This document shows, one piece after another, positions 1 to 64,000 of a DNA stretch of 64,000 bases; within the stretch, counting starts at the first letter, position 1; the number at the start of each line of letters is the position of its first letter. Position numbers and translations under genes: made by a program. Source of the DNA: an uncultured Thermoleophilia bacterium (GTDB taxonomy: Bacteria > Actinomycetota > Thermoleophilia > UBA2241); NCBI GenBank assembly GCA_963715985.1, contig CAVQSP010000013.1, positions 128,001-192,000 on the forward strand. The letters run 5' to 3'. Under the pieces are notes generated by a model that saw nothing but the letters and a program-made list of their open reading frames with translations, was not told the DNA's origin and searched no databases.

Positions 1-64
1 GAGTACTACGACCAGGCCGACATCGACGCGTTGGTCGTCGGCGGTCAAGGAGGTGACGGCATGA
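1..64 (+). CDS. gcvPA: 3' end of glycine dehydrogenase subunit 1-like protein (partial)
   Basis: Reads ...DQADIDALV..AVKEVTA* (one indel); its stop overlaps the next ATG (ATGA at 61-64), the usual gcvPA-gcvPB coupling. Confidence 0.5.
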   Translation, partial: STTTRPTSTRWSSAVKEVTA

Positions 65-1720
65 ATAGCGACCGTGGGCAGGCTATCGAGGGGGGCGCCG
101 AAGGTGCACCGCTCCGCGTGGAGACACCTCAGGACAAGGTCGCCCGTCTGGCCCGTCTGCGCCGCGACGGGGGCGTGCTGCGCGACTACCGGGCCCCGCG
201 CTGGGACGAGCCGTTCATCATGGAACAGGGGACGCCCGGCGAGCGCGGCATCTGCGTGCCGCTCGCCGAAGCAGGCGTGACCGCCGAGGTGGGCGCGGCG
301 GCCGACTACATCCCCGAGGGGATGGCCCGCGCCGCCGCCCCCGAGCTGCCCGAGATGGCGCAGTACCAGGTCATGCGCCACTACCTGCGCTACGCGCAGA
401 TGACGCTGGGCATGGACTTCGGCAGCGACATCAGCGAGGGCACCTGCACGATGAAGTACTCGCCCAAGATGCACGAGGAGCTCATCCGCGGCCACAGGGC
501 GGCGGACGTGCACCCGTGGCAGGACGAGGACACCATGCAGGGGCTCCTCGAGATCGTCTACGAGACCGGGCAGTACCTGAAGTCCATCAGCGGCATGGAC
601 GCCTTCACGCTGCAGCCCGGCGGCGGCTCCCACGCCGTGTTCACCAACGCCTGCGTGATGCGCCGCTACTTCGAGGCCAGGGGCGAGCTCGACCAGCGCA
701 CCGAGATGATCACGACGATCTTCTCGCACCCGTGCGACGCGGCCACGCCCATGGTCGCCGGCTTCAAGGTCATCACCGTGATGCCCGACGAGAACGGCTA
801 CCCGGACCTCGAGGCCTTCCGCGCGGCCGTCAGCGAGAAGACCGTGGGCTGCATGATCACCAACCCCGAGGACACCGGCATCTACAACCCGCAGATCGAC
901 AAGTACGTGGAGATCCTGCACGACGCCGGCGCCCTTGCCTTCACCGACCAGGCCAACGCCAACGGCATCCTCGGCTTCGCGCGCGCCCGCGACGCCGGCT
1001 TCGACGCCTGCCACTTCAACCTGCACAAGACGTTCTCGAGCCCGCACGGCTGCGAGGGTCCGGCCACCGGCGCCTACCTGTGCACCGACGAGTTGGCGCC
1101 GTACCTGCCGGTGCCGGTCGTCACGAAGGAAGGGGACAGGTACCACCTCGACTACGACCGGCCCGAGAGCATCGGCCGCGTGCGCGGCTTCCTCGGCAAC
1201 TGGATGGGCGTCATCCGCGCCTACGCCTGGATCCGCAGCATGGGTCCCGAGGGCCTCAAGGAGGTCGCCGAGATCAGCGTGCTCAACAACAACTACCTCG
1301 ACAACCTGCTGATGGCCGTCAAGGGCGTCAGCCGGCCGTACGCCGAGGGCCACCGCCGGCTCGACCAGGTGCGCTACAGCCTGGAGGACCTCAAGGAGGA
1401 CACGGGCGTCGGCACCGAGGCGCTGCGCGACCGCATGGTCGACTTCGGCATCCAGAGCTGCTGGATGAGCCACCACCCCTGGGTGGTGCCCGAGCCGTTC
1501 ACGCCCGAGCCCTGCGAGACCTACAGCAAGGCCGACCTCGACGAGTGGGCGGCGGTGATCAAGAAGGGCAGTCGACGAGGCCTACGCCGACGCGCAGTTC
1601 GTGCTGGACTCGCCGCACGCGCAGCCGATCGACCAGATGACGCGCACCGAAGCCATGGAGGACCCCGAGCAGTGGGCCTTCACGTGGCGCAAGTACAAGA
1701 GGAAGTTCCTGAAGGACTGA
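61..1720 (+). CDS. gcvPB: Aminomethyl-transferring glycine dehydrogenase subunit 2-like (PLP enzyme); frameshift near 1565
   Basis: GTCTMKYSPK, TNPEDTG and PLP-lysine motif FNLHKTFSSPHG; the C-terminus continues in another frame to FTWRKYKRKFLKD*. Confidence 0.85.
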
Positions 1721-1728
1721 TGTGCCGA

Positions 1729-1766
1729 GGGGCGGGGCGGCGGCCTGAGGGCCGCCGCCCCGCCCC
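1729..1766 (+). terminator. GC-rich hairpin after gcvPB
   Basis: 17-bp perfect inverted repeat GGGGCGGGGCGGCGGCC-TGAG-GGCCGCCGCCCCGCCCC; no U-tract. Confidence 0.5.
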
Positions 1767-1785
1767 CAGACGAGGAGAAGCTCAT

Positions 1786-2274
1786 ATGCGCCAGGACCTC
1801 AGCGTCGGCCAGCGCGTGCTGCGCTCGGTCGGCCTGACCATCATGCTGATGACCGCTGTCTTCTTCGGCATGCTCACCGTCTCATACAGCACGGCCAAGT
1901 ACGCCGAGGGCTGGCGGCAGGCGCTGATCGTCCTCTCGCTGGTACTCGCCGTCGTGGCCACCCTGGCCATGCTCGCCGACTCGTTCGACCTGTGGATGCT
2001 CGGCCGCCGCATCACGGCCTTCAGCGTGCGCATGGTCCATTCGCTCGTGTTCGTGAGCGTGTTGGCGGCCGTCGTGCTCAGCCTGGTGACGCGCACGTCG
2101 GGACTGCTGCTCGTTCTGACGCCCACGCTCGTCCTCTACCTGTTCACGGTGGTCAAGCCGCCGGCCCGCGCGGGCTCCGGCTCCAGGGCCGCGCCACGGT
2201 CCGGGGCTCGAGCCCCGGGAGGGTCGCGGTCGCAGCCGGGACGCCAGAGGCGTGGCGGCAAGAAGCGCAAGTGA
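1786..2274 (+). CDS. Hypothetical membrane protein (about 4 TM helices, basic tail)
   Basis: GAGGAG RBS then ATG; MRQDLSVGQRVLRS... with hydrophobic segments. Confidence 0.75.
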   Translation: MRQDLSVGQRVLRSVGLTIMLMTAVFFGMLTVSYSTAKYAEGWRQALIVLSLVLAVVATLAMLADSFDLWMLGRRITAFSVRMVHSLVFVSVLAAVVLSLVTRTSGLLLVLTPTLVLYLFTVVKPPARAGSGSRAAPRSGARAPGGSRSQPGRQRRGGKKRK

Positions 2275-3528
2275 ACACCGCCGCGCCGGATACCCCGGGC
2301 GGCGCCCAGGACACGGCCGCGGAGACCGGGGCGAGGAAGCTCGGCCTCATCGTCAATCCCGTGGCCGGGGTCGGCGGCCGCGTCGGACTCAAGGGCAGCG
2401 ACGGCGCCGAGGTGCTACGGTCCGCGCTCGAGCGCGGCGCCGTGCGCGAGGCGCCACGCCGCGCGCGCCTGGCGCTCGCGCGCCTGGCCCGCCTGCGCGA
2501 CTCCATCGAGCTGCTCACGTGGCCCGGCGAGATGGGGGAGGACGAGGCCCGCGCGGCCGGCTTCGAGCCGCGTCGTACTGGGCTCCTTCGAGGGGCGCCG
2601 GTCGTACGTGCAGTGCGAGCTCGAACGCGTCGCCGGGGAGCCGCCCGCCATCCGCTGTGACGACTTCGTACTGACCACGCCGGACGACACCGAGCAGGCG
2701 GCACGCGACCTGCTCGCCGCCGGCGTCGACCTCATCCTCTTCGCCGGCGGCGACGGCACGGCGCGCAACATCTGCAACGCCGTCGGCGACCGCGTGCCCG
2801 TGATCGGCGTGCCGGCCGGCGTCAAGATCCACTCCGCCGTGTACGCCACGAGCCCTGCCGCCGCCGGCGACGTGGTCGCGCTCTACCTGCACGACCGGCC
2901 CGCGGGCGTGCGCCTGCGCGAGGGCGAGGTCATGGACATCGACGAGGACGCCTTCCGCGAGGACCGCGTCTCCGCGCACCTCTACGGCTACATGGCCGTG
3001 CCCTACGCGCGGGGCCTCACGCAGAGCGCCAAGGCCGGCGGCGTGGCCGGGGAGGAGCGCGCCCTCAACGACGTGGCCGCGGACGTCATCCGCGACATGC
3101 GCCCCGGCGTCCTGTACATCCTCGGTCCCGGGACGACCACGCGCACGGTGATGGAGCGCCTCGGTCTGGCCAAGACGCTGCTCGGCGTGGACGCCGTGCG
3201 CGACGGCCGGCCGGCCGGCGCCGACCTCACGGAGGAGGGGCTGCTGGCTCTGCTCGACGGTGCCCCGGAAGCCCACGTCATCGTCACCGTCATCGGCGGT
3301 CAGGGGCACATCTTCGGGCGCGGCAACCAGCAGATCAGCCCGGCCGTGCTGCGCCGGGTCGGCGAGGGCGGCGTCACTGTCATCGCCACGCAGACCAAGC
3401 TGCTCAGCCTGGAGGGCCGCCCGCTGCTCGTGGACACCGGCGACCCGGACCTGGACCGCGAGCTCGCCGGGTACGTCAAGGTCGTCACCGGCCTCGGCGA
3501 GCGCACCATGTACAAGGTCGGCGCCTGA
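2271..3528 (+). CDS. ATP-NAD kinase / AcoX-like family protein; frameshift near 2570-2610
   Basis: LGLIVNPVAGVGGRVGLKGSDG, FAGGDGTAR, GVPAGVKIHSAV, GGQGHIFGRGNQQ motifs. Confidence 0.85.
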
Positions 3529-3548
3529 GCGGAGCGGAGTCGCTTGCC

Positions 3549-3590
3549 TAGACGCACGTTCCACCACGTGTAGACGCGCGTTCCATCGTG
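3549..3590. repeat. Tandem direct repeat with 22-bp period upstream of the PAS gene
   Basis: TAGACGCACGTTCCA (3549-3563) and TAGACGCGCGTTCCA (3571-3585), 14/15 identical. Confidence 0.7.
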
Positions 3591-3639
3591 CCTGCCTCCT
3601 CGTTGTCCGACTCTCCTAGTGACCAGAGAGCGGACCTCC

Positions 3640-4729
3640 ATGGGAGGCACCATGAAGACTGACTGGGCGGCGATGCTCATGGCGGACGAAGGTCCGGACC
3701 CGCTGGGGCTGGGCGAGTCGTTCTGGATGGTGCCGCAGCTCCCCTACGAGGTGGCGCAGCGGGTGAACACCGTCTTCGAGGTCCTCTCGCACCTGCCCCT
3801 CAAGCAGCCCGTGGTCGTCGTCTCCGACGTGGGCCGCACGATGGCCGTCAACGCGCCGCTGCTGGAGCTCGCCGGCGGCGAACCGGGCGACTACATCGGG
3901 CGACAGTGGTCGGCGGCGATGCCGGCCTGGCCCGAGCGCGCGCGTGGCTTCCGCCGCGCGGGCACACAGGTCTTCGAGGAATACATGGCCCGCTCGGGCG
4001 CCGATCCGCTCTGGGTGCGCGTCTCCTTCGGGCCCGTCCTGCAGCGCGGCGAAGAGCGCGCCATAGCGTACGTCCTCTTCATCACCAGGCCTGACGCGGA
4101 GACCATCGACCACGACGAGGTCCGGCGGCTGCGCAAGAGCCTCGAGCTGCTCGCCGAGATCCAGGCGGACTACGTGGTGGAGATCGACGCGGACGGCCTC
4201 ATGACCTTCGTGAGCCCCTCCTTCTGCCGCGCGGTCGGCGCGACCGAGTGGGAGCTGGTCGGTCACCCGTTCCTGGCGCGCGTGCACGTCGAGGATCGTG
4301 ACGCGGCCGACTCCGCCCTCGCGGAGGCGCGCCGGCCGCCGTTCTCCGGCGAGGTGCGCGCCCGCCTTGCGGCGGACGCCGGAACCCGCGTCGTCTGGCA
4401 AGTGGACGCCGTCATCGGCGCCGGGTTCTGCGGGCTCGATCTCGTCGGGCGCGTGCAGGAGGGCGATGGCTCGCGCCTCCTGGGCCGCCCCGCGGCCGGC
4501 GGTCGCGTCCGCGCCGCAGCCCGGCGGCCCTGCGCCCCTCGACCCGCGCCTGGACGCCGTCCGTGCGCACCTGGAGGCGCTCGTACCCGGCGACCGCGCG
4601 TCGCTGCTCGAGCTGGCTCGCGCCGTGGCCGCCGCCGCCGGTGCCGAGTGCGTGCTGTACGACGTGCTCGAGGGCGACACCGTCGAGGCGGCGGTGGGCT
4701 GGCGGCTGCCGCCGGCCGAAGAGGCCTAA
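3640..4729 (+). CDS. PAS-domain sensor protein (two PAS plus the start of a GAF-like segment, no output domain); frameshift near 4470
   Basis: PAS-like segments VVVSDVGRTMAVNAPLLEL and YVVEIDADGLMTFVSPSFCRAVG...ELVGHPFLARVHVEDR. Confidence 0.7.
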
Positions 4730-4747
4730 ACCTTCACGGTTGCGAAC

Positions 4748-4800
4748 TTGGCACTGGAAATCGGTGCCAAATCTTATACAATGTGCTTCACCAGTGCCTG
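4748..4800 (+). promoter_or_regulatory. Palindromic operator and -10 box upstream of the dehydrogenase
   Basis: TTGGCAC-N9-GTGCCAA (4748-4770), TACAAT (4777-4782), third half-site CCAGTGCC (4791-4798). Confidence 0.55.
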
Positions 4801-4893
4801 TGGAGGTAGCCGTCTGCCCCCACGCCCCAGCGCCGGGGGCGTGCGGGTGCCTCCGCCGGCGAGCATCCGGGGCGCCAAGGAGTGAAGCACACC

Positions 4894-6198
4894 ATGAAGG
4901 CTCTCATCGTCGGTACCGGCGGGGTCGGCGAGTCCATGGCCCAGATCGCGAAGCGTCGCGACCCCAAGGGCGAGTGGCTCGAGAAAGTGGTGCTCGCAGA
5001 CTACGACCTCACCAAGGCCCAGGCCGCGGCGGACAAGCTCAAGGACCCGCGCTTCGTGCCCGAGAAGGTGGACGCCGGCGACGTGGACAACGTCGTCGCC
5101 CTCGCCACGGGCCTCAATGTGGACATCATCTGCAACCTCTGCGCGCCTGAGTACAACCCCACGCTGCTGCGGGCCGCGATCAAGGCCGGCACGCACTACC
5201 TGGACACGGCGATGACGGTGTCGGAGCCGGACCCGGCCGGCCGCATCGGCCCGACCCATGTCAAGCTCGGCGACAAGCAGTTCCCGCTCGGCGCGGAGTT
5301 CGAGAAGACCGGCAAGCTGGCGCTCTCCGGCTTCGGCGTCGAGCCCGGCATGGCCGACTACTTCGCGCGCTACGCCGCCGACCACTACTTCGACGAGATC
5401 GAGGAGATCGGCATCCGTGACGGCTCCAACCTCGAGATCCCCGGCGCCAAGGGTATCGCCTTCGGCTTCTCCATCTGGACCACCATCGAGGAGTGCACGC
5501 AGCCGGCCATCATCTGGGAGAAGGACAAGGGCTGGTACACGGTGGAGCCGTTCGCCGAGCTGGAGACGTTCTTCCTGCCCGAGGGCATCGGCGAGGTCGA
5601 GGTGGCGCACGTGGAGCACGAGGAGGTCATCTGCCTGGGCCGCTCCGAGAGCCTTCTCAAGGGCAACAAGAAGGCGACCTTCAAGTACGCGCTCGGGGAC
5701 GAGTTCATGGAGGCCATGGAGATCTTCAAGTCCGTGAACATGGACAAGAAGGAGCCCATCAAGGTGAAGGGCGTCGAGGTGGCGCCGCGCGACGTGATCG
5801 CCGCGGCCGCTCCCGACCCCAACGAGATCGGCAAGAAGTACGTGGGCCAGACTGCCGCCGGCACCTGGGTGCGCGGCAAGAAGGACGGCATGGTCCGCGA
5901 GGTCTACCTGTACCAGATCGCCGACAACCAGGAGTGCGTGCAGAAATACGGCACCCAGGTGGTCGTCGCCCAGACCGCCTTCACGCCGGTCATCACGCTC
6001 GAGCTCCTCGCCACCGGCAAGTTGCAGGGCTACAAGGGCAACCCGGAGGCCGGCGTGCACGTGCCCGAGGAGTTCTCGGCCGACGACTACGTGAGCCTGA
6101 TGGAGGCCTACGAGTTCCCCGGCGGGCTCATGGAGATGGATTCCGAGTACAAGCGGCACCAGGACCACCAGGGTCTCACGGCGCCGCTCGGCAAGTAG
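4894..6198 (+). CDS. Saccharopine dehydrogenase / carboxynorspermidine dehydrogenase-like NAD(P) oxidoreductase
   Basis: AAGGAG RBS; Rossmann motif IVGTGGVG, YLDTA, GVEPG, FSIWTTIEEC, VEHEEV. Confidence 0.85.
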   Translation: MKALIVGTGGVGESMAQIAKRRDPKGEWLEKVVLADYDLTKAQAAADKLKDPRFVPEKVDAGDVDNVVALATGLNVDIICNLCAPEYNPTLLRAAIKAGTHYLDTAMTVSEPDPAGRIGPTHVKLGDKQFPLGAEFEKTGKLALSGFGVEPGMADYFARYAADHYFDEIEEIGIRDGSNLEIPGAKGIAFGFSIWTTIEECTQPAIIWEKDKGWYTVEPFAELETFFLPEGIGEVEVAHVEHEEVICLGRSESLLKGNKKATFKYALGDEFMEAMEIFKSVNMDKKEPIKVKGVEVAPRDVIAAAAPDPNEIGKKYVGQTAAGTWVRGKKDGMVREVYLYQIADNQECVQKYGTQVVVAQTAFTPVITLELLATGKLQGYKGNPEAGVHVPEEFSADDYVSLMEAYEFPGGLMEMDSEYKRHQDHQGLTAPLGK

Positions 6199-6233
6199 CG
6201 CCCGGCGAAGGGCGCCGGAAGCACGGCGCAGTC

Positions 6234-6277
6234 TGACGCGGCCGGCTGCCCCACATGCGGGGCAGCCGGCCGCGTCA
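6234..6277 (+). terminator. Hairpin terminator
   Basis: 19-bp perfect inverted repeat TGACGCGGCCGGCTGCCCC / GGGGCAGCCGGCCGCGTCA. Confidence 0.6.
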
Positions 6278-6429
6278 CGTTCGCGCCCGTCCCGGCCCGG
6301 CGGCGCTATACTCTGGTTTCGTCGTGGGCCCGCCCGGCCGGCGCAGGCGGGCCCTGTGCGCCGACGACCAGGCACGCATCGGAGGCGGGGGCCGCAGGCC
6401 GCCGCGGGCTTCGCGCAAGGGAGGCGGGC

Positions 6430-8282
6430 ATGGCACTCCGCGTTCTCGACTGGGGGCGGCGCGCGCAGGCTGCGTCGTCGCGCGCTGGTGCTCCTGGCCG
6501 CCGGCATCCTCGCCGCCGGTCTCGTCTGGGGTCTGGGTGCCGCCCTTGCGGCGGACCCCAGCGCGTCGCCGGCGGGCGGCAAGGTCGTCCTGCGCGTCGG
6601 CTGGACCAACGACCCCGACAACCTCAACCCCTTCATCGGGGCCGAGACGTCGTCGTACGAGATCTGGCTGCTCAACTACGACTTCCTCACCGGCTACTCG
6701 CTCGACCTCGAGCCCACCCCCGACCTCGCCACCTCCTGGGAGACCTCCACGGACGGCAAGGTGTGGACCTTCCACCTGCGCGAGGGCGTGAAGTGGCAGG
6801 ACGGCGAGCCGTTCACGGCCGCCGACGTCGCCTTCACGTACAACTACATCATCGAGAACCAGATGGGCGCCTACTCCAGCCTCACCAAGTACATCGAGGA
6901 GGCGGTGGCGGTGGACGATCTCACCGTGGAGATCCGCTGCAGCCGGCCCAAGGCCAACATGATCCGCACGTGGATCCCCATCCTGCCCGAGCACATCTGG
7001 AGCAAGGTCAGCCCCAAGGCGGCCGGGGCGTCGTACCAGAACAAGCCGCCGATCGTCGGCACCGGACCCTTCCAGGTCACTGAGGTGAAGAAGGGCGACT
7101 ACGTGAAGATGGTCGCCAATCCCACGTTCTGGGGCCAGAAGCCCACGATCGACGAGATCCTCTTCGTCAGCTACCAGAATCCGGACACGATGGCGCAGGA
7201 CCTGATCGGAGGCAGTCTCGACGCCGCCTGGGGCATCCCGTCCGCGCAGTTCGGCAAGCTGGAGGCGGCAGAGGGCATGGAGGCCATCTCGTACAACCTT
7301 CTGACGTGGGACTACCTCTCGATGAACTGCTACGAGGGCACGAGCCGCGGCAACCCTGTGCTCAAGGACGTCGCCTTCCGCCAGGCGCTCAACTGGGCCA
7401 TCGACCGGCAGCGCATCGTCGACCTGGCCTGGGCGGGCAGGGGCAAGCCTGGTTCGACGATCATGACGCCGGACTCGTGGGTGGACCCCGACTACCACTA
7501 TCAGCCGCCGCCCGACCAGCAGTACGCCTTTGACCCGCTGAAGGCCAAGCAGCTACTCGACGACGCCGGCTACCGGGACGCGAACGGCGACGGCGTCCGC
7601 GAGGACAAGAGCGGCAAGCCCATCAAGCTGCGCCTCTGGGCGCGCGCCGAATCGCCGGAGAGCCAGAAGACGGGCAGCCTGCTCACCGGCTGGTTCCGCG
7701 ACCTGGGCCTGCAGATCCAGTACCAGGTCATGGACGACGGCATCTACTACGACAGCATCTGGGGCTACCAGGGCGACACCTTCAGCCCCGACTTCGACAT
7801 GTACCTGTGGGACTTCGACGGCTACGCGGACCCGGGGGACACACTGGCCAGCTTCACCACGGCGCAGATCGAGAACTGGAACGAGCCGGCCTGGTCTGAC
7901 CCTGACTTCGACAAGGCTGTGGACGCGGCCAACACCACCATCGACCCTGAGGCGCGCAAGGACCCGGTCTGGCGGGCCCAGGAGATCATGTACGCGCAGT
8001 CGCCGGAGATCGTCATCGACTACCCGCAGAAGCTCGAGGCGATCGACACCTCGCGCTGGGACGGCTGGGCGCGCATGTACGGCGGCGCCGGCGCGGCCTT
8101 CTACACGAGCTACGTGCGCGACAGCTACCTGGATCTCAAGCCCAAGGCGGCGGCCGAGGGCGGGACGGGCGCGGCCGCGTCCACGACCCTGTGGATCACG
8201 GCCGGCGTGGTGGCGGCGCTCGCGGTGGCCGTGGTGGTGCTGCTCCTGAGGCGGCGCCGCGACGGCCGCCGAGGAGGAGTGA
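6430..8282 (+). CDS. Family-5 (oligopeptide/nickel-type) ABC substrate-binding protein with N-terminal signal and C-terminal TM anchor; indels near both ends
   Basis: DPDNLNPF, WETSTDGKVWTFHLREGVKWQDGEPFTAADVAFTY, GTGPF, FRQALNWAIDR; hydrophobic C-terminus followed by RRRR. Confidence 0.85.
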
Positions 8283-8283
8283 G

Positions 8284-11200
8284 CTACCGGCGGTACACTC
8301 GTACAAGGTCCTTGCCGGTGCGCTTGGCCGCGTAGAGGGCGGCGTCCGCGTGCGCCACGAGGTCGTCCATGTCACGCGCCATCGCCGGGTACGTGGCGAC
8401 CCCGATGCTCACCGTCAGATGCGCAGTCTGGCCGCCGTCGCCCACCCGGAAGGCGGTGCCGGCGATGACCGTGCGGAGGCGCTCTCCGAGCGCCTCCGCG
8501 CCCTCGCCGTGACCGACCGCCGGCTCCTCGCGGGGTGAGTCCGCGGGCTCGCCGCGCGGCACGCCGGTGTTGGGCAGGATCAGGGCGAACTCCTCCCCGC
8601 CGTAGCGCGCGGGCACATCCACGTCCTGGCGCAACTGGTCGGCCAGCACGTGGCCGAGCTCGCGCAGTACCTCGTCGCCGGCCTGGTGGCCCCACGTGTC
8701 GTTGAGCCCTTTGAAGTCGTCGATGTCGATCATCAGGAGGGACACGGGGGTGCCGTAGCGCTGCGCGCGCGCCAGCTCCTGCCCCAGGCGGTCGTAGAAC
8801 GTGCGGTGGTTCGCCAGCCCGGTGAGGCCGTCCACCGTGGCCTGCGCCTCGATGGTCGCGTAGAGGCGCGCGTTGTTGAATGCGATCGCGACCTGCTCCC
8901 CGAAGGCCTTGAGGAAGGCGAGCTCGTCGTCGGTGAACCCGCGCTCGCGCTCCGTCTCCACGAGCACGAGCATGCCGAGGGCCTCTCCCTGGAAGCGCAA
9001 AGGCACGTTGACGAGCGTCTTCTCCCCGGTGGCCTCCATGCACTCGCGCACGTACGCGTGGAGGTGGCGGTCGGCGAGGGTCTCCACGAAGACCTTGCCT
9101 TCCTCAAGGGCTCTGCGGTCGTCGGGCGCTTCCTTGACTTCGAACACGGAGCCGATCGGGTCTACGCGACCTGCTCCGTCCGGACCGAACCGCGTCCTGG
9201 TCACGATGGTGTCGTGCTCGCGGTCGTACTCGTAGATGAAGGCGACCGGTGAGCTCACCGCCTCCGCCGCCAGCTTGGCCACCTTCGGCAGCAGCTCGTC
9301 GATGTCCAGCGTGGACGTCACCGCCCGCCCGGCCTCCACGAGGGCCCTGAGCCAGCGGTTGCGCTCGGCCTCGCGGCCGTGCAGGCGGGCATTGGCGAGG
9401 GCCACGGCGGCCTGCTCGCCGATGGACGCGGCCAGGCGCCGCTCGTTGGGCGTGAACTCGCGCTCGGCGGCGCTCTCGATGAGGATCATCACGCCGATCA
9501 GCTCGCCGCTGGCCACCAGAGGGACGGTGAGCCACGTCTTCTCGCCGAACTTGTCCATGTCCGCGCGGTCCGACTCGGCCAGCTCTGGGTCCGAGCGCGA
9601 CTGCTGCACCACCTGCGCGGCGCGCAACGCCTCCAGCCCTCCCGTGTGCGTGCGGATGTCGTAGGACGTCCCCTCCAGACTGGCGGCGAGTCCGGGCGTG
9701 GGCCGGCGCTCCCACAGGCAGCGGAACTCCGCGCGCTGGTGGCGCATGGTGTACTCCCAGATCACGCACTCCGGACTGCCCAGCACCTCGCCGGCCGCAC
9801 GGGCCACTTCTCTCAGCACCTCCTGGAACTCGATGCTGGAGGCGATCGTGCGGCTGGTGCGCAGCAGGGCCGTGAGCTCCTCCGTGCGGTCGTGCAGCGC
9901 CCCGAAGGCGAGGTGGCGCTCCACGGCGGCGGAGAGGGAGGTCGCAGCGGTGGTGAGCAGGGCCACCTCGGAGAACTCCCACACGCGGTCGTCGCTGCAG
10001 TTGTGGAACCCGATGATGCCGAAGAAGGCGCCGTTCACGAGCAGCGGCAGGGTGAGCACGGAATGCACGTCCTGGGCCTCGAGGATGCCGCGCGAGTACT
10101 CGTTGAAGTCGCCGGGCCTGCCCATGACCGGCGCCCCGGCCGCGAGACGCTCGGTCCACTGCGGCCCCAGGGCCTCCCACGGCTGGCCCTGGAGCACGGG
10201 GTTGTCGATCTGTGCGGAGATGCCCGGCCGCACGAGCTCCGCGCACTGGAAACCGAGCAGCGCGCCGCGGCCGTCAGGGCAGTTCTCGAAGACGTACACA
10301 CGGTCCGCGCCGGACGCCCGCATCAGCTCGGGGAGCACGAGGTCGTACAGGGTTGCGGGTGGCGCGTCCTCGTCGGCGCCGAGGAGCTTGCGCTGGATCT
10401 CGCCCACGGCCTCGGTGTACGCCTGCCGTCGTTCGCGCTCGGTCACGTCGCGAACGGCCTGCGTCACCAGGCGGCGGCCGCTCAACGTGAAGGCGCCGCT
10501 TGTGATCTCCACGGGGAACTCCTCGCCGTCGGCGCGCCGGTGCCGGCGCAAGGAGACGTGTCTGGCTCCGCTCTCCAGCGCCAGCCGAGCGACGTCGCGC
10601 GTCTCTTCGGGTTCGGCCGAGAGCTGGACGAGCGGCATGCCCAGCAGCGCCTCGCGCGGGTGGCGGTACATGCGGCTTGCCGCCTCGTTGGCGTCGATGA
10701 TGGTGAGCCCGTCCAGGTCGACCAGCAGCAGCGCGTCCGGCTCCAGGTCGAACATGCGCCGGTAGCGCTCTTCGCTCTCGCGTAGCTCGTCCTGGGCGTG
10801 CCGGCGTTCATCCACCTCCGCGCGCAGGGCGTCGTTGACCACCTCGAGCGCGGTGGTGCGGTCGATGACCGCGGCCTCGAGACTGGCGTTGAGCCGGCGC
10901 ACCTGCTCTTCGGCGCGGGCACGCGCCACGAGCTCACCGGCCTCGCGGCCGACGGCCATCAGCACCTGCGTGGGGTCGGGCGAGAGCGCCTGCGGGCGGC
11001 ACGAGAAGAGGGTGAGCCCGCCGAACACCGCGTCGGCCGCTCCGAGCGGGACGGAGACGGCGCAGGCGAACTCCCCGGGCACGGCGTCGCCGCGCTCCCG
11101 GAGGCGCACCAGCGGCTCCCCCCTTATCAGGGCGCGCTCGCCCAGATCGGTGCGACGAGACCGGGCGTAGTGAGCGCGGACGTCATCGGGCAGGCCGAGC

Positions 11201-11412
11201 TGACAGGCGAGGCGGGCGGACTCCCCGCCTTCGTCGAAGAGGACGATCGCGCCCGCCTCGAACCCCAGTGACGCCACGGTCGCGGCCATCACCTCTTCCA
11301 GGCCGCGCTCGAATCCGCGTGCGTGGCTGACCGCCGCGATGACGTGTTCGAGCAGCGCCCGCTGATCGCCGCCGGGCCGCTTCGGTGCAGTGGATGTGCC
11401 CGCTCGCCTCAT
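8284..11412 (-). CDS. Diguanylate cyclase (GAF-PAS-GAF-GAF-GAF-GGDEF)
   Basis: DGLTGLANHR, IDIDDFKGLNDTWGHQAGD, RYGGEEF, ADAALYAAKRTGKD. Start set at ATG 11412 after a GGGAGA RBS. Confidence 0.92.
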   Translation of the reverse strand: MRRAGTSTAPKRPGGDQRALLEHVIAAVSHARGFERGLEEVMAATVASLGFEAGAIVLFDEGGESARLACQLGLPDDVRAHYARSRRTDLGERALIRGEPLVRLRERGDAVPGEFACAVSVPLGAADAVFGGLTLFSCRPQALSPDPTQVLMAVGREAGELVARARAEEQVRRLNASLEAAVIDRTTALEVVNDALRAEVDERRHAQDELRESEERYRRMFDLEPDALLLVDLDGLTIIDANEAASRMYRHPREALLGMPLVQLSAEPEETRDVARLALESGARHVSLRRHRRADGEEFPVEITSGAFTLSGRRLVTQAVRDVTERERRQAYTEAVGEIQRKLLGADEDAPPATLYDLVLPELMRASGADRVYVFENCPDGRGALLGFQCAELVRPGISAQIDNPVLQGQPWEALGPQWTERLAAGAPVMGRPGDFNEYSRGILEAQDVHSVLTLPLLVNGAFFGIIGFHNCSDDRVWEFSEVALLTTAATSLSAAVERHLAFGALHDRTEELTALLRTSRTIASSIEFQEVLREVARAAGEVLGSPECVIWEYTMRHQRAEFRCLWERRPTPGLAASLEGTSYDIRTHTGGLEALRAAQVVQQSRSDPELAESDRADMDKFGEKTWLTVPLVASGELIGVMILIESAAEREFTPNERRLAASIGEQAAVALANARLHGREAERNRWLRALVEAGRAVTSTLDIDELLPKVAKLAAEAVSSPVAFIYEYDREHDTIVTRTRFGPDGAGRVDPIGSVFEVKEAPDDRRALEEGKVFVETLADRHLHAYVRECMEATGEKTLVNVPLRFQGEALGMLVLVETERERGFTDDELAFLKAFGEQVAIAFNNARLYATIEAQATVDGLTGLANHRTFYDRLGQELARAQRYGTPVSLLMIDIDDFKGLNDTWGHQAGDEVLRELGHVLADQLRQDVDVPARYGGEEFALILPNTGVPRGEPADSPREEPAVGHGEGAEALGERLRTVIAGTAFRVGDGGQTAHLTVSIGVATYPAMARDMDDLVAHADAALYAAKRTGKDLVRVYRR

Positions 11413-11437
11413 CGTTCTCCCAAAGCGCTCATCAGGA

Positions 11438-11465
11438 GTATCGTCCCCGCGCGGCACGGCCTTGA
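11438..11465 (-). promoter_or_regulatory. Putative sigma28 (FliA/WhiG)-type promoter of the diguanylate cyclase
   Basis: TCAA-N16-GACGATAC on the minus strand. Confidence 0.5.
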
Positions 11466-11537
11466 GCGGCGTGCACGCCGTCGCGGGCCCGGACCGGCGT
11501 GACCGCGCCTCCTCGCCGTGACAAGATGAACCTCTGC

Positions 11538-11635
11538 GGAGCGGCTCGTGGTCCGGTGACTACCGCGGTCTTCAAAACCGTCTGCGGGGCAGTGATCCTG
11601 TCCTGGGTGGGTTCGACTCCCATGTCGCTCCGCCA
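11538..11635 (+). tRNA. selC: tRNA-Sec (anticodon UCA)
   Basis: 8-bp acceptor GGAGCGGC/GTCGCTCC, 6-bp D-stem GTGGTC/GACTAC, anticodon loop CT-TCA-AA, long variable arm, T-arm GTGGG-TTCGACT-CCCAT, GCCA end; 98 nt. Confidence 0.95.
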
Positions 11636-11794
11636 GAGCATGCTTCAGCATCGTCGTCGCCGGGCTCGGTGGTGGTACCGTCGCCGGGCGGGAGAGCGGG
11701 GGGCGCCGACTCAGGACCGCTCCCGACGGCGACCGAGAACGCCGTTCACTCCTTCTGGGACTCGCGCCCGGTCGCTTGCGAGTGGCAGCGCCAT

Positions 11795-12110
11795 TCATGA
11801 AGACCGCGCCTTCCTGAAGTCGGGGCAGCACCTGGCTCTGGGTGTCCAGGGTGATGCAGACCGCCGAGTTACCAGCTCGCTCGGACACCACCTGGGCACG
11901 AACGCCCCGGCGCAGAAGCCGTGGCACATCGCTGTGGCGCGGGCCATGGAAACACAGGCGAGGCAGATCCACAGCTTCTACCCGTCGTCCGGATGACGCG
12001 CTGAACGTGCGGGGCGTTCCAGACCCGCGCCTCCGCTGCTGCAAGCAGGCGCTCAGGGTCCCGGCAGGCGCCGCCCAAGAGGAGCCTCTGCTGTCCACGA
12101 CGGCGGCGAG
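11795..12110 (-). pseudogene. Degenerate tyrosine integrase, C-terminal fragment
   Basis: QQRLLLGGACRDPERLLAA / PRTFS...LPRLCFHGPRHSDVPRLLRRGVRAQVVSERAGNSAVCITLDTQSQVLP aligns by eye to the LPRIRFHDLRH...GVHPKVVSERLGHSS..ITLDTYSHV motif; catalytic H is N and Y is Q. Confidence 0.8.
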
Positions 12111-12261
12111 GTCATGGAGCCGCGACCCGCGGCGGACAAGCCCGTCCTTGCGTGGCGCTCGGACACCGAGGGATCTCCCCCCGGGGAGGCTGGCGGTCAT
12201 CTCGCAGGGCGGGCGGGAGCCCTCGCGGTTCATGCGGCGGGGAAGCAGCAGAGACATTTAC

Positions 12262-12288
12262 CTTCATGATTGAGTTACTTCATGATTG
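12262..12288. repeat. Direct repeat CTTCATGATTG x2 (16-bp period) in an AT-richer patch
   Basis: Copies at 12262-12272 and 12278-12288. Confidence 0.6.
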
Positions 12289-12367
12289 GGAAGAAATACG
12301 CCACGCGCTGCGTGGGTCAGGGTCTCGACTCGCACGGCGACCAAACGAGACTCAAGGGGGTTCCAAG

Positions 12368-12988
12368 ATGTCACTGTCCTCGACGACAGGCAGACGCTCT
12401 TTAGCGCTTGCGGCCGCCATACTCCTGCTGGCCGTGGCCTTCCTGGTCTTCTCGGCCAGCGCGCGAGCGGACACGCTCACGCTGGCAGGAGGGTACACGG
12501 AGCTGACCACTGATCCGGGGACGACCAAGGCTCTGGTCGCCAACAGGATCCTGCCGTTGCCGGTGTTTCCTTCGTGGGTCGTCCCCACGCCGGTGGACGG
12601 GAAGCTGGCGCTTCGCTACCGCTTCTACATCACGGGCGGGCAGATCGACTCGTCCACCCTGGCCGGCGAGATCAGGCACTCCGGCGGTCTCAAGTTCGCC
12701 AATCTGACGAACGGCAAGTCCCTTACGGTCCGTGACTTCACCATCGACACCGTCAACCGCCAGCTCACCGCCTACGTGCCGGCGCTCGACGTGCGCGCCC
12801 CGATCCTCGACCTCGACCTGTCCGGCGTGAAGGTGACACCGGGGTCCGTCTACACGAAGGTCGGCCCGGTGCCGGCCGCGCTCACCGGCATCGCCGCGTC
12901 GGTGCTCAACGACAAGCTGTCCACCAGCCTCTTCGCTCCTGGCCTTCTGATCGGCACCGCGAACGTGTACGCGCGCTTCGCCAAGTAA
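12368..12988 (+). CDS. Secreted beta-rich hypothetical protein (weak HtaA-like resemblance)
   Basis: Signal peptide ending ASARA; ITGGQIDSSTLAGEIRHSGGLKF. Confidence 0.7.
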   Translation: MSLSSTTGRRSLALAAAILLLAVAFLVFSASARADTLTLAGGYTELTTDPGTTKALVANRILPLPVFPSWVVPTPVDGKLALRYRFYITGGQIDSSTLAGEIRHSGGLKFANLTNGKSLTVRDFTIDTVNRQLTAYVPALDVRAPILDLDLSGVKVTPGSVYTKVGPVPAALTGIAASVLNDKLSTSLFAPGLLIGTANVYARFAK

Positions 12989-13285
12989 CGATCGCCAAGG
13001 CCCTGCGCACGGGGGGCGGTCCGTCGAACGAGCCCTCGGGCACGGTCGCGGATCGTCCCTCGTCGCGTGGGGCCGCGCAGCCCGCTCCGCTCGGCGAGCT
13101 CCGCGAAATGCGGCCTTCGCGCAGGCCGCGGTGACTCGTCAGGACTCCGCGCACACGCCGGGCGAATGTGTCGCTGGCTTCGTCGCGGGTTGGTCAGCAG
13201 TGGGAAAGCCGGGCGGCGCGCTGTAGCATCGTGAAGTGATCCGGCACGCCAGAACACGCTCCGCGACCTCGCCGCACCCTATACG

Positions 13286-14521
13286 ATGACGCAGCCCACA
13301 TCGACGTCCGGCCGGACGGTGTACGCATCGAAGGCGCGCCGGCGCCTGCGCCGGCGCGTCACACTGGCCGTCGTGCTCGCCGTCGTCTGCGCGGCCGCGG
13401 CCGGCACCGTGCTGCTCGTCGCGGGTCGCGGCGCCGGCGCCCAGACCGGCGCGCAAGAGGCGTCCAGCCCTTCCCCTCAGCCGTCTGCGAGCGCCTCGGT
13501 GGTGAGCACCCTCGCCCTCGGCGACACCAAGGTGCACCGCAACGAGACCGTGCGCCTGCGCTACCGCATCGACGACGCCGCAGGGCGGACCTGGGCGGCC
13601 ACCCTCGAGGTGGTCGACGGCGAAGGTGAACGGGTCAAGAACCAGGGGCTCGGCGCGGCCGTGACGGCGGGCAAGGTCCACACTGCGAGCCTCCGCGCCG
13701 GCTTCCCCAAAGGCACGTACACCTGGGCCGTACACGTGCACGACGAGGCGGGCGCCACGGAGACCACCGCCACGCCCGCCCGCCTGACGGTGCTGGCGCC
13801 GCTGCCGCCGGCCTTCCCCGGCGCCAAGGCCGTCAAGGCGGCGCTCGGCTGGGCCGGACAGCGCAGCGGCGACGTCGCCGTGGCCTTGGTAGACAGCCAC
13901 GGCGACCTCGAAGGCGTGCGCGAACATGTCCGCTTCACCGGCGCCAGCCTGGTCAAGGCGATGCTGCTCGTGGCCTACCTTCGCTCGCACCCCAAGGCGC
14001 ACAGCTCCCTGGACCCCGTGGCCACGAAGATGATCGAGGAGTCCGACAACGCCAGCGCCTTCACCATCCAGGGTGTGGTCGGTGTGTCCGGGCTCAAGAA
14101 GGTGGCGGCGCTCGCGCACATGCAGGACTTCCGCGCCGGGGGGTCGTGGATCGACTCCCAGGTATCGGCTGCCGATCAGGCGCGCTTCTTCTACGACTAC
14201 CTGGACTACGTGCCGTCGTCGCGCCGCGGCTTCGCGCGCACGCTGCTCTCCGGCATCACGTACATGCAGCGCTGGGGCATCCCCGCGGCCGCAGGCCCGG
14301 AGGGGTGGCGCACGTTCTTCAAGGGCGGCTGGCTGTACCTCGACAACGTGCTCATGGTCCAGGCCGCGTGGATGGAGAAGGGCGGCGCTAGGTGGTCCCT
14401 GGCCGTGATGACGGACGAGAACCCGACCAAATCGTACGGCTGGGACACGCAGAAGGGCACCGCCGGGCTGCTGCTGGGCAGGCAGCCGACGCCGGCCTAT
14501 CTGGCGAGAGTCCTGGAGTGA
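13286..14521 (+). CDS. Membrane-anchored serine hydrolase (class A beta-lactamase/PBP-like) with N-terminal Ig-like domain
   Basis: SxxK (SLVK), SDN and KGG motifs; N-terminal TM segment. Confidence 0.8.
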   Translation: MTQPTSTSGRTVYASKARRRLRRRVTLAVVLAVVCAAAAGTVLLVAGRGAGAQTGAQEASSPSPQPSASASVVSTLALGDTKVHRNETVRLRYRIDDAAGRTWAATLEVVDGEGERVKNQGLGAAVTAGKVHTASLRAGFPKGTYTWAVHVHDEAGATETTATPARLTVLAPLPPAFPGAKAVKAALGWAGQRSGDVAVALVDSHGDLEGVREHVRFTGASLVKAMLLVAYLRSHPKAHSSLDPVATKMIEESDNASAFTIQGVVGVSGLKKVAALAHMQDFRAGGSWIDSQVSAADQARFFYDYLDYVPSSRRGFARTLLSGITYMQRWGIPAAAGPEGWRTFFKGGWLYLDNVLMVQAAWMEKGGARWSLAVMTDENPTKSYGWDTQKGTAGLLLGRQPTPAYLARVLE

Positions 14522-14549
14522 CCCGCGGGCGCGCGGCGCGCGCCGGCGC

Positions 14550-15065
14550 TCAGTCCTCCGGGTAGTCGACGGCCTCGATCGTCAGGTCGCGGTCGCCCTT
14601 GGGGCGGCGCCAGCGCACCTTGGCGCCCACGCGCGCGTCCAGCAGCGCCTCGGCGAGTGGCGAGACGTAGCTGATCTTGCCGGCGTTGGGGTCGGCCTCG
14701 TCCTCGCCGACGATGGTGAACGTGCGACTGGTCCCGTCCGGTTCGGTGACCATGACGGCGGCGCCGAACTTGACCATGCGCCGCGGCTGTCCCTTGGGCT
14801 CCACGAGGATCGCCGTCTCCAGGCGTTTGGTGAAGTACGTGAGGTCGCGGTCGACGTAGGCCAGCTGCTCCTCGGCGAGGGAGCCCTCCTCTTCGGCGGC
14901 GGTGAGCAGCGCGAGCCGCCGCTCCTCAAGCTCACCCACGCGTTGCTCCAGCTGGCGCAGGCCCGCCGGCGTGACGTAGTTCGGGTGATCGCTGATCTGC
15001 CGTTCCGGAAGCCCTTCTTCAGGGACGTCCCCGTCCTGTTCCTTGACGAATGCTCTGCTCATCAT
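14550..15065 (-). CDS. GreA/GreB family elongation factor
   Basis: MSRAFVKE, NYVTPAGL, FGAAV, IVGEDEADP...ISYVSPLAEALL. Confidence 0.9.
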   Translation of the reverse strand: MMSRAFVKEQDGDVPEEGLPERQISDHPNYVTPAGLRQLEQRVGELEERRLALLTAAEEEGSLAEEQLAYVDRDLTYFTKRLETAILVEPKGQPRRMVKFGAAVMVTEPDGTSRTFTIVGEDEADPNAGKISYVSPLAEALLDARVGAKVRWRRPKGDRDLTIEAVDYPED

Positions 15066-15140
15066 CCCTCGGTGGTGTCGCCGTGGCCCGGCTGGTGGTG
15101 CGGCCTCGCGGCCTCCGCCTCATGTGTTCGACGGCTACCG

Positions 15141-15168
15141 GTTTAGTCCCCCCGGAGGGAGGGGGTAG
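15141..15168 (+). promoter_or_regulatory. Possible SigB/SigF-type stress promoter of ferritin
   Basis: GTTT-N18-GGGTA; the spacer contains homopolymer runs prone to indel error. Confidence 0.35.
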
Positions 15169-15227
15169 AAACCCTGCGACACGCGGCCGCAGCGGCGGCG
15201 GCGCAAACCGAGAGCGAGGGTGGGGAC

Positions 15228-15753
15228 ATGCTGGACACGAGGATGCAGGACGCGATCAATTCGCAGATCAACTGGGAGTTCTACTCGGCCTACCTCTATC
15301 TCTCCATGGCGAGCCAGTTCGCGGCCAGCGGCATGCCCGGCGGACAGAGCTGGATGACGGTGCAGTACCAGGAGGAGATCGCCCACGCGCGCATCATGTT
15401 CAACTACGTGCTCACGCGCGGCGGCAGGGTGGTCCTCGAGGAGATCGACAAGCCGCAGACGGACTGGGCCGACGGGCTCTCCATGTTCGAGGACGCACTG
15501 GCGCACGAGGAGAAGGTCACGGCGCGCATCCACGAGCTCGCCTCGCTGGCCCTCGAGATCAAGGATCACGCCACGTACAACTTCCTGCAGTGGTTCATCG
15601 CCGAGCAGGTCGAGGAGGAGGAGAGCGCCTCGGACATGGTGCAGAAGTTCCGCATGGCCGGGGAGCACCCGGCCGGCCTGTACCAGCTGGACAAGGAGCT
15701 GGCCACTCGGGTGTACAACGTGCCGTCGCCGCTGGCCGCGGCGCGGCGCCTGA
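15228..15753 (+). CDS. ftnA: Non-heme ferritin; true stop probably TGA 15751-15753 after an indel
   Basis: QINWEFYSAYLYLSMA, EEIAHA, HEEKVT, NFLQWFIAEQVEEE ferroxidase motifs. Confidence 0.9.
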
Positions 15754-15775
15754 GGCGTGACGCCGGCCCGCCCGC

Positions 15776-16270
15776 TCAGCGCGGAGCCGGTGGACCGTCC
15801 CACAGCGGCAGCACCATGAGCAGGCAGGGGTTGTCCGGGCCCCACAGCTGCGGCAACTCCTCCAGCGGCATGAAGCCCATCGCCTCGTAGAACCGCCGCG
15901 TCGCCGCGTACCCCGGGTCGGGGTCGCTGGGCGCCAGCGTCTTCACGTGCAGCAGCAGGAAGCCCTCGGCGCGGGCGTAGGCGGCCGCGCGCTCCACGAG
16001 CGCGCGGCCTATCCCGCGCCGGTGATGCTCCTGCCGGACCGCCAGCACGTGCACTTCGATGGCGGCGGCGCTGGTGGGTCTGAGCGTGATGAAGCCGGCC
16101 ACGGCGTCCCCTTCGAGAACGACGAACGTGGGCAGGCGTTCGGCCGCGTCGGCGTACTCGACGATGGCGCTCTCGATCCCGAACCAGCCGGGCAGGGCGC
16201 GGAGGACGCCTTCGGCGGCCGCGCCCTGCCCGGCCAGCGGGCCCAGGACCTCTATCGACGGATCGTGCAC
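15776..16270 (-). CDS. GNAT N-acetyltransferase
   Basis: LRALPGWFGIE, HRRGIGRALV, VKTL..., TRRFYEAMGF. Confidence 0.85.
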   Translation of the reverse strand: MHDPSIEVLGPLAGQGAAAEGVLRALPGWFGIESAIVEYADAAERLPTFVVLEGDAVAGFITLRPTSAAAIEVHVLAVRQEHHRRGIGRALVERAAAYARAEGFLLLHVKTLAPSDPDPGYAATRRFYEAMGFMPLEELPQLWGPDNPCLLMVLPLWDGPPAPR

Positions 16271-16284
16271 GCCGGCTATGGCGC

Positions 16285-17049
16285 TCAGGTCACGTCGCGG
16301 CGCAGCGAGATGAAGACGGCCGCGACGCTGACGATGGCGATGTAGGCGATGCTCACGAGAAAGGCCTGCGGGCGGTCGAGGCCCGTGACGGTCGCCATGG
16401 TGTCGGCGGCCTGCATGCTCACGTTGCCCACCGTCACCTGGTTGAAGACGCTGAACGGCAGCCAGTTGCCCACGGCGGGCTTGAGGGCGGCGATGAAGGG
16501 CTCGGCGATGAGCGCCCAGACCAGCGTGACGGCCACGGTGACGACCTGTGCGCGCACCAGCGCGCCCAGCGCCACGCCGAAGGCGGTGATGAGCCCGGCC
16601 ACCACGATCTGCCGCGCGTAGTCGCCCAGGGTGGCGCCGCCGGTGGCGTCGATCTCCACCTGCCGGATCGCGGCGCCCAGGCCGATCACCGCCCATACCA
16701 GCACCACGGCGAGCAGCATCATCGCCATGCCCACCACGGCGTACACGGCGAGCTTCATCACCATCACCTGCCAGCGTCGCGGCGTGACGAGGTAGGAGTA
16801 CGTGATGGTGCCGTGCCGGTACTCCCCGGTCATGCCGAGGATGCCGAACACGAGCAGGGCCAGGGGAACCAGCGTGCTGGCCGTGTTGAGGAAGCTGGTC
16901 ACGCCGTCGGTCTCCAGCCAGGTCGTGGGCAGCAGCGACAGCAGCAGCACCAGCGGGACGAGCACCACGAGCAGCACGACGATGAACAGCACCAGGGCGG
17001 TGCGGGTGCTGCGCAGCTTGAGGAACTCGGAGCGGGCGAGGGCGATCAC
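16285..17049 (-). CDS. ABC-2 exporter permease
   Basis: SEFLKLRSTR, GEYRHGTITYSYLVTPRR, about 6 TM helices, C-terminal RRDVT. Confidence 0.85.
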   Translation of the reverse strand: MIALARSEFLKLRSTRTALVLFIVVLLVVLVPLVLLLSLLPTTWLETDGVTSFLNTASTLVPLALLVFGILGMTGEYRHGTITYSYLVTPRRWQVMVMKLAVYAVVGMAMMLLAVVLVWAVIGLGAAIRQVEIDATGGATLGDYARQIVVAGLITAFGVALGALVRAQVVTVAVTLVWALIAEPFIAALKPAVGNWLPFSVFNQVTVGNVSMQAADTMATVTGLDRPQAFLVSIAYIAIVSVAAVFISLRRDVT

Positions 17050-17969
17050 GCGACGGTCTCCGTCCGCGCGGTCGCGTCGTCCCTGCGCGTGCCGGCGATC
17101 TGCAGGAAGAGGTCCTCGAGGCTGGGCTGTTCGGTGAGCAGCTCGTGCACGGGCACCTGGTTGGCGTGCGCGAGCTCGCCGACGTGGGCCGCCGTGGGGC
17201 CGCGCACAGCGAGCGCGTCGTCGAGCCGGTTCACGGCCGCGCCGGAGGCGCTGAGCGCGGCCTCCAGCTTCTCGGCCTGCGGCGAGCGCACCCGCACGAC
17301 GGGCTGCGCTGAGGCCGTGAGCGTGCTGATCGGCCCCTGGGCGAGCAGCCTGCCCTTGCTGAGGATGAGCACGTCGTCCACCGTCTGCTCGACCTCCGCC
17401 AGCACGTGGCTGGAGACGAGCACCGTGCGGCCGTCCTGGGCCTGGGCGCGCAGAAACGTCCGCAGCCAGCGCATGCCCTCCGGGTCCAGGCCGTTGGCCG
17501 GCTCGTCGAGGACGAGCACCTCGGGGTCGCCGAGCAACGCCGCCGCGAGTGCGAGCCGCTGCTTCATGCCGGTGGAGTAGCCCTTGACGCGGCGCTGGGC
17601 CGAGCTCTCGAGCTCCACCAGCTCGAGGACGGTGTCGACGCGGTCGTAGGAGACGCCCGCCCCGGTGGCGATGACGCGCAGGGCGTTCAGGCCGGAACGG
17701 CCCGGGTGGAAGCCCGAGGAGTCGAGCAGCGCGCCCACCCGCTGCGCCGGGGCGCGCAGCTCCCGGTACCGGCTGCCGAGGATGCGCACGGAGCCCGAGC
17801 TCGGTCGCACGAGGTCGAGGATCATGCGGAGGGTGGTGGTCTTGCCCGCGCCGTTGGGGCCGAGGACGCCGGTGATCGTGCCGGCCGCGATGGAGAAGGT
17901 CACGTCGTCCACGGCCAGCACCCTCTTGCCGAAGCGTTTGCTGAGATGCTCGGCCTCGATGACGGCCAT
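17046..17969 (-). CDS. ABC transporter ATP-binding protein
   Basis: GPNGAGKTT, YSTGMKQR, LDEPANGLD, SSH. Confidence 0.92.
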   Translation of the reverse strand: MAVIEAEHLSKRFGKRVLAVDDVTFSIAAGTITGVLGPNGAGKTTTLRMILDLVRPSSGSVRILGSRYRELRAPAQRVGALLDSSGFHPGRSGLNALRVIATGAGVSYDRVDTVLELVELESSAQRRVKGYSTGMKQRLALAAALLGDPEVLVLDEPANGLDPEGMRWLRTFLRAQAQDGRTVLVSSHVLAEVEQTVDDVLILSKGRLLAQGPISTLTASAQPVVRVRSPQAEKLEAALSASGAAVNRLDDALAVRGPTAAHVGELAHANQVPVHELLTEQPSLEDLFLQIAGTRRDDATARTETVA

Positions 17970-18419
17970 GGCCCCTCCCGGTCGCGGTCCGGCCAGAGTC
18001 TACACGACGTGTGCAGGCCCGGACCGGACCGGCCGGGTCACGACTGCAGGGACCTTCCGTACAGTCTCCCGATCCCAGCTGCGCTCGTCCGCCCAGAACA
18101 CGGTACGGCCCACCACCACTCCGTCCGCTTGATGGGCGCCGTCGTCGCAGACGGCGAAGGCGCGGCGCCGGAGGCGAACACCCGGTGCCGTAGGCGAGCA
18201 GGCCGGGGACCGCGGGTGCGGAGACGATGACGGCAAGCACGATCAGCCGTGCCTTCATGCGCCCCTCGCTGCCGGCCGTCCGCACGACGGCGGGTCGCCC
18301 CACAGTCCCGCGAAGCGGGATGGCCGGTGCCTTGCCCGGGCGGACCTGCGATGAGCGTCGCCCCCGCTTCACGGAGGCGCAGCCGGATGGCGGCATGCCT
18401 CCGACGCGTCCGGGGCGGC

Positions 18420-19397
18420 TCAGGGGGTGGGCAGCACCCGCTCGTACACGAGGTGCGAGCCGCGGACCGGCGCCATGCCCACCGACCCGTACAGCTGCAT
18501 GGCCCCGGTGGGGTTCTCGCTGTCCACGCCGAGGTAGGCGGCCGGCAGTCCGCGCCGGTGGAACTCGGCGAAGGAGTGCAGCAGCAGCGCGCGGCCCAGT
18601 CCGCGGCCGCGCCACGGACGGCGCACGGCGAGCTCGTCCACGTACGCGCCCAGCGGAGTCGTGAACGCGAGGAGCACGCCGGCCACCTCACCGCCGTCCC
18701 AGGCCACCCACCAGAGGCCGAGGTCGAGGTCGGGACGCTCGAAGCGGAACGCGAGCCACTCGCCGAAGTCCATCACCTCCGGGCGCCAGTGGTCCTGGAA
18801 GGCCTCGCTGACGGCGGCGTGCACGGCCGCCTCGTCGTGATCGCGGCGAAAGCCGCGGACGGCGATGCCGGGCGGCCAGACCGGTGCCGCGGGCGGCTCC
18901 GCGAGCGAGACCTGCAGGCGCATGAAGGTGCGCACGTGGCGGTAGCTGCGCGCGGCGTAGAGGGCGATCCGCTCTCCGTCCTTCTCGTGGGCCCAGACGC
19001 TGAGCGTCGCGGCCGCCGGAGGCTCCGCGGCGGCGGCCACCTGTGCCGCGCGTTCCTCGCTGCGCTCGAGCAGGAATTCGTCGATGCCCCGTCCGCGGTG
19101 GTCCGGGTGCACGATGGGTCCCGAGACGAACATGGCCGGCGGGTCCTCCTGGTACACGTACCCGTACCCGACGACCTCGCCCGAGGAGGATTCGACAAGC
19201 CACACATCGTCGTCCGTCCTCAAGCGCGGCAGCGACCACTCCTCCGCCACTTCGTGTTCGGTGGCGTCGCTCTCCCCGTGGCGGTCGATGTCACAGGCCC
19301 GCTTCAAGGCCGCGACCGCCGCCACGTCGTGCGGCCGGGGCCGCCGCACGCGGTACCCGGCCGGCGGGGCCGGCCATGCAGGTGTGTGTGACATCAC
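18420..19397 (-). CDS. Tandem-domain GNAT acetyltransferase (MshD-like fold)
   Basis: Two AcCoA motifs (VHPDHRGRGI, VRRPWRGRGLG); GVDSENPTGAMQLY. Confidence 0.85.
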   Translation of the reverse strand: MMSHTPAWPAPPAGYRVRRPRPHDVAAVAALKRACDIDRHGESDATEHEVAEEWSLPRLRTDDDVWLVESSSGEVVGYGYVYQEDPPAMFVSGPIVHPDHRGRGIDEFLLERSEERAAQVAAAAEPPAAATLSVWAHEKDGERIALYAARSYRHVRTFMRLQVSLAEPPAAPVWPPGIAVRGFRRDHDEAAVHAAVSEAFQDHWRPEVMDFGEWLAFRFERPDLDLGLWWVAWDGGEVAGVLLAFTTPLGAYVDELAVRRPWRGRGLGRALLLHSFAEFHRRGLPAAYLGVDSENPTGAMQLYGSVGMAPVRGSHLVYERVLPTP

Positions 19398-19657
19398 GCT
19401 CCTCGCCCAAGCTTGATGTCTCCCGAGGGTGACGCCCGGATTCTACCTCGCAGCGCCGGCGAACCTCGGCCAGTCGCCCGTCGTCTCCCGCTCGGGGACG
19501 ACGACGGGCCCGGCACCTCTACTGCCCGTCGTCAGGGGCTGCTGGGGGCAGCAGCGGCGAGGGAGGCGGTGGCGTCACGCCACCGCCTCCCATCGTCGTT
19601 CATCAGGGCCGCTTCCCGCTCAGCCGGCTCGGCGCACACTCGCTGGGAAAGATTTGC

Positions 19658-19684
19658 ACAAGTTTGTTGTACGGGTGCCGATAA
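19658..19684 (+). promoter_or_regulatory. Putative sigma28-type promoter
   Basis: ACAAGTTT-N11-GCCGATAA versus the known consensus TAAAGTTT-N11-GCCGATAA. Confidence 0.65.
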
Positions 19685-19706
19685 ATCCCCTGCGGGATCA
19701 CGGGGC

Positions 19707-22700
19707 GTGGTGAGAGCGAACGAGCGGACAAGCGGACTTCTGAGCGTGACCGAGGCGGCGACCGAGCTCGGCGTCAGCGCGGCCACCCTCCGCCGGGCGT
19801 GCGACGCCGGCGCCGTGGCCTGCCGGCGCAGCCCGGGGGGGCACCGGCGCTTCGCCCGCGACGACCTGCGGGGCCTGTCCCGCGACAGGGTGCTGCGTGC
19901 CGGCCGTGACGGCAACCCGGCGGAACGCGAGGTGCTGCGCGCGCTGGCCGACCTCGGCGAGGCCGTGAGCCGCTGGCGCGACGTGGACGAGACTGCTCCG
20001 CTCGGTCGCGGGCCTGATGCTCTCGGCGACAGGCGCGGTGACCTGCGACATCTTCAAGCTCGAGGAAGAGGGCGTGCACCGCTGCCTGGTGAGCCTGGAC
20101 AGGACCGGGCCCGACGAGGCCGCCACAGGGTCGGTCCTGCGGACCGAGGTGTACGCCAACGCCGGGCAGGCGATCGCCACGCAGACGGCGGTGGTCGTGG
20201 AGGACCGCAGCCATCCCTCCCTGACGGCCGAGGACATCGCCGTGTACGACGAGTACGGGTTCGAGTCCGAGGTGCTCGTCCCCCTCATCGTCGAGGACCG
20301 CGTGGTCGGCCTCGTCAACCTGTACTCCGACCGTCCGAACGGCTTCGCCTCCTCGCTGGAGTACCTGCGCGGCGCCGGCCACGTCGTCGCCGGCGCTCTC
20401 GAGAAGGCTCTGCTGCTCGCGGCGCTCGAGGACCGCGACCGCATCATGCTCGAGCTCCTCGAGATCGCCGGCCTGCTGGCGCAGACCCACGACGTGGAGG
20501 AGCTCCTGCGGTCGGTGGCGTTGCGGCTGCTGGCGGCCGTGCACGCCTCCCACTGCGACATCTACCGGCGCGACGCGGCGGGCTACGTGTGCGTTGTGAG
20601 CGCCGGCCGCGACGGCTTCCTGGACTGGTACGAGGGTGAGCGCCTGGGCCCTGCCGCCAGCCCGTCGAGCATCGAAGGCGCTGGCGGAGAACAGGCCTCT
20701 CGTCGTGGTGGACGTGGCGGGATCCGACCTCACGGACGCCGAGAAGGAGGTGCTTCTCCGGCAGGACATCGCCAGCGAGTTCGGCATCCCGCTGGTCGCC
20801 AGCGACCAGAGTGTCGGGTTCATCGACCTCTTCGACACGAGGCCGCGCGACTGGCGTGAGTGCACCGAGTTCGCCGTGGCCGCGGGACAGCTGATCGCCG
20901 GCACCCTGCAGAACGCGGCCCTCTTCGGCGACCTGCAGCGCAGCAACAGGGAGACGGAACTGCTGAACGAGATCGCCCGGCGCACCGCGGCCAGCCTCGA
21001 CCTCGGCGAGATCGTAGAGGCCGCCGTGGCCAGCCTCGCGCGCCTCGCCCCGATCGCCACGTACAGCTTGGCCCTGCTCGAGGACGGCGAGTTCCGCGTG
21101 GTATACGGGTCGCAGAAGCGGCGGCGGTCGGTACCGGGCGATGACTGCGCCGCCGTCGACGATGGGTTGCTCGACAAGCTGCGCAACGAACGGGTCATCG
21201 TGGCCGACGCGCCTTCCGGACGCGATGGGCTTGCCGGGCATCGCGCCGTGGCCGGCAACGCGTCCAGGGTGGACATCGCTCTCTTCGAACAGCACATCCT
21301 CATCGGCGTGCTGATGATAGGCAGCGAGACACCGGGCGCGTTCTCCGCCCTGGGACGCGGCGTCTTCGAAGGCATCGGCACCCATCTCTCCCTGGCGGCC
21401 AACAACGCGCGCCTCTACCAGGAGATCAAGACCCTGCACTTGAGCAACCTGATGGGGCTCTCCACGGCGCTGAACGCGAAGGACTACTACACGCTCGGCC
21501 ATGCCGCGCGGGTGGCCGCCTACATCGTCCTGCTGGGCGACGAGCTCGGGATGGGACTCCGAGTGGACCGAGCGCGTGCGCGAGGCGGCCTACCTTCACG
21601 ACATCGGCAAGATCGGCGTGTCCGACCGCGTCCTGTTGAAGCAGGGCCAGCTGAACAAGGAGGAGTGGGAGCTGATGCGGCAGCACCCCGTGGTGAGTGC
21701 CGAGATCATCAAGCCGCTCTTCGCTCCCGATCTCGTGGCCGCCGTCCGCCATCACCACGAGCGGTTCGAAGGCGGCGGGTATCCGACCGGAATGGCCGGC
21801 GACGACATCCCCGAGCTCGCTCGAGCCCTGTGCGTCGTCGATTCCTATGACGCCATGTCTCTGCAGCGCCCGTACCGCAACGCTCTCGAGGCGGACGAGT
21901 GCGTGGAGGAGCTCAAGCACTGCCGGGGCTCGCAATTCGACCCGCGGATGACCGATGCCTTTCTGCGCGTCCTCGAGCGGCTCACCGCGCTTCGCGCGCG
22001 GGCGCAGAGCGCCGCCGCCGAGGCGGCGGCGCGCATCGACCCGCTGCGGCACGCGCGTCTCCGCGTGCTCGCCGACGAGGCGCGGCCGGAGTACGCCGAG
22101 GTGCGGGAGGTGCTCCGCGAGGTGCGTGACGCGCACCCGGAGGTCCGCTTCCTGACCACGGGGGCGCTGATGGATGGACAGAGCGTGATCGTCGTGGACG
22201 CCGAGGACTACGACTCCGAGGACCGCTCACCCTTGGGCGAGGAGATCATGGCCGACGACGCTCTCCTGCAGGTGCTCTCCGGCCGGCCGCTGCTGTCCAA
22301 CGTGCTCTTCGTGGACAACTTCGGCGTCTGGGTCAACGGCGTCGTGCCCCTGTGCGGCGACGATGGGCAGATCCTCGCCGCCGTGGTCGCCGACGTGCCG
22401 GCCCTGCCGTCCGGTGGCGCGAAGGGCTTCGCGCGCATGACCACCGAGACCCCGGTCTCCACACTGCAGGAGGCGGCGGTGCGCCTGAGCCGCGCCGAGA
22501 TCGAGTCGATCACCGACGGCCTCACCGGCCTCTACAACCATCGCTATCTGCACGAACGTCTCAGCGAAGAGCTGCGCCGCGCGCGCCAGGAGTCGTCCGG
22601 TCTCTCGCTGCTGTTCTGCGACCTGGACTTCTTCAAAACGTTCAACGACCGTCTGGGCCACGCGGCCGGGGACGAGGCGTTGCGCGCCACGGCGCGCATC

Positions 22701-22994
22701 ATCGAGGGGTGCACGCGCCGCGCCGACCTCGCCGCCCGATACGGCGGCGAGGAGTTCGTCGTCGTGCTGCCGGGGACCAGCGAGAAGGAGGCCCAGGAGA
22801 TCGCCGGCCGCATCCGCACGACGGTCGCGGCGCATCACCGCGACGGCGGCGGCCTCACGATAAGCATCGGCGTGGCCGCGTTCCCCGCGGCGGCCGAGAC
22901 CAAGGAGGCGCTGCTCGAGGCCGCCGACCGTGCCCTGTACATGGCCAAGCGGCTCGGGCGCGACCGCGTGGAGGTGGCGGCGCGCAGCCGCTGA
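19707..22994 (+). CDS. HTH (MerR/excisionase-like)-GAFx3-HD-GYP-Cache-like-GGDEF signalling protein; frameshifts near 20000, 20650 and 21550
   Basis: LLSVTEAATELGVSAATLRR...RSPGGHRRF; YLHDIGKIG, HHHERFEGGGYP; RRADLAARYGGEEF. Pieces from ORFs 19413, 20017, 20636 and 21501 join in order. Confidence 0.8.
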
Positions 22995-23038
22995 GGAGTG
23001 AAGGCGCGGCCGGCGACGTGTGCGCGCCGCGCCGCGCA

Positions 23039-24139
23039 TCACCCGGTGTGCATGAAGTTGATCACGTCGCCGTCCTGGACGACGTACTCCTTGCCCTCGG
23101 TGCGCAGAAGTGCCTTCTCGCGGGCCGCGTGGAACGAGCGCAGCTCGATCAGGTCCCCGATGCTCACCACCTGGGCGCGCACGAACCCGTGCTCGATGTC
23201 GCTGTGGATGCGGCCGGCGGCCTGCTTGGCCGTCCAGCCGCGGGGCAGTTGCCAGGCGCGCGACTCGCTGCTGCGGAAGTCGCCGGTGAAGAAGGTGATG
23301 TACCCGAGCGCCTCGTAGGCGGCGCGGATGAGCACATCCACGGCGCCCGCGGCTTCGCCGCCGAGCTCATTGCGGAAGAGCGCAGCCTCCTCCTCCTCGA
23401 GGTCGGCGAGCTCGGCCTCGAGGCGCGCGGCGACGGCGACCACCTGGTCGCCCCGGCCGCGCGCCCACTCCACGAACCCGGTGAACTCGGCGAGCACGAC
23501 GTCGCCGCCGGCATCGTCGTCGGTGTTGAGGACGAAGAGCACCGGACGGTCGCTGACGAGTGCCAGCTCGCGGAACAGGGGCCCCTCCTCCGGCGCGCGC
23601 TCGAAGGCGCGCGCCAGACTGCCCTCCAGCAGGCTTGCGTGCAGCTTCTCCAGCACGGCCAGCTCGTGTTGCGCCGCCTTGTCGCCGCTGCGCGCCGCTT
23701 TGCGCGTCTTGTCCAGGCGGCGCTCGACCAGCTCGAGGTCGCTCAGCACCAGCTCCGTCTCCACCAGCTCGACGTCGGCCAGTGGGTCCGCGCCCTCGCG
23801 CACGTGCGCGACCTCGGGGTTGCCGAACACGCGCACCACGTGCGCCACGGCGTCGACGCCGCGGATGTCGGAGAGGAACCTGTTGCCCAGTCCCTCGCCG
23901 CGGCTGGCGCCCTCCGCGAGGCCGGCGATGTCCACCACATCGATGGTCGCGTTGACCTTCTTGGGCGTCTCGAGGACTTCATCGAGCTCGTCCAGGCGGG
24001 GGTCCGGCACGGCGACCACGCCCATGTTGGACTCCGCCGACGTGTACGCGTACGCGGTCGCCGCCGCGTGCCCATGGGTGAGCGCGTTGAAGAGGGTCGT
24101 CTTGCCCACGTTGGGCAGACCGACGATGCCGAGTTTCAC
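23039..24139 (-). CDS. ychF: Redox-regulated ATPase YchF
   Basis: GIVGLPNVGKTTLFNALT, DIAGL, GEGLGNRFL, AAGRIHSD, EGKEYVVQDGD. Confidence 0.93.
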   Translation of the reverse strand: MKLGIVGLPNVGKTTLFNALTHGHAAATAYAYTSAESNMGVVAVPDPRLDELDEVLETPKKVNATIDVVDIAGLAEGASRGEGLGNRFLSDIRGVDAVAHVVRVFGNPEVAHVREGADPLADVELVETELVLSDLELVERRLDKTRKAARSGDKAAQHELAVLEKLHASLLEGSLARAFERAPEEGPLFRELALVSDRPVLFVLNTDDDAGGDVVLAEFTGFVEWARGRGDQVVAVAARLEAELADLEEEEAALFRNELGGEAAGAVDVLIRAAYEALGYITFFTGDFRSSESRAWQLPRGWTAKQAAGRIHSDIEHGFVRAQVVSIGDLIELRSFHAAREKALLRTEGKEYVVQDGDVINFMHTG

Positions 24140-25149
24140 GGGGTCTTCTCCAGTTTGCTGGTGAGCAGGGTCTCGAGCAGACGCGTGAGCTGTGCGAGCT
24201 GCTTCCTCACGCGCCCCGGGTAGCGGCCGTCGATGAAGGCCACGGTGTCCCTGGCGGTGTGCCACAGCTCTCCGGCAGCGGCGGTCGCGGTCCTGCCGTC
24301 GCCCTTGCCGGCGGTCCAGTTGGTGGACGTGAAGACCGCCGTGGCGATGCCGTTGAGCGCGAAGGGGTCGTCGTCGCTGGGCGACCACGTGATGCCGGCG
24401 GGCCGGCCCTTGCCCGCGGGGCTGGACTCGAGAGGGATGCCCAGGCTCTTGGCCGCCGAGAGCGCGTCGTCGCGTAGCCACGCCGGGCTGCCGTATCTGC
24501 TGGTGACGCTGATGAAGTCCCCGCCTGCCGGCGCGTCGAGGTCGATCATGCCGATGGTCGCCTTCTTCTGTACGGCACTCATCGTCTTCACGTAGTAGCG
24601 CGAGCCGACCAGGCCCTTCTCCTCGGCGCCGAACGCCACGAAGACGACGGTGTACGGCGTGGGCTGCGACTTGATCCGGGCCGCCGTCTCCAGCAGCAGG
24701 CCGATGCCCGTGGCGTTGTCGCTGTAGCCCTGGCCCACGGGAGCCGAGTCGTAGTGGGCGCCCACGATCAGCTGCTTGGCCGAGTCCCCCTCCTTGACTG
24801 CGAAGATGTTGGCGGAGTGCACCTGGCCGCCCTTGCCGGGGGCGATGAACTCCTGCAGGCGGGGGAAGAAGCCGTACTGCTGGAAGGCGTCGTAGATGGC
24901 CTCGCGAGCGCGGATCTCGCCCCAGGTGTCGGCGACGCGGTGCGGCACAGTCTGGGCAAGCGTTCTGGCGGTGACGGCGGCCACCGAGCCGTACGCGGAG
25001 GACGTGACGGCGGCCGAGGGGCGGCCGGCCTTGGTGGCCGTCTCGGAACAGCCGCCGAACGCGCCGGCGGCCGCCACGCCGACGGCTACGACCAGCGCCG
25101 CCGCCACGGCGATGGCCAGCCACGCACCGCGGGTGCGCAGGGCGGTCAC
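24136..25149 (-). CDS. M28 family metallopeptidase, exported
   Basis: GAHYDS, DNATG, AEEKG, WHTARDT; N-terminal hydrophobic signal. Confidence 0.85.
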   Translation of the reverse strand: MTALRTRGAWLAIAVAAALVVAVGVAAAGAFGGCSETATKAGRPSAAVTSSAYGSVAAVTARTLAQTVPHRVADTWGEIRAREAIYDAFQQYGFFPRLQEFIAPGKGGQVHSANIFAVKEGDSAKQLIVGAHYDSAPVGQGYSDNATGIGLLLETAARIKSQPTPYTVVFVAFGAEEKGLVGSRYYVKTMSAVQKKATIGMIDLDAPAGGDFISVTSRYGSPAWLRDDALSAAKSLGIPLESSPAGKGRPAGITWSPSDDDPFALNGIATAVFTSTNWTAGKGDGRTATAAAGELWHTARDTVAFIDGRYPGRVRKQLAQLTRLLETLLTSKLEKTP

Positions 25150-25150
25150 C

Positions 25151-25738
25151 TCAGAACCCCACCGGGACGAGCAGGACCCAGAGGCCGCCGAACAGCAGGC
25201 CGTATGCGAGCCCGCCCAGCACGTCGCCCAGGTAGTGCACGCCGAGGTACACGCGGCTGAAACACAGGACGGCAGTGAGTGCGATGAGCCAGGGCAGCGC
25301 CCAGGGGTAGAGCGCAGCCAGAGTGAACGTGGCCACGATGGACATGCTCGCGTGCGACGAGGGGAACGACTTGCTGTGCGGCAACGGGATCTGTCGCGGC
25401 TGGTCCGGGTCGGCCACGGGCGGGCGCTGGCGGGCCACGAAGTGCTTGATGACGAAGCCGGTGGCCTCCACCAGCGTCACCGGCACGGCCACGTAGAGCG
25501 CCGTGCGGAGCGGGTCCGGTTCCCCGAACAGCCAGGGGAGGAGCGCGACCACGTACCAGAGGATGCCGTAGTTGGCGGTCAGCGACAGCGCGCCCAGCGG
25601 CAGCGTGAACCAGCGCGGGTGCGGCCATGCGACGGCGGCACGACGCGACAGGGATCGGTCGAGGCGGTCGAGGCGGCCGGAGGAGGGAGTCGGCACGGCG
25701 TCTGTGGAGCCGGGGGCGAGGGGCATCGGAATCGTCAT
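25151..25738 (-). CDS. PAP2 family phosphatase
   Basis: KHFVARQRP, SFPSSHA, SRVYLGVHY motifs. Confidence 0.9.
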   Translation of the reverse strand: MTIPMPLAPGSTDAVPTPSSGRLDRLDRSLSRRAAVAWPHPRWFTLPLGALSLTANYGILWYVVALLPWLFGEPDPLRTALYVAVPVTLVEATGFVIKHFVARQRPPVADPDQPRQIPLPHSKSFPSSHASMSIVATFTLAALYPWALPWLIALTAVLCFSRVYLGVHYLGDVLGGLAYGLLFGGLWVLLVPVGF

Positions 25739-25789
25739 TCAGTATACTATCCCCCTGTTCCCGCCCACCCCGCCGCGAGGATGGTCCCC

Positions 25790-26065
25790 ATGCGCACCAC
25801 GGTCATCGTCACCGCGCTCGGCCCGGACGGCCACGGCCTTCTGGCCACGGTGGCGACCACCGTCGCCGACTGCAACGCCAACATCGACGACGTCAGCCAG
25901 ACCGTGGCCAACGGCATGTTCACCATGATCATGTTCGTCTCGTTCGACGAGACCGAGACGACCATGGCCGACCTCAAGGCCGCCCTCGAGGCGACCGGTG
26001 AGCGCATCGGGCTGCAGATCCACGTGCAGCACGAGAACATCTTCAAGTTCATGCACCGCATCTGA
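25790..26065 (+). CDS. ACT domain protein (UPF0237)
   Basis: VIVTALGPD, NIDDVSQT, FTMIM, QHENIFKFMHRI; paired with the next gene. Confidence 0.9.
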   Translation: MRTTVIVTALGPDGHGLLATVATTVADCNANIDDVSQTVANGMFTMIMFVSFDETETTMADLKAALEATGERIGLQIHVQHENIFKFMHRI

Positions 26066-26117
26066 GGCCGGCGGCGGGGCCCCGCGGGCCCGCCGGCCCA
26101 TCCGCCGGGGAGGCGCA

Positions 26118-27482
26118 GTGGTCTTCATCACCGAGCAGGAGATCCTCGAGACCGTCAACATGATCCGGTCCGAGAACCTGGACGTGCGCGCGGTCACGAT
26201 GGGCATCTCTCTCGACGACTGCTCGGAGCGTGACCCGCGACGCACCGCGGAGCGCATCCACGCCAAGATCGTGCAACGCGCGGGGCGGCTGGTGGCCGTG
26301 GCCGATCAGCTCGAGGAGAAGTACGGCATCCCCATCGTCAACAAGCGCGTCTCGCTCACGCCCATCGCCGGGGTGGTGGGCAGTGACGACCCCGCCGCCT
26401 ACGTCGAGGTGGCGCGCGCCCTGGACGTCGCCGCCGAGGAGATCGGCATCGACTTCGTCGGCGGCTTCAGCGCCCTGGTGCAGAAGGGCTTCACGCGCGG
26501 CGACGCGGCGCTGATCGAGGCCATCCCCGTCGCCATCAGCGGCACGCGACGGGTGTGCTCGTCCGTCAACGTGGCGTCCACGCGCGCCGGCATCAACATG
26601 GACGCCGTCGTGCGCATGGCGGACGTCATCAAGGCGCTCTCCACGCTCACCGCCGCGGACGACTGCATCGGCTGCGCCAAGCTGGTGGTGTTCTGCAACG
26701 TACCTGAGGACAACCCGTTCATGGCGGGCGCGCTGCACGGCAGCGGTGAGCCTGAGGTGAGCGTCAATGTGGCCATCTCCGGCCCCGGCGTGGTGCGCAA
26801 CGCCGTGGAGCAGAACCCCGGGGCGTCGCTGATAGAGCTCGCCGACCTCATCAAGCGCACCACGTTCAAGATCACGCGTGTCGGCGAGCTGGTGGCCCGC
26901 GAGGCCTCTCAGATGCTCAACGCGCAGATGGGCATCATCGACCTTTCGCTGGCGCCGACGCCGGCCGTCGGCGACTCCATCGCCGAGATCCTCGAGAGCA
27001 TGGGCCTGGGGCAGGTCGGCGCCCCCGGTACCACGGCCGCCCTCGCCATGCTGAACGACGCGGTGAAGAAGGGCGGCACGATGGCGACCTCCTCCACCGG
27101 CGGGCTCTCCGGCGCCTTCATCCCCGTCAGCGAGGACGCCGCCATGGCCAGGGCCGCGGCCGACGGCGTCCTCAGTGTGGAGAAGCTGGAGGCCATGACC
27201 GCGGTGTGTTCGCTCGGCCTGGACATGATCATGGTGCCGGGCGACATCTCGCGCAACGCACTCGCCGGCATGATCGCGGACGTCATGGCCATCGGCATGA
27301 TCAATTCCAAGACCACGGGCGCGCGGCTCATCCCGGCCTACGGCAAGAAGGTGGGCGACTGGGTCAACCTGGGCGGCCTCTTCGGTGCCGGGCCCGTGAT
27401 GGCGGTCAGTCAGGCCGGCAACGACGCGTTCATGGAGCGCGGCGGGCGCATCCCGGCTCCTCTGCAGAGCCTCACCAACTAG
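26118..27482 (+). CDS. PFL-like family protein (UPF0210/DUF711)
   Basis: ENLDVRAVTMGISL, GIPIVNKRVS, EDNPFMAGA, GGLSGAFIPVSED, GGRIPAP. Confidence 0.92.
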   Translation: MVFITEQEILETVNMIRSENLDVRAVTMGISLDDCSERDPRRTAERIHAKIVQRAGRLVAVADQLEEKYGIPIVNKRVSLTPIAGVVGSDDPAAYVEVARALDVAAEEIGIDFVGGFSALVQKGFTRGDAALIEAIPVAISGTRRVCSSVNVASTRAGINMDAVVRMADVIKALSTLTAADDCIGCAKLVVFCNVPEDNPFMAGALHGSGEPEVSVNVAISGPGVVRNAVEQNPGASLIELADLIKRTTFKITRVGELVAREASQMLNAQMGIIDLSLAPTPAVGDSIAEILESMGLGQVGAPGTTAALAMLNDAVKKGGTMATSSTGGLSGAFIPVSEDAAMARAAADGVLSVEKLEAMTAVCSLGLDMIMVPGDISRNALAGMIADVMAIGMINSKTTGARLIPAYGKKVGDWVNLGGLFGAGPVMAVSQAGNDAFMERGGRIPAPLQSLTN

Positions 27483-27518
27483 AGGGGCCGCCGTCGTTCC
27501 GCCGGGTGCCCGCGCCCC

Positions 27519-28330
27519 TCAGCGCTGCAGCACGCCACAGGTCTCAGTCGAAGGACTCGTGCGGTGGGGCCGAGGGCGGATGGGGCCGCCGGTGCGGTCC
27601 TCGATCATCGTGTGGATGGCGGCCGCGGACTCCTGCATCCCGAGCGCGCGCGAGATCTTCTCGGCCTCGGTGAGCTGCAGCACCGCGTCGATGGTCTGGC
27701 CCTGCTCGCGGTAGCGGGTCGCCTGGTCGATCTCGAACTTGACCAGGTCCATGAGCATGTGCCGGACCTCCGGGTCGTCGACATCGATGACCTTGCTGCT
27801 CGTGGTGACGATGATGTCCGAGAGCGGTACCTTGCGACTCGCCGCGGCGTGCTCGGGCGTCGCGACGGCCGGCATCTCCTCGGTGGTGGTGCCGGCGTCC
27901 GGCTCCGGCCCCGACGGCACTGCGACGGCCTCCGTGGCGGGCGCGGGTGGTTGTGGCTCCGGGACGACGGGCTCGACCGGCGGGGCCGACGTCGCGGCGA
28001 AATCAGAAGCGGGTTGTGGCGGCGGCGGGCCCCAGTCGAGGCTCAGCGGGCCGTCCGGCTCAGCGGTCGCGACGGCGCGGGCACGGCCGCGGCCGGATCG
28101 CGCAGCGCGCGCGTGCCCTCCGGGTCGAGCGTGACGTCTTCCATCGGCTGCTCCGCCTTGCCGAGGGCGGCGAGCGTGTCCTGTGGGGCGGCGTCGAGGA
28201 AGGAGGCGTCGGGCTGCTCCGCCGGCGCTCCGCCGGCGGAGCCACGGCGCCTGGTCACCAGCAGGGCGACGATGAGCAGCACGACGACGGCCGCCGCGAC
28301 GGCGATGCCCACGATCTGCACGGTGGTCAT
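27519..28330 (-). CDS. Hypothetical protein with N-terminal TM, Pro/Ala-rich linker and helical C-terminus; frameshifts
   Basis: ORFs 28043-28330 and 27519-27920 are joined by a low-complexity linker; exact 3' end uncertain. Confidence 0.6.
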
Positions 28331-28427
28331 GGTCCCTGGGTCCCTTGCGTGGTCATGAGTGCCTTGTCGCTAGATGTTCGCCTGCATGCCGGGCATTCCT
28401 CGCCGCCGGCGACGATACAATGGCGGC

Positions 28428-29463
28428 GTGATCGATCCACGCGATATCGCCGCTGCTGCCGCCGAGCTGGGGGTGCCTGCATACCGTACTCGCCAGGTGT
28501 ACGAGGCGCTCACCCGAGGCCTCGTCACGGATCTCGGCCAGATTACCACGCTCCCCCTCGGCCTGAGGAGTGCCCTGGCCACCCGGCTCACACCGGTTTC
28601 GTTGTCGCCGGTGGAGACGTTTCGCGCTCCTCGCGACGCCGCGCACAAGACGCTGTTCAGCGCGGCTGACGGCGAGCCGGTCGAAGCGGTGCTCATGAAG
28701 TACCCCAAGCGGGCCACCGTGTGTGTCTCTTCGCAGGTCGGATGCGCGGTGGGGTGCGTCTTCTGCGCCTCGGGCCGTCTCGGCCTGCGCCGTGACCTGA
28801 GCGCGGAGGAGATGGTCGACCAGGTGCTGCACTTCGCGCGCGTCCTCCGCGACGACGGGCGGAGCGTCACCAACGTGGTGTTCATGGGCATGGGTGAGCC
28901 GTTCCACAACTACGACGAGACCCTGCGCGCCTGCCGGCTGCTCAACGATCCCGACGGGATTCGCGCTCGGAGCCCGATCGATCGCCGTGTCCACGGTAGG
29001 AGTGGTGCCGGGCATCGACAGGTTCGCCGAGGAGCCGCTGCAGCTGCACCTCGCGGTGAGCCTGCACGCAGCGACCGACGCGCTGCGCGACACGCTCGTG
29101 CCGCTGAATCGCACGTACCCGCTGGACGAGGTCTTCGGCGCGTGCGCCCGGTACGTGCGCCGCACGCGCCGCAAGGTGCTCTTCGAGTACGTCGTCCTGG
29201 AGGGCGTCAACGACACCGACGAGCAGGTGCAGATGCTGTCCGCGCGGGTGCGCCCGCCGCACTTCCACCTCAACCTGATCGCCTACAACGAGACCGGCGG
29301 CGGCGAGTTCCGGCGGCCGCAGGCCGCGCGGCTCGCCGCCCTGCACGAGCGTCTCGTGGCGGCCGGGGTGAGCTGCACGCTGCGGCGGTCGCCGGGCGGC
29401 GAGATCGAGGCCGCGTGCGGCCAGCTCGCCCTGAGGGCGCGCGGCGGGGCGCCTCAGGCCTGA
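28428..29463 (+). CDS. rlmN: 23S rRNA m2A2503 methyltransferase RlmN; frameshift near 28960; probably leaderless
   Basis: CVSSQVGCAVGCVFCASG, MGMGEP, SLHA, FEY, AACGQL; TACAAT at 28416-28421 just before the GTG. Confidence 0.9.
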
Positions 29464-30413
29464 GGCCAGGCGGCGCGCAGCGCCGCCGCAGCCGTTGCCG
29501 GGTCGGCGGCCACGAGCGCGATGTCCGTGCCCAGCTCGAAGCCGGCGATGCCGGACAGGCGCGGCGCCACCTCGAGATGCCAGTGGAAGGGGCCGCGCAG
29601 CTCGGCCGGGGCCGTGTGCAGCCAGAAGTTGAGGGGCGCGCCGCCCGTCGCGGTGTGCACCGCGACCAGGGCGCGCCCCAGCGCGGCGGCCAGCGGCGCG
29701 AGGTCCGCGTCGCGCACGTCGGCCTCGTGCACCCGCGGCGCCAGCCAGAGCTCGTGCGAGAAGCGCATCGCCGCCGGCACCCACGCGGCCACCTCGCCAC
29801 CGTGCACCAGCCGCGCTCCTGCGGTCTCCAGTTCGTTGCACAGCACGCAGCCGCCATAGCGGTTGCGGAAGCGCTCGAACTCCGCCAGCTCGTCGAGCAG
29901 CAAGGGCGGTACCACCGGCGTCGCGAACAGCTGCGCGTGCGGGTGGGGCTGTGAGGCACCGGCACCGGCACCGCGGTTGTAGATGAGCGTGGCCGCGGCG
30001 GCGCCGTCCGCGAGTTGCCAGGCGATGCGCCGCCGCCACATCTCGAGCACCTCGAGCAGCGAGGCTTCGTCGAGGTCCTCGACCTCCACGTCGTGCCCCG
30101 GAGAGTGCACGACGACCTCGTGCCGGCCGGCGAGCGCGGGATACTTGTTGGGGACCACCCGTATGCGCCAGCCGGGAGAGTCCGCCGGGCCACCGCCCGG
30201 GCGCACGGCGTCCACCTCGGGCGGGGTCAGCCCCTCGTTGCCGGCGCAGAACGGGCACGGCTGGGCTGCCGCCGGGGCGGCACCTGCAGCCTGCGTCCGC
30301 CTCGCTCGCGCCGGCGCGTCGATGGCCAGCTTGCCGTTGACGGGGTTGCGGCTGAGGTGGCCGCCGGGCGCCCCGGGATCGTCTCCGGGCGGGCGTTCTT
30401 CTCGACCTGTCAC
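29454..30413 (-). CDS. galT: Galactose-1-phosphate uridylyltransferase family
   Basis: CPFCAGNE, RVVPNKYP, GASQPHPHAQ, HWHLE, AGFELGT. Confidence 0.88.
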   Translation of the reverse strand: MTGREERPPGDDPGAPGGHLSRNPVNGKLAIDAPARARRTQAAGAAPAAAQPCPFCAGNEGLTPPEVDAVRPGGGPADSPGWRIRVVPNKYPALAGRHEVVVHSPGHDVEVEDLDEASLLEVLEMWRRRIAWQLADGAAAATLIYNRGAGAGASQPHPHAQLFATPVVPPLLLDELAEFERFRNRYGGCVLCNELETAGARLVHGGEVAAWVPAAMRFSHELWLAPRVHEADVRDADLAPLAAALGRALVAVHTATGGAPLNFWLHTAPAELRGPFHWHLEVAPRLSGIAGFELGTDIALVAADPATAAAALRAAWPQA

Positions 30414-30461
30414 GTCACCGTCCTCGCTCGCGCTGCCTCGCGGCCCCGTCGGGGGCAGAGG

Positions 30462-31193
30462 CTACTCCGAGTCGAGCGAGGCGTCGAGCACGGCCCCTTC
30501 GTCCTGATCCCTGGAGCGATAGAGCTGCCGCGCGTCCCGGAGCTTCTCGTACCCGTCGTCGAGGACGGCGCCCATGTCCCGCCAGAGACAGACGTCCTGC
30601 TTGAGATGCTTGGCCTTGATCTCCACGGTGCACTCGTCGGCCAGCGGGCAGGCGAAGCACACCTCGTTCTCCACGGTCGTCACCGCCTTCTTGCAGTGCT
30701 CTCCCTCGTCGATGCGGCGGTAGGCGTCGAGCAGCAACTCCTGGACGTCGCCCTGGATGGTGATCTGGAACTGCGGCATCTGCTCGGGCTCTTCGTAGAG
30801 GAACACGCCGTTGCGCCAGTGCGCCAGCTCGAACACCTGGTCCAGCGTCTGTCTGGCCATGACTTCGCGCACGCGCTCCACGCTGGTGTAGCCGGCCTCG
30901 ATGAGCCGCTGGCCGAGCGGTGCGAGCTTGCGCTGCTCGCGGGAGAGCGCCGAGTCCTCGATGAGCGCCTGGGCGAGCTGCTGGTCGCTGAGGCAGCCGG
31001 CCTTGACCAGGCGGGTGCCGAGCTTCTCGTCGGTGATGGGCAGCGAGATGGCCTCCACGCGCCCGTGCACCAGGTAGATGAAGCCGTACTCCTCGAAGTC
31101 GCGCACCTCCAGCACGCCGGTGGCGGTGCTCTGCGCGAGGAACTGCAAAACGCTCGCGAGATTGAACTTGTTGATGGATCCCTGGAGGAGCAT
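30462..31193 (-). CDS. DUF4388 (PatA-N) protein with MshEN-like repeats and C-terminal Cys cluster
   Basis: LQGSINKFNLASVLQFL...TGVLEV; KLGTRLVKAG and PLGQRLIEAG; W..G.F.Y; CFACPLADEC...C. Confidence 0.8.
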   Translation of the reverse strand: MLLQGSINKFNLASVLQFLAQSTATGVLEVRDFEEYGFIYLVHGRVEAISLPITDEKLGTRLVKAGCLSDQQLAQALIEDSALSREQRKLAPLGQRLIEAGYTSVERVREVMARQTLDQVFELAHWRNGVFLYEEPEQMPQFQITIQGDVQELLLDAYRRIDEGEHCKKAVTTVENEVCFACPLADECTVEIKAKHLKQDVCLWRDMGAVLDDGYEKLRDARQLYRSRDQDEGAVLDASLDSE

Positions 31194-31228
31194 GGCGTCG
31201 CCTCTCGGCGTACTCTGGCCCACTTCGC

Positions 31229-31256
31229 GTATCGGCAGGTGCAGGCAAAAGGTTAG
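31229..31256 (-). promoter_or_regulatory. Putative sigma28-type promoter of the DUF4388 gene
   Basis: CTAA-N16-GCCGATAC on the minus strand. Confidence 0.65.
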
Positions 31257-31301
31257 GCGCGCGGAGCGGCCGGCGGCGCGGCGAAGGCCGGCCGGGGCAA
31301 A

Positions 31302-31331
31302 TTGACCCCGCCTCCGCCGCGAAGCTATACT
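31302..31331 (+). promoter_or_regulatory. Housekeeping sigma promoter of the rpmH operon
   Basis: TTGACC-N18-TATACT. Confidence 0.75.
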
Positions 31332-31367
31332 GCACGTTCTGAGTATCGACGATCATGCGAGGAAGCA

Positions 31368-31502
31368 GTGAAGAGGACCTATCAACCGAACACCCGCAAG
31401 CGCAGCAAGACCCACGGTTTTCGCAAGCGGATGAGCACGCGCGCGGGCAGGTTGGTCATCAAGAAGCGGCGGCAGAAGGGGCGCAAGCGCCTCTCCGCGT
31501 AA
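31368..31502 (+). CDS. rpmH: 50S ribosomal protein L34
   Basis: [28 protein letters not shown]...[11 protein letters not shown]. Confidence 0.97.
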
Positions 31503-31512
31503 CCGCCGGCCC

Positions 31513-31899
31513 ATGGCCACCAAGCGCCCCCGCCTTTCGCGATCATCCGACTTCCAGCGCATCTACAGGCAGGGGACGTCGACGGCCTCCCGTTTCCTCG
31601 TGCTGTACTCGTTCAAGCGCCCGCCGGAGGGGGGCGCTGAGGGGCCGAGGCTCGGACTGTCGGTCTCGAAGAAGCTGGGTGGGGCCGTCGTCCGTAACCG
31701 TGTCAAGCGTCTGCTCCGCGAGGCTGTCCAAGGCTGCGCGGGGCGTCTGGTCGAGGAGTACGATCTCGTCGTGATCGCGCGTCCCCAGTTGCTGGACCTC
31801 ATCGCTCGCGAGAGCGCCGGGGAGAAGGGCCTCGTCGGCGACGCCGTGCGTGAGCTGCTCTCCCGTGCCGGCGCGCTGCGTGAGGCGGGCGCGTCATGA
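31513..31899 (+). CDS. rnpA: Ribonuclease P protein component
   Basis: [33 protein letters not shown]. Confidence 0.95.
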
Positions 31900-32174
31900 G
31901 GAGGATCCCGGCCATCGTGCTCGTCGCCCTCATCAGGGCGTACCAGTACGCCGTCTCGCCGCTGCTCGGGCCGCGCTGCAGGTACTACCCGTCGTGCTCC
32001 AACTACGCCATCGGCGCGCTCCGCGAGCACGGCGCCTTCCGCGGCGCGGGCCTGGCCGCCTGGCGCATCCTGCGCTGCAACCCGTTCAGCAACGGCGGCT
32101 ACGACCCGGTGCCACCGCGGCATCGCGGCTGCGAGCACGACCACCCCGAGAGCAACGTGAGCGCCCGTGTATAA
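31896..32174 (+). CDS. yidD: Membrane protein insertion efficiency factor
   Basis: [34 protein letters not shown]. Confidence 0.95.
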
Positions 32175-33158
32175 CCTGCCCATCCTCAGCCAGCTCATCC
32201 TGCTGCTGCACTGGATCCTCGTCACCATCAACGACTGGCTGGCGTCGCTCGGGCTCGGGCCGGAGTGGACGTGGGGCCTCGCCATCATCGGTCTCACCGT
32301 GATCGTGCGCCTCATCCTCTTCCCGCTCACCTGGAAGCAGTTCAGCTCGGCGCAGTCCATGCAGGCCATCCAGCCGAAGATCAAGGAACTGCAGAAGAAG
32401 TACAAGAACGATCGCGGCAAGCTCCAGCAGGAGACGATGAAGCTCTACCAGGAGCACCGGGTCAACCCGTTCGCCTCCTGCCTGCCGTTGCTGCTGCAGC
32501 TGCCGGTGTTCATCGGGCTGTACGCGGCCATCAAGGGCCTCGGGCCCGCTGGAGCGCGCCGCAGTACCAGGCCTCGGTCGAGGCGCTCAACCAGGCCTCG
32601 TTCCTGTGGATCCCGCACCTCGGCCTGCCGGACCCGTACTACGTCCTGCTCGTCCTCTACGTGGTGTCGCAGCTCATCTCCACCGAGCTCATGCTGGCCA
32701 CGCAGACCGACAAGTCGCAGCGCATGATCATGCGGGCCATGCCCATCATCTTCGTGTTCTTCCTGTTCAGGTTCCCGGCCGGTCTCTTCGTGTACTGGGT
32801 CACCACCAACATCTGGACGATCGGCCAGCAGCTCCTCATCCGCCGCATGATGAAGCCCCCGGACCTCGAGGCGCTGGCCGCCAAGCCGGCCAAGCGCAGC
32901 CGCTTCATGGAGGCGCTCACGGCGGCTCAGGGCGACCGCATGCAGACGCGCGAGGACCTCATCGCCAAGCAGAGGGCCGAGCGCGCACAGAAGGAGTCAG
33001 GCTCCGGAGGCGACGCCAAGAGCGGCGCCAAACCGGCGGCCCAGTCAGGCGCCAAGAAGAGCAGCGGCGCACGCAAGCCGCCTCCGGGCAAGGGCAAGCG
33101 CAAGCCGAGCCCTCAGCAGGGGCAGGGGACAGACAAGAGCGGTCCGGCGGACGGCTGA
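32167..33158 (+). CDS. yidC: YidC/Oxa1 membrane insertase; frameshift near 32550
   Basis: [48 protein letters not shown]. Confidence 0.92.
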
Positions 33159-33205
33159 GCCGCCCGCCGGGCTTTCGGCATTCGATCGGGGAAGCGGAGG
33201 CTGCG

Positions 33206-33946
33206 ATGGCAGAGCCCGACGATCTCCCGTCCCTGGACGACGGAGAAGAAGAGACCGAGTTCGCCACCATCGCCGGGGCGGGCAGCGTGGAAGAGGCCAA
33301 GCGCAAGGCGATGGACCAGCTGCGCAAGGTGGTACCGCTCGTCAGCGAGGCGGACGTGGAGTTCCTCGTCATGGAGGAGGGCAACCGCGGCGGGTTCTTC
33401 GGCCGCGGCAAGGCCGAGGCCCGTGTGGAAGCGCGCCTGCGTCCCGCTTCCGAGCGCGCTTCCATCCCCGAGGTCCCGGAAGGGCAGGCCGCGGGCGCCG
33501 AGGTCCTCCGCGCCTTCGTCCAGACCACAGTCACCCTCATGGGCATCGAGGCGAGCGTGAGCGCCGCCGACAGTGGCGAGGTGGTCCGCGCCGACATCAG
33601 CGGCGACGACCTGGGGCTGCTCATCGGCCGTCACGGCGCCACCATCGACGCGCTCCAGTATCTCTCGGCTATCGTCGTCAACGGCGACCGCCACGAGCGC
33701 CGTCAGGTCATCGTCGACGCGGAAGGCTACCGCGAGCGCCGCGAGACGGCGCTCGTGTCGCTGGCCGACCGTATGGCGCAGAAGGTGGCGCGCGAGGGCA
33801 GCGCCATCGCCCTCAAGCCCATGACCGCCGCCGAGCGCAAGGTGGTGCACCTGCACCTCAAGGACCACCCGCGCGTCACTACGGCATCGGAGGGCAACGA
33901 GCCTTTCCGCGCCGTGGTCATCTCTCCCAAACGGTCTGCCGGCTGA
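33206..33946 (+). CDS. jag: Jag/EloR/KhpB RNA-binding protein (KH + R3H)
   Basis: GLLIGRHGATIDALQY, DAEGYRERR, ERKVVHLHL, SEGNEPFR. Confidence 0.92.
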   Translation: MAEPDDLPSLDDGEEETEFATIAGAGSVEEAKRKAMDQLRKVVPLVSEADVEFLVMEEGNRGGFFGRGKAEARVEARLRPASERASIPEVPEGQAAGAEVLRAFVQTTVTLMGIEASVSAADSGEVVRADISGDDLGLLIGRHGATIDALQYLSAIVVNGDRHERRQVIVDAEGYRERRETALVSLADRMAQKVAREGSAIALKPMTAAERKVVHLHLKDHPRVTTASEGNEPFRAVVISPKRSAG

Positions 33947-33965
33947 CGGCGCGCGGCATCCTCCA

Positions 33966-33993
33966 TCAAGGAGTCCGCCCGTGTCACCGATAC
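33966..33993 (+). promoter_or_regulatory. Putative sigma28-type promoter of the lipoprotein gene
   Basis: TCAA-N16-ACCGATAC. Confidence 0.5.
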
Positions 33994-34052
33994 ACTAGAG
34001 CGGCGCGCCCGCGGGCGCGCCGGGGTCATGTCGCCAGAGGAGGGAGCCAGTC

Positions 34053-35040
34053 ATGCGTGTCAGGTCAGTAGCCCCATGGATCGTCGTCCTCCTGGTGGTC
34101 GCGCTGATCGCGGCGGCCGGGTGCGGGGGCAGTTCGTCGTCCGGCAGCTCGGCATCGCCGGCTGCGGTGGCCGCCGGTGTCTCGGCCGACCAGGTGGTGA
34201 AGGACAGCGAAGCCAAGATGGCGCAGGTCACCAGCGCCTCCTTCGTCGCCGACGTCAAGGTGGGCGTCCAGGGCGACACGAGCAAGATGACCGATCCCAC
34301 AGCCCAGGCGCTGCTCGGGAGCGGCATCACCGTCCACGCGGAGGGCAAGAGCTCCAACGACCCCACCGCCGTCGACATGACGATCAGCCTGGGCATCTCC
34401 GGGCAGACACTCGAGCTCGGGATGATGACGCAGGGCACGGAGTCCTGGGTGCAGTACCAGGACAAGTGGTACAAGGTGGACGCCAAGAGCAGCAAGAGCC
34501 TGGACCAGCAGGCTCAGATCGGCGCCGCTCCCACCGAGCAGCTCAAGAGCCTCGGCCTTGACCCGGCGGACGTGGGGCACCACCTACAGCATGGTCGGCA
34601 TCGAGGACCTCAACGGAACGCAGGTGTACCATGTCAAGGCCACGGCCGACCCGCAGAAGCTCGCCGACGCGCTGCTGAAAGCGTCCCAGGACCCCTCGCT
34701 CGCCAAGAAGCTCGGCGGGCAGGAGCAGCTCAAGCAGCTCGAACAGAGCCTGACGCAGAACAAGCAGCAGACCGAGGAGCTCGGCAAGAGCCTCAAGCAG
34801 GCCACCGTGGACTACTGGATCGGCGTCGACGACGGCCTCATGTACAAGGCCCAGTTCGCCGCCGCCATGGACACCACCGGCCAGAAGGACATGTCCGGGG
34901 TCGACGGCATCACGATGTCCATGACGATGTCCATGTCGGACTTCGACGAGCCCGTCACGGTCACGCCCCCGGCGAACGCGCTGCCGCTGGACAAGCTCAT
35001 GGAGCAGATGTTCGGCATGGCCGGCGGGCTCAGCTACTGA
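34053..35040 (+). CDS. Lipoprotein, LppX/LprAFG (LolA-like) resemblance; frameshift near 34570
   Basis: Lipobox AAGC; YWIGVDDGLMYK...SDFDEPVTVTPP. Confidence 0.75.
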
Positions 35041-35071
35041 GACTGCACGGCGGCCGCGCTGCGGCCGCCTG

Positions 35072-35122
35072 AGACGACAGAGGGGCGGGTGGCGCACAGC
35101 GCCACCCGCCCCTCTGTCGTCT
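35072..35122. terminator. Hairpin between convergent genes, probably a bidirectional terminator
   Basis: 24-bp perfect inverted repeat AGACGACAGAGGGGCGGGTGGCGC with a 3-nt loop. Confidence 0.75.
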
Positions 35123-35164
35123 GGCCCGGAGACCGCGGCCGCAGGGCCGCAGGCCCGGATGCGC

Positions 35165-36762
35165 TCAGCGGTTCCAGTCGAAGTCGCGCGCCTGGGTCTT
35201 CTCCCACGAGGCGGCGTCGTCGTCGCTGCGCTGCCCCAGAAGGGACTTGCTGAGGATCTCGGGGGCCTTCTGCGCGGCCGCGCTGGGCGGCTCCGGCTCG
35301 GCCGGCGCGGCGGCCGGCCCCACGGGCGCCTCCGCGGGCTGCGGCTCAGGCTGCGGCCGCTGTGCCGCGGCGCGGCTGATCTGCGCCGGCGCCAGCTGAA
35401 CGGTGCCGTCGGCGCGCACGCCGGCGTTGGGGCGCAGGCCGATCTCGTCGTAGCCGCGCTCGTCCATGCGCACGGCTCCGCTCTCGGCGTCGACGTGGAA
35501 GCGATACCAGCCCATGGACCACATGAACGTGACGGCCGTGGTGTGGCCGTCGAAGCCGACGTGCGCGAGAGGGAGCCCGAGCTGTTCGCTGGTCTCGGCG
35601 ATCTTGTGCGGCACCTGGCTGACGTTGAGCAGGTCCACGCCGCGCTGCAGCAGGGTGAGGGAGGCCGCTTCAGCCTCGAGCTCGGCCTGCGTGGGCTCGG
35701 CGGGCGGCGGCTCTACGGCGGCCGCGGCCACCGGTGCCGGCGTGAGGGTGGTCTCGGCTTCGTGCGGCTCCTCGCCCGCGTACTCCGCCTGCGGCGGCGC
35801 GGCCTCGTCGATCATGTCGTCGGTGACGGCCGGGATGGGCTGCGTGCTCTCGAAGACGACTGCCGGCACGCCCTCGCGCACGGCGGCGCCTGCCGGCTCG
35901 GCCGCGAGGGCGGCCTGGTCCGCGGCCGGCGCCGTGACGACAACGGCCTCGTCGGCCGGTACCTGGTCCGCGGCGATCACGTCCGCGGCCGCCGCGACGG
36001 CGGCGGCCGCGGGAACGGCCTGCCCCGGAGCCGCGACCGGCGGCGCGTCGACCGACAGCGCAGCCTCCTCGTCGCGCAGCGCGGCCAGTTCCGCGGCGAA
36101 CTCGGCGGGGGTCTCGCCCCACGTGCGCTCGCCCGGTTCGGAGGCGTCGCCGGTGGGCCGTGCCGCAGCCGGCTCCGGTACGACCGGCGGCTGGTAGGCG
36201 GGCTCGGGCTCCGTGTACGCGACGGCAGCAGCAGCCGCTGCGGCCGGCACCAGCGGCTCCCGGGGTACCTCGTACGCGGGCTCGGCGGTCTGCGCACGCA
36301 CCAGCGCGAGCTGGCCCGCGAGCTCCTGCTTCTCGGCCTCGGCGCGCTCGAGCTGAGCCTGAAGCCGCTCGATCGCAGCGTCCTTCTCCTTGAGGGCCTT
36401 CCAGAAGGCGTCGCTCTCACCCCGCGAGTCACGCTTCTCGGGGACGGGCTCCGGTTCGGGCGCCAGATCGTCGTAGGCTGCGGCCGACATGGCAGCCGGC
36501 GCCACCATCTGGCCGGCCGCGGAGGCACCTCGGCAAGCGACTCGCGCACGCGCCCGTTGTTGGCGGGCGTGGTGCCGATGGAGACCGGCTCGTCCGCGCC
36601 GAAGGTGTGGTTCTGTCCGCAAAGCGAGCAGATGAGGTGCTCCTCGCCGTCGGCGCCGACCACATTCTGGGTCCATTCGCCGACGAGGAGGGTGCGGCCG
36701 CACTGGGCACAGACGGCCTGGTCGGGCTCGTCCTTGCCGCGGCCGAAGATGCGTCCGAACAT
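35165..36762 (-). CDS. Hypothetical protein: Zn-ribbon, coiled coil, Pro/Ala/Glu-rich linker, C-terminal globular domain; frameshift near 36520
   Basis: MFGRIFGRGK...CAQC...CSLC; KEKDAAIERLQAQLERAEAEKQEL; TFMWSMGWYRFHVD. Confidence 0.7.
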
Positions 36763-36837
36763 CGTCACTCCCGTCTCGGGCCAGCCCGTTCGGGCAGGGC
36801 TACGCTGCACGAACGGTCATGATACCAGACGGACGGG

Positions 36838-37071
36838 CTACTCTTCTTCGTCGTCGTCCGGCGCCGTGTCGAACTGGGCGAGCACCTCGCGGGCTTGCTC
36901 CGCGTCGGCCTCGGCGACGAGGATGTGGTACGGATTGGTCTCCGGCGTGACGAAGACGTCCTCGGTGCCGGTACCGGCCACCACGGCCTCGATGCCGGCC
37001 TGCTCGAGGACACCCCGGACGACGTTGGCCTGCCCTGCGTCGTACACGATGGTCACGGTCTCGAGCTCCAT
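36838..37071 (-). CDS. DUF2007-like putative signal-transducing protein
   Basis: ANVVRGVLEQAGIEA...ILVAEADAEQAREVL. Confidence 0.75.
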   Translation of the reverse strand: MELETVTIVYDAGQANVVRGVLEQAGIEAVVAGTGTEDVFVTPETNPYHILVAEADAEQAREVLAQFDTAPDDDEEE

Positions 37072-37162
37072 GGCGTCACCTCGCAGTCCGGGTCGGGACG
37101 CCGCGGCGCGGCGCAGGCGGAGTATACCCGCCTCCCGCGCTGAAGACTCGGGGCGCGCCGCT

Positions 37163-38008
37163 TCAGCCTCCGAGCTCGCGGAGGATCTCCACGTTGCGCA
37201 GGTCCGGGCCCTGGTCGTCGAAGCCGGGGACCTCGAGGATGCCGGGCGTGTCGGCGAAGGCCGGGTGGTTGACGATGGCGCGGAAGCCCTCGAGGCCGAT
37301 CTCGCCGTCGCCGATGTTCTCGTGCCGGTCCCTGTTGGAGCCGAAGGCGGTCTTGGAGTCGTTGAGGTGCAGCATCACGAGGCGGTCGAGGCCGCAGGCG
37401 GCGTCGAGGCGCGCCAGCGCCTCGTCCAGCCCTGCGGCCGTGCGGATGTCGAAGCCCGCCTCGAAGACGTGCGCGGTGTCGAGGCACAGGCCGAGGCGCG
37501 GGTGCCGGTCCGCGGCGTCGATCATGGCGCCGAGCTCGTCGAAGTCCACGCCCATGGTGCCGCCGGCGCCGGCCGTGTTCTCGAGCAGCAGGCGCACCGG
37601 CGAGCCCTCGCTCTCCGCCAGGGCGCGCCGCAGGGCGGCCTGGACACGCACGAGACCGGTCTCGAAGCCGGCTCCCTGGTGTGAGCCGACGTGGGTGACG
37701 ATGGCGTCGGCGCCGAGCTGCTCCGCCGCGGCCACGGCGCCGAGCAGCGACGTCACCGACTTCTCGTAGAAGTCCTCGCGGGAGCTGGCCAGGTTGATGA
37801 GGTAGATGGTATGGATGACGACGAAGCGGATGGGGGACGCGGAGCGCGCCTCACGGAACTTCTCCGCGTCCTTCTCCTTGTACGTGGTGGGCGCCCAGGT
37901 GCGCGGGCTGCCGGCGAAGAACTGGATCGCCTCGCAGCCGATGTCCACGCCGTTGCCGATCGCCTTCCATACCCCGCCCGACGAGTTCACGTGCGCACCG
38001 ATGTACAT
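37163..38008 (-). CDS. nfo: Endonuclease IV
   Basis: IGAHV, HTIYLINL, LLENTAG, CLDTAH, HLNDSK, DRHENIG. Confidence 0.95.
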   Translation of the reverse strand: MYIGAHVNSSGGVWKAIGNGVDIGCEAIQFFAGSPRTWAPTTYKEKDAEKFREARSASPIRFVVIHTIYLINLASSREDFYEKSVTSLLGAVAAAEQLGADAIVTHVGSHQGAGFETGLVRVQAALRRALAESEGSPVRLLLENTAGAGGTMGVDFDELGAMIDAADRHPRLGLCLDTAHVFEAGFDIRTAAGLDEALARLDAACGLDRLVMLHLNDSKTAFGSNRDRHENIGDGEIGLEGFRAIVNHPAFADTPGILEVPGFDDQGPDLRNVEILRELGG

Positions 38009-38024
38009 GCCGCCCTCCTCCCGT

Positions 38025-40092
38025 TCACACGAGATCGCGCGGCACGACGCGCCGCCACTCTCGTGTGAAGACCACCTGCTCGTCGTCCTCTTCGCCCTCG
38101 CTCACCGTGACCACGTCGGCGACCACGAAGCTCCCGGCGTCGCACGTCATCTGCCCCCGGGTGACGATGTGGAAACGGCCCTGGGCGCCGCGCCGCAGCA
38201 CGCTCTCGAGCTCCGTCCGCACCGAGGCCGACAGCGGATCGCCCTCGCGGATCCGGTACGTCACCGTGTTCCACTCCTCGCTCTCCCAGCCGTCGGGCAG
38301 GACGACGTTGCCGCCGTCCACGTAGTGATAGGTCCAGGTGAGGCTGTCGTCGGTGAGGTCGCGCGCGTAGCTGCGGTCGCCGGGGCCACCGCCGAACACC
38401 TGCTCTCCGAGCCCCGGCGGCACCACCGGCGCGGCGAACTCCGGCAGCTCCTCGTCCTCGGGGCGCGGCGGGCGCACGGGGAGCTCGAGGGTGGACTCCG
38501 CGCAGTCCAGCGTCAGCACGACGGCCTCCGGCGACGGCCACGCGAGCGGCCAGTACGTGGGGGAGAGCGCGACGCGCAGGCGGTGGCCGGCGGGAAAGGC
38601 GTGGGCGGTGGCGTCGAGCGGCACGCACACCGTGTACTCGTGACCGGGTGCGAGCGCCTGCGGGTGCTCGTGCCCGTCACGGTGCGTGAGGTTGAAGACC
38701 TGCTGGGCCACGAGCGTCGAGACGCCGTCCGGGGCCACGTCGGCGAGACGCACCGCCACGAGGGCGAGGGGCCTGTCGGCGGCCACCCTCAGCGTGAGCA
38801 CGGGGTGGCCGAGGATCTCGAGCCGGCCGGCAAGCGGAGCTGAGGTGAAGCACAGCGACTGGCCCTCAGCCGCCCTCTGGTCGGGGGCCTCGTCGCTGGG
38901 CTGGCCCTCGGCACACCAGGCGCCGGCGTCGGCGCCGCACAGCTGCGAGCCGGCGATGGTCAGGCGGCCGCCGTCCGCGCCGTGCGCGGCCGCCGCCTCA
39001 GCGTCCGGCTGCCGGGCGCCCGGCCCGCGCAGCACGCCGTCGGCGTCGAGGCGCCAAGTCCGCGGCGCCAGACGCTGGGACGGCCACGTCTCTTCCGCCA
39101 CCCAGCGGCCGGGCACGTCGCCCACCTGTCCGCTCGGCCGCCTCCAGTCCTGCATCCAGACTCTCAGCATGGGCTCGTCCATCACGCCCGTGTCGCGGCC
39201 CTTGAGCCAGTGGTCCCACCAGCGCAGCGCCTCCTGCAGGAAGCCGATGGCGGGGCCCGGCGCGGCGATGTGCGGGAACGCGTGGCCCCACGGTCCGATG
39301 AGCCCCTTGCGCGGCCCCGGTAGGCCCCTGAGCAGGCGCAGGACCGCGTTGGTGTAGCCGTCCGCCCAGCCGCCGACCGCGTACACCGGCACCTCGATGG
39401 CCCCGTAGTCCTCGCACACCGAGCCATGCTTCCAGTAGGCGTCGCGGCGCTGGTGGGCCAGCCACGTGTGCGCCCAGGGCCGGTTCGCCTCCAGGCGTTG
39501 CGACCAGAGCTCTCGCCACTCCGCGCCGACCGCCGCCTCGTGCGGCGGCTGGCACTGCCAGTGCAGCATGCACGAGCTCCAGTGCAGCATGTCGGTGCCC
39601 ATGACGCAGCCGCCCTTGTAGTGCACGTCGTCCGCGTACCGGTCGTCGGTGCTCATGAGCGTGATGATCGCCTTGAGCGCCGGCGGCCGGCGGGCGGCCA
39701 CCTGGAGGCTGTTGAAGCCGCCCCACGAGATACCCGTCATGCCCACCGTCGCCGGAGCACCAGGGCTGCGCCGCCAGCCAGGCGATGACCTCGAGGAGGT
39801 CCTCCTGCTCCTGCGGCTCGTACTCGTCGCCGAGGATGCCGTCCGACTCGCCGCTGCCGCGCAGGTCGAGGCGCACGCAGGCGTACCCATGGGCGGCCCA
39901 GTAGGGGTGGATCTGCACGTCGCGCGTAGCCATGCCGTCGCTCAGGCGGTAGGGCACGGCCTCCAGGATCGCGGGCACCGGGTCGGCCTCCGCGTCGTCG
40001 GGCAGCCAGATGCGGGCCGCCAGGCGCGTACCGTCGCTGAGCGGCACCCAGGCGTAGTCGATGGTGCGGATCGTGCGGTCCTCATGCGTCAT
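38025..40092 (-). CDS. CocE/NonD family hydrolase (peptidase S15); frameshift near 39755
   Basis: LSDGTRLAARIWLP, DLRGSGESDG, GISWGGFN, GPWGH, PepX-like C-terminal domain. Confidence 0.9.
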
Positions 40093-40276
40093 ACTGTCGC
40101 CTCCCCGCCCCGCGCCTCGAGGTCGCCGGGGCGCGACCGAGTGTACCGGGACGGCGCGCAGCGTCACAGGGGCAGACGGTGCCGGCGCGGGCACGCGGCC
40201 ACGGCTTGCGGATAGACTAGAGGCCTGGCCGCGGTCCGACGGCGACCGTGCGCTGGAGACGCCCCAAGGAGGCGAG

Positions 40277-40519
40277 GTGGAGGAAGAAAGCCTGCAGCGC
40301 TGCAAGACGTGCCCGGCGTTCGCGGAGATCCCCGGCGAGCAGGGTGCGGGTACCTGCCGCTCGATGCCACCGGTCGTGGTGCAGGGCGAGAAGTTCTTCC
40401 GCGGCCCCAGCCGCGAGCTGCCGTTCGGGACGTTCCCCGCCGTGGGCGCTTTTCCGCTCGTGCGCGAGGACGACTTCTGCATGGCGCACCCGCGGAACCG
40501 GCATCTGACCACGCGCTGA
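40277..40519 (+). CDS. Small four-Cys protein (80 aa)
   Basis: AAGGAGG RBS then GTG; CKTC...GTCRSMPP...FPLVREDDFC. Confidence 0.65.
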   Translation: MEEESLQRCKTCPAFAEIPGEQGAGTCRSMPPVVVQGEKFFRGPSRELPFGTFPAVGAFPLVREDDFCMAHPRNRHLTTR

Positions 40520-40623
40520 GCCTCGCGCCCCGGCCGCCGAGGCTGTGATAGGGTGAGGAGGCGCGGCGGCCGGAAGAGCCGCCGCGCCCGTCAACCGCTT
40601 CAGACCCCAGGAGACTCACCGCC

Positions 40624-43394
40624 ATGTGCGGCATCTTCGGTTTCGCCGGCGCGCCCGACCGGCACCTCCTCGGGCGCATGGCCGCCGCGCTCGTGCATCG
40701 CGGCCCGGACGACGCCGGCGCCTTCGAGTCCGCGCCGGTCAGCCTCGGCCACCGGCGCCTCAGCATCATCGACCGCGAGGGCGGTCACCAGCCCATCGCC
40801 AACGAGGACGAGAGCGTCTGGCTCGTCTACAACGGCGAGGTCTACAACTTCCGCGAGCTGCGCGCCGAGCTCGAGGGCGCCGGCCACGTGTTCCGCACGC
40901 ACTGCGACAGCGAGGTCATCGTCCACGCCTACGAGGAGTGGGGGCCGTCATGCGCCGCGCGCTTCAACGGCATGTGGGCCTTCGCCGTGGCCGACCTGCG
41001 CGGCGCCGCCGCGGACGGCAGCGGCGGCAAGCTGGTGCTGAACCGCGACCACTTCGGCATCAAGCCGCTGTACTACGCGCGCTCGCCGCGGAGCGGTCGC
41101 CTGCTGTTCGCCAGCGAGATCAAGGGCCTGCTGCAGGACCCCGAGCTGGTCCCCCAGCCGGACGAGCAGATGGTGTTCGAGTACCTGCAGCACGGCTTCC
41201 ACGACCACCGCGCGGAGACCTTCTTCCGCGGCGTGTACCACGTGCCGGCGGCGACGTGGATCGAGGTGCCGCTGGGCGCCGCCGGCGCAGGGCAACGGCT
41301 CCGGCGCCGCGCCCGGCCCGCTCACGGCGCCGCTGCCGAGCACCCCCTTCTGGACGCCGAAGCTCAGCACCGGCGCCGGCAGCGACCCCGCCGACTTCCG
41401 GCGCCGCTTCCGCGAGAGCGTCGAGCGGCGCCTCGTCTCGGAGGTGCCGGTGGGCTCCTGCCTCTCCGGCGGCCTCGACTCCACCACCATCGTGAGTTTC
41501 ATGAGCGAGCTGCTCCAGGCGGACGTGCCGGACGCGGCGTCGCTGCGCGGCCAGCTCAAGACGTTCAGCGCGGTCTTCGACGGCGACCCCATCGACGAGC
41601 GCGCCTTCATCGAGATCGCCGTCGAGAGCACCGGCGCCGACACCACCTACACCAACCCCACCTCGCACGAGTTCGTGGGCGAGCTGCGCGACTTCATCTG
41701 GCACCAGGAGGAGCCCATCGTGAGCACCGGGCCGTACGCCCAGTGGTGCGTGATGCGCTCCGCCCGCGAGCAGGTCACGGTGCTGCTCGACGGCCAGGGC
41801 GGCGACGAGCTCATCGCCGGCTACGTGCCGTACCAGCTCGTCTACCTGCGCCAGCTGCGGCGCCAGCGCCGCTGGGCCGAGCTGCGGCACGAGGGCGAGA
41901 GGTCGCGGGACGTACTGTGGCCGCTGGCCAGGCGGAGGCTGAAGCAGCGGCGCAAGCAGCTGCCGACGCGCAAGCTCCTGCGGCAGTCCTTCCTCGCGCG
42001 GACCACCGACCCCGGCTACGGGCGCTCCCAGGACGACCTCAAGGAGCGCCTCCTCCAGGACTTGCTCACGTACAGCCTGCCGTGCCTGCTGCGCTACGAG
42101 GACCGCAACTCCATGGCGTTCAGCATCGAGAGCCGCGTGCCGTACCTCGACCAGGAGCTCGTCGACCACATCCTCAGCCTGCCCGACGACGCCATCATCA
42201 GGGACGGGTGGAGCCGCTGGATCCTGCGCGCCGCACTCAAGGGCACGCTGCCCGAGAGGATCCGTCTGCGCCGCTGGAAGGTCGGCTTCACGACGCCGGA
42301 GATGCGCTGGATCAAGGCGCGCCGGGCGGCGTTCACGAGCCTGTACCAGTCGCCGTCCTTCCAGTCGCGCCCGTACTGGGACGGCGCCGCGGTGGTGAGC
42401 GCGTTCCGCGCCTGCTGCCGCGGCGAGGTGGAGGAGAGCATGTTCTTCTGGCGCGCCGCCAACATCGAGCTGTGGCTGCGCGAGTTCGTCGACCGCAGCG
42501 TGGTGCTCGAGGACGCGGACGTGGAGGCCGCGCTCACGGCGCCGGCCGAGGTGGGGCCGCGCCGGCGCGGCAGCATCGCGGCGGCCGGCGACGCGCTCGT
42601 GCCGGGCATTCTTGGGGCGGCCGCGGGCCCGCAGGGCCCCGCCGCGGCCGCCGAGGCCGGGCGCCTCCTCGCCGCACACGCGCCCAACGAGGAGAAGCAC
42701 CTGTTCGCCACGGTCGGCGGCGTCGTGTACGCGCGCCTGCCGCTCAAGACCGACCTGGTCGGGCGCGGCGACGACCTGGGTGAGCTGCTCCGCCGCCAGG
42801 TCGCCGCGCACGTGCGGCCCGGCGACATCGTCGTCATGGCCGAGAAGCCCATCGCCGCCAGCCAGGGCCGCAGCTACGCTCTCGACGAGATCCACCCCAC
42901 GAGGCTCGCCAAGGTACTCAGCAGGGCCGTCACCAAGACCCCGCACGGCATCGGACTCGGCATCCCCGAGACGATGCAGCTCGCCATCGACGAGGCGGGG
43001 GCGCCGCGCATCGTGGCCGCCGCGGCCGTCTCCGCGGCCGGCAAGGTGGTCGGCAAGCGCGGCCTCTTCTACAAGGTGGCCGGCGCCAACGTGGAGGCCA
43101 TCGACGGCCCCACCTGGAACACGCTGCCGCCGCACAACACGCATGCCAAGCTGGGCCCGGCCGACCCGGACGGCGTGGCCGCCCGCCTCTCGGGGGTGCT
43201 CGCGGACGCCGCCGGCGGCCGCGTGGACTTCGTCGTCATCGACGCCAACGACCTCACGGCCACCGTCCTCGGCGCCTCCCCGGGCGCCGACCGCTCGCTG
43301 GCCGCGACCCTCATGCGCGACAACCCGCTCGGCCAGGGCCACGAGCAGACGCCAGTCTGTGTCCTGCGCCCGCTCGGCCCGCTGCCCGGTCTGA
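40624..43394 (+). CDS. asnB: Asparagine synthase-like (AsnB) amidotransferase fused to a C-terminal F420-0:gamma-glutamyl ligase (CofE)-like domain; frameshift near 41290; stop probably TGA 43392-43394
   Basis: Ntn MCGIFG, HRGPD, NGEVYN, PP-loop SGGLDS, GQGGDE, ESRVPYLD; then GDIVVMAEK..A.SQGR, AIDG, DANDL, DNPLGQGHEQTP in the same frame. Confidence 0.85.
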
Positions 43395-43574
43395 CCTTCA
43401 TCCGCCCTGGCTGCACGCACTGCGGGTCACGCCCCCGCGAGCCGCCACCCCCGGCGCGGATCGAATCACCCGAATGGGGGGAGGCAGGCTTGCAGCCCGC
43501 CGCCGACACTGGAGTTGTTTCAGGCGAAGACCCGAGGGACAAGACCCATGTGACGGACGAATGGAGGGGCATTC

Positions 43575-44777
43575 GTGGAAGCCGTCTCGAACATGACGGC
43601 GGCGGAGGATGCGTTGCGGCAAGCACGGACGTGCCCCGCGGTAGTCCCGCTGCCGCCAGCCTCCTGGCCGGGCGACCCGAGCGCCGCGTCGCCGGCGACC
43701 TGCCGGCCGCCGAATCTGGACGGCGTGTCTGCGTGCGCGCTTTCCGCGAGCAGCCTGATCGCCGCAGACGCCTTCGGACTCGCCAGGCTTCGTGACGCGA
43801 TCCGCACGGCTCGCTCGGTCGACGATCTGGCCAAGAAGGTCGTCGCCATGCCGGCGCTGTTCGTCGAGCTGGTAGATGCAGGTCTTCAGGCGCCGACCCT
43901 CACACGGGTGTACACGGCCTTGGGCGACGCGGTGACCTCACGCCTGATCGAGTTGAACATCACGCATCGCGGCACTCCTCCAGTGGCCTTCGCGTGGCTC
44001 GCGTTCGGCAGCGCCGGGCGCCACGAACTCTCCCTGTTCTCCGACCAGGACAACGGTCTCGCGTACGAGGACACCCGCGACCCCTCCGTGGACGAGTACT
44101 TCTTGCAGCTCGCCATCGATGTCAACGATGGTCTGAGCCGCTGCGGCTTTCCGCTCGATCCTCACGGCGTGCTGGCCACTGGCCGAGAGTGGCGCATGCA
44201 GGCGTCCGACTGGGTCGCAGTGTTCGCCGATTGCCTGAGATGCTGGGACGGCGAACGGCTTCTTCGGGCGGCCATCTGCTTCGACGTCCGCCAGGTGGCC
44301 GGCGACCTCTGGATAGTCCCCCGGCTGGACGCCGTCATCAGTCGGGCGCCCGGCTACTCGCGCTTCCTCAGCGGATTGGCCGAACTGGGCGCTGAGATCT
44401 CCTCCCCTCTCCGCTTTCCTCGCCGACTGAAGGGTCCCGTCGACCTCAAGTGGCGAGGCCTGCTCGTCGTGCAGAACCTCGCGCGCTACTACGCCTGCGC
44501 GGCTGGGCTGACGCCGTCGTCAACCGTCGATCGTCTGGCCGCGGTCGGGGAGGCGGGGGCCAAAGGCAGCGATGTGGCCGAGGCGCTGCGCGAGGCATAC
44601 GTCACCATGGCCGGCCTGCAGTCGCGCCACCAGGCCGAGATCCTCCGTCGGGGCGGCTCGCCGGACGAGCCGCTGGATACCGCGAGGCTCGACCCGGAGA
44701 GCAGGGCGAGCCTGCAGCAGGCCCTGCGTCAGCTCGCATCCGTGCAGGAGCGGCTCCCGCGACGAGTCGCGCTGTGA
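43575..44777 (+). CDS. DUF294 putative nucleotidyltransferase plus substrate-binding domain
   Basis: FAWLAFGSAGRHELSLFSDQDNGL, GFPLDPHGVLA, FDVRQVAGD, DLKWRGL. Confidence 0.8.
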   Translation: MEAVSNMTAAEDALRQARTCPAVVPLPPASWPGDPSAASPATCRPPNLDGVSACALSASSLIAADAFGLARLRDAIRTARSVDDLAKKVVAMPALFVELVDAGLQAPTLTRVYTALGDAVTSRLIELNITHRGTPPVAFAWLAFGSAGRHELSLFSDQDNGLAYEDTRDPSVDEYFLQLAIDVNDGLSRCGFPLDPHGVLATGREWRMQASDWVAVFADCLRCWDGERLLRAAICFDVRQVAGDLWIVPRLDAVISRAPGYSRFLSGLAELGAEISSPLRFPRRLKGPVDLKWRGLLVVQNLARYYACAAGLTPSSTVDRLAAVGEAGAKGSDVAEALREAYVTMAGLQSRHQAEILRRGGSPDEPLDTARLDPESRASLQQALRQLASVQERLPRRVAL

Positions 44778-44945
44778 GGGTGCGGCGCCCGAGGTGCCGC
44801 CGGCTGCTCGCGCAGGCGGGCTCCCTCGCCCGCCCTCACGAAGCGCTCATCCTGGCTGAACACCTCGCTCGCGGGACGTGACCGCGGCCGCGGCCTGGGT
44901 GTATAAGGAGGCTCGGCGCAGGCACCGACGAGGAGGGCCGGACGG

Positions 44946-45890
44946 GTGAGCATCGTCGAGGTCCAGGAGTTGCGAAAGCAGTACGACCCGCCCAAGGGTG
45001 TGCTGGCCGTCGACGGTGTCAGCTTCGACATCGCCGAGGGCGAGATCTTCAGCCTCCTCGGCCCCAACGGGGCGGGCAAGAGCACGACCATCTCGATGCT
45101 CTCGTGCCTTCTGCACCCGAGCGGCGGCGACGCGCGCGTGGCCGGGAACTCAGTGGTCAGCGACGCCCAGGCGGTCAAAGAGGTCATCGGCGTCGTCCCG
45201 CAGGACATCGCCCTGTACCCGGACATGAGCGCCCGCGAGAACCTCGTGTTCTGGGGCAGGATGTACGGCCTGTCGGGCGCCGCGTTGCAGACCAGGGTCG
45301 ACGAGGTGCTGGAGCTCATCACGCTGGTCGACCGCCAGAAGGACCGCGTGGAGAAGTACTCCGGGGGCATGAAGCGCCGCGTCAACATCGGCGTCGCTCT
45401 GCTGCACAAGCCCCGCGTGCTGTATCTGGACGAACCCACGGTGGGGATCGACCCGCAGAGCCGGCGGTCGATCCTCGACGGGATCCTCGCACTGCGCGAC
45501 CAGGGGATGACGATCCTCTACACCACGCACTACATGGCCGAGGCGCAGGAGCTCAGCGACCGCGTCGGCATCGTGGACCACGGCAAGATGATCGCCGTCG
45601 GCACCAACGACGAGCTCGTCAAGATCGTCGGCGAGGCGGCTCACATCGAGCTGCGCACCGACCACCGCCTGGACGCCATGGTGGAGCGCTGGGCAAAGGT
45701 CGAGGGCGTGAACAACGCGACGGTGGACGAGGACCACGCCGTGCTCCTCGCCCACGACGCCGACCAGGTCCTGCCGCGGCTCTTCGAGGCGGCGGCCGCG
45801 GACGGCACGCGCATCACCGAGGTCAACGTCACCGAGCCCAACCTCGAGATGGTCTTCCTGCATCTCACCGGCCGGGCCCTCAGAGAATGA
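44946..45890 (+). CDS. ABC exporter ATP-binding protein
   Basis: GPNGAGKST, YSGGMKRR, LDEPTVGID, TTH. Confidence 0.92.
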   Translation: MSIVEVQELRKQYDPPKGVLAVDGVSFDIAEGEIFSLLGPNGAGKSTTISMLSCLLHPSGGDARVAGNSVVSDAQAVKEVIGVVPQDIALYPDMSARENLVFWGRMYGLSGAALQTRVDEVLELITLVDRQKDRVEKYSGGMKRRVNIGVALLHKPRVLYLDEPTVGIDPQSRRSILDGILALRDQGMTILYTTHYMAEAQELSDRVGIVDHGKMIAVGTNDELVKIVGEAAHIELRTDHRLDAMVERWAKVEGVNNATVDEDHAVLLAHDADQVLPRLFEAAAADGTRITEVNVTEPNLEMVFLHLTGRALRE

Positions 45891-45960
45891 CCGCCGTAGG
45901 CGGATCATCGTCGGGTGCGCGGCACGTGCACTCGACTGTAAGGGACCACCCCAGCCCGCC

Positions 45961-47220
45961 GTGAGCCGCGTCCTCGCCATCGCGCTCAAAGACCTGCGCA
46001 GCACGTACCGCAACGTGCCCGCGCTGGCGATGATGCTGGCTGCCCCGCTGGCGCTCTCGGCGCTGCTGGGCTTCGCCTTCGGCGGGGCCGGCAACGGGTT
46101 CTCCGTGTCCGCCACCAAAGTGGCCGTCGTGAACCTCGACCGCCCGCCGGCCGGCTCCGGTCAGCAGGCCGCCGCGGGCGCGACGATCGCGGGCATCCTC
46201 GGCAGCGACGGCCTCAAGGACATCCTCACGGTGAGCAAGATGTCGTCCGCCGAGGCGGCCCGCAAGAGCGTGGACGACGGCAAGGACGTTGTGGCCGTCA
46301 TCATCCCGCCGGCACTCAGCGAGGTGTTGTACGGCACCAGCGAGACGGCGAAGGCGGTCATCGAGCTGTATCAGAACCCGACGCAGGGCATCGGCGACGC
46401 CATCACGCAGAGCGTCGTCGGCCAGTCCCTGCTGCTGTTCAACGGCGCCCGCGCCGCGGCGCTGGCGGCACAGGGGGTGGCCACCGCCAACGGCGACGCC
46501 CAGGGGGCGGGCGCGGCGGCGCAGAAGGCCGCGGCCGCCTACGTGCACGCGCAGGAGAGCGGGTCCGGCGGGTTGACCGTGGCGGTGCGCCCGCCCGAGC
46601 TCGCCGGCGGCAAGGCGTCCAAGGACATCGGCGTCACCGGCCTCGTGCTGGCGGGGATGATGGTCTTCTTCATGTTCTTCGGCGCCTCCAACGTGGCCAG
46701 GACCATCCTCACGGAGGAGCGCGACGGCACACTGCCGCGCCTCTTCACCACGCCGTCCTCGCGGCAGGTCATCCTGGGCGGCAAGTTCATGTCCACGTTC
46801 CTCACGGTGCTGGCACAGGCGGTCATCATCATCATCGCCGGACGCCTGATCTTCGGCATCGACTGGGGGGCGCTGGACGCCGTGGCGCTGCTCATCCTCG
46901 TGGCCGCTGCGGTGGCCGCCAGCCTGGGACTGCTGGTGATCTCCGTCGTGCGCACGCCGGCCCAGGCGGGTGCCATCGGGGCCGGCGTCTACCTGGTGCT
47001 GGCGCTCGTGGGCGGCAACTTCACGGGCACCGCCCAGACCGGCACCACCTACGCCACCATCCAGCGGTTCTCGCCCAACGGCTGGCTCCTGATCGGGTGG
47101 AACGAGACCATGCGAGGAGGAGGCATCGGCGACATCCTGCTCCCGCTGCTGATCCCGCTCGCGTTCGCCGTGGTGTTCTTCGCCATCGCGGTGCTCAGGT
47201 TCCGGAGGCGGTTCGCGTGA
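45961..47220 (+). CDS. ABC-2 permease with extracytoplasmic loop
   Basis: 1+5 TM topology; EERDGTLPRLFTTP. Confidence 0.87.
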   Translation: MSRVLAIALKDLRSTYRNVPALAMMLAAPLALSALLGFAFGGAGNGFSVSATKVAVVNLDRPPAGSGQQAAAGATIAGILGSDGLKDILTVSKMSSAEAARKSVDDGKDVVAVIIPPALSEVLYGTSETAKAVIELYQNPTQGIGDAITQSVVGQSLLLFNGARAAALAAQGVATANGDAQGAGAAAQKAAAAYVHAQESGSGGLTVAVRPPELAGGKASKDIGVTGLVLAGMMVFFMFFGASNVARTILTEERDGTLPRLFTTPSSRQVILGGKFMSTFLTVLAQAVIIIIAGRLIFGIDWGALDAVALLILVAAAVAASLGLLVISVVRTPAQAGAIGAGVYLVLALVGGNFTGTAQTGTTYATIQRFSPNGWLLIGWNETMRGGGIGDILLPLLIPLAFAVVFFAIAVLRFRRRFA

Positions 47221-47227
47221 GGCCGGC

Positions 47228-48433
47228 GTGAGTCGCATCTGGATACTCGCCCGCAAGGACTTCCTCGAGACGCGCCGGGACCGCCTGGCGTTCCTGTTCA
47301 TCTTCGTGATGCCGATTGCGTTCACCGCCTTCTTCGGCCTGATGTTCGGGGGCGGCAGCGACCGTCTGCCGCTCGCCGTGTGGAGCGGCGATGCCGGGCC
47401 TGCCGCCAAGCAGCTGCTGAACGCCGTGGAGAGCTCGGACGTGGTCGTCGTGCGCCGCATGACGCGCATGGACGCCGAGCAGGCGGTGGCCGACAGCAAA
47501 GCGGCGGCGGCGCTCGAGATCCCGGCGGGGTTCTCCGACGCCGTGAGCGCCGGCAAGCCGGCCACTGTGACCGTGGTCGGCGTGACCGGCTCCACCGGCG
47601 CCCAGACGGCGCAGACGGAGATCACGGCGCTCGCCGGTCAGGTGGTGGCCGGCGAGCAGGCGGCGCAGGCGGCCGTGGACGCCGCCGGCTCAAGCGCCCT
47701 TCAGCAGGGTCAGGCGAGCGCGGCCCAGCTGCGCGAGGCCGCGCTCCTCATGGCGCGCCCGCTCGCGTCACAGGCGCTCGCCCATCCGGCCGCCACGATC
47801 CGCGTGGTGCAGGCCGGTGCGGCCGCCGGTCAGGTGCCCTCGGGCTTCGTGCTCAGCTCGCCCGGCATGCTCATCAACTTCATCCTCTTCAGCCTGATGA
47901 CGGCCGGCATCGCCCTCGTCCAGGAGCGCAAGAACTTCACGCTGGAGCGCCTCATGACGACGCACGTGCGACGCTGGGAGCTCATCGCCGGCAAGGTCGC
48001 GGGCATGTTCGTCCTGACCTTCGTCCAGCAGATCATCCTCATCGCCGTCGGCCAGCTCCTCTTCGGGGTGGACTACCTGCGTGACCCCGCGGCACTGCTG
48101 CTCATGATGATCGCCCTGTCGTGTGTGGCCTCGACGCTGGGACTGCTGCTGGCCGCCCTGCTCAAGTCGGAGCAGGCGCTGGTCGCCGCCGTGGTGCTCA
48201 CCTCCATGGCCGTGGCGGCCCTCTCCGGCGCCTGGTTCCCGCTGGAGATCACCGGCTCGGCCTTCCAGTTCGTCGGGCACCTGCTGCCCACGTCGTGGAT
48301 CCTGGACGGCATGCGCGGCATCATCATGCGCGGCTTCGGGGTGGCCGACGTGCTGCCCGCTTTCGGCTTCGCCCTGGCCTGGACGGTGGTGCTGTTCGCG
48401 GTCGCCGTCTGGCGCTTCCGTCTCACCGATTGA
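47228..48433 (+). CDS. ABC-2 permease with extracytoplasmic loop
   Basis: ERKNFTLERL, LSGAWFPLE. Confidence 0.87.
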   Translation: MSRIWILARKDFLETRRDRLAFLFIFVMPIAFTAFFGLMFGGGSDRLPLAVWSGDAGPAAKQLLNAVESSDVVVVRRMTRMDAEQAVADSKAAAALEIPAGFSDAVSAGKPATVTVVGVTGSTGAQTAQTEITALAGQVVAGEQAAQAAVDAAGSSALQQGQASAAQLREAALLMARPLASQALAHPAATIRVVQAGAAAGQVPSGFVLSSPGMLINFILFSLMTAGIALVQERKNFTLERLMTTHVRRWELIAGKVAGMFVLTFVQQIILIAVGQLLFGVDYLRDPAALLLMMIALSCVASTLGLLLAALLKSEQALVAAVVLTSMAVAALSGAWFPLEITGSAFQFVGHLLPTSWILDGMRGIIMRGFGVADVLPAFGFALAWTVVLFAVAVWRFRLTD

Positions 48434-48494
48434 CCACCGAAGGCGGGTCAACGAGGGGGGCGCCGGAGGCTCACGCGCTCACTGGGCGCCGCAC

Positions 48495-48809
48495 TCACTC
48501 CTTGCTGGGCTTGATGCTCGCGTCCTTGGGCAAGGCCAGACCGGCCTCCACCTCGATGGCCTTGATGATCCCGGACGGCACGGGGCAGGCCGGGTGCTGC
48601 AGGTGCTCGGCGGCGAGGCGCAGGGTCTTGGGACCCTCGCCGCGGTACATGATCTCGGTGAACGGGTCCACCTCGGTGAGGTGCTCTGCGAGGCTCTCTA
48701 CGTAGCCGCACTCGGTCTCGAACTCGAGGCGCACGACGCGGCCGTCCTGCATCGTCCTCACCGTGGTGCAGAACCCGCAGATGCCGCTGTCGATCTCGGA
48801 TGACGCCAT
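48495..48809 (-). CDS. Small Cys-containing protein (DUF6951-like)
   Basis: IDSGICGF, ETEC, HPACPVPSGIIKAIEVEAGLALP. Confidence 0.75.
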   Translation of the reverse strand: MASSEIDSGICGFCTTVRTMQDGRVVRLEFETECGYVESLAEHLTEVDPFTEIMYRGEGPKTLRLAAEHLQHPACPVPSGIIKAIEVEAGLALPKDASIKPSKE

Positions 48810-48870
48810 GTGCTCTCTCCTGTCGTTCCGGCTGGACGCGATTGCCCCATGGTACCCGGCGGCGCGCGTC

Positions 48871-50178
48871 TCACACCCCGCAGAACCGCATCGCGATGAG
48901 CGCCACGGCGCAGGCGGTGTCGACGAGGTCGTGCACGGGCACGCACTCGTTCTCGCGGTGCGCCGTCTCGAATCCGCCGGGGCCGAACGACACCGTCGGC
49001 GTGCCGAAGCGTGTGAAGGTGGCCGCATCGTGCCAGGAGTCCAGAGCCGAGATCCGCCCGGTCCGGCCGATCTCGCCGGCCGACTCCAGAGCAAGGCGCA
49101 CGATCTCGTGGTCGAGGGGGACCTCAGCCGGCGCAGTCTCGGCGATGAACTCCACGGTGATAGGGTGCTCGGCGAGCCAGGGGTCCGTGGCGGCGGCGGC
49201 GTGCAGCCGTGCCGCGATCTCCTCGCGCACGGCCCTGCCGTACCCCGCCGGGTCCAGACGCCCCGGCAGGTACTGGGCGTCGCAGGTCAGCACGCAGCTG
49301 TCCGGGTACGTGACCATCCACTCACCGGCGTGGAGCATGGTCGGGACGATGTCGGGCGGCGCCAGCAGCGTGTGGCGCCCATCGGCGCGGTCGCGCCAGT
49401 CCTCACGCAGCGCGCGGACGGCCCGGAGCAGAGGCTCGACCTTCTCGATGGCGTTGACGGCGCCTCCCTCGCGCCAGCCCGGCTGCGGCATCTCCGCGTG
49501 CCCCGTGCGCCCGGGAACCGTCACGCGCACGTTGATCGTGCCGCGGCAGGCGGCCCACACGTCGAAGCCGGTGGGCTCGCCGCAGATGCCGGCGTCCGCA
49601 GCCACACCGTGCTCGGCCACGCGGAGGCTGCCGGCGCCGCTCGACTCCTCGTCGGTGTCGGTGGCGACGATCACGTCGCCGCGCAGCCGCACGCCCTCGA
49701 CGCGGAGACACTCGAGGACGTGCACGAACGCCGCGATGGAGCCCTTCATGTCGTTGGCGCCACGGCCGTAGAGGAGGTCGCCACGGAGGTCGGCCTTCAG
49801 CGGGTGGCTGTCCCAGCGCTCGAGGTCGCCGTAGGGGACGGCGTCGATGTGCCCGTTCAGCAGGAGCGAACGTCCCCCGCCCGAGCCCTCGACGCGGGCG
49901 GCCAGCTGCGGGCGGCCGGCAAAGTCGAGGTCGTACGGGATGACCGGCGAGTCGCCGGCGACGAAGGGCTCGGGCTCCCAGATATCGATGTCAGCCCCGA
50001 GCACGCGCAGGCGCGCGGCGAGCAGCTCCTGCAGCTTGGCTTCGTCCCTCGCGGGCTCGTCGGCCTCTCTCGCCGTGGTATCGCAGGCGATCAGCTCGCG
50101 CGAGCAGCGCCGACGAGATCATCGCGGCCGGCGCGGATTCGCTCCAGGACGCGTTCTTCGACTCTTCGTCTGAGCCAT
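48871..50178 (-). CDS. M20 ArgE/DapE family deacylase; frameshifts in the 5' part
   Basis: LLNGHIDAV, GRGANDMKG, DEE, GEPT, AHRENE. Confidence 0.88.
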
Positions 50179-50219
50179 CTAGCCGCGCCTCCACCGTCGT
50201 CCGTTCGCCGGCTCAGCCG

Positions 50220-51944
50220 TCATCCGAAGCCGTAGACGTCACGCGCCTGTGCCGGTGTGATGTAGCCGTCGCGCAGGTCGGCGCGCACGCTGCTCCCGGC
50301 GCGCCGCCGCGGGTCGCCCCAACCGCCGCCGCCGCTCGAGCGCAGCGCGAAGGTGTCGCCGCGCCGCAGCGGCAGGTCCACGCCCTTGCCCGGGGATCTC
50401 GCGCTCCTGCGGACCGCCGGGATCGAGGAGCACGGCGGCCCGCGCCCCGGGGAGTCCGCCTTGGGCGCCCCAGGGGCGCGTCTCCTCCAGCGTCTGGTCG
50501 GCATAGCGCCCGGAGACGGACGCCTCCTCGGCGAGCAGCTGGTACCAGCGTTCGAGTGCCAGCCCGCCGCGGTGTTCGCCGGCGCCGCCCGAGTCGGGCA
50601 CGAGCTCAGTGCGCAGAACGCGCAGCGGCGCCTCCACTTCCAGCGCCTCGGCGGACATCATGGCGCAATTGCCCATGTGCGTGTCGACGGCCGAGATGCC
50701 GTCGCCGCCGACGTGGCCACCCATGCCGCCGCCGACGATGTCGGCGGCCATGTAGGGCTCCCCGCTCTCGTCGTCGAGACCGGTGACGTTGAAGGTAGGG
50801 AAGGAGACCGAGCAGCCGGCGGCGGCGCGCTCGGGGCAGGCCTCGCGCAGCGCCTGCAGCAGCAGGTCCGCGACCTTCTGCTCCGTGAGGTGACGCACGC
50901 TCACCGGCGCCGGGAAGACCGGGTTGAGCAGGCAGCCCTCGGGGACGTGCGTGGTGATGGGCCGGTAGGCGCCCTCGTTCTGCGGTACGTCCGGAGCCGA
51001 TCATGCAGCGCACGGCGTACCAGACCGACGAGATGGTGGACGCCAGCGGGCAGTTGAGGCTGCCCCGCGTCTGCGCAGCCGTGCCCGTGAAGTCGGCGTA
51101 CACGTCGCTGGCGTCCGACCGTGACGGTCGACCTCCAGGCGCAGAGGGCCGTCGCCATACAGGTCGGGGTCCATGAGCCCGACGGCGTGGTAGGTGCCGG
51201 GGCGCATCCGCTCGAGGCCGTCGCGTACCACGGCCTCGGTGGACTCCCACATCCCGGCCATGTGGATCTCGAGGGCGTCGGCGCCGTAACGCTCGCAGAT
51301 CTCGGTGAAGCGCCGCTCGCCTGTGCGGCAGGCTGCGATCTGGGCACGGATGTCGCCGAGCGTCTCCTTGGGCACACGGACGTTGGCGGCGATGATGTCG
51401 AACAGCGCCTCGTTGGGCTCGCCGCCGCGGTAGAGCTTGACGATGGGCAGCAGCAGACCCTCCTGCCAGACTTCCACGGCGTCCGCGGCTTCGCTGGCGG
51501 CCGTCTTGCCGCCCACGTCCATGTGGTGGGCGTTCGTCGCGGCGAAGCCCATGAGCCGGCTCCGCCGCGTACATGGGCATCGCGATATGATGTCGTTGGC
51601 GTGGGTGGCGCCGTGATAGGGGTGGTTGGCGATGAAGACGTCATCCGGCTCGACGCCGCCGACCCCGAACTTGGCGAGGAGGCGCGCCATGACCGACGAC
51701 ATGACGCCGAGCTGGGCGGGCAGGTTCTCCGCCTGGCTGATGAGCTCGCCCTGCGGTCCGAAGATGGCGCACGAGTAGTCGAGCATGTCGTAGATGATGG
51801 CCGAGTAGGCGCTGCGGCGCAGGGCGCGGCTCATCTCCTCGGCCGCGGAGACCAGGCTGCTCGCCACCACCTCGCGGGTGACCGGGTCCGCAGTACCGCG
51901 GCCCGGGCAGCGGCGCCGGCGTTGCCCTGTGGCAGGGCGCTCAC
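50220..51944 (-). CDS. Hydantoinase B / 5-oxoprolinase family subunit; several frameshifts
   Basis: RRSAYSAII...DYSCA, NHPYHGATH, HHMDVGG, QEGL, GGGMGG, DSGGAGEHRGG, GGGGWGDP. Confidence 0.85.
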
Positions 51945-53995
51945 AGTGCCACCTCTACGACGATCGTGCCGTTCTCGTTCGACGCGGGCGAGGTCGTGCG
52001 GCGGGATCCAGACCGTGGTGTCTAGCTGCTCCACGACGAGCGGGCCGGGGTACGACTCCCCGGCCCTCAGGCGGCCGCGGTCGAGCACCGGCGTGTCCAG
52101 CCAACCCTCGCCGTGCACGTACACGAGCCGCTCCCTGTCCCGTTCGTGGCGCGCGGCGATGCGCTCCTGCCAGGCGCCGCGCGGGACACTGCCGATGCCC
52201 TCCACGCGCAGGTTGACGAGCTGCGTGGGCTCGTCGGCGGAGTGGTGACCGTAGACGCGCTCGTGGGTCTCGTGGAAGCGCGCCACGAGGCGGCCGACGG
52301 CTGCGGCGCCGTCGCTCTCGTCGGCGAGCGGTTCGTCGCAAGGGATGGTCAGCTCGTAGGCCTGCCCGAGAGTAGCGCATGTCGACAGAGCGCCTGAAGG
52401 CGGTGGCCGACGCCGGCACGCCGTCTTCGAGGAGCCGGCGCTCGGCCTCGTCGCGGAGGCTCGCGAAGAGGCGCTCCGCCTCCCGAAGTCGGCGCGGGCG
52501 GTGGGCACGATGAACGAGGCGAGCATGGGATGGCGGATGTCGGCCATGAGCAGCCCCACGGCGGAAGTGATGCCAGGATGGGGCGGCACGATCGACCCGC
52601 GGGATGCTCGCCTCGCGGGCGACGGCGCAGGCGTGCATGGGCCCGGCGCCGCCGAAGGCCACGAGGGCGAAGTCGCGCGGGTCGAGGCCCTTCTGCACGG
52701 TGATCACGCGGATAGCGCCGCGCATGTTGGTGTTGGCCACCGCGATGATGCCGGCCGCGGCCTCCTCGAGCGGGAGGCCGAGCGGTCGCGCGACCTCGCG
52801 CTCCACGGCCTCGCGGGCAGCGGCGGCGTCGAGGCCGAGGTCGCGGCCGAGCACGGTCTCACCGCCAAGCACGCCGACCACGAGGTCGGCGTCCGAGACG
52901 GTGGGCAGCACACCGCCCTTGCCGTAGCACGCCGGTCCGGGCTCGGCGCCGGCGCTCTGCGGCCCGACCTTGAGACTGCCGCCGGCGTCCACGCGGGCGA
53001 TGCTGCCGCCGCCGGCGCCGATGGTCTCGATGTCCACCATGGGCGTGCGCAGCGGGTAGCCTTCGACCTCCTTGAGATGGGCACGGCCGGGCTCCCCGTT
53101 CACCACCGTGGCGACGTCGCAGCTGGTGCCGCCCATGTCGAAGGTGACCAGGTCGCGGTATCCGGCGGAGAGCCCGAAGAAGGTGCCGCCGACGACACCG
53201 CCCACGGGGCCGGAGAGGATCGTATTGACCGGCCGCTCCCGCGTGGTGGCCGCGGTCATGAGGCCGCCGGACGACTGCATCACGTGCAGCCCGGCGGCCA
53301 CACCGCGCTCGTCCAGGCGCTCCTCCAAGCGCCCGATGTAGCTGAACACCGGGCGGATGACGTAGGCGTTGACCGCCGTGGTGCTCATGCGCCAGTACTC
53401 CCGGTACTCCGGGCTGATGACAGACGAGAGCGAGACCATGGCCTCCGGCATGATCTCGGCCGCCAGCTCTGCCAGGCGGCGTTCGTGGGACGGGTTCATG
53501 AAGGAGAACAGCAGGCAGACGGCGAGGGTCTCGACGCCCTCGCCGGCGAGCGCGGTGAGCACGCGGCGCGCCTCGTCCTCGTCGAGCGGGGTGACAACGC
53601 TGCCGTCCGCGGCCACGCGCTCCGTGACCTCCAGGCACAGGCGGCGGGGAACCAGGGCCGGCCGGCGGACCGGGACGACGTTGTAGAGCTCGCGTCGCTG
53701 CTGGGTGCCGATCTCGAGCACGTCGCGGAACCCCCGCGTGGTGATGAGCGCCGTGCGTGCGCCCTTGCCCTCGAGCAGCGCGTTGGTGGCCACGGTCGTG
53801 CCGTGCACGAGGAAGTCGACGTCGGCGCCCGCGCGGCCGGCCTTGTCCACGACCTTCATCACGCCGTCGGTGAAGGCGATGGACTGATCGCTGACTGGTG
53901 GACGGCAGCTTGTCGACCCAGACCCGGCCGCTGCCGGCGTCGAGCAGGCACACGTCGGTGAACGTACCGCCGACGTCGACGCCAAGCTTCAGCAT
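51941..53995 (-). CDS. Hydantoinase A / 5-oxoprolinase family subunit (ATP-binding); several frameshifts
   Basis: [52 protein letters not shown]. Confidence 0.88.
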
Positions 53996-54121
53996 GCCCT
54001 GCTCTCCATTCGTCTCGGCCTGTCGCACGTGCGCGCGTCCGCGGTGACAGGCTCCGTTCGGAGGTCGTCGGCCGGGGAGACCCGGCCCCGGAATAATCCG
54101 TCTGGACGAATCATTCTCCGC

Positions 54122-54150
54122 GTTGTAGCATGCCTCTGTCGTTGAGGCAA
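54122..54150 (-). promoter_or_regulatory. Promoter of the hydantoinase operon
   Basis: TTGCCT-N17-TACAAC with an extended TG. Confidence 0.45.
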
Positions 54151-54212
54151 GGGGGATCGTTGGCAAGGTCCGAGAGGTCCACGCCCTGCGGGGCGCGCGG
54201 AGCGGGATCGAG

Positions 54213-54882
54213 GTGACGGAGGGCTGGGCGCCGAGCTGCCGCCGGCAGCCCGTCATGTCCTCGACGCCGCCAAGCGCATCGTTTCGGAACACGGACTCTC
54301 GGCGCTCACTCTCGACGCGGTGGCCGAGGAATCCGGCATCTACCGGTCGGCGATCCGCTACCACTTCGGCGACAAGGCCGGGCTGGTCTCAGCGGTGATG
54401 GACTCGACGGCACTGACTCCCATCTCGACTCCCTGTTCGCCACCGTGATGGGGGTCGATCGAGGCGCGGGCCGCGTCGAGGCTCACATGGCGGCGCTGAG
54501 AACGGTGTCGACCGACCGGGACCAGTTCCGGCTCTTCTGGTCGCTGCTCCCCCACATCCTGAGCGATACGGACCTTCGCGGGAAGCTGGACGGCTTGTAC
54601 GACGGCTACCGGCGGATCAACACGGAAGCCCTCGGAGTCGAGGCGCGGGCCGCCGGCGACGAGCGTCGTCTGCTCGGGCTGGCGACGCTGCTCACGGCGC
54701 TCTGTGACGGCCTCGGCCTGCTCGTGTGCCTCGGCGACGACCGGGATCCCGGGCGGGCATCGGCGGGGTCGTCTCACGATGCGACCATCGTTGCCGCGTA
54801 CGAGGTCATGGGCGAGATGCTGGAGGCGTACCTGCCGGGACTCATGTCTCTGCCCGCCGCTGCGAGCGACGACGACCCATGA
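54213..54882 (+). CDS. TetR family regulator; frameshifts
   Basis: HVLDAAKRIVSEHGLSALTLDAVAEESGIYRSAIRYHFGDKAGL; divergent from hydantoinase A. Confidence 0.8.
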
Positions 54883-54985
54883 GCGACTCGGCAGGAAGCC
54901 GTCCCGCGGGACGAGCGTCAGCCGTGCGCCGAGGAGGAAGCATCGCGCTCGGGGTGGGTCCATTCGCCAAACAGAAAGGATCGTC

Positions 54986-56179
54986 ATGAAGATCGCCGTC
55001 GTCGGCGCCGGCGCCATGGGCCGCTGGGCCGTGAAGGAGCTGGGCATCAGCCCCCAGGTGGAGGAGATCGTCGTCGGGGACTTCGACGAGGAGCAGGCGC
55101 GTGGCCGTGGCCGCCAGCCACGGCGGCGGCAAGGCCCGCGCCGTGCGTCGTGGATGCCCGCGACCGCGAGAGCGTGAAGGCGGCGATCGCCGGCTGCGAC
55201 GCCATGGTCAACGCCACGCAGCACTTCTGGAACATCGAGGTGATGCACGCCGCCGCCGCCGCCGGCGTGCACTACACGGACATGGGCGGCCTCTTCCACG
55301 TGACGAGGCAGCAGGTCGAGCTGGACGGGGAGTTCCGCGCCGCCGGCGTCACCGCCGTCATCGCCATGGGCGGCGCCCCCGGCGTCACCAACATCCTCGC
55401 CAAGTACGGGGCCGAGCAGCTCGACATGCGTGGAGGAGGCGCACGCCCTCTGCGGCAACGTCGACGCCACCGACTGGAGCAGCTACGAGGGCTGGCTGGT
55501 GCCGTACTCCCTGGAGACCCTCTGCGACGAGTTCAGCGTCGTCGCCCCGGAGTTCATCGAGGGCGCCTGGGTCATGGAGATCCGCGGCGGGCAGGGCGCG
55601 GAGGACGTCGACTTCGGCGAGCCGGCGGGGACGCTGGCGGCGCACTACACCATCCACTCGGAGCCCTTCACCTTCTGGCACACGTGGCAGGACAAGGGCC
55701 TGCGCAGCGCCACCTTCAAGCTCGCGCTGCCGGCCGAGTTCACGGCGCAGATGCGCTTCCTCGAGCGCATCGGGATGACGCGCACCGACGAGGTCGAGGT
55801 GCGCGGCGTGGCGGTGCGGCCGCGCGACGTGCTGCTCAAGGTGGTCGGCGAGATCGCGAAGCCGGAGGGCGTCGTGCTCGACGACGTCGACTACCTGCTC
55901 GGCGTCGTGCGCGGCCGCAAGGACGGGCGCCGGCTGGAGTGGCGCGTGCGCGCCACGGTGCCGGCGCACAAGGGCCACGGCGCCGGTGGCGGCGACGTGG
56001 ACACCGGCATCCCGCCGGCCATCGTCGCCAAGATGATGGCCTCCGGAGAGATCGCCGGGCCCGGCGTCTTCGTGCCCGAGCAGATCGTGCCCTGCGCGCG
56101 CTTCTTCGAGGAGCTCGCGCGCTGGGGCGCCACCGTGGACGCGCAGATGCGCGAGGTGCTCGCGGCGCCGGAGGGGTGA
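54986..56179 (+). CDS. Saccharopine/lysine 6-dehydrogenase-like oxidoreductase; frameshifts near 55100-55150 and 55430
   Basis: AGAAAGGA RBS; MKIAVVGAGAMG, HYTDMGG, MGGAPGVTN, YTIHSE, TGIPPAI, PGVFVPE. Confidence 0.85.
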
Positions 56180-56208
56180 AGGCGACGCTTGTGCCCTTGG
56201 GCCGCGGG

Positions 56209-57612
56209 TCAGCCGGCGCCGAGCGTCGCGCCGGCCGGCCGCGACGCGTCACCCGGCACGTGATGACGGATCAGGCGTCCGAGGATGGTGAGTGAAGGCT
56301 GCGGATCGAAGCCGGACGGGTCCGAGAGCATCTGCATGGCCAGGCCGTCGGCGGCCGCGATCTGGAGGACGGCGAGGGCGTCCGCGTTGGCGGCCAGTGC
56401 GGGAACGCCGCTCTCGCGCAGCCCGGCGGCGATGACGCCCGTCAGCCAGCGGTCGTGCTCCGCCTGCATCTGCCGGAACTCGCGGCTCGCGCGATCATCA
56501 CCGGCAGGAGGTCGAAGAACGTGCGGAAGCTCGCCAAGTCCGAGAGCAGCTCGCTCGTGCCGCGCATGACGGCTTCTCCCGAGCAGTCGTGGCAGCGGTC
56601 GCCGGTGCCGCCGAGCAGCCGCGCCGGCGATCTTGCGCTGCTCGTGAACTGCGCATCCGGATCAGGGCCGTGATCAGGCCCTGCTTGTCACCGAAGTAGT
56701 ACGTGATCGACGAGCGGCGGCTCACCCGCCTCGCGGCCCACGGCTTCGAGCGTGAGCGCCTGGAACCCCCGCCTGCGGAGGACGGTGCGGGCGCCGCGCA
56801 CGAGCTTGCGCGCCACCGGGGGGAGATCGGCGAGGGGGTCCGGGCCGAGCGCCGCACCCAGGCCGTCCGTTGCCGGAGCGCGGGCACGCAGCGGTCTGCG
56901 CTCCACCGTGCACCGGCGCGGCACCGCGAGGGTCCGTCACGCCTCGCCGAGCACGCCGCTGGTGAGCGAGACACACCGTGTCCTCCAGCAGCCGGTAGAC
57001 CGCGCGTCGTCGATCTCGTCGCGGCCGCACGAGAAGGCACACCGCCATGCCGTCACCGATGGCGAGCACGAGGCCAGCGAGCGCGATCAGCTGCGTCGGC
57101 ACTCAAGACCGGCGGCGGCAGAGGCAAGCGCCGGTGCAGGTCGCGATACGAGCGGTTGAGGTCGCAAGCTGCCGCCGCATGTCGGCTGCGGCGCGTGACG
57201 CTCGGCGAACAGGTCCATGTACATCTGCTGTTGTGTCACTGAGGTGTCCGAGGCGGCGCTGCGCATCGATGAGGGCGCTGGATGCGGCGCTCGCGACATC
57301 ATCGGGAAGCTTCTCGACGGAGTGGAAGAGCTCGACGTCGAGGTCGTGCCACAAGGGAGTCCACGAGCATGGACATAAGCGTGGCCTTGTTGCCGAAGTG
57401 GTAGATGCACCAGCGACTTGTGTTCGCCGGCCTCGGCGGCGACCCGCTGCAGAGTGACGCCGCTGAGTAGCCGTCGCGCTCGAGCACGCGCTGGGCCGCC
57501 GCGAGGATGCGCTGCCGCGGTGGGCGAGAGCTCGCTGAACACATAGTCGGCCGCGATGACACCCGGCCTGCCTGCCGGGCGTCTCGACGCGTACCTTGCG
57601 CTGGGTAGCCAT
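56209..57612 (-). CDS. Tandem double-TetR regulator; many frameshifts
   Basis: HTH1 RILAAAQRVLERDGY..VTLQRVAAEAG...YHFGNK; HTH2 KLVRGARTVLRRRGFQALTLEAVGREAG..SITYYFGDK. Confidence 0.7.
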
Positions 57613-57660
57613 GAGGCCGGCGGACTCCTTCGACGCACGACGCAGGAGGACGGGACTACC

Positions 57661-57742
57661 TTGACAACTCCGGGACGGGCCGTATCATACCGCACATCTG
57701 GTTTGACCGGTCAACCAAGAACCGTCGGCGTTGACCGGTGAG
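57661..57742 (+). promoter_or_regulatory. Promoter and TetR-type operators of the ABC operon
   Basis: TTGACA-N16-TATCAT; perfect palindrome TTGACCGGTCAA (57703-57714) and degenerate copy TTGACCGGTGAG (57731-57742). Confidence 0.7.
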
Positions 57743-57876
57743 CGGCGGCTGTGAGGAGCGCGGTATCACGTGCTTCGTGACCACTCTCGGCGGCACAAGC
57801 CGGCGGCGAGGACTGCCGTGGCCGGCGCGTCGCGCGGACCACCCACACGCAAGGGGGAAAACGAGTGACTCATTCG

Positions 57877-59203
57877 ATGAAATCCCAAGAAGGCATGACC
57901 CGTCGCGAGGTCGTGTTCGCCGGCGCCGCCGGCGTCGCCGGTCTCGCGATCGGCGGCGGGGTCGTCGGCGCGCTCACCAGCGGCGGCAGCAGCAGCAGCT
58001 CGGACTACGGGTACCACCAAGAACACCTCGCCGATCACCATCGGCGGCGCCTTCCCGCTCACCGGCGTGTCGGCCGGCGACGGCGTGGAGGCCAAGCGCG
58101 CCCTCGAGATGGCCGCCAAGGACCTCAACGACGCCGGCGGCGTGCTCGGGCGCAAGGTCGAGACGGTGGCGCTCGACATCGAGAGCGACCTCGTCCCCGA
58201 CAAGATCCGCAACGTGCTGCAGCGTCTCGTCAACGAGAACAACGTGGCCATGGTGTCCATGGTCTTCTGCGACTACGTCAACAGCGCCTGGGACCCGGTG
58301 GTCACCAAGGGCGTGCCGCTCTTCCACGTGAACGCCTCCATCGTCAACACGGGCTGGGTGGCGGAAGACCCCGCGAAGCGCGGCATGATCTTCGAGTCGT
58401 GCCCCAACGAGACGCACTACGGCCCCAACCTCGTCGGTCTGCTCGCCCGCATCCAGGAGAGCGGCAAGTGGACGCCCAAGAAGAAGACGGTCGCCATCGC
58501 CACGAGCACCGACCCCTACTCCCTCCTCATCGCCAACAACTTCCGCGACGGCATCCAGAAAGAGGGCTGGAACGTCGTCGTGTTCGAGAAGGTCACAGCG
58601 CCGCTGTCCGAGTGGGGCCCGGTGCTCTGCCAAGATCCGCGCCGCGTGCCGGATCTGGTCGTGAACACCGACTGGCTGGCCACCGATCTGGCGGCCTTCA
58701 CCAAGCAGTTCATGGGCTCGCCCACCCCGTCGCTCGTGTACGAGCAGTTCGGGCCGTCCACGCCGGAGTACCTGGAGCTGGCCGGCGACGCCGCCAACGG
58801 CGTCATCTGGTCGACCACCATCGGCGTCCTGCCCGACAAGATGGGCGATGACTTCCGCGCCCGCTTCGACGAGACCTACGGCGTCAAGATGGGCTTCAGC
58901 ACCGCAGGCGCCATCTACGATCAGGTGATGCTCTGGGCGCAGGCCGCCGGCATGGCCGGTGACGCCGAGGACTACCCGTCGGTGGTGAACTGGATCAAAT
59001 CCGGCATCCACCGCGGCATCGTCGGCACGGAGCACTTCGACACGGCGGACAACCAGGCGTACTCGTACCCGTCCGACATCGCCGACCCGAGCCTCGCCAT
59101 GCCGCTGCTCTCCTTCCAGATCCAGGACCTCCAGCAGATCTGCATCGACCCGTTCCCGTATCCGACGGGCACGTTCCAGCTGCCGCCGCAACTCGGAGGG
59201 TGA
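57877..59203 (+). CDS. Liv/HAAT-type ABC substrate-binding protein with Tat-like signal; frameshift near 58010
   Basis: MTRREVVFAGAAG; TIGGAFPLTG..AGDG, NDAGGVLGRKVE. Confidence 0.85.
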
Positions 59204-59211
59204 GAGCCGCG

Positions 59212-60012
59212 GTGACGGCGATCCTCGAGACCGAAGGGCTGACCAAGCGCTTCGGCGCTCTCGCGGCCGTGGACGCGGTCGACTGCGAAGTCGTGCAGGG
59301 CGAGGTGTTCGGCATCGCGGGGCCCAACGGGGCGGGCAAGACGACGCTCTTCGACGTGATCAGCGGGCACGCTCGCGCCACCGACGGCGTCGTGCGCTTC
59401 AAAGGGCAGGAGATCCAGCGCCTGCCGGCGTACACGATCTGCCACATGGGCATGGCGCGCACGTACCAGGTGGCCTCAGTGCTGACCACGCAGACGGTGC
59501 TCGGCAACATCGTGTTGGCCTCGTACTTCGGCCACAAGAAGCGCTCCTGGGCCGGCATGAGCTACGACGCCGAGCGCGTGAGCGCGCGGAGGAGGCCGCC
59601 GCGTTCGTCGGCCTGCAGGACGCGCTCGCCGACCCCGGCGAGCTCCTCTCGGCGTTCGACCGCAAGCGCGTCATGTTCGCCGCGGCTCTCGCGACGCGGC
59701 CGGATCTCCTGCTCCTGGACGAGCCGGCCGGCGGCCTCAGTGACGAGGAATGCGTGCATCTCATCGACCTGATCCGGCGCGTCAAGGCGGCAGGGCACGA
59801 CGGTCATGATCGTGGAGCACGTCATGAGCGTGCTCATGACGGTCTCAGACCGCGTCATGATGATGCACCAGGGCGCCAAGTTCTTCGTCGGCACGCCGAA
59901 GGAGGTCCAGGCGAACCCGGAGGTCATCAAGGTGTACCTGGGCAACGTCGGCGTTGAGGCCGGCATCACGCTGGAGGAGCTCGGCTCGCTGCCGGAGGTG
60001 CACGATGCTTGA
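59212..60012 (+). CDS. LivG-like ABC ATPase; frameshifts
   Basis: GPNGAGKTT, LLLDEPAGGL, IVEH. Confidence 0.85.
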
Positions 60013-60715
60013 GGTCACCAATCTCAGCGCCGGCTACGGCGCGGCGACGGTGCTCGAGGACGTGAGCATCTCGGTCGACGAGGGCAAGTTCGTCGTGCTC
60101 ACCGGCCCCAACGGTCACGGCAAGACCACGTTGCTGCGCGTCCTGAGCGGCCTTCTGCCCGTGAACCGCGGGGAGATCCAGTTCCTCGGCGAACGGCTCA
60201 ACGGCCGGTCCGCGGCCACCATCGTGGCCCGCGGCATGGTCCACATCCCCCAGGGCGACCTGCTGTTCGTCGACCTCACGGTGGAGCAGAACCTCTACAT
60301 GGGGGCTTACCTGCGGGACGCCTGGAAGGGCCGTCGCGAGCGCATCCGGCGCGTCTACGAGCTGTTCCCGCGGCTCGAGGAGCGGCGCACCCAGCAGGCG
60401 AGGACGCTGTCGGGCGGCGAGCGCCGCATGCTCGGCATCGGGCGCGGCCTCATGAGCAACGCCAAGATGCTCATGGTCGACGAACCGGCGCTCGGGCTCG
60501 CGCCCGTGCTCGTGCAGGAGGTCTACGCGACCCTCGACCGGATCGCCCGCAGCGAGGCCACCGTGCTGCTCGTCGAGGAGACGCTGGCCAACGCCAAGGA
60601 TATCGCCGACTACGTCTACCTCATGGACACCGGGCGCATCGTCCACGAAGGCACGATGGCGGAGTTCGGCGCCGACGTGCTCGCCTCGACCTATCTCGGC
60701 AGCAAGGAGGGCTGA
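60005..60715 (+). CDS. LivF-like ABC ATPase
   Basis: GPNGHGKTT, LFPRLEERR.Q.A.TLSGGE, DEPALGLAP. Confidence 0.9.
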   Translation: MLEVTNLSAGYGAATVLEDVSISVDEGKFVVLTGPNGHGKTTLLRVLSGLLPVNRGEIQFLGERLNGRSAATIVARGMVHIPQGDLLFVDLTVEQNLYMGAYLRDAWKGRRERIRRVYELFPRLEERRTQQARTLSGGERRMLGIGRGLMSNAKMLMVDEPALGLAPVLVQEVYATLDRIARSEATVLLVEETLANAKDIADYVYLMDTGRIVHEGTMAEFGADVLASTYLGSKEG

Positions 60716-60718
60716 CGC

Positions 60719-61607
60719 ATGGAGACTCTGATACAAGCCCTCATCAGCGGCCTCGTCTTCGGTGCCATCTACGCGATCATGACGATGGGCCTGACGCTCG
60801 TGTACGGGTGCCTGCGCACCCTCAACATGGCGCAGGGCGCGTTCGGCATGGTCGGCGGCTACGCCGCCTGGGTCATTACCACGAACATGGGCGCGCCGAC
60901 CTGTGGTCGGGCTTGTCGTCGGCGCACTCGCGGCCGCCGGCATCGGCATCCTCACCCACTTCATCTCGATCAAGCCGCTGGTGGGCCGCAAGGACATCGA
61001 CTTCGAGATGACGGCGTACATCTCCACGCTGGTCGTGGCGATCATGTTCTCGGCCGCGATCATCCTCTTGTTCGGGGCCCGCAACAAGGCGATCGACCCG
61101 CTCATCGAGGGCCGACTCAAGGTGTTCGGCACCGTCACCGTGGCCTGGCAGCAGGTGGCCGTCGCGGCGGTCGCATTCATCTGTCTCGGCGGCCTGAGCC
61201 TGCTGCTCAGCCGCTCGCGCCAGGGGCTTTCGATCATGGCGGTTGCCCAGCAGTTCGACGCGGCCAAGCTCATGGGTGTGCCCGCCGGTCGTGTCTACTG
61301 GGTCACGATGGCTCTGGCCGGCCTGCTCGGGGGCATTGCCGGCGTGCTTCTTGCGCCGCTCTACTTCGTCTCGCCCTCGGCCGGCGACTTGCCCATCCTC
61401 AAGGGACTCACGGTGGCGGTCGTCGCCGGCCTCGGCAGCATCCGCGGCACCATCTACGCGGCCTTCATCATCGGCCTCATCGAAGCGCTGGTCGCCACCT
61501 ACCTGGGGAGCCTGTGGGCCCTGCCGGTGCTCTTCGCCCTCATCGTGGTGTTCATGATCGTGCGGCCCTACGGGCTGTTCGGCAAGCCCGAGGAGGAGCG
61601 GCTGTGA
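60719..61607 (+). CDS. LivH-like permease; frameshift near 60900
   Basis: GAIYAIMTMGLTLVYG...NMAQG, AGLGSIRG, VRPYGLFG. Confidence 0.87.
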
Positions 61608-63040
61608 GCGACACGACCCCGTCCGCCTCGGCCAAAGCCAGACTCTCCAGGCAGCTGACCTGGAGCAAGACGCCCATCGTCCCCACCATCATCGTGGTCA
61701 TCGTGCTGGCCTTCCTCCCGCTCGTGTGGCGCAACGACTACATCATCAGCCTCTTGGTACTGATGCTGCTGTTCTCGATCATGACCCAGAGTTGGAACCT
61801 CACAATCGGCATGTGCGGCATCTGGAACTTCGGCCAGCTGGCGATCATCGCCATCGGCGGCTACGCCACCGGCCTGCTCACCATCAAGCTCGGCTGGTCG
61901 GCCTGGCTGGCGCTTCCGGGCGGCATCGTCGCCGGCGGTCTGGCCGCCGTGATCATGGTGCTTCCCAGCATCCGTCTGCGCGGCATCTACGCCTCCATGC
62001 TCACGTTCGCGTTCGCGGAGGTCGTGCGCCTGCTGATCATCGCAGACAGCAGCGGCTTCACCGGCGGTCCGTTCGGGCTCAACGGCGTCACGGGGCTGTT
62101 CGACAACCTCTCGTCCTCCGCGAGCCTGCGCGCCTACTTCTGGCTCTGCCTCGTCCTCTGTGCGGTCGTGATGCTCCTCGTGCACCGCATGATGAATTCG
62201 CCGTTCGGCATGGGCCTCGTGAGCCTCAGGGAGTCCATCCGCTTCTCCATCGGCATGGGCATCAACCGGCGCGTGCAGTTCGTCATGGCGACCCTCATCT
62301 CCGGCCTCATCGCCGGTCTTGCCGGGGGCCTGTACGCGACCTTCTACCACGGCATCACGCCGAGCTCCATGGGGCTCGGTCCAATGGGCCTCCTCGTCAT
62401 CATGGTCGTGGTCGGGGGTCTGGGCACGGTGCGCGGACCCATCATCGGCGCCTTCGCCGTCACCATCCTCAGCGAGTTGCTGCGCGACACGGTGATGTGG
62501 CGGCTCGTCGTGCAGGGGGCGCTGCTTCTTCTCGTGCTCGCCTTCTTCCCGGCGGGCATCGACGGCTTCCTGCAGCGGAGCTACAACAAGATCCTCGTGT
62601 GGATGAATGCTGGGCAGGCGGGCGGCCAGACCGGGCCGGAGGCGGCGGTAGCGACTGCCGGCGCGCCTTCGGCTGCGACCGGCTCGGCCGCGGCAGCGTC
62701 GCCGGGCGGTGATGCTGCCGCATCCGCTGGAGGGACCGCCGCGGTGACCGCGGCCGCGGTCGCGGACCATCCGCCGCTGGAGAAGAAGCAGGGCCGCTTC
62801 ATGACGTGGCTCAACGCGGACCAGCCCAAGGCGGACGAGAAGCCCGGGGCCGGCAAGACGGCCGCTGTGGAGACGGCGGCTGCGCAGGTCGAGGCTCCGG
62901 CTCTAAAGCCCGAATCTCCGGCTCCGCAGGCGGCCGCGGGGAAGCCGGCCAAGAAGCAGGGCCGCTTCATGACGTGGCTCAACGCCGATCAGCCGAAGCC
63001 GGACCAGAAACCCGACGGCTCGGGCGTCGACAAGGACTGA
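61604..63040 (+). CDS. LivM-like permease with long Ala/Pro-rich tail
   Basis: SWNLTIG.CG..NFGQ, RLRGIY, VVVGGLGTVRGPIIGA. Confidence 0.87.
   Translation: MSDTTPSASAKARLSRQLTWSKTPIVPTIIVVIVLAFLPLVWRNDYIISLLVLMLLFSIMTQSWNLTIGMCGIWNFGQLAIIAIGGYATGLLTIKLGWSAWLALPGGIVAGGLAAVIMVLPSIRLRGIYASMLTFAFAEVVRLLIIADSSGFTGGPFGLNGVTGLFDNLSSSASLRAYFWLCLVLCAVVMLLVHRMMNSPFGMGLVSLRESIRFSIGMGINRRVQFVMATLISGLIAGLAGGLYATFYHGITPSSMGLGPMGLLVIMVVVGGLGTVRGPIIGAFAVTILSELLRDTVMWRLVVQGALLLLVLAFFPAGIDGFLQRSYNKILVWMNAGQAGGQTGPEAAVATAGAPSAATGSAAAASPGGDAAASAGGTAAVTAAAVADHPPLEKKQGRFMTWLNADQPKADEKPGAGKTAAVETAAAQVEAPALKPESPAPQAAAGKPAKKQGRFMTWLNADQPKPDQKPDGSGVDKD
62783..62998 (+). repeat. Two copies of a 48-nt repeat encoding KKQGRFMTWLNADQPK
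   Basis: Copies at 62783-62830 and 62951-62998; identical peptide, three synonymous differences. Confidence 0.9.
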
Positions 63041-63046
63041 CCAGCA

Positions 63047-63077
63047 CGACGGCGGGGCGCGGTGCGCCCCGCCGTCG
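63047..63077 (+). terminator. Hairpin terminator after the ABC operon
   Basis: 14-bp inverted repeat CGACGGCGGGGCGC-GGT-GCGCCCCGCCGTCG. Confidence 0.6.
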
Positions 63078-63183
63078 CTCCTCCCTCGAGCCGGTCGTCC
63101 TTTCCATCCGCGGGCCGGTGCCCGTTGTCCCTCGAGGACAGGCGGGCGATACTGCGGCCAGACCCACCTGAAGGGAGACCCAG

Positions 63184-64000
63184 ATGTCCAAGCGCACTGC
63201 GTGGACCCTGGCGCCGTCGCCGTCGCCGTCTTCGTGGCTGCGGCCGCCCTGGCCGCAAGCGGTCTGGCGGCGTCCCCGTCGGGCTCGGGCTCGCGCTCGC
63301 CGGCGGCCGCGGCCGTCAAGACCATCAGCTACTCACGGGTGGTGGAGCTCAGCCAGCCCATCTCCACCAGGATCCCCCTGTGGCCGGGCGACCCCAAGGT
63401 CGTCGTCAAGACCGTCGCGACGATGAAGAAGGACGGCTACTTCCTGAGGAAGTTCACCATCGGCGAGCACAGCGCCACGCACATGAACGCGGCCAACAGC
63501 TTCATCGAGGGCGACAGGACGGCGATCACCGACTACCCGGCGGAGCAGCGTGTGGTGCCGGCAGCGGTGATCGACGTCAGCGCCAAGTGCGCCGCGAACG
63601 CCGACTACCAGCTCACGCAGCAGGACGTGCTGGACTGGGAGGCGCAGCACGGGCGCATCGACGCGGGCACCTTCGTCATCATGCTGACCGGCTGGGAGGA
63701 CAAGTGGGGCAGCCCCAAGGCGTTCATCAACCAGGACGCCAAGGGGAACCTGCACTTCCCGGGCTTCGCCGGCGCCACCTCGGCGTGGCTGCTCAGCGAC
63801 CGCCACGTCGCGGGCGTGGGCATCGACACGCACGGTGTCGACCCTGGTCTGGACACGACCTACGCGACCAACACGGCCATGGCCGAGGCGCACAAGCTCG
63901 TGCTGGAGTGCATGGGGCACCTCGACCAGCTGCCGGCCACGGGCGCGACGCTGGTGCTGGCTCCGCTTCAGCTGAGGGGAGGGTCGGGCTCGCCGCTGAG
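63184..64000 (+). CDS. Cyclase (kynurenine formamidase-like) family protein with signal peptide; frameshift near 63210; runs off the window
   Basis: ELSQPI...PLWPGDP, GEHSATHMNA, LHFPGF, GVGIDTHGVD, GGSGSP. Confidence 0.85.

Follow-up and report, generated by a model that had tools for sequence, protein, structure and literature searches.

Background

To our knowledge, the two-part MurT-GatD, which amidates D-isoglutamate in lipid II, is the sole enzyme known for this modification. According to PMC5871853, the amidation is required for efficient cross-linking and alters how sensitive Gram-positive bacteria are to antibiotics and lysozyme. MurT, the carboxylate-activating ligase of the two, has the Mur-ligase fold and a MurT_C domain; its glutaminase partner GatD (GATase_3) is of the class I triad type.

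LtsA, the AsnB proteins of Bacillus and Listeria, and AsnB1 have a two-domain AsnB architecture with Cys2 and the SGGLDS motif; they reportedly act on meso-diaminopimelate (mDAP) and are not known to have a CofE-like partner. D-aspartate ligase with AsnH in lactococci and enterococci is said to be a ligate-then-amidate pair, and so, reportedly, is Ngg with AsnO, which serves for N-acetylglutaminylglutamine amide. In these pairs an amino acid is attached by the ligase and then amidated by the AsnB-type partner, the ligases being of ATP-grasp and not CofE fold and not known to be fused to their partners. CofE, whose fold is also that of the FbiB N-terminal domain, is a nucleotide-dependent F420-0:L-glutamate ligase with its active site at a dimer interface, as set out in PMC10861534; the same paper lists residues with which Archaeoglobus CofE (Af-CofE) holds L-glutamate and the chromophore of F420, e.g. 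F92, G153-C155 and R234.

In this work we have analyzed a locus that joins an AsnB-type amidotransferase to a CofE-like domain, within a 64-kb stretch of DNA (the window). It resembles MurT-GatD in joining carboxylate-activating ligase and glutaminase functions, and is unlike it in showing no homology to it, in having an Ntn glutaminase and in having two activating domains (PP-loop and CofE-fold) in place of one. The likeness to LtsA and the AsnB paralogs, which extends to the proposed stem-peptide substrate, is one of architecture. A search of the openly accessible literature found no publication on an AsnB-CofE fusion or on a substitute for MurT.

Results

Domain organization of the gene

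The three domains, a glutaminase, an asparagine-synthase-type PP-loop synthetase and a CofE fold, are genuine (Table 1). The N-terminal domain was matched by GATase_7 (4.8e-45) and GATase_6 (1.2e-38) at 40624-41292 in Pfam and was aligned in tblastn by residues 1-217 of the intact homolog P0008; its reading frame was also backed by the GC3 frame plot. Asn_synthase (PF00733) covered the synthetase domain with 4.9e-72 and 244 bits over profile positions 2-354 of 354. This domain is 87% identical to that of P0008 and many of its residues are invariant family-wide. Cys2 was invariant in 16/16 aligned sequences, and the SGGLDS PP-loop was likewise present and invariant. Against the asparagine synthase equivalog model (TIGR01536) the two halves, scored separately because a frame break splits the gene, gave 224.2 and 191.6 bits, the cut-off being 267.1. 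Mur_ligase_M, MurT_C and GATase_3 were all absent from the gene and from its own genome (G000), which gave 0 matches.

Table 1 Features of the tri-domain gene in the window
Feature	Position	Strand	Remarks
N-terminal class II (Ntn) glutaminase domain	40624..41281	+	frame +1; MCGIFGF start, Cys2 nucleophile
First frame break (+1)	41270..41295	+	poorly conserved glutaminase-synthetase junction; three-frame translation, tblastn frames +1/+2
Asparagine-synthase-type PP-loop synthetase domain	41294..42482	+	frame +2; SGGLDS at about 41465-41482
Ala/Gly/Pro-rich linker	42483..42679	+	open in frame +2; variable among homologs
CofE-fold (F420_ligase-like) domain, about 236 aa	42680..43387	+	PF01996, AlphaFold2 model, Foldseek
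Second frame break and likely true stop	43388..43394	+	TGA 43392-43394 in third frame

The passage from the synthetase into the CofE-like domain through the linker without a stop or frame change, as described in an earlier note on this DNA, was borne out by translation and tblastn, the Asn_synthase and F420_ligase matches sharing one open frame that starts at 41285. The CofE-family motifs quoted there were also found in the alignments. F420_ligase (PF01996), whose cut-off is 25 bits, matched with 1.7e-13 and 51 bits, over profile positions 2-150 of 218 only. The AlphaFold2 model of the domain (pLDDT 94.6) had as its significant PDB matches in Foldseek Archaeoglobus CofE only (2PHN, 7ULD and 2G9I; E 8e-12 to 6e-10, TM 0.59-0.63); 2PHN came out at E 7.9e-12 and TM 0.63, and the next unrelated match at E 0.5. 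Identity to Af-CofE is 20%, at a TM of about 0.6. When PDB sequences were searched with a profile, CofE was matched only weakly (E 7e-7), and the alignment to 2PHN, confined to two short stretches, was too short for the mapping of catalytic residues. Invariant Asp, Asn and Thr-Pro positions are kept in the domain across phyla, which suggests catalysis and not an accessory role. Like CofE, the domain probably forms amide bonds in a nucleotide-dependent manner at a dimer interface.

Frame breaks in the window copy

Positions 40624-43394 had been given as the extent of the fusion. They do not form one open reading frame in the window sequence as given, in which frame +1 runs from 40624 to about 41280 and frame +2 from 41294 to 43387; the frame shifts by a single base near 41282 and again near 43390. 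Frame +2 stays open past 43394, as far as 43795, and the GC3 frame plot showed no coding signal in 43321-43921. In short-read contigs from public wetland runs the base at 41282 is missing in X2 and X3 and that at 43390 in X1 and X2; the strains behind these contigs are relatives (92-99% alike), not provably the same genome. With one base less at each of the two positions, a single frame leads from 40624 to the TGA at 43392-43394, in agreement with the intact homologs, which have 915-940 aa and end 3 aa past GPLP. The window has other broken genes as well, namely those for an S15 peptidase, hydantoinase B and YidC. Given the contigs without the extra bases, the intact homologs of about 918 aa and these other broken genes, both breaks are most likely indels of the assembly.

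That both frame breaks are real and the gene a true pseudogene in this genome we consider quite unlikely. Both are present in the sequence as given, and the contigs that lack the extra bases could differ from this genome as related strains; each break, however, is a single base, no stop or additional shift occurs within 2.7 kb that are 87% identical to an intact homolog, the three or more other broken genes are what an indel-prone assembly would give, and the genome has no MurT as a fallback.

The gene is not an F420 enzyme

The observation that the window holds no other F420 gene extends to the whole metagenome-assembled genome (MAG), 88.8% complete, in which CofC and CofD are absent and this gene is the sole PF01996 match. 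Two CofH-like matches (362.7 and 357.2 bits) fell below the cut-off of 374.1 and were not accepted as F420 genes; they may be menaquinone (futalosine) enzymes. Within the class Thermoleophilia, CofD was found in 89/201 genomes and in 0/29 carriers of the AsnB + CofE-like unit. The equivalog models for CofE failed by a wide margin, with 28.9-32.1 bits against 180.65 for TIGR01916 and 23.3-26.1 bits against 274 for NF009809. The gene is thus not an F420 enzyme and the unit is unrelated to F420. The idea that the CofE-like domain glutamylates F420-0 and that the fusion belongs to F420 biosynthesis, named in the earlier note as an outcome that would undo its proposal, can draw on the fold and on a PF01996 score over the gathering threshold; set against the missing CofC and CofD, the CofD counts among carriers, the failed equivalogs and the distance from Af-CofE, it is extremely improbable. 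The domain differs from CofE also in being AsnB-fused or stand-alone in bacteria without F420 use.

Spread of the AsnB + CofE-like unit

A search for the GATase + Asn_synthase + F420_ligase architecture found it in 110/120 among the homologs listed, so that the fusion is real and conserved. The two parts are split but adjacent in 4/4 loci viewed of genus g24 and in 5/8 CPR carriers. In a representative library the CofE-like family numbers 838 cluster representatives at E<=0.001 and is found in Thermoleophilia, Acidimicrobiia, many Clostridia, Microbacteriaceae and candidate-phyla bacteria. Most relatives of the domain are stand-alone: no AsnB gene was present in the fetched flanks of any stand-alone locus examined, and 4/5 stand-alone carriers tested had no AsnB homolog. 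The earlier expectation that the fusion would explain orphan CofE-like proteins is retained as a hypothesis only.

Matches in G159 (41% identical), G211 and G217 were considered as FbiB and rejected, since Pfam gave TPR repeats with a CofE-like domain; this TPR + CofE-like subfamily coexists with MurT in 2/3 genomes. A complex prediction for locus L075, where AsnB and the CofE-like protein are split, scored 0.00 and carries no weight either way.

Alternation with MurT-GatD

The AsnB + CofE-like unit alternates with MurT-GatD, a link that is new here. MurT was scored by MurT_C (PF08353), with Lactococcus lactis and Corynebacterium glutamicum, which have the pair, giving the control matches, and the hypergeometric values below ignore phylogeny, although kin are not independent. 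Among Thermoleophilia, MurT_C occurred in 1/29 carriers versus 133/172 non-carriers (9e-15, kinship ignored), the one exception, G050, being a weak match to a MurT_C remnant within a 252-aa frame. The same pattern is seen at lower ranks: MurT was found in 17/17 non-carriers and 0/7 carriers of family f6, in 11/14 non-carriers of family f1, and, as a murT-gatD pair, in the sole non-carrier of genus g2 (G056). Family f4 is mostly without both systems (carriers 0/35, MurT 3/35). In this class the AsnB and CofE-like halves are co-distributed, and the MurT-positive genera of f1 and f6 had no AsnB-half match at E<=1e-30. The alternation in Thermoleophilia comprises perhaps only two independent events.

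Two further groups behaved alike. MurT was present in 0/8 carriers versus 55/113 other genomes of one CPR class (0.006, kinship ignored) and, for the stand-alone CofE-like gene in a Clostridia order, in 0/43 carriers versus 35/108 others (1e-6, kinship ignored). In ten further loci MurT_C was absent from 10/10 carriers. Since stand-alone CofE-like genes exclude MurT equally in Clostridia and 4/5 of the tested stand-alone carriers are without AsnB, the CofE-like part seems to be the alternating one. Saccharimonadia (12 carriers and 13 MurT genomes, overlap 0 versus 1 expected, 126/151 genomes with neither) and Acidimicrobiia (2 fused carriers at a MurT base rate of 50/151) are too weak to count.

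Gene neighbourhoods

In the CPR class 8/8 carriers showed the order [PolX]-LemA-M48-AsnB-CofE-like-[gatC]-gatA-[gatB], and 3/13 MurT loci examined had PolX-LemA-M48-MurT-GatD-gatCAB. The AsnB + CofE-like pair and murT-gatD thus swap in the same slot. In a tree of the flanking genes the three MurT genomes fall between two carrier clades, which means at least two switches. The adjacency to gatCAB could also mean amide-amino-acid metabolism, which counts against a cell-wall role.

In 4/4 loci viewed of genus g24, yggT and divIVA flank the split pair within the division and cell-wall (dcw) cluster murB-ftsQAZ-sepF. Stand-alone relatives in Microbacteriaceae adjoin an ATP-grasp ligase gene, and amino-acid permeases lie near the unit in the 68%-GC 'Bacillota' MAG loci. 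In family f1 the fused form is surrounded not by cell-wall genes but by the rnpA-yidC region, endonuclease IV and an ABC-2 transporter, an ABC-2 exporter following the fusion in 11/13 loci. No same-slot replacement was seen in Thermoleophilia, where 0/14 murT-gatD loci share flanks with fusion loci and gatD is beside murT in 14/14, and no consistent neighbour theme was found for stand-alone Clostridia genes or fused Acidimicrobiia genes, whose surroundings are heterogeneous.

Discussion

Because the enzyme pair is present where MurT-GatD is missing, it becomes a candidate for a cell-wall role. We consider it somewhat probable that three things are true together: the locus encodes one enzyme of about 920 aa, in which an Ntn glutaminase and an adenylating synthetase of PP-loop type are followed by a CofE-fold ligase; the gene belongs to a widespread two-enzyme AsnB + CofE-like unit, fused or adjacent; and this F420-independent unit would take the place of MurT-GatD as a ligase/amidotransferase acting on stem-peptide carboxylates of peptidoglycan. 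The earlier note had offered a cell-wall precursor as one of several substrates for a ligase that adds an acidic amino acid and an AsnB domain that amidates it. That suggestion has gained support from the alternation, from the same-slot replacement and from the dcw/divIVA placement in g24, and loses some of it in family f1, where the neighbours are not cell-wall genes, in family f4, which mostly has neither system, in the TPR + CofE-like subfamily, which coexists with MurT, and in Thermoleophilia as a whole, where murT-gatD does not share the slot of the fusion. The relation to MurT-GatD, with a mutually exclusive distribution and an identical slot in one CPR class, is proposed as functional analogy and not as family membership. 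Two carboxylate-activating domains exceed the need of a simple analogue, which counts against a MurT-GatD stand-in.

We infer a scheme for the reaction that covers substrate, nucleophile and step order. The unit would modify, and so neutralise, a free stem-peptide carboxylate of lipid II or a similar precursor, most likely the D-isoglutamate alpha-carboxyl. The CofE-like domain, acting like CofE, would use an NTP to activate this carboxylate as acyl phosphate and would then couple it to the amine of an amino acid or to ammonia. The AsnB half would hydrolyse glutamine and turn a carboxylate into an amide through an acyl-adenylate; that carboxylate may belong to the stem peptide or, if ligation comes before amidation, to the residue just attached.

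Two other roles deserve consideration. The AsnB half may be an LtsA/AsnB1-type amidotransferase for the free carboxyl of mDAP, with the CofE-like domain accessory or a second, unrelated activity; the alternation with MurT-GatD would then mean that lineages differ in the stem-peptide position they amidate and not that the same carboxylate is concerned. Amidation of mDAP has been reported for AsnB paralogs of Bacillus and Listeria (PMC5485061 and PMC8554201), the glutaminase and PP-loop motifs are intact here, and two small genomes, G002 and G014, have the fusion as their sole full-length Asn_synthase match. We still find this rather unlikely, as it fits poorly with the equally strong exclusion of MurT by stand-alone CofE-like genes in Clostridia, with the lack of an AsnB homolog in most of the tested stand-alone carriers and with the catalysis suggested by the invariant positions of the CofE-like domain.

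The product might instead be small and soluble, for example an amidated osmolyte or cofactor tail of gamma-glutamyl or dipeptide type, or the unit might serve amide-amino-acid or tRNA-linked metabolism, in either case with no role in the wall. The position directly upstream of gatCAB in all CPR carriers, the f1 exporter and the nearby permeases agree with this, as does the appearance of TIGR03104 (N-acetylglutaminylglutamine amidotransferase), under its cut-off, among the NCBIfam matches. The gatCAB adjacency is not specific, however, since murT-gatD holds the same place, and both the alternation with MurT in three groups and the dcw placement in g24 would be left unexplained; we regard such a role as unlikely.

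If the cell-wall reading is true, a non-homologous substitute for MurT-GatD spread over several bacterial groups fills a gap in cell-wall biochemistry, hundreds of proteins labelled 'asparagine synthase' or 'F420 ligase' obtain a function, and the rare CofE fold gains a second use. It may also point to ligases that decorate the D-Glu alpha-carboxyl. A broader and more doubtful possibility is that this CofE-fold sister family contains the long-missing enzymes that substitute the D-glutamate alpha-carboxyl of peptidoglycan, the stand-alone forms attaching an amino acid which the AsnB-linked forms then amidate. The AsnB-fused or AsnB-adjacent forms would make a D-Glu-alpha-(aminoacyl amide) that replaces the plain D-isoglutamine from MurT-GatD, and this would explain both the mutual exclusion and the swapping in one slot. 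The stand-alone forms might add the first residue of a D-Glu-linked cross-bridge, such as the classical peptidoglycan-type literature is reported to describe for the 'group B' walls of Microbacteriaceae. Cultured Microbacterium strains carry the stand-alone gene, which makes the cell-wall idea directly testable.

Reading frames of the AsnB-CofE-like fusion gene

By its architecture the gene at 40624-43394 is an AsnB-family amidotransferase, in which a class II glutaminase and an Asn_synthase domain are followed by a linker and a CofE-like domain (Table). As the earlier note observed, neither a stop nor a frameshift separates the synthetase from the CofE-like domain; the interval as a whole, however, is broken twice. 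The window has a G+C content of ~71%, and frame +1 beyond about residue 217 yields an Arg/Pro-rich translation, as is typical of GC-rich DNA read out of frame. When the intact 918-aa homolog P0008 was compared with the window by tblastn, frame +1 matched its residues 1-217 and frame +2 its residues 218-915, with 87% identity and no gap in the second segment. The plot of G+C by codon position agrees with this assignment, indicating frame +1 up to ~41221 and frame +2 in 41281-43321, with no coding signal in 43321-43921. The homologs terminate three residues beyond "...LGPLP"; in the window, frame +2 stays open as far as 43795, and the third frame has a TGA at 43392-43394.

Contigs from four public wetland metagenome runs were compared over positions 40600-43800. 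A single base at 41282 is missing from the contigs of runs X2 and X3 and another at 43390 from those of X1 and X2; no further contig-supported indels were found in the four runs between 41283 and 43389. Deletion of both bases leaves a single ORF that begins at 40624, ends with the TGA of 43392-43394 and has the C-terminus GPLPG. The wetland contigs are 92-99% like the window and hence derive from related strains. Other interrupted genes of the window, encoding an S15/CocE-type peptidase, a hydantoinase B/oxoprolinase and YidC, point to an indel-prone assembly, the source genome G000 being a MAG of 22 contigs and 88.8% completeness. The breaks at 41282 and 43390 are very probably assembly indels and not the marks of a pseudogene.

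Features of the window and of compared loci (L and G numbers denote loci and genomes)
Feature	Position	Strand, frame	Remarks
YidC, truncated	32161-32724	+	Profile positions 1-89 of 163 matched
S15/CocE-type peptidase	38025-~40200	-	Frame change near 39900
Class II glutaminase domain	ORF from 40624	+, frame +1	Begins MCGIFGF; GATase_7 4.8e-45 (Pfam)
Asn_synthase domain	Sensible protein from ~41294	+, frame +2	Complete, with SGGLDS; 4.9e-72 (Pfam)
Ala/Gly-rich linker		frame +2	Between Asn_synthase and CofE-like domains
CofE-like domain, ~236 aa		frame +2	PF01996 F420_ligase 51 bits (cut-off 25), profile 2-150 of 218
DUF294 + DUF294_C gene	43575-44777	+	Putative nucleotidyltransferase
ABC ATPase and two ABC-2 permease genes	44946-48433	+
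Hydantoinase B/oxoprolinase gene	50242-51954	-	Split by in-frame TGA at 51001-51003
Two CofH-like radical SAM genes	G000:C11:505299-509342		2 kb apart; 357.2 and 362.7 bits, CofH cut-off 374.1
MurT_C piece beside GATase_3 gene	L172, G050:C4:1296000-1302500		MurT_C in 252-aa frame
TPR + CofE-like	L023:9009-10532, L168:638-2287, L169:588-2105		One Thermoleophilia and two Acidimicrobiia genomes
HAD + acyltransferase (PlsC-like)	L053:6484-8148, L063:6335-8044
460-aa ORF	L153:9466-10848		No Pfam match

Conservation and breadth of the family

A word-indexed protein search, in which 8000 candidates were scored, yielded 574 proteins at E≤0.001. The architecture for which the earlier note proposed a search is conserved, since 110 of the 120 listed homologs (~860-1040 aa) combine a GATase-family, an Asn_synthase and an F420_ligase domain; their source annotation reads "asparagine synthase" only. 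The CofE-like domain is present in 30 of 201 genomes of the class. It lies in open frames of ~860-1040 aa in 19/22 genomes of the window's genus (G000 counted) and in 3/4 of genus g2. In all seven genomes of genus g24, from another family, it has a frame to itself (238-312 aa, ~50% identical), and at the four loci compared an AsnB gene (657-689 aa) always lies directly upstream on the same strand; this split pair is placed between yggT and divIVA in a division and cell-wall cluster. A 41% match in genome G159 of the same sample consists of TPR repeats and the CofE-like domain (Pfam). This third architecture, TPR repeats at the N-terminus and the CofE-like domain at the C-terminus (~500-550 aa), was seen at three loci (Table).

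A pattern scan with one genome per species gave at least 572 CofE-like loci, and a representative library contained 838 cluster representatives at E≤0.001. Eighty loci among the matches listed were examined; they included loci from Thermoleophilia, Acidimicrobiia, 68%-GC "Bacillota" MAGs, many Clostridia, Microbacterium, Leucobacter, Salinibacterium, Saccharibacteria, Parcubacteria, Kaiserbacteria, WOR-3, Armatimonadota and Thermotogota and, close relatives aside, were 44-58% identical to the window's domain. Fusion to AsnB was confined to the Thermoleophilia, Acidimicrobiia and "Bacillota" MAG loci, AsnB adjoins at locus L075, and the rest encode a stand-alone protein of ~230-290 aa. Four of five stand-alone carriers tested lacked an AsnB homolog at E≤1e-10. 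At L064, L073 and other Microbacteriaceae loci the CofE-like gene stands between rpoD and an ATP-grasp (ATPgrasp_ST-type) ligase gene, with parE further along; the cultured Microbacterium, Leucobacter and Salinibacterium among them lend themselves to tests of the family.

A CofE fold outside F420 synthesis

A role as an F420 enzyme was considered and rejected. The gene is the sole PF01996 match in its genome, where neither CofD (TIGR01819) nor CofC (PF01983) was matched. CofD occurs in 89 of 201 genomes of the class, but in 0/36 and 0/24 of families f1 and f6, so that none of the 29 AsnB-linked carriers has it. The NCBIfam CofE equivalog models have cut-offs of 181 and 274 bits but scored 23-32 bits here, and unlike a true CofE the gene fails the defining tests. 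Two CofH-like radical SAM genes of G000 are probably not F420 genes; they may encode menaquinone (futalosine) enzymes.

The AlphaFold2 model of the CofE-like domain (pLDDT 94.6, from a 39-sequence alignment) has the predicted fold of CofE, its only significant PDB matches being Archaeoglobus CofE entries (E 8e-12 to 6e-10, TM 0.59-0.63, 20% identity), with the next match at E 0.5. The active site of CofE itself is situated at the dimer interface, where it works with GTP, a pair of Mn2+ ions and a pocket for glutamate (PMC10861534). The sister family of CofE-like domains shares a few invariant Asp, Asn, Gly and Thr-Pro positions, which suggests that catalysis is retained there.

Alternation with MurT-GatD

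In three sampled groups the AsnB + CofE-like unit and MurT-GatD, the amidotransferase of lipid II D-isoglutamate, are mutually exclusive, and in one syntenic slot they replace one another. In the class the MurT marker MurT_C (PF08353) was found in 134/201 genomes, with gatD adjoining murT at all 14 loci compared, and in only one of 29 carriers (G050), weakly (53.7 bits vs about 100-130). MurT is present in 11/14 non-carriers of family f1; the other three belong to the carrier genus, among them G196, whose AsnB part lies at a contig end. In family f6 MurT occurs in 17/17 non-carriers and 0/7 carriers. The sole fusion-less g2 genome, G056, encodes Mur_ligase_M + MurT_C followed by a GATase_3 gene. 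The MurT_C piece of G050 also adjoins a GATase_3 gene, and no Mur ligase middle domain was found in two upstream frames tested; these may be the remnants of a murT-gatD pair undergoing decay in a fusion-bearing genome. The AsnB half is co-distributed with the CofE-like half: among class genomes the window's synthetase domain has matches of ≥49% identity in carriers only, and none at E≤1e-30 in the MurT-positive genera of f1 and f6. Most genomes of family f4 lack both systems (CofE-like 0/35, MurT 3/35).

MurT_C was likewise absent from 10/10 carrier genomes, drawn from ten other loci. In the class of small candidate-phyla (CPR) genomes around L075, MurT is found in 55/121 genomes (54/120 without the unpublished genome G578) and CofE-like in eight, with no overlap; in a Clostridia order stand-alone CofE-like (43/151) and MurT (35/151) never coincide, against 10 expected. 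Hypergeometric tails are 9e-15 for Thermoleophilia, 0.006 for CPR and 1e-6 for Clostridia, which overstate the alternation since they ignore relatedness. Saccharimonadia (12 carriers, 13 with MurT) have no overlap, with only 1 expected, and the only two fused carriers in Acidimicrobiia both lack MurT at a base rate of 50/151; these two groups are neutral as to the alternation. Against the alternation, both Acidimicrobiia TPR + CofE-like genomes possess MurT.

About 18 kb was compared around all eight CPR-class carriers and around 13 MurT genes. The order at L075, on one strand, is PolX - LemA - M48 peptidase - AsnB - CofE-like - gatC - gatA - gatB. This block recurs in 8/8 carriers (one cut by contig ends, one without a GatC match), AsnB and CofE-like being fused in three and split in five. 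At three of the 13 MurT loci the order is PolX - LemA - M48 - MurT - GatD - gatC - gatA - gatB (domains confirmed by Pfam), with a ClpB insertion in one; murT-gatD lies elsewhere at the other ten. In a maximum-likelihood tree of five flanking proteins the three MurT genomes fall as a grade between two carrier clades, each with an SH-aLRT support of 100, so the occupant of the slot changed at least twice, whatever the root. One same-slot locus has a 460-aa ORF between murT and gatD.

Proposed role

Mutual exclusion, slot replacement and the yggT-divIVA placement in g24 are most simply accounted for by a common need, which would be to mask a carboxylate that is free in the stem peptide of peptidoglycan. 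Since stand-alone CofE-like proteins exclude MurT, often in genomes without AsnB, it is probably the ligase that acts on the substrate of MurT, most likely at the alpha-carboxyl of D-isoglutamate. If it works as CofE does, the ligase would activate its substrate as an acyl phosphate and couple an amine to it; amidation by the AsnB half could then fall on either the added residue ("ligate then amidate") or the stem peptide itself. A cell-wall, MurT-replacing role of the unit is proposed here as somewhat the better bet, and the specific scheme of ligation followed by amidation only as a tentative, rather unlikely version of it. The window gene does not belong to the MurT-GatD family; if the role holds, a peptidoglycan precursor amidation or ligation system has been made from different folds. 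A literature search returned no description of an AsnB-CofE-like fusion or of a MurT substitute; the MurT link would be new.

Neighbouring genes

Downstream of the fusion, and in the same orientation, lie genes for an ABC ATPase and two ABC-2 permeases; because this order is kept in 11/13 f1 loci, they may form an operon. The DUF294 gene lying between the fusion and the ABC genes in the window had no match in the other 12 f1 loci compared. In Acidimicrobiia, two of the three loci have a HAD + acyltransferase (PlsC-like) gene immediately upstream of the fusion and in the same orientation.
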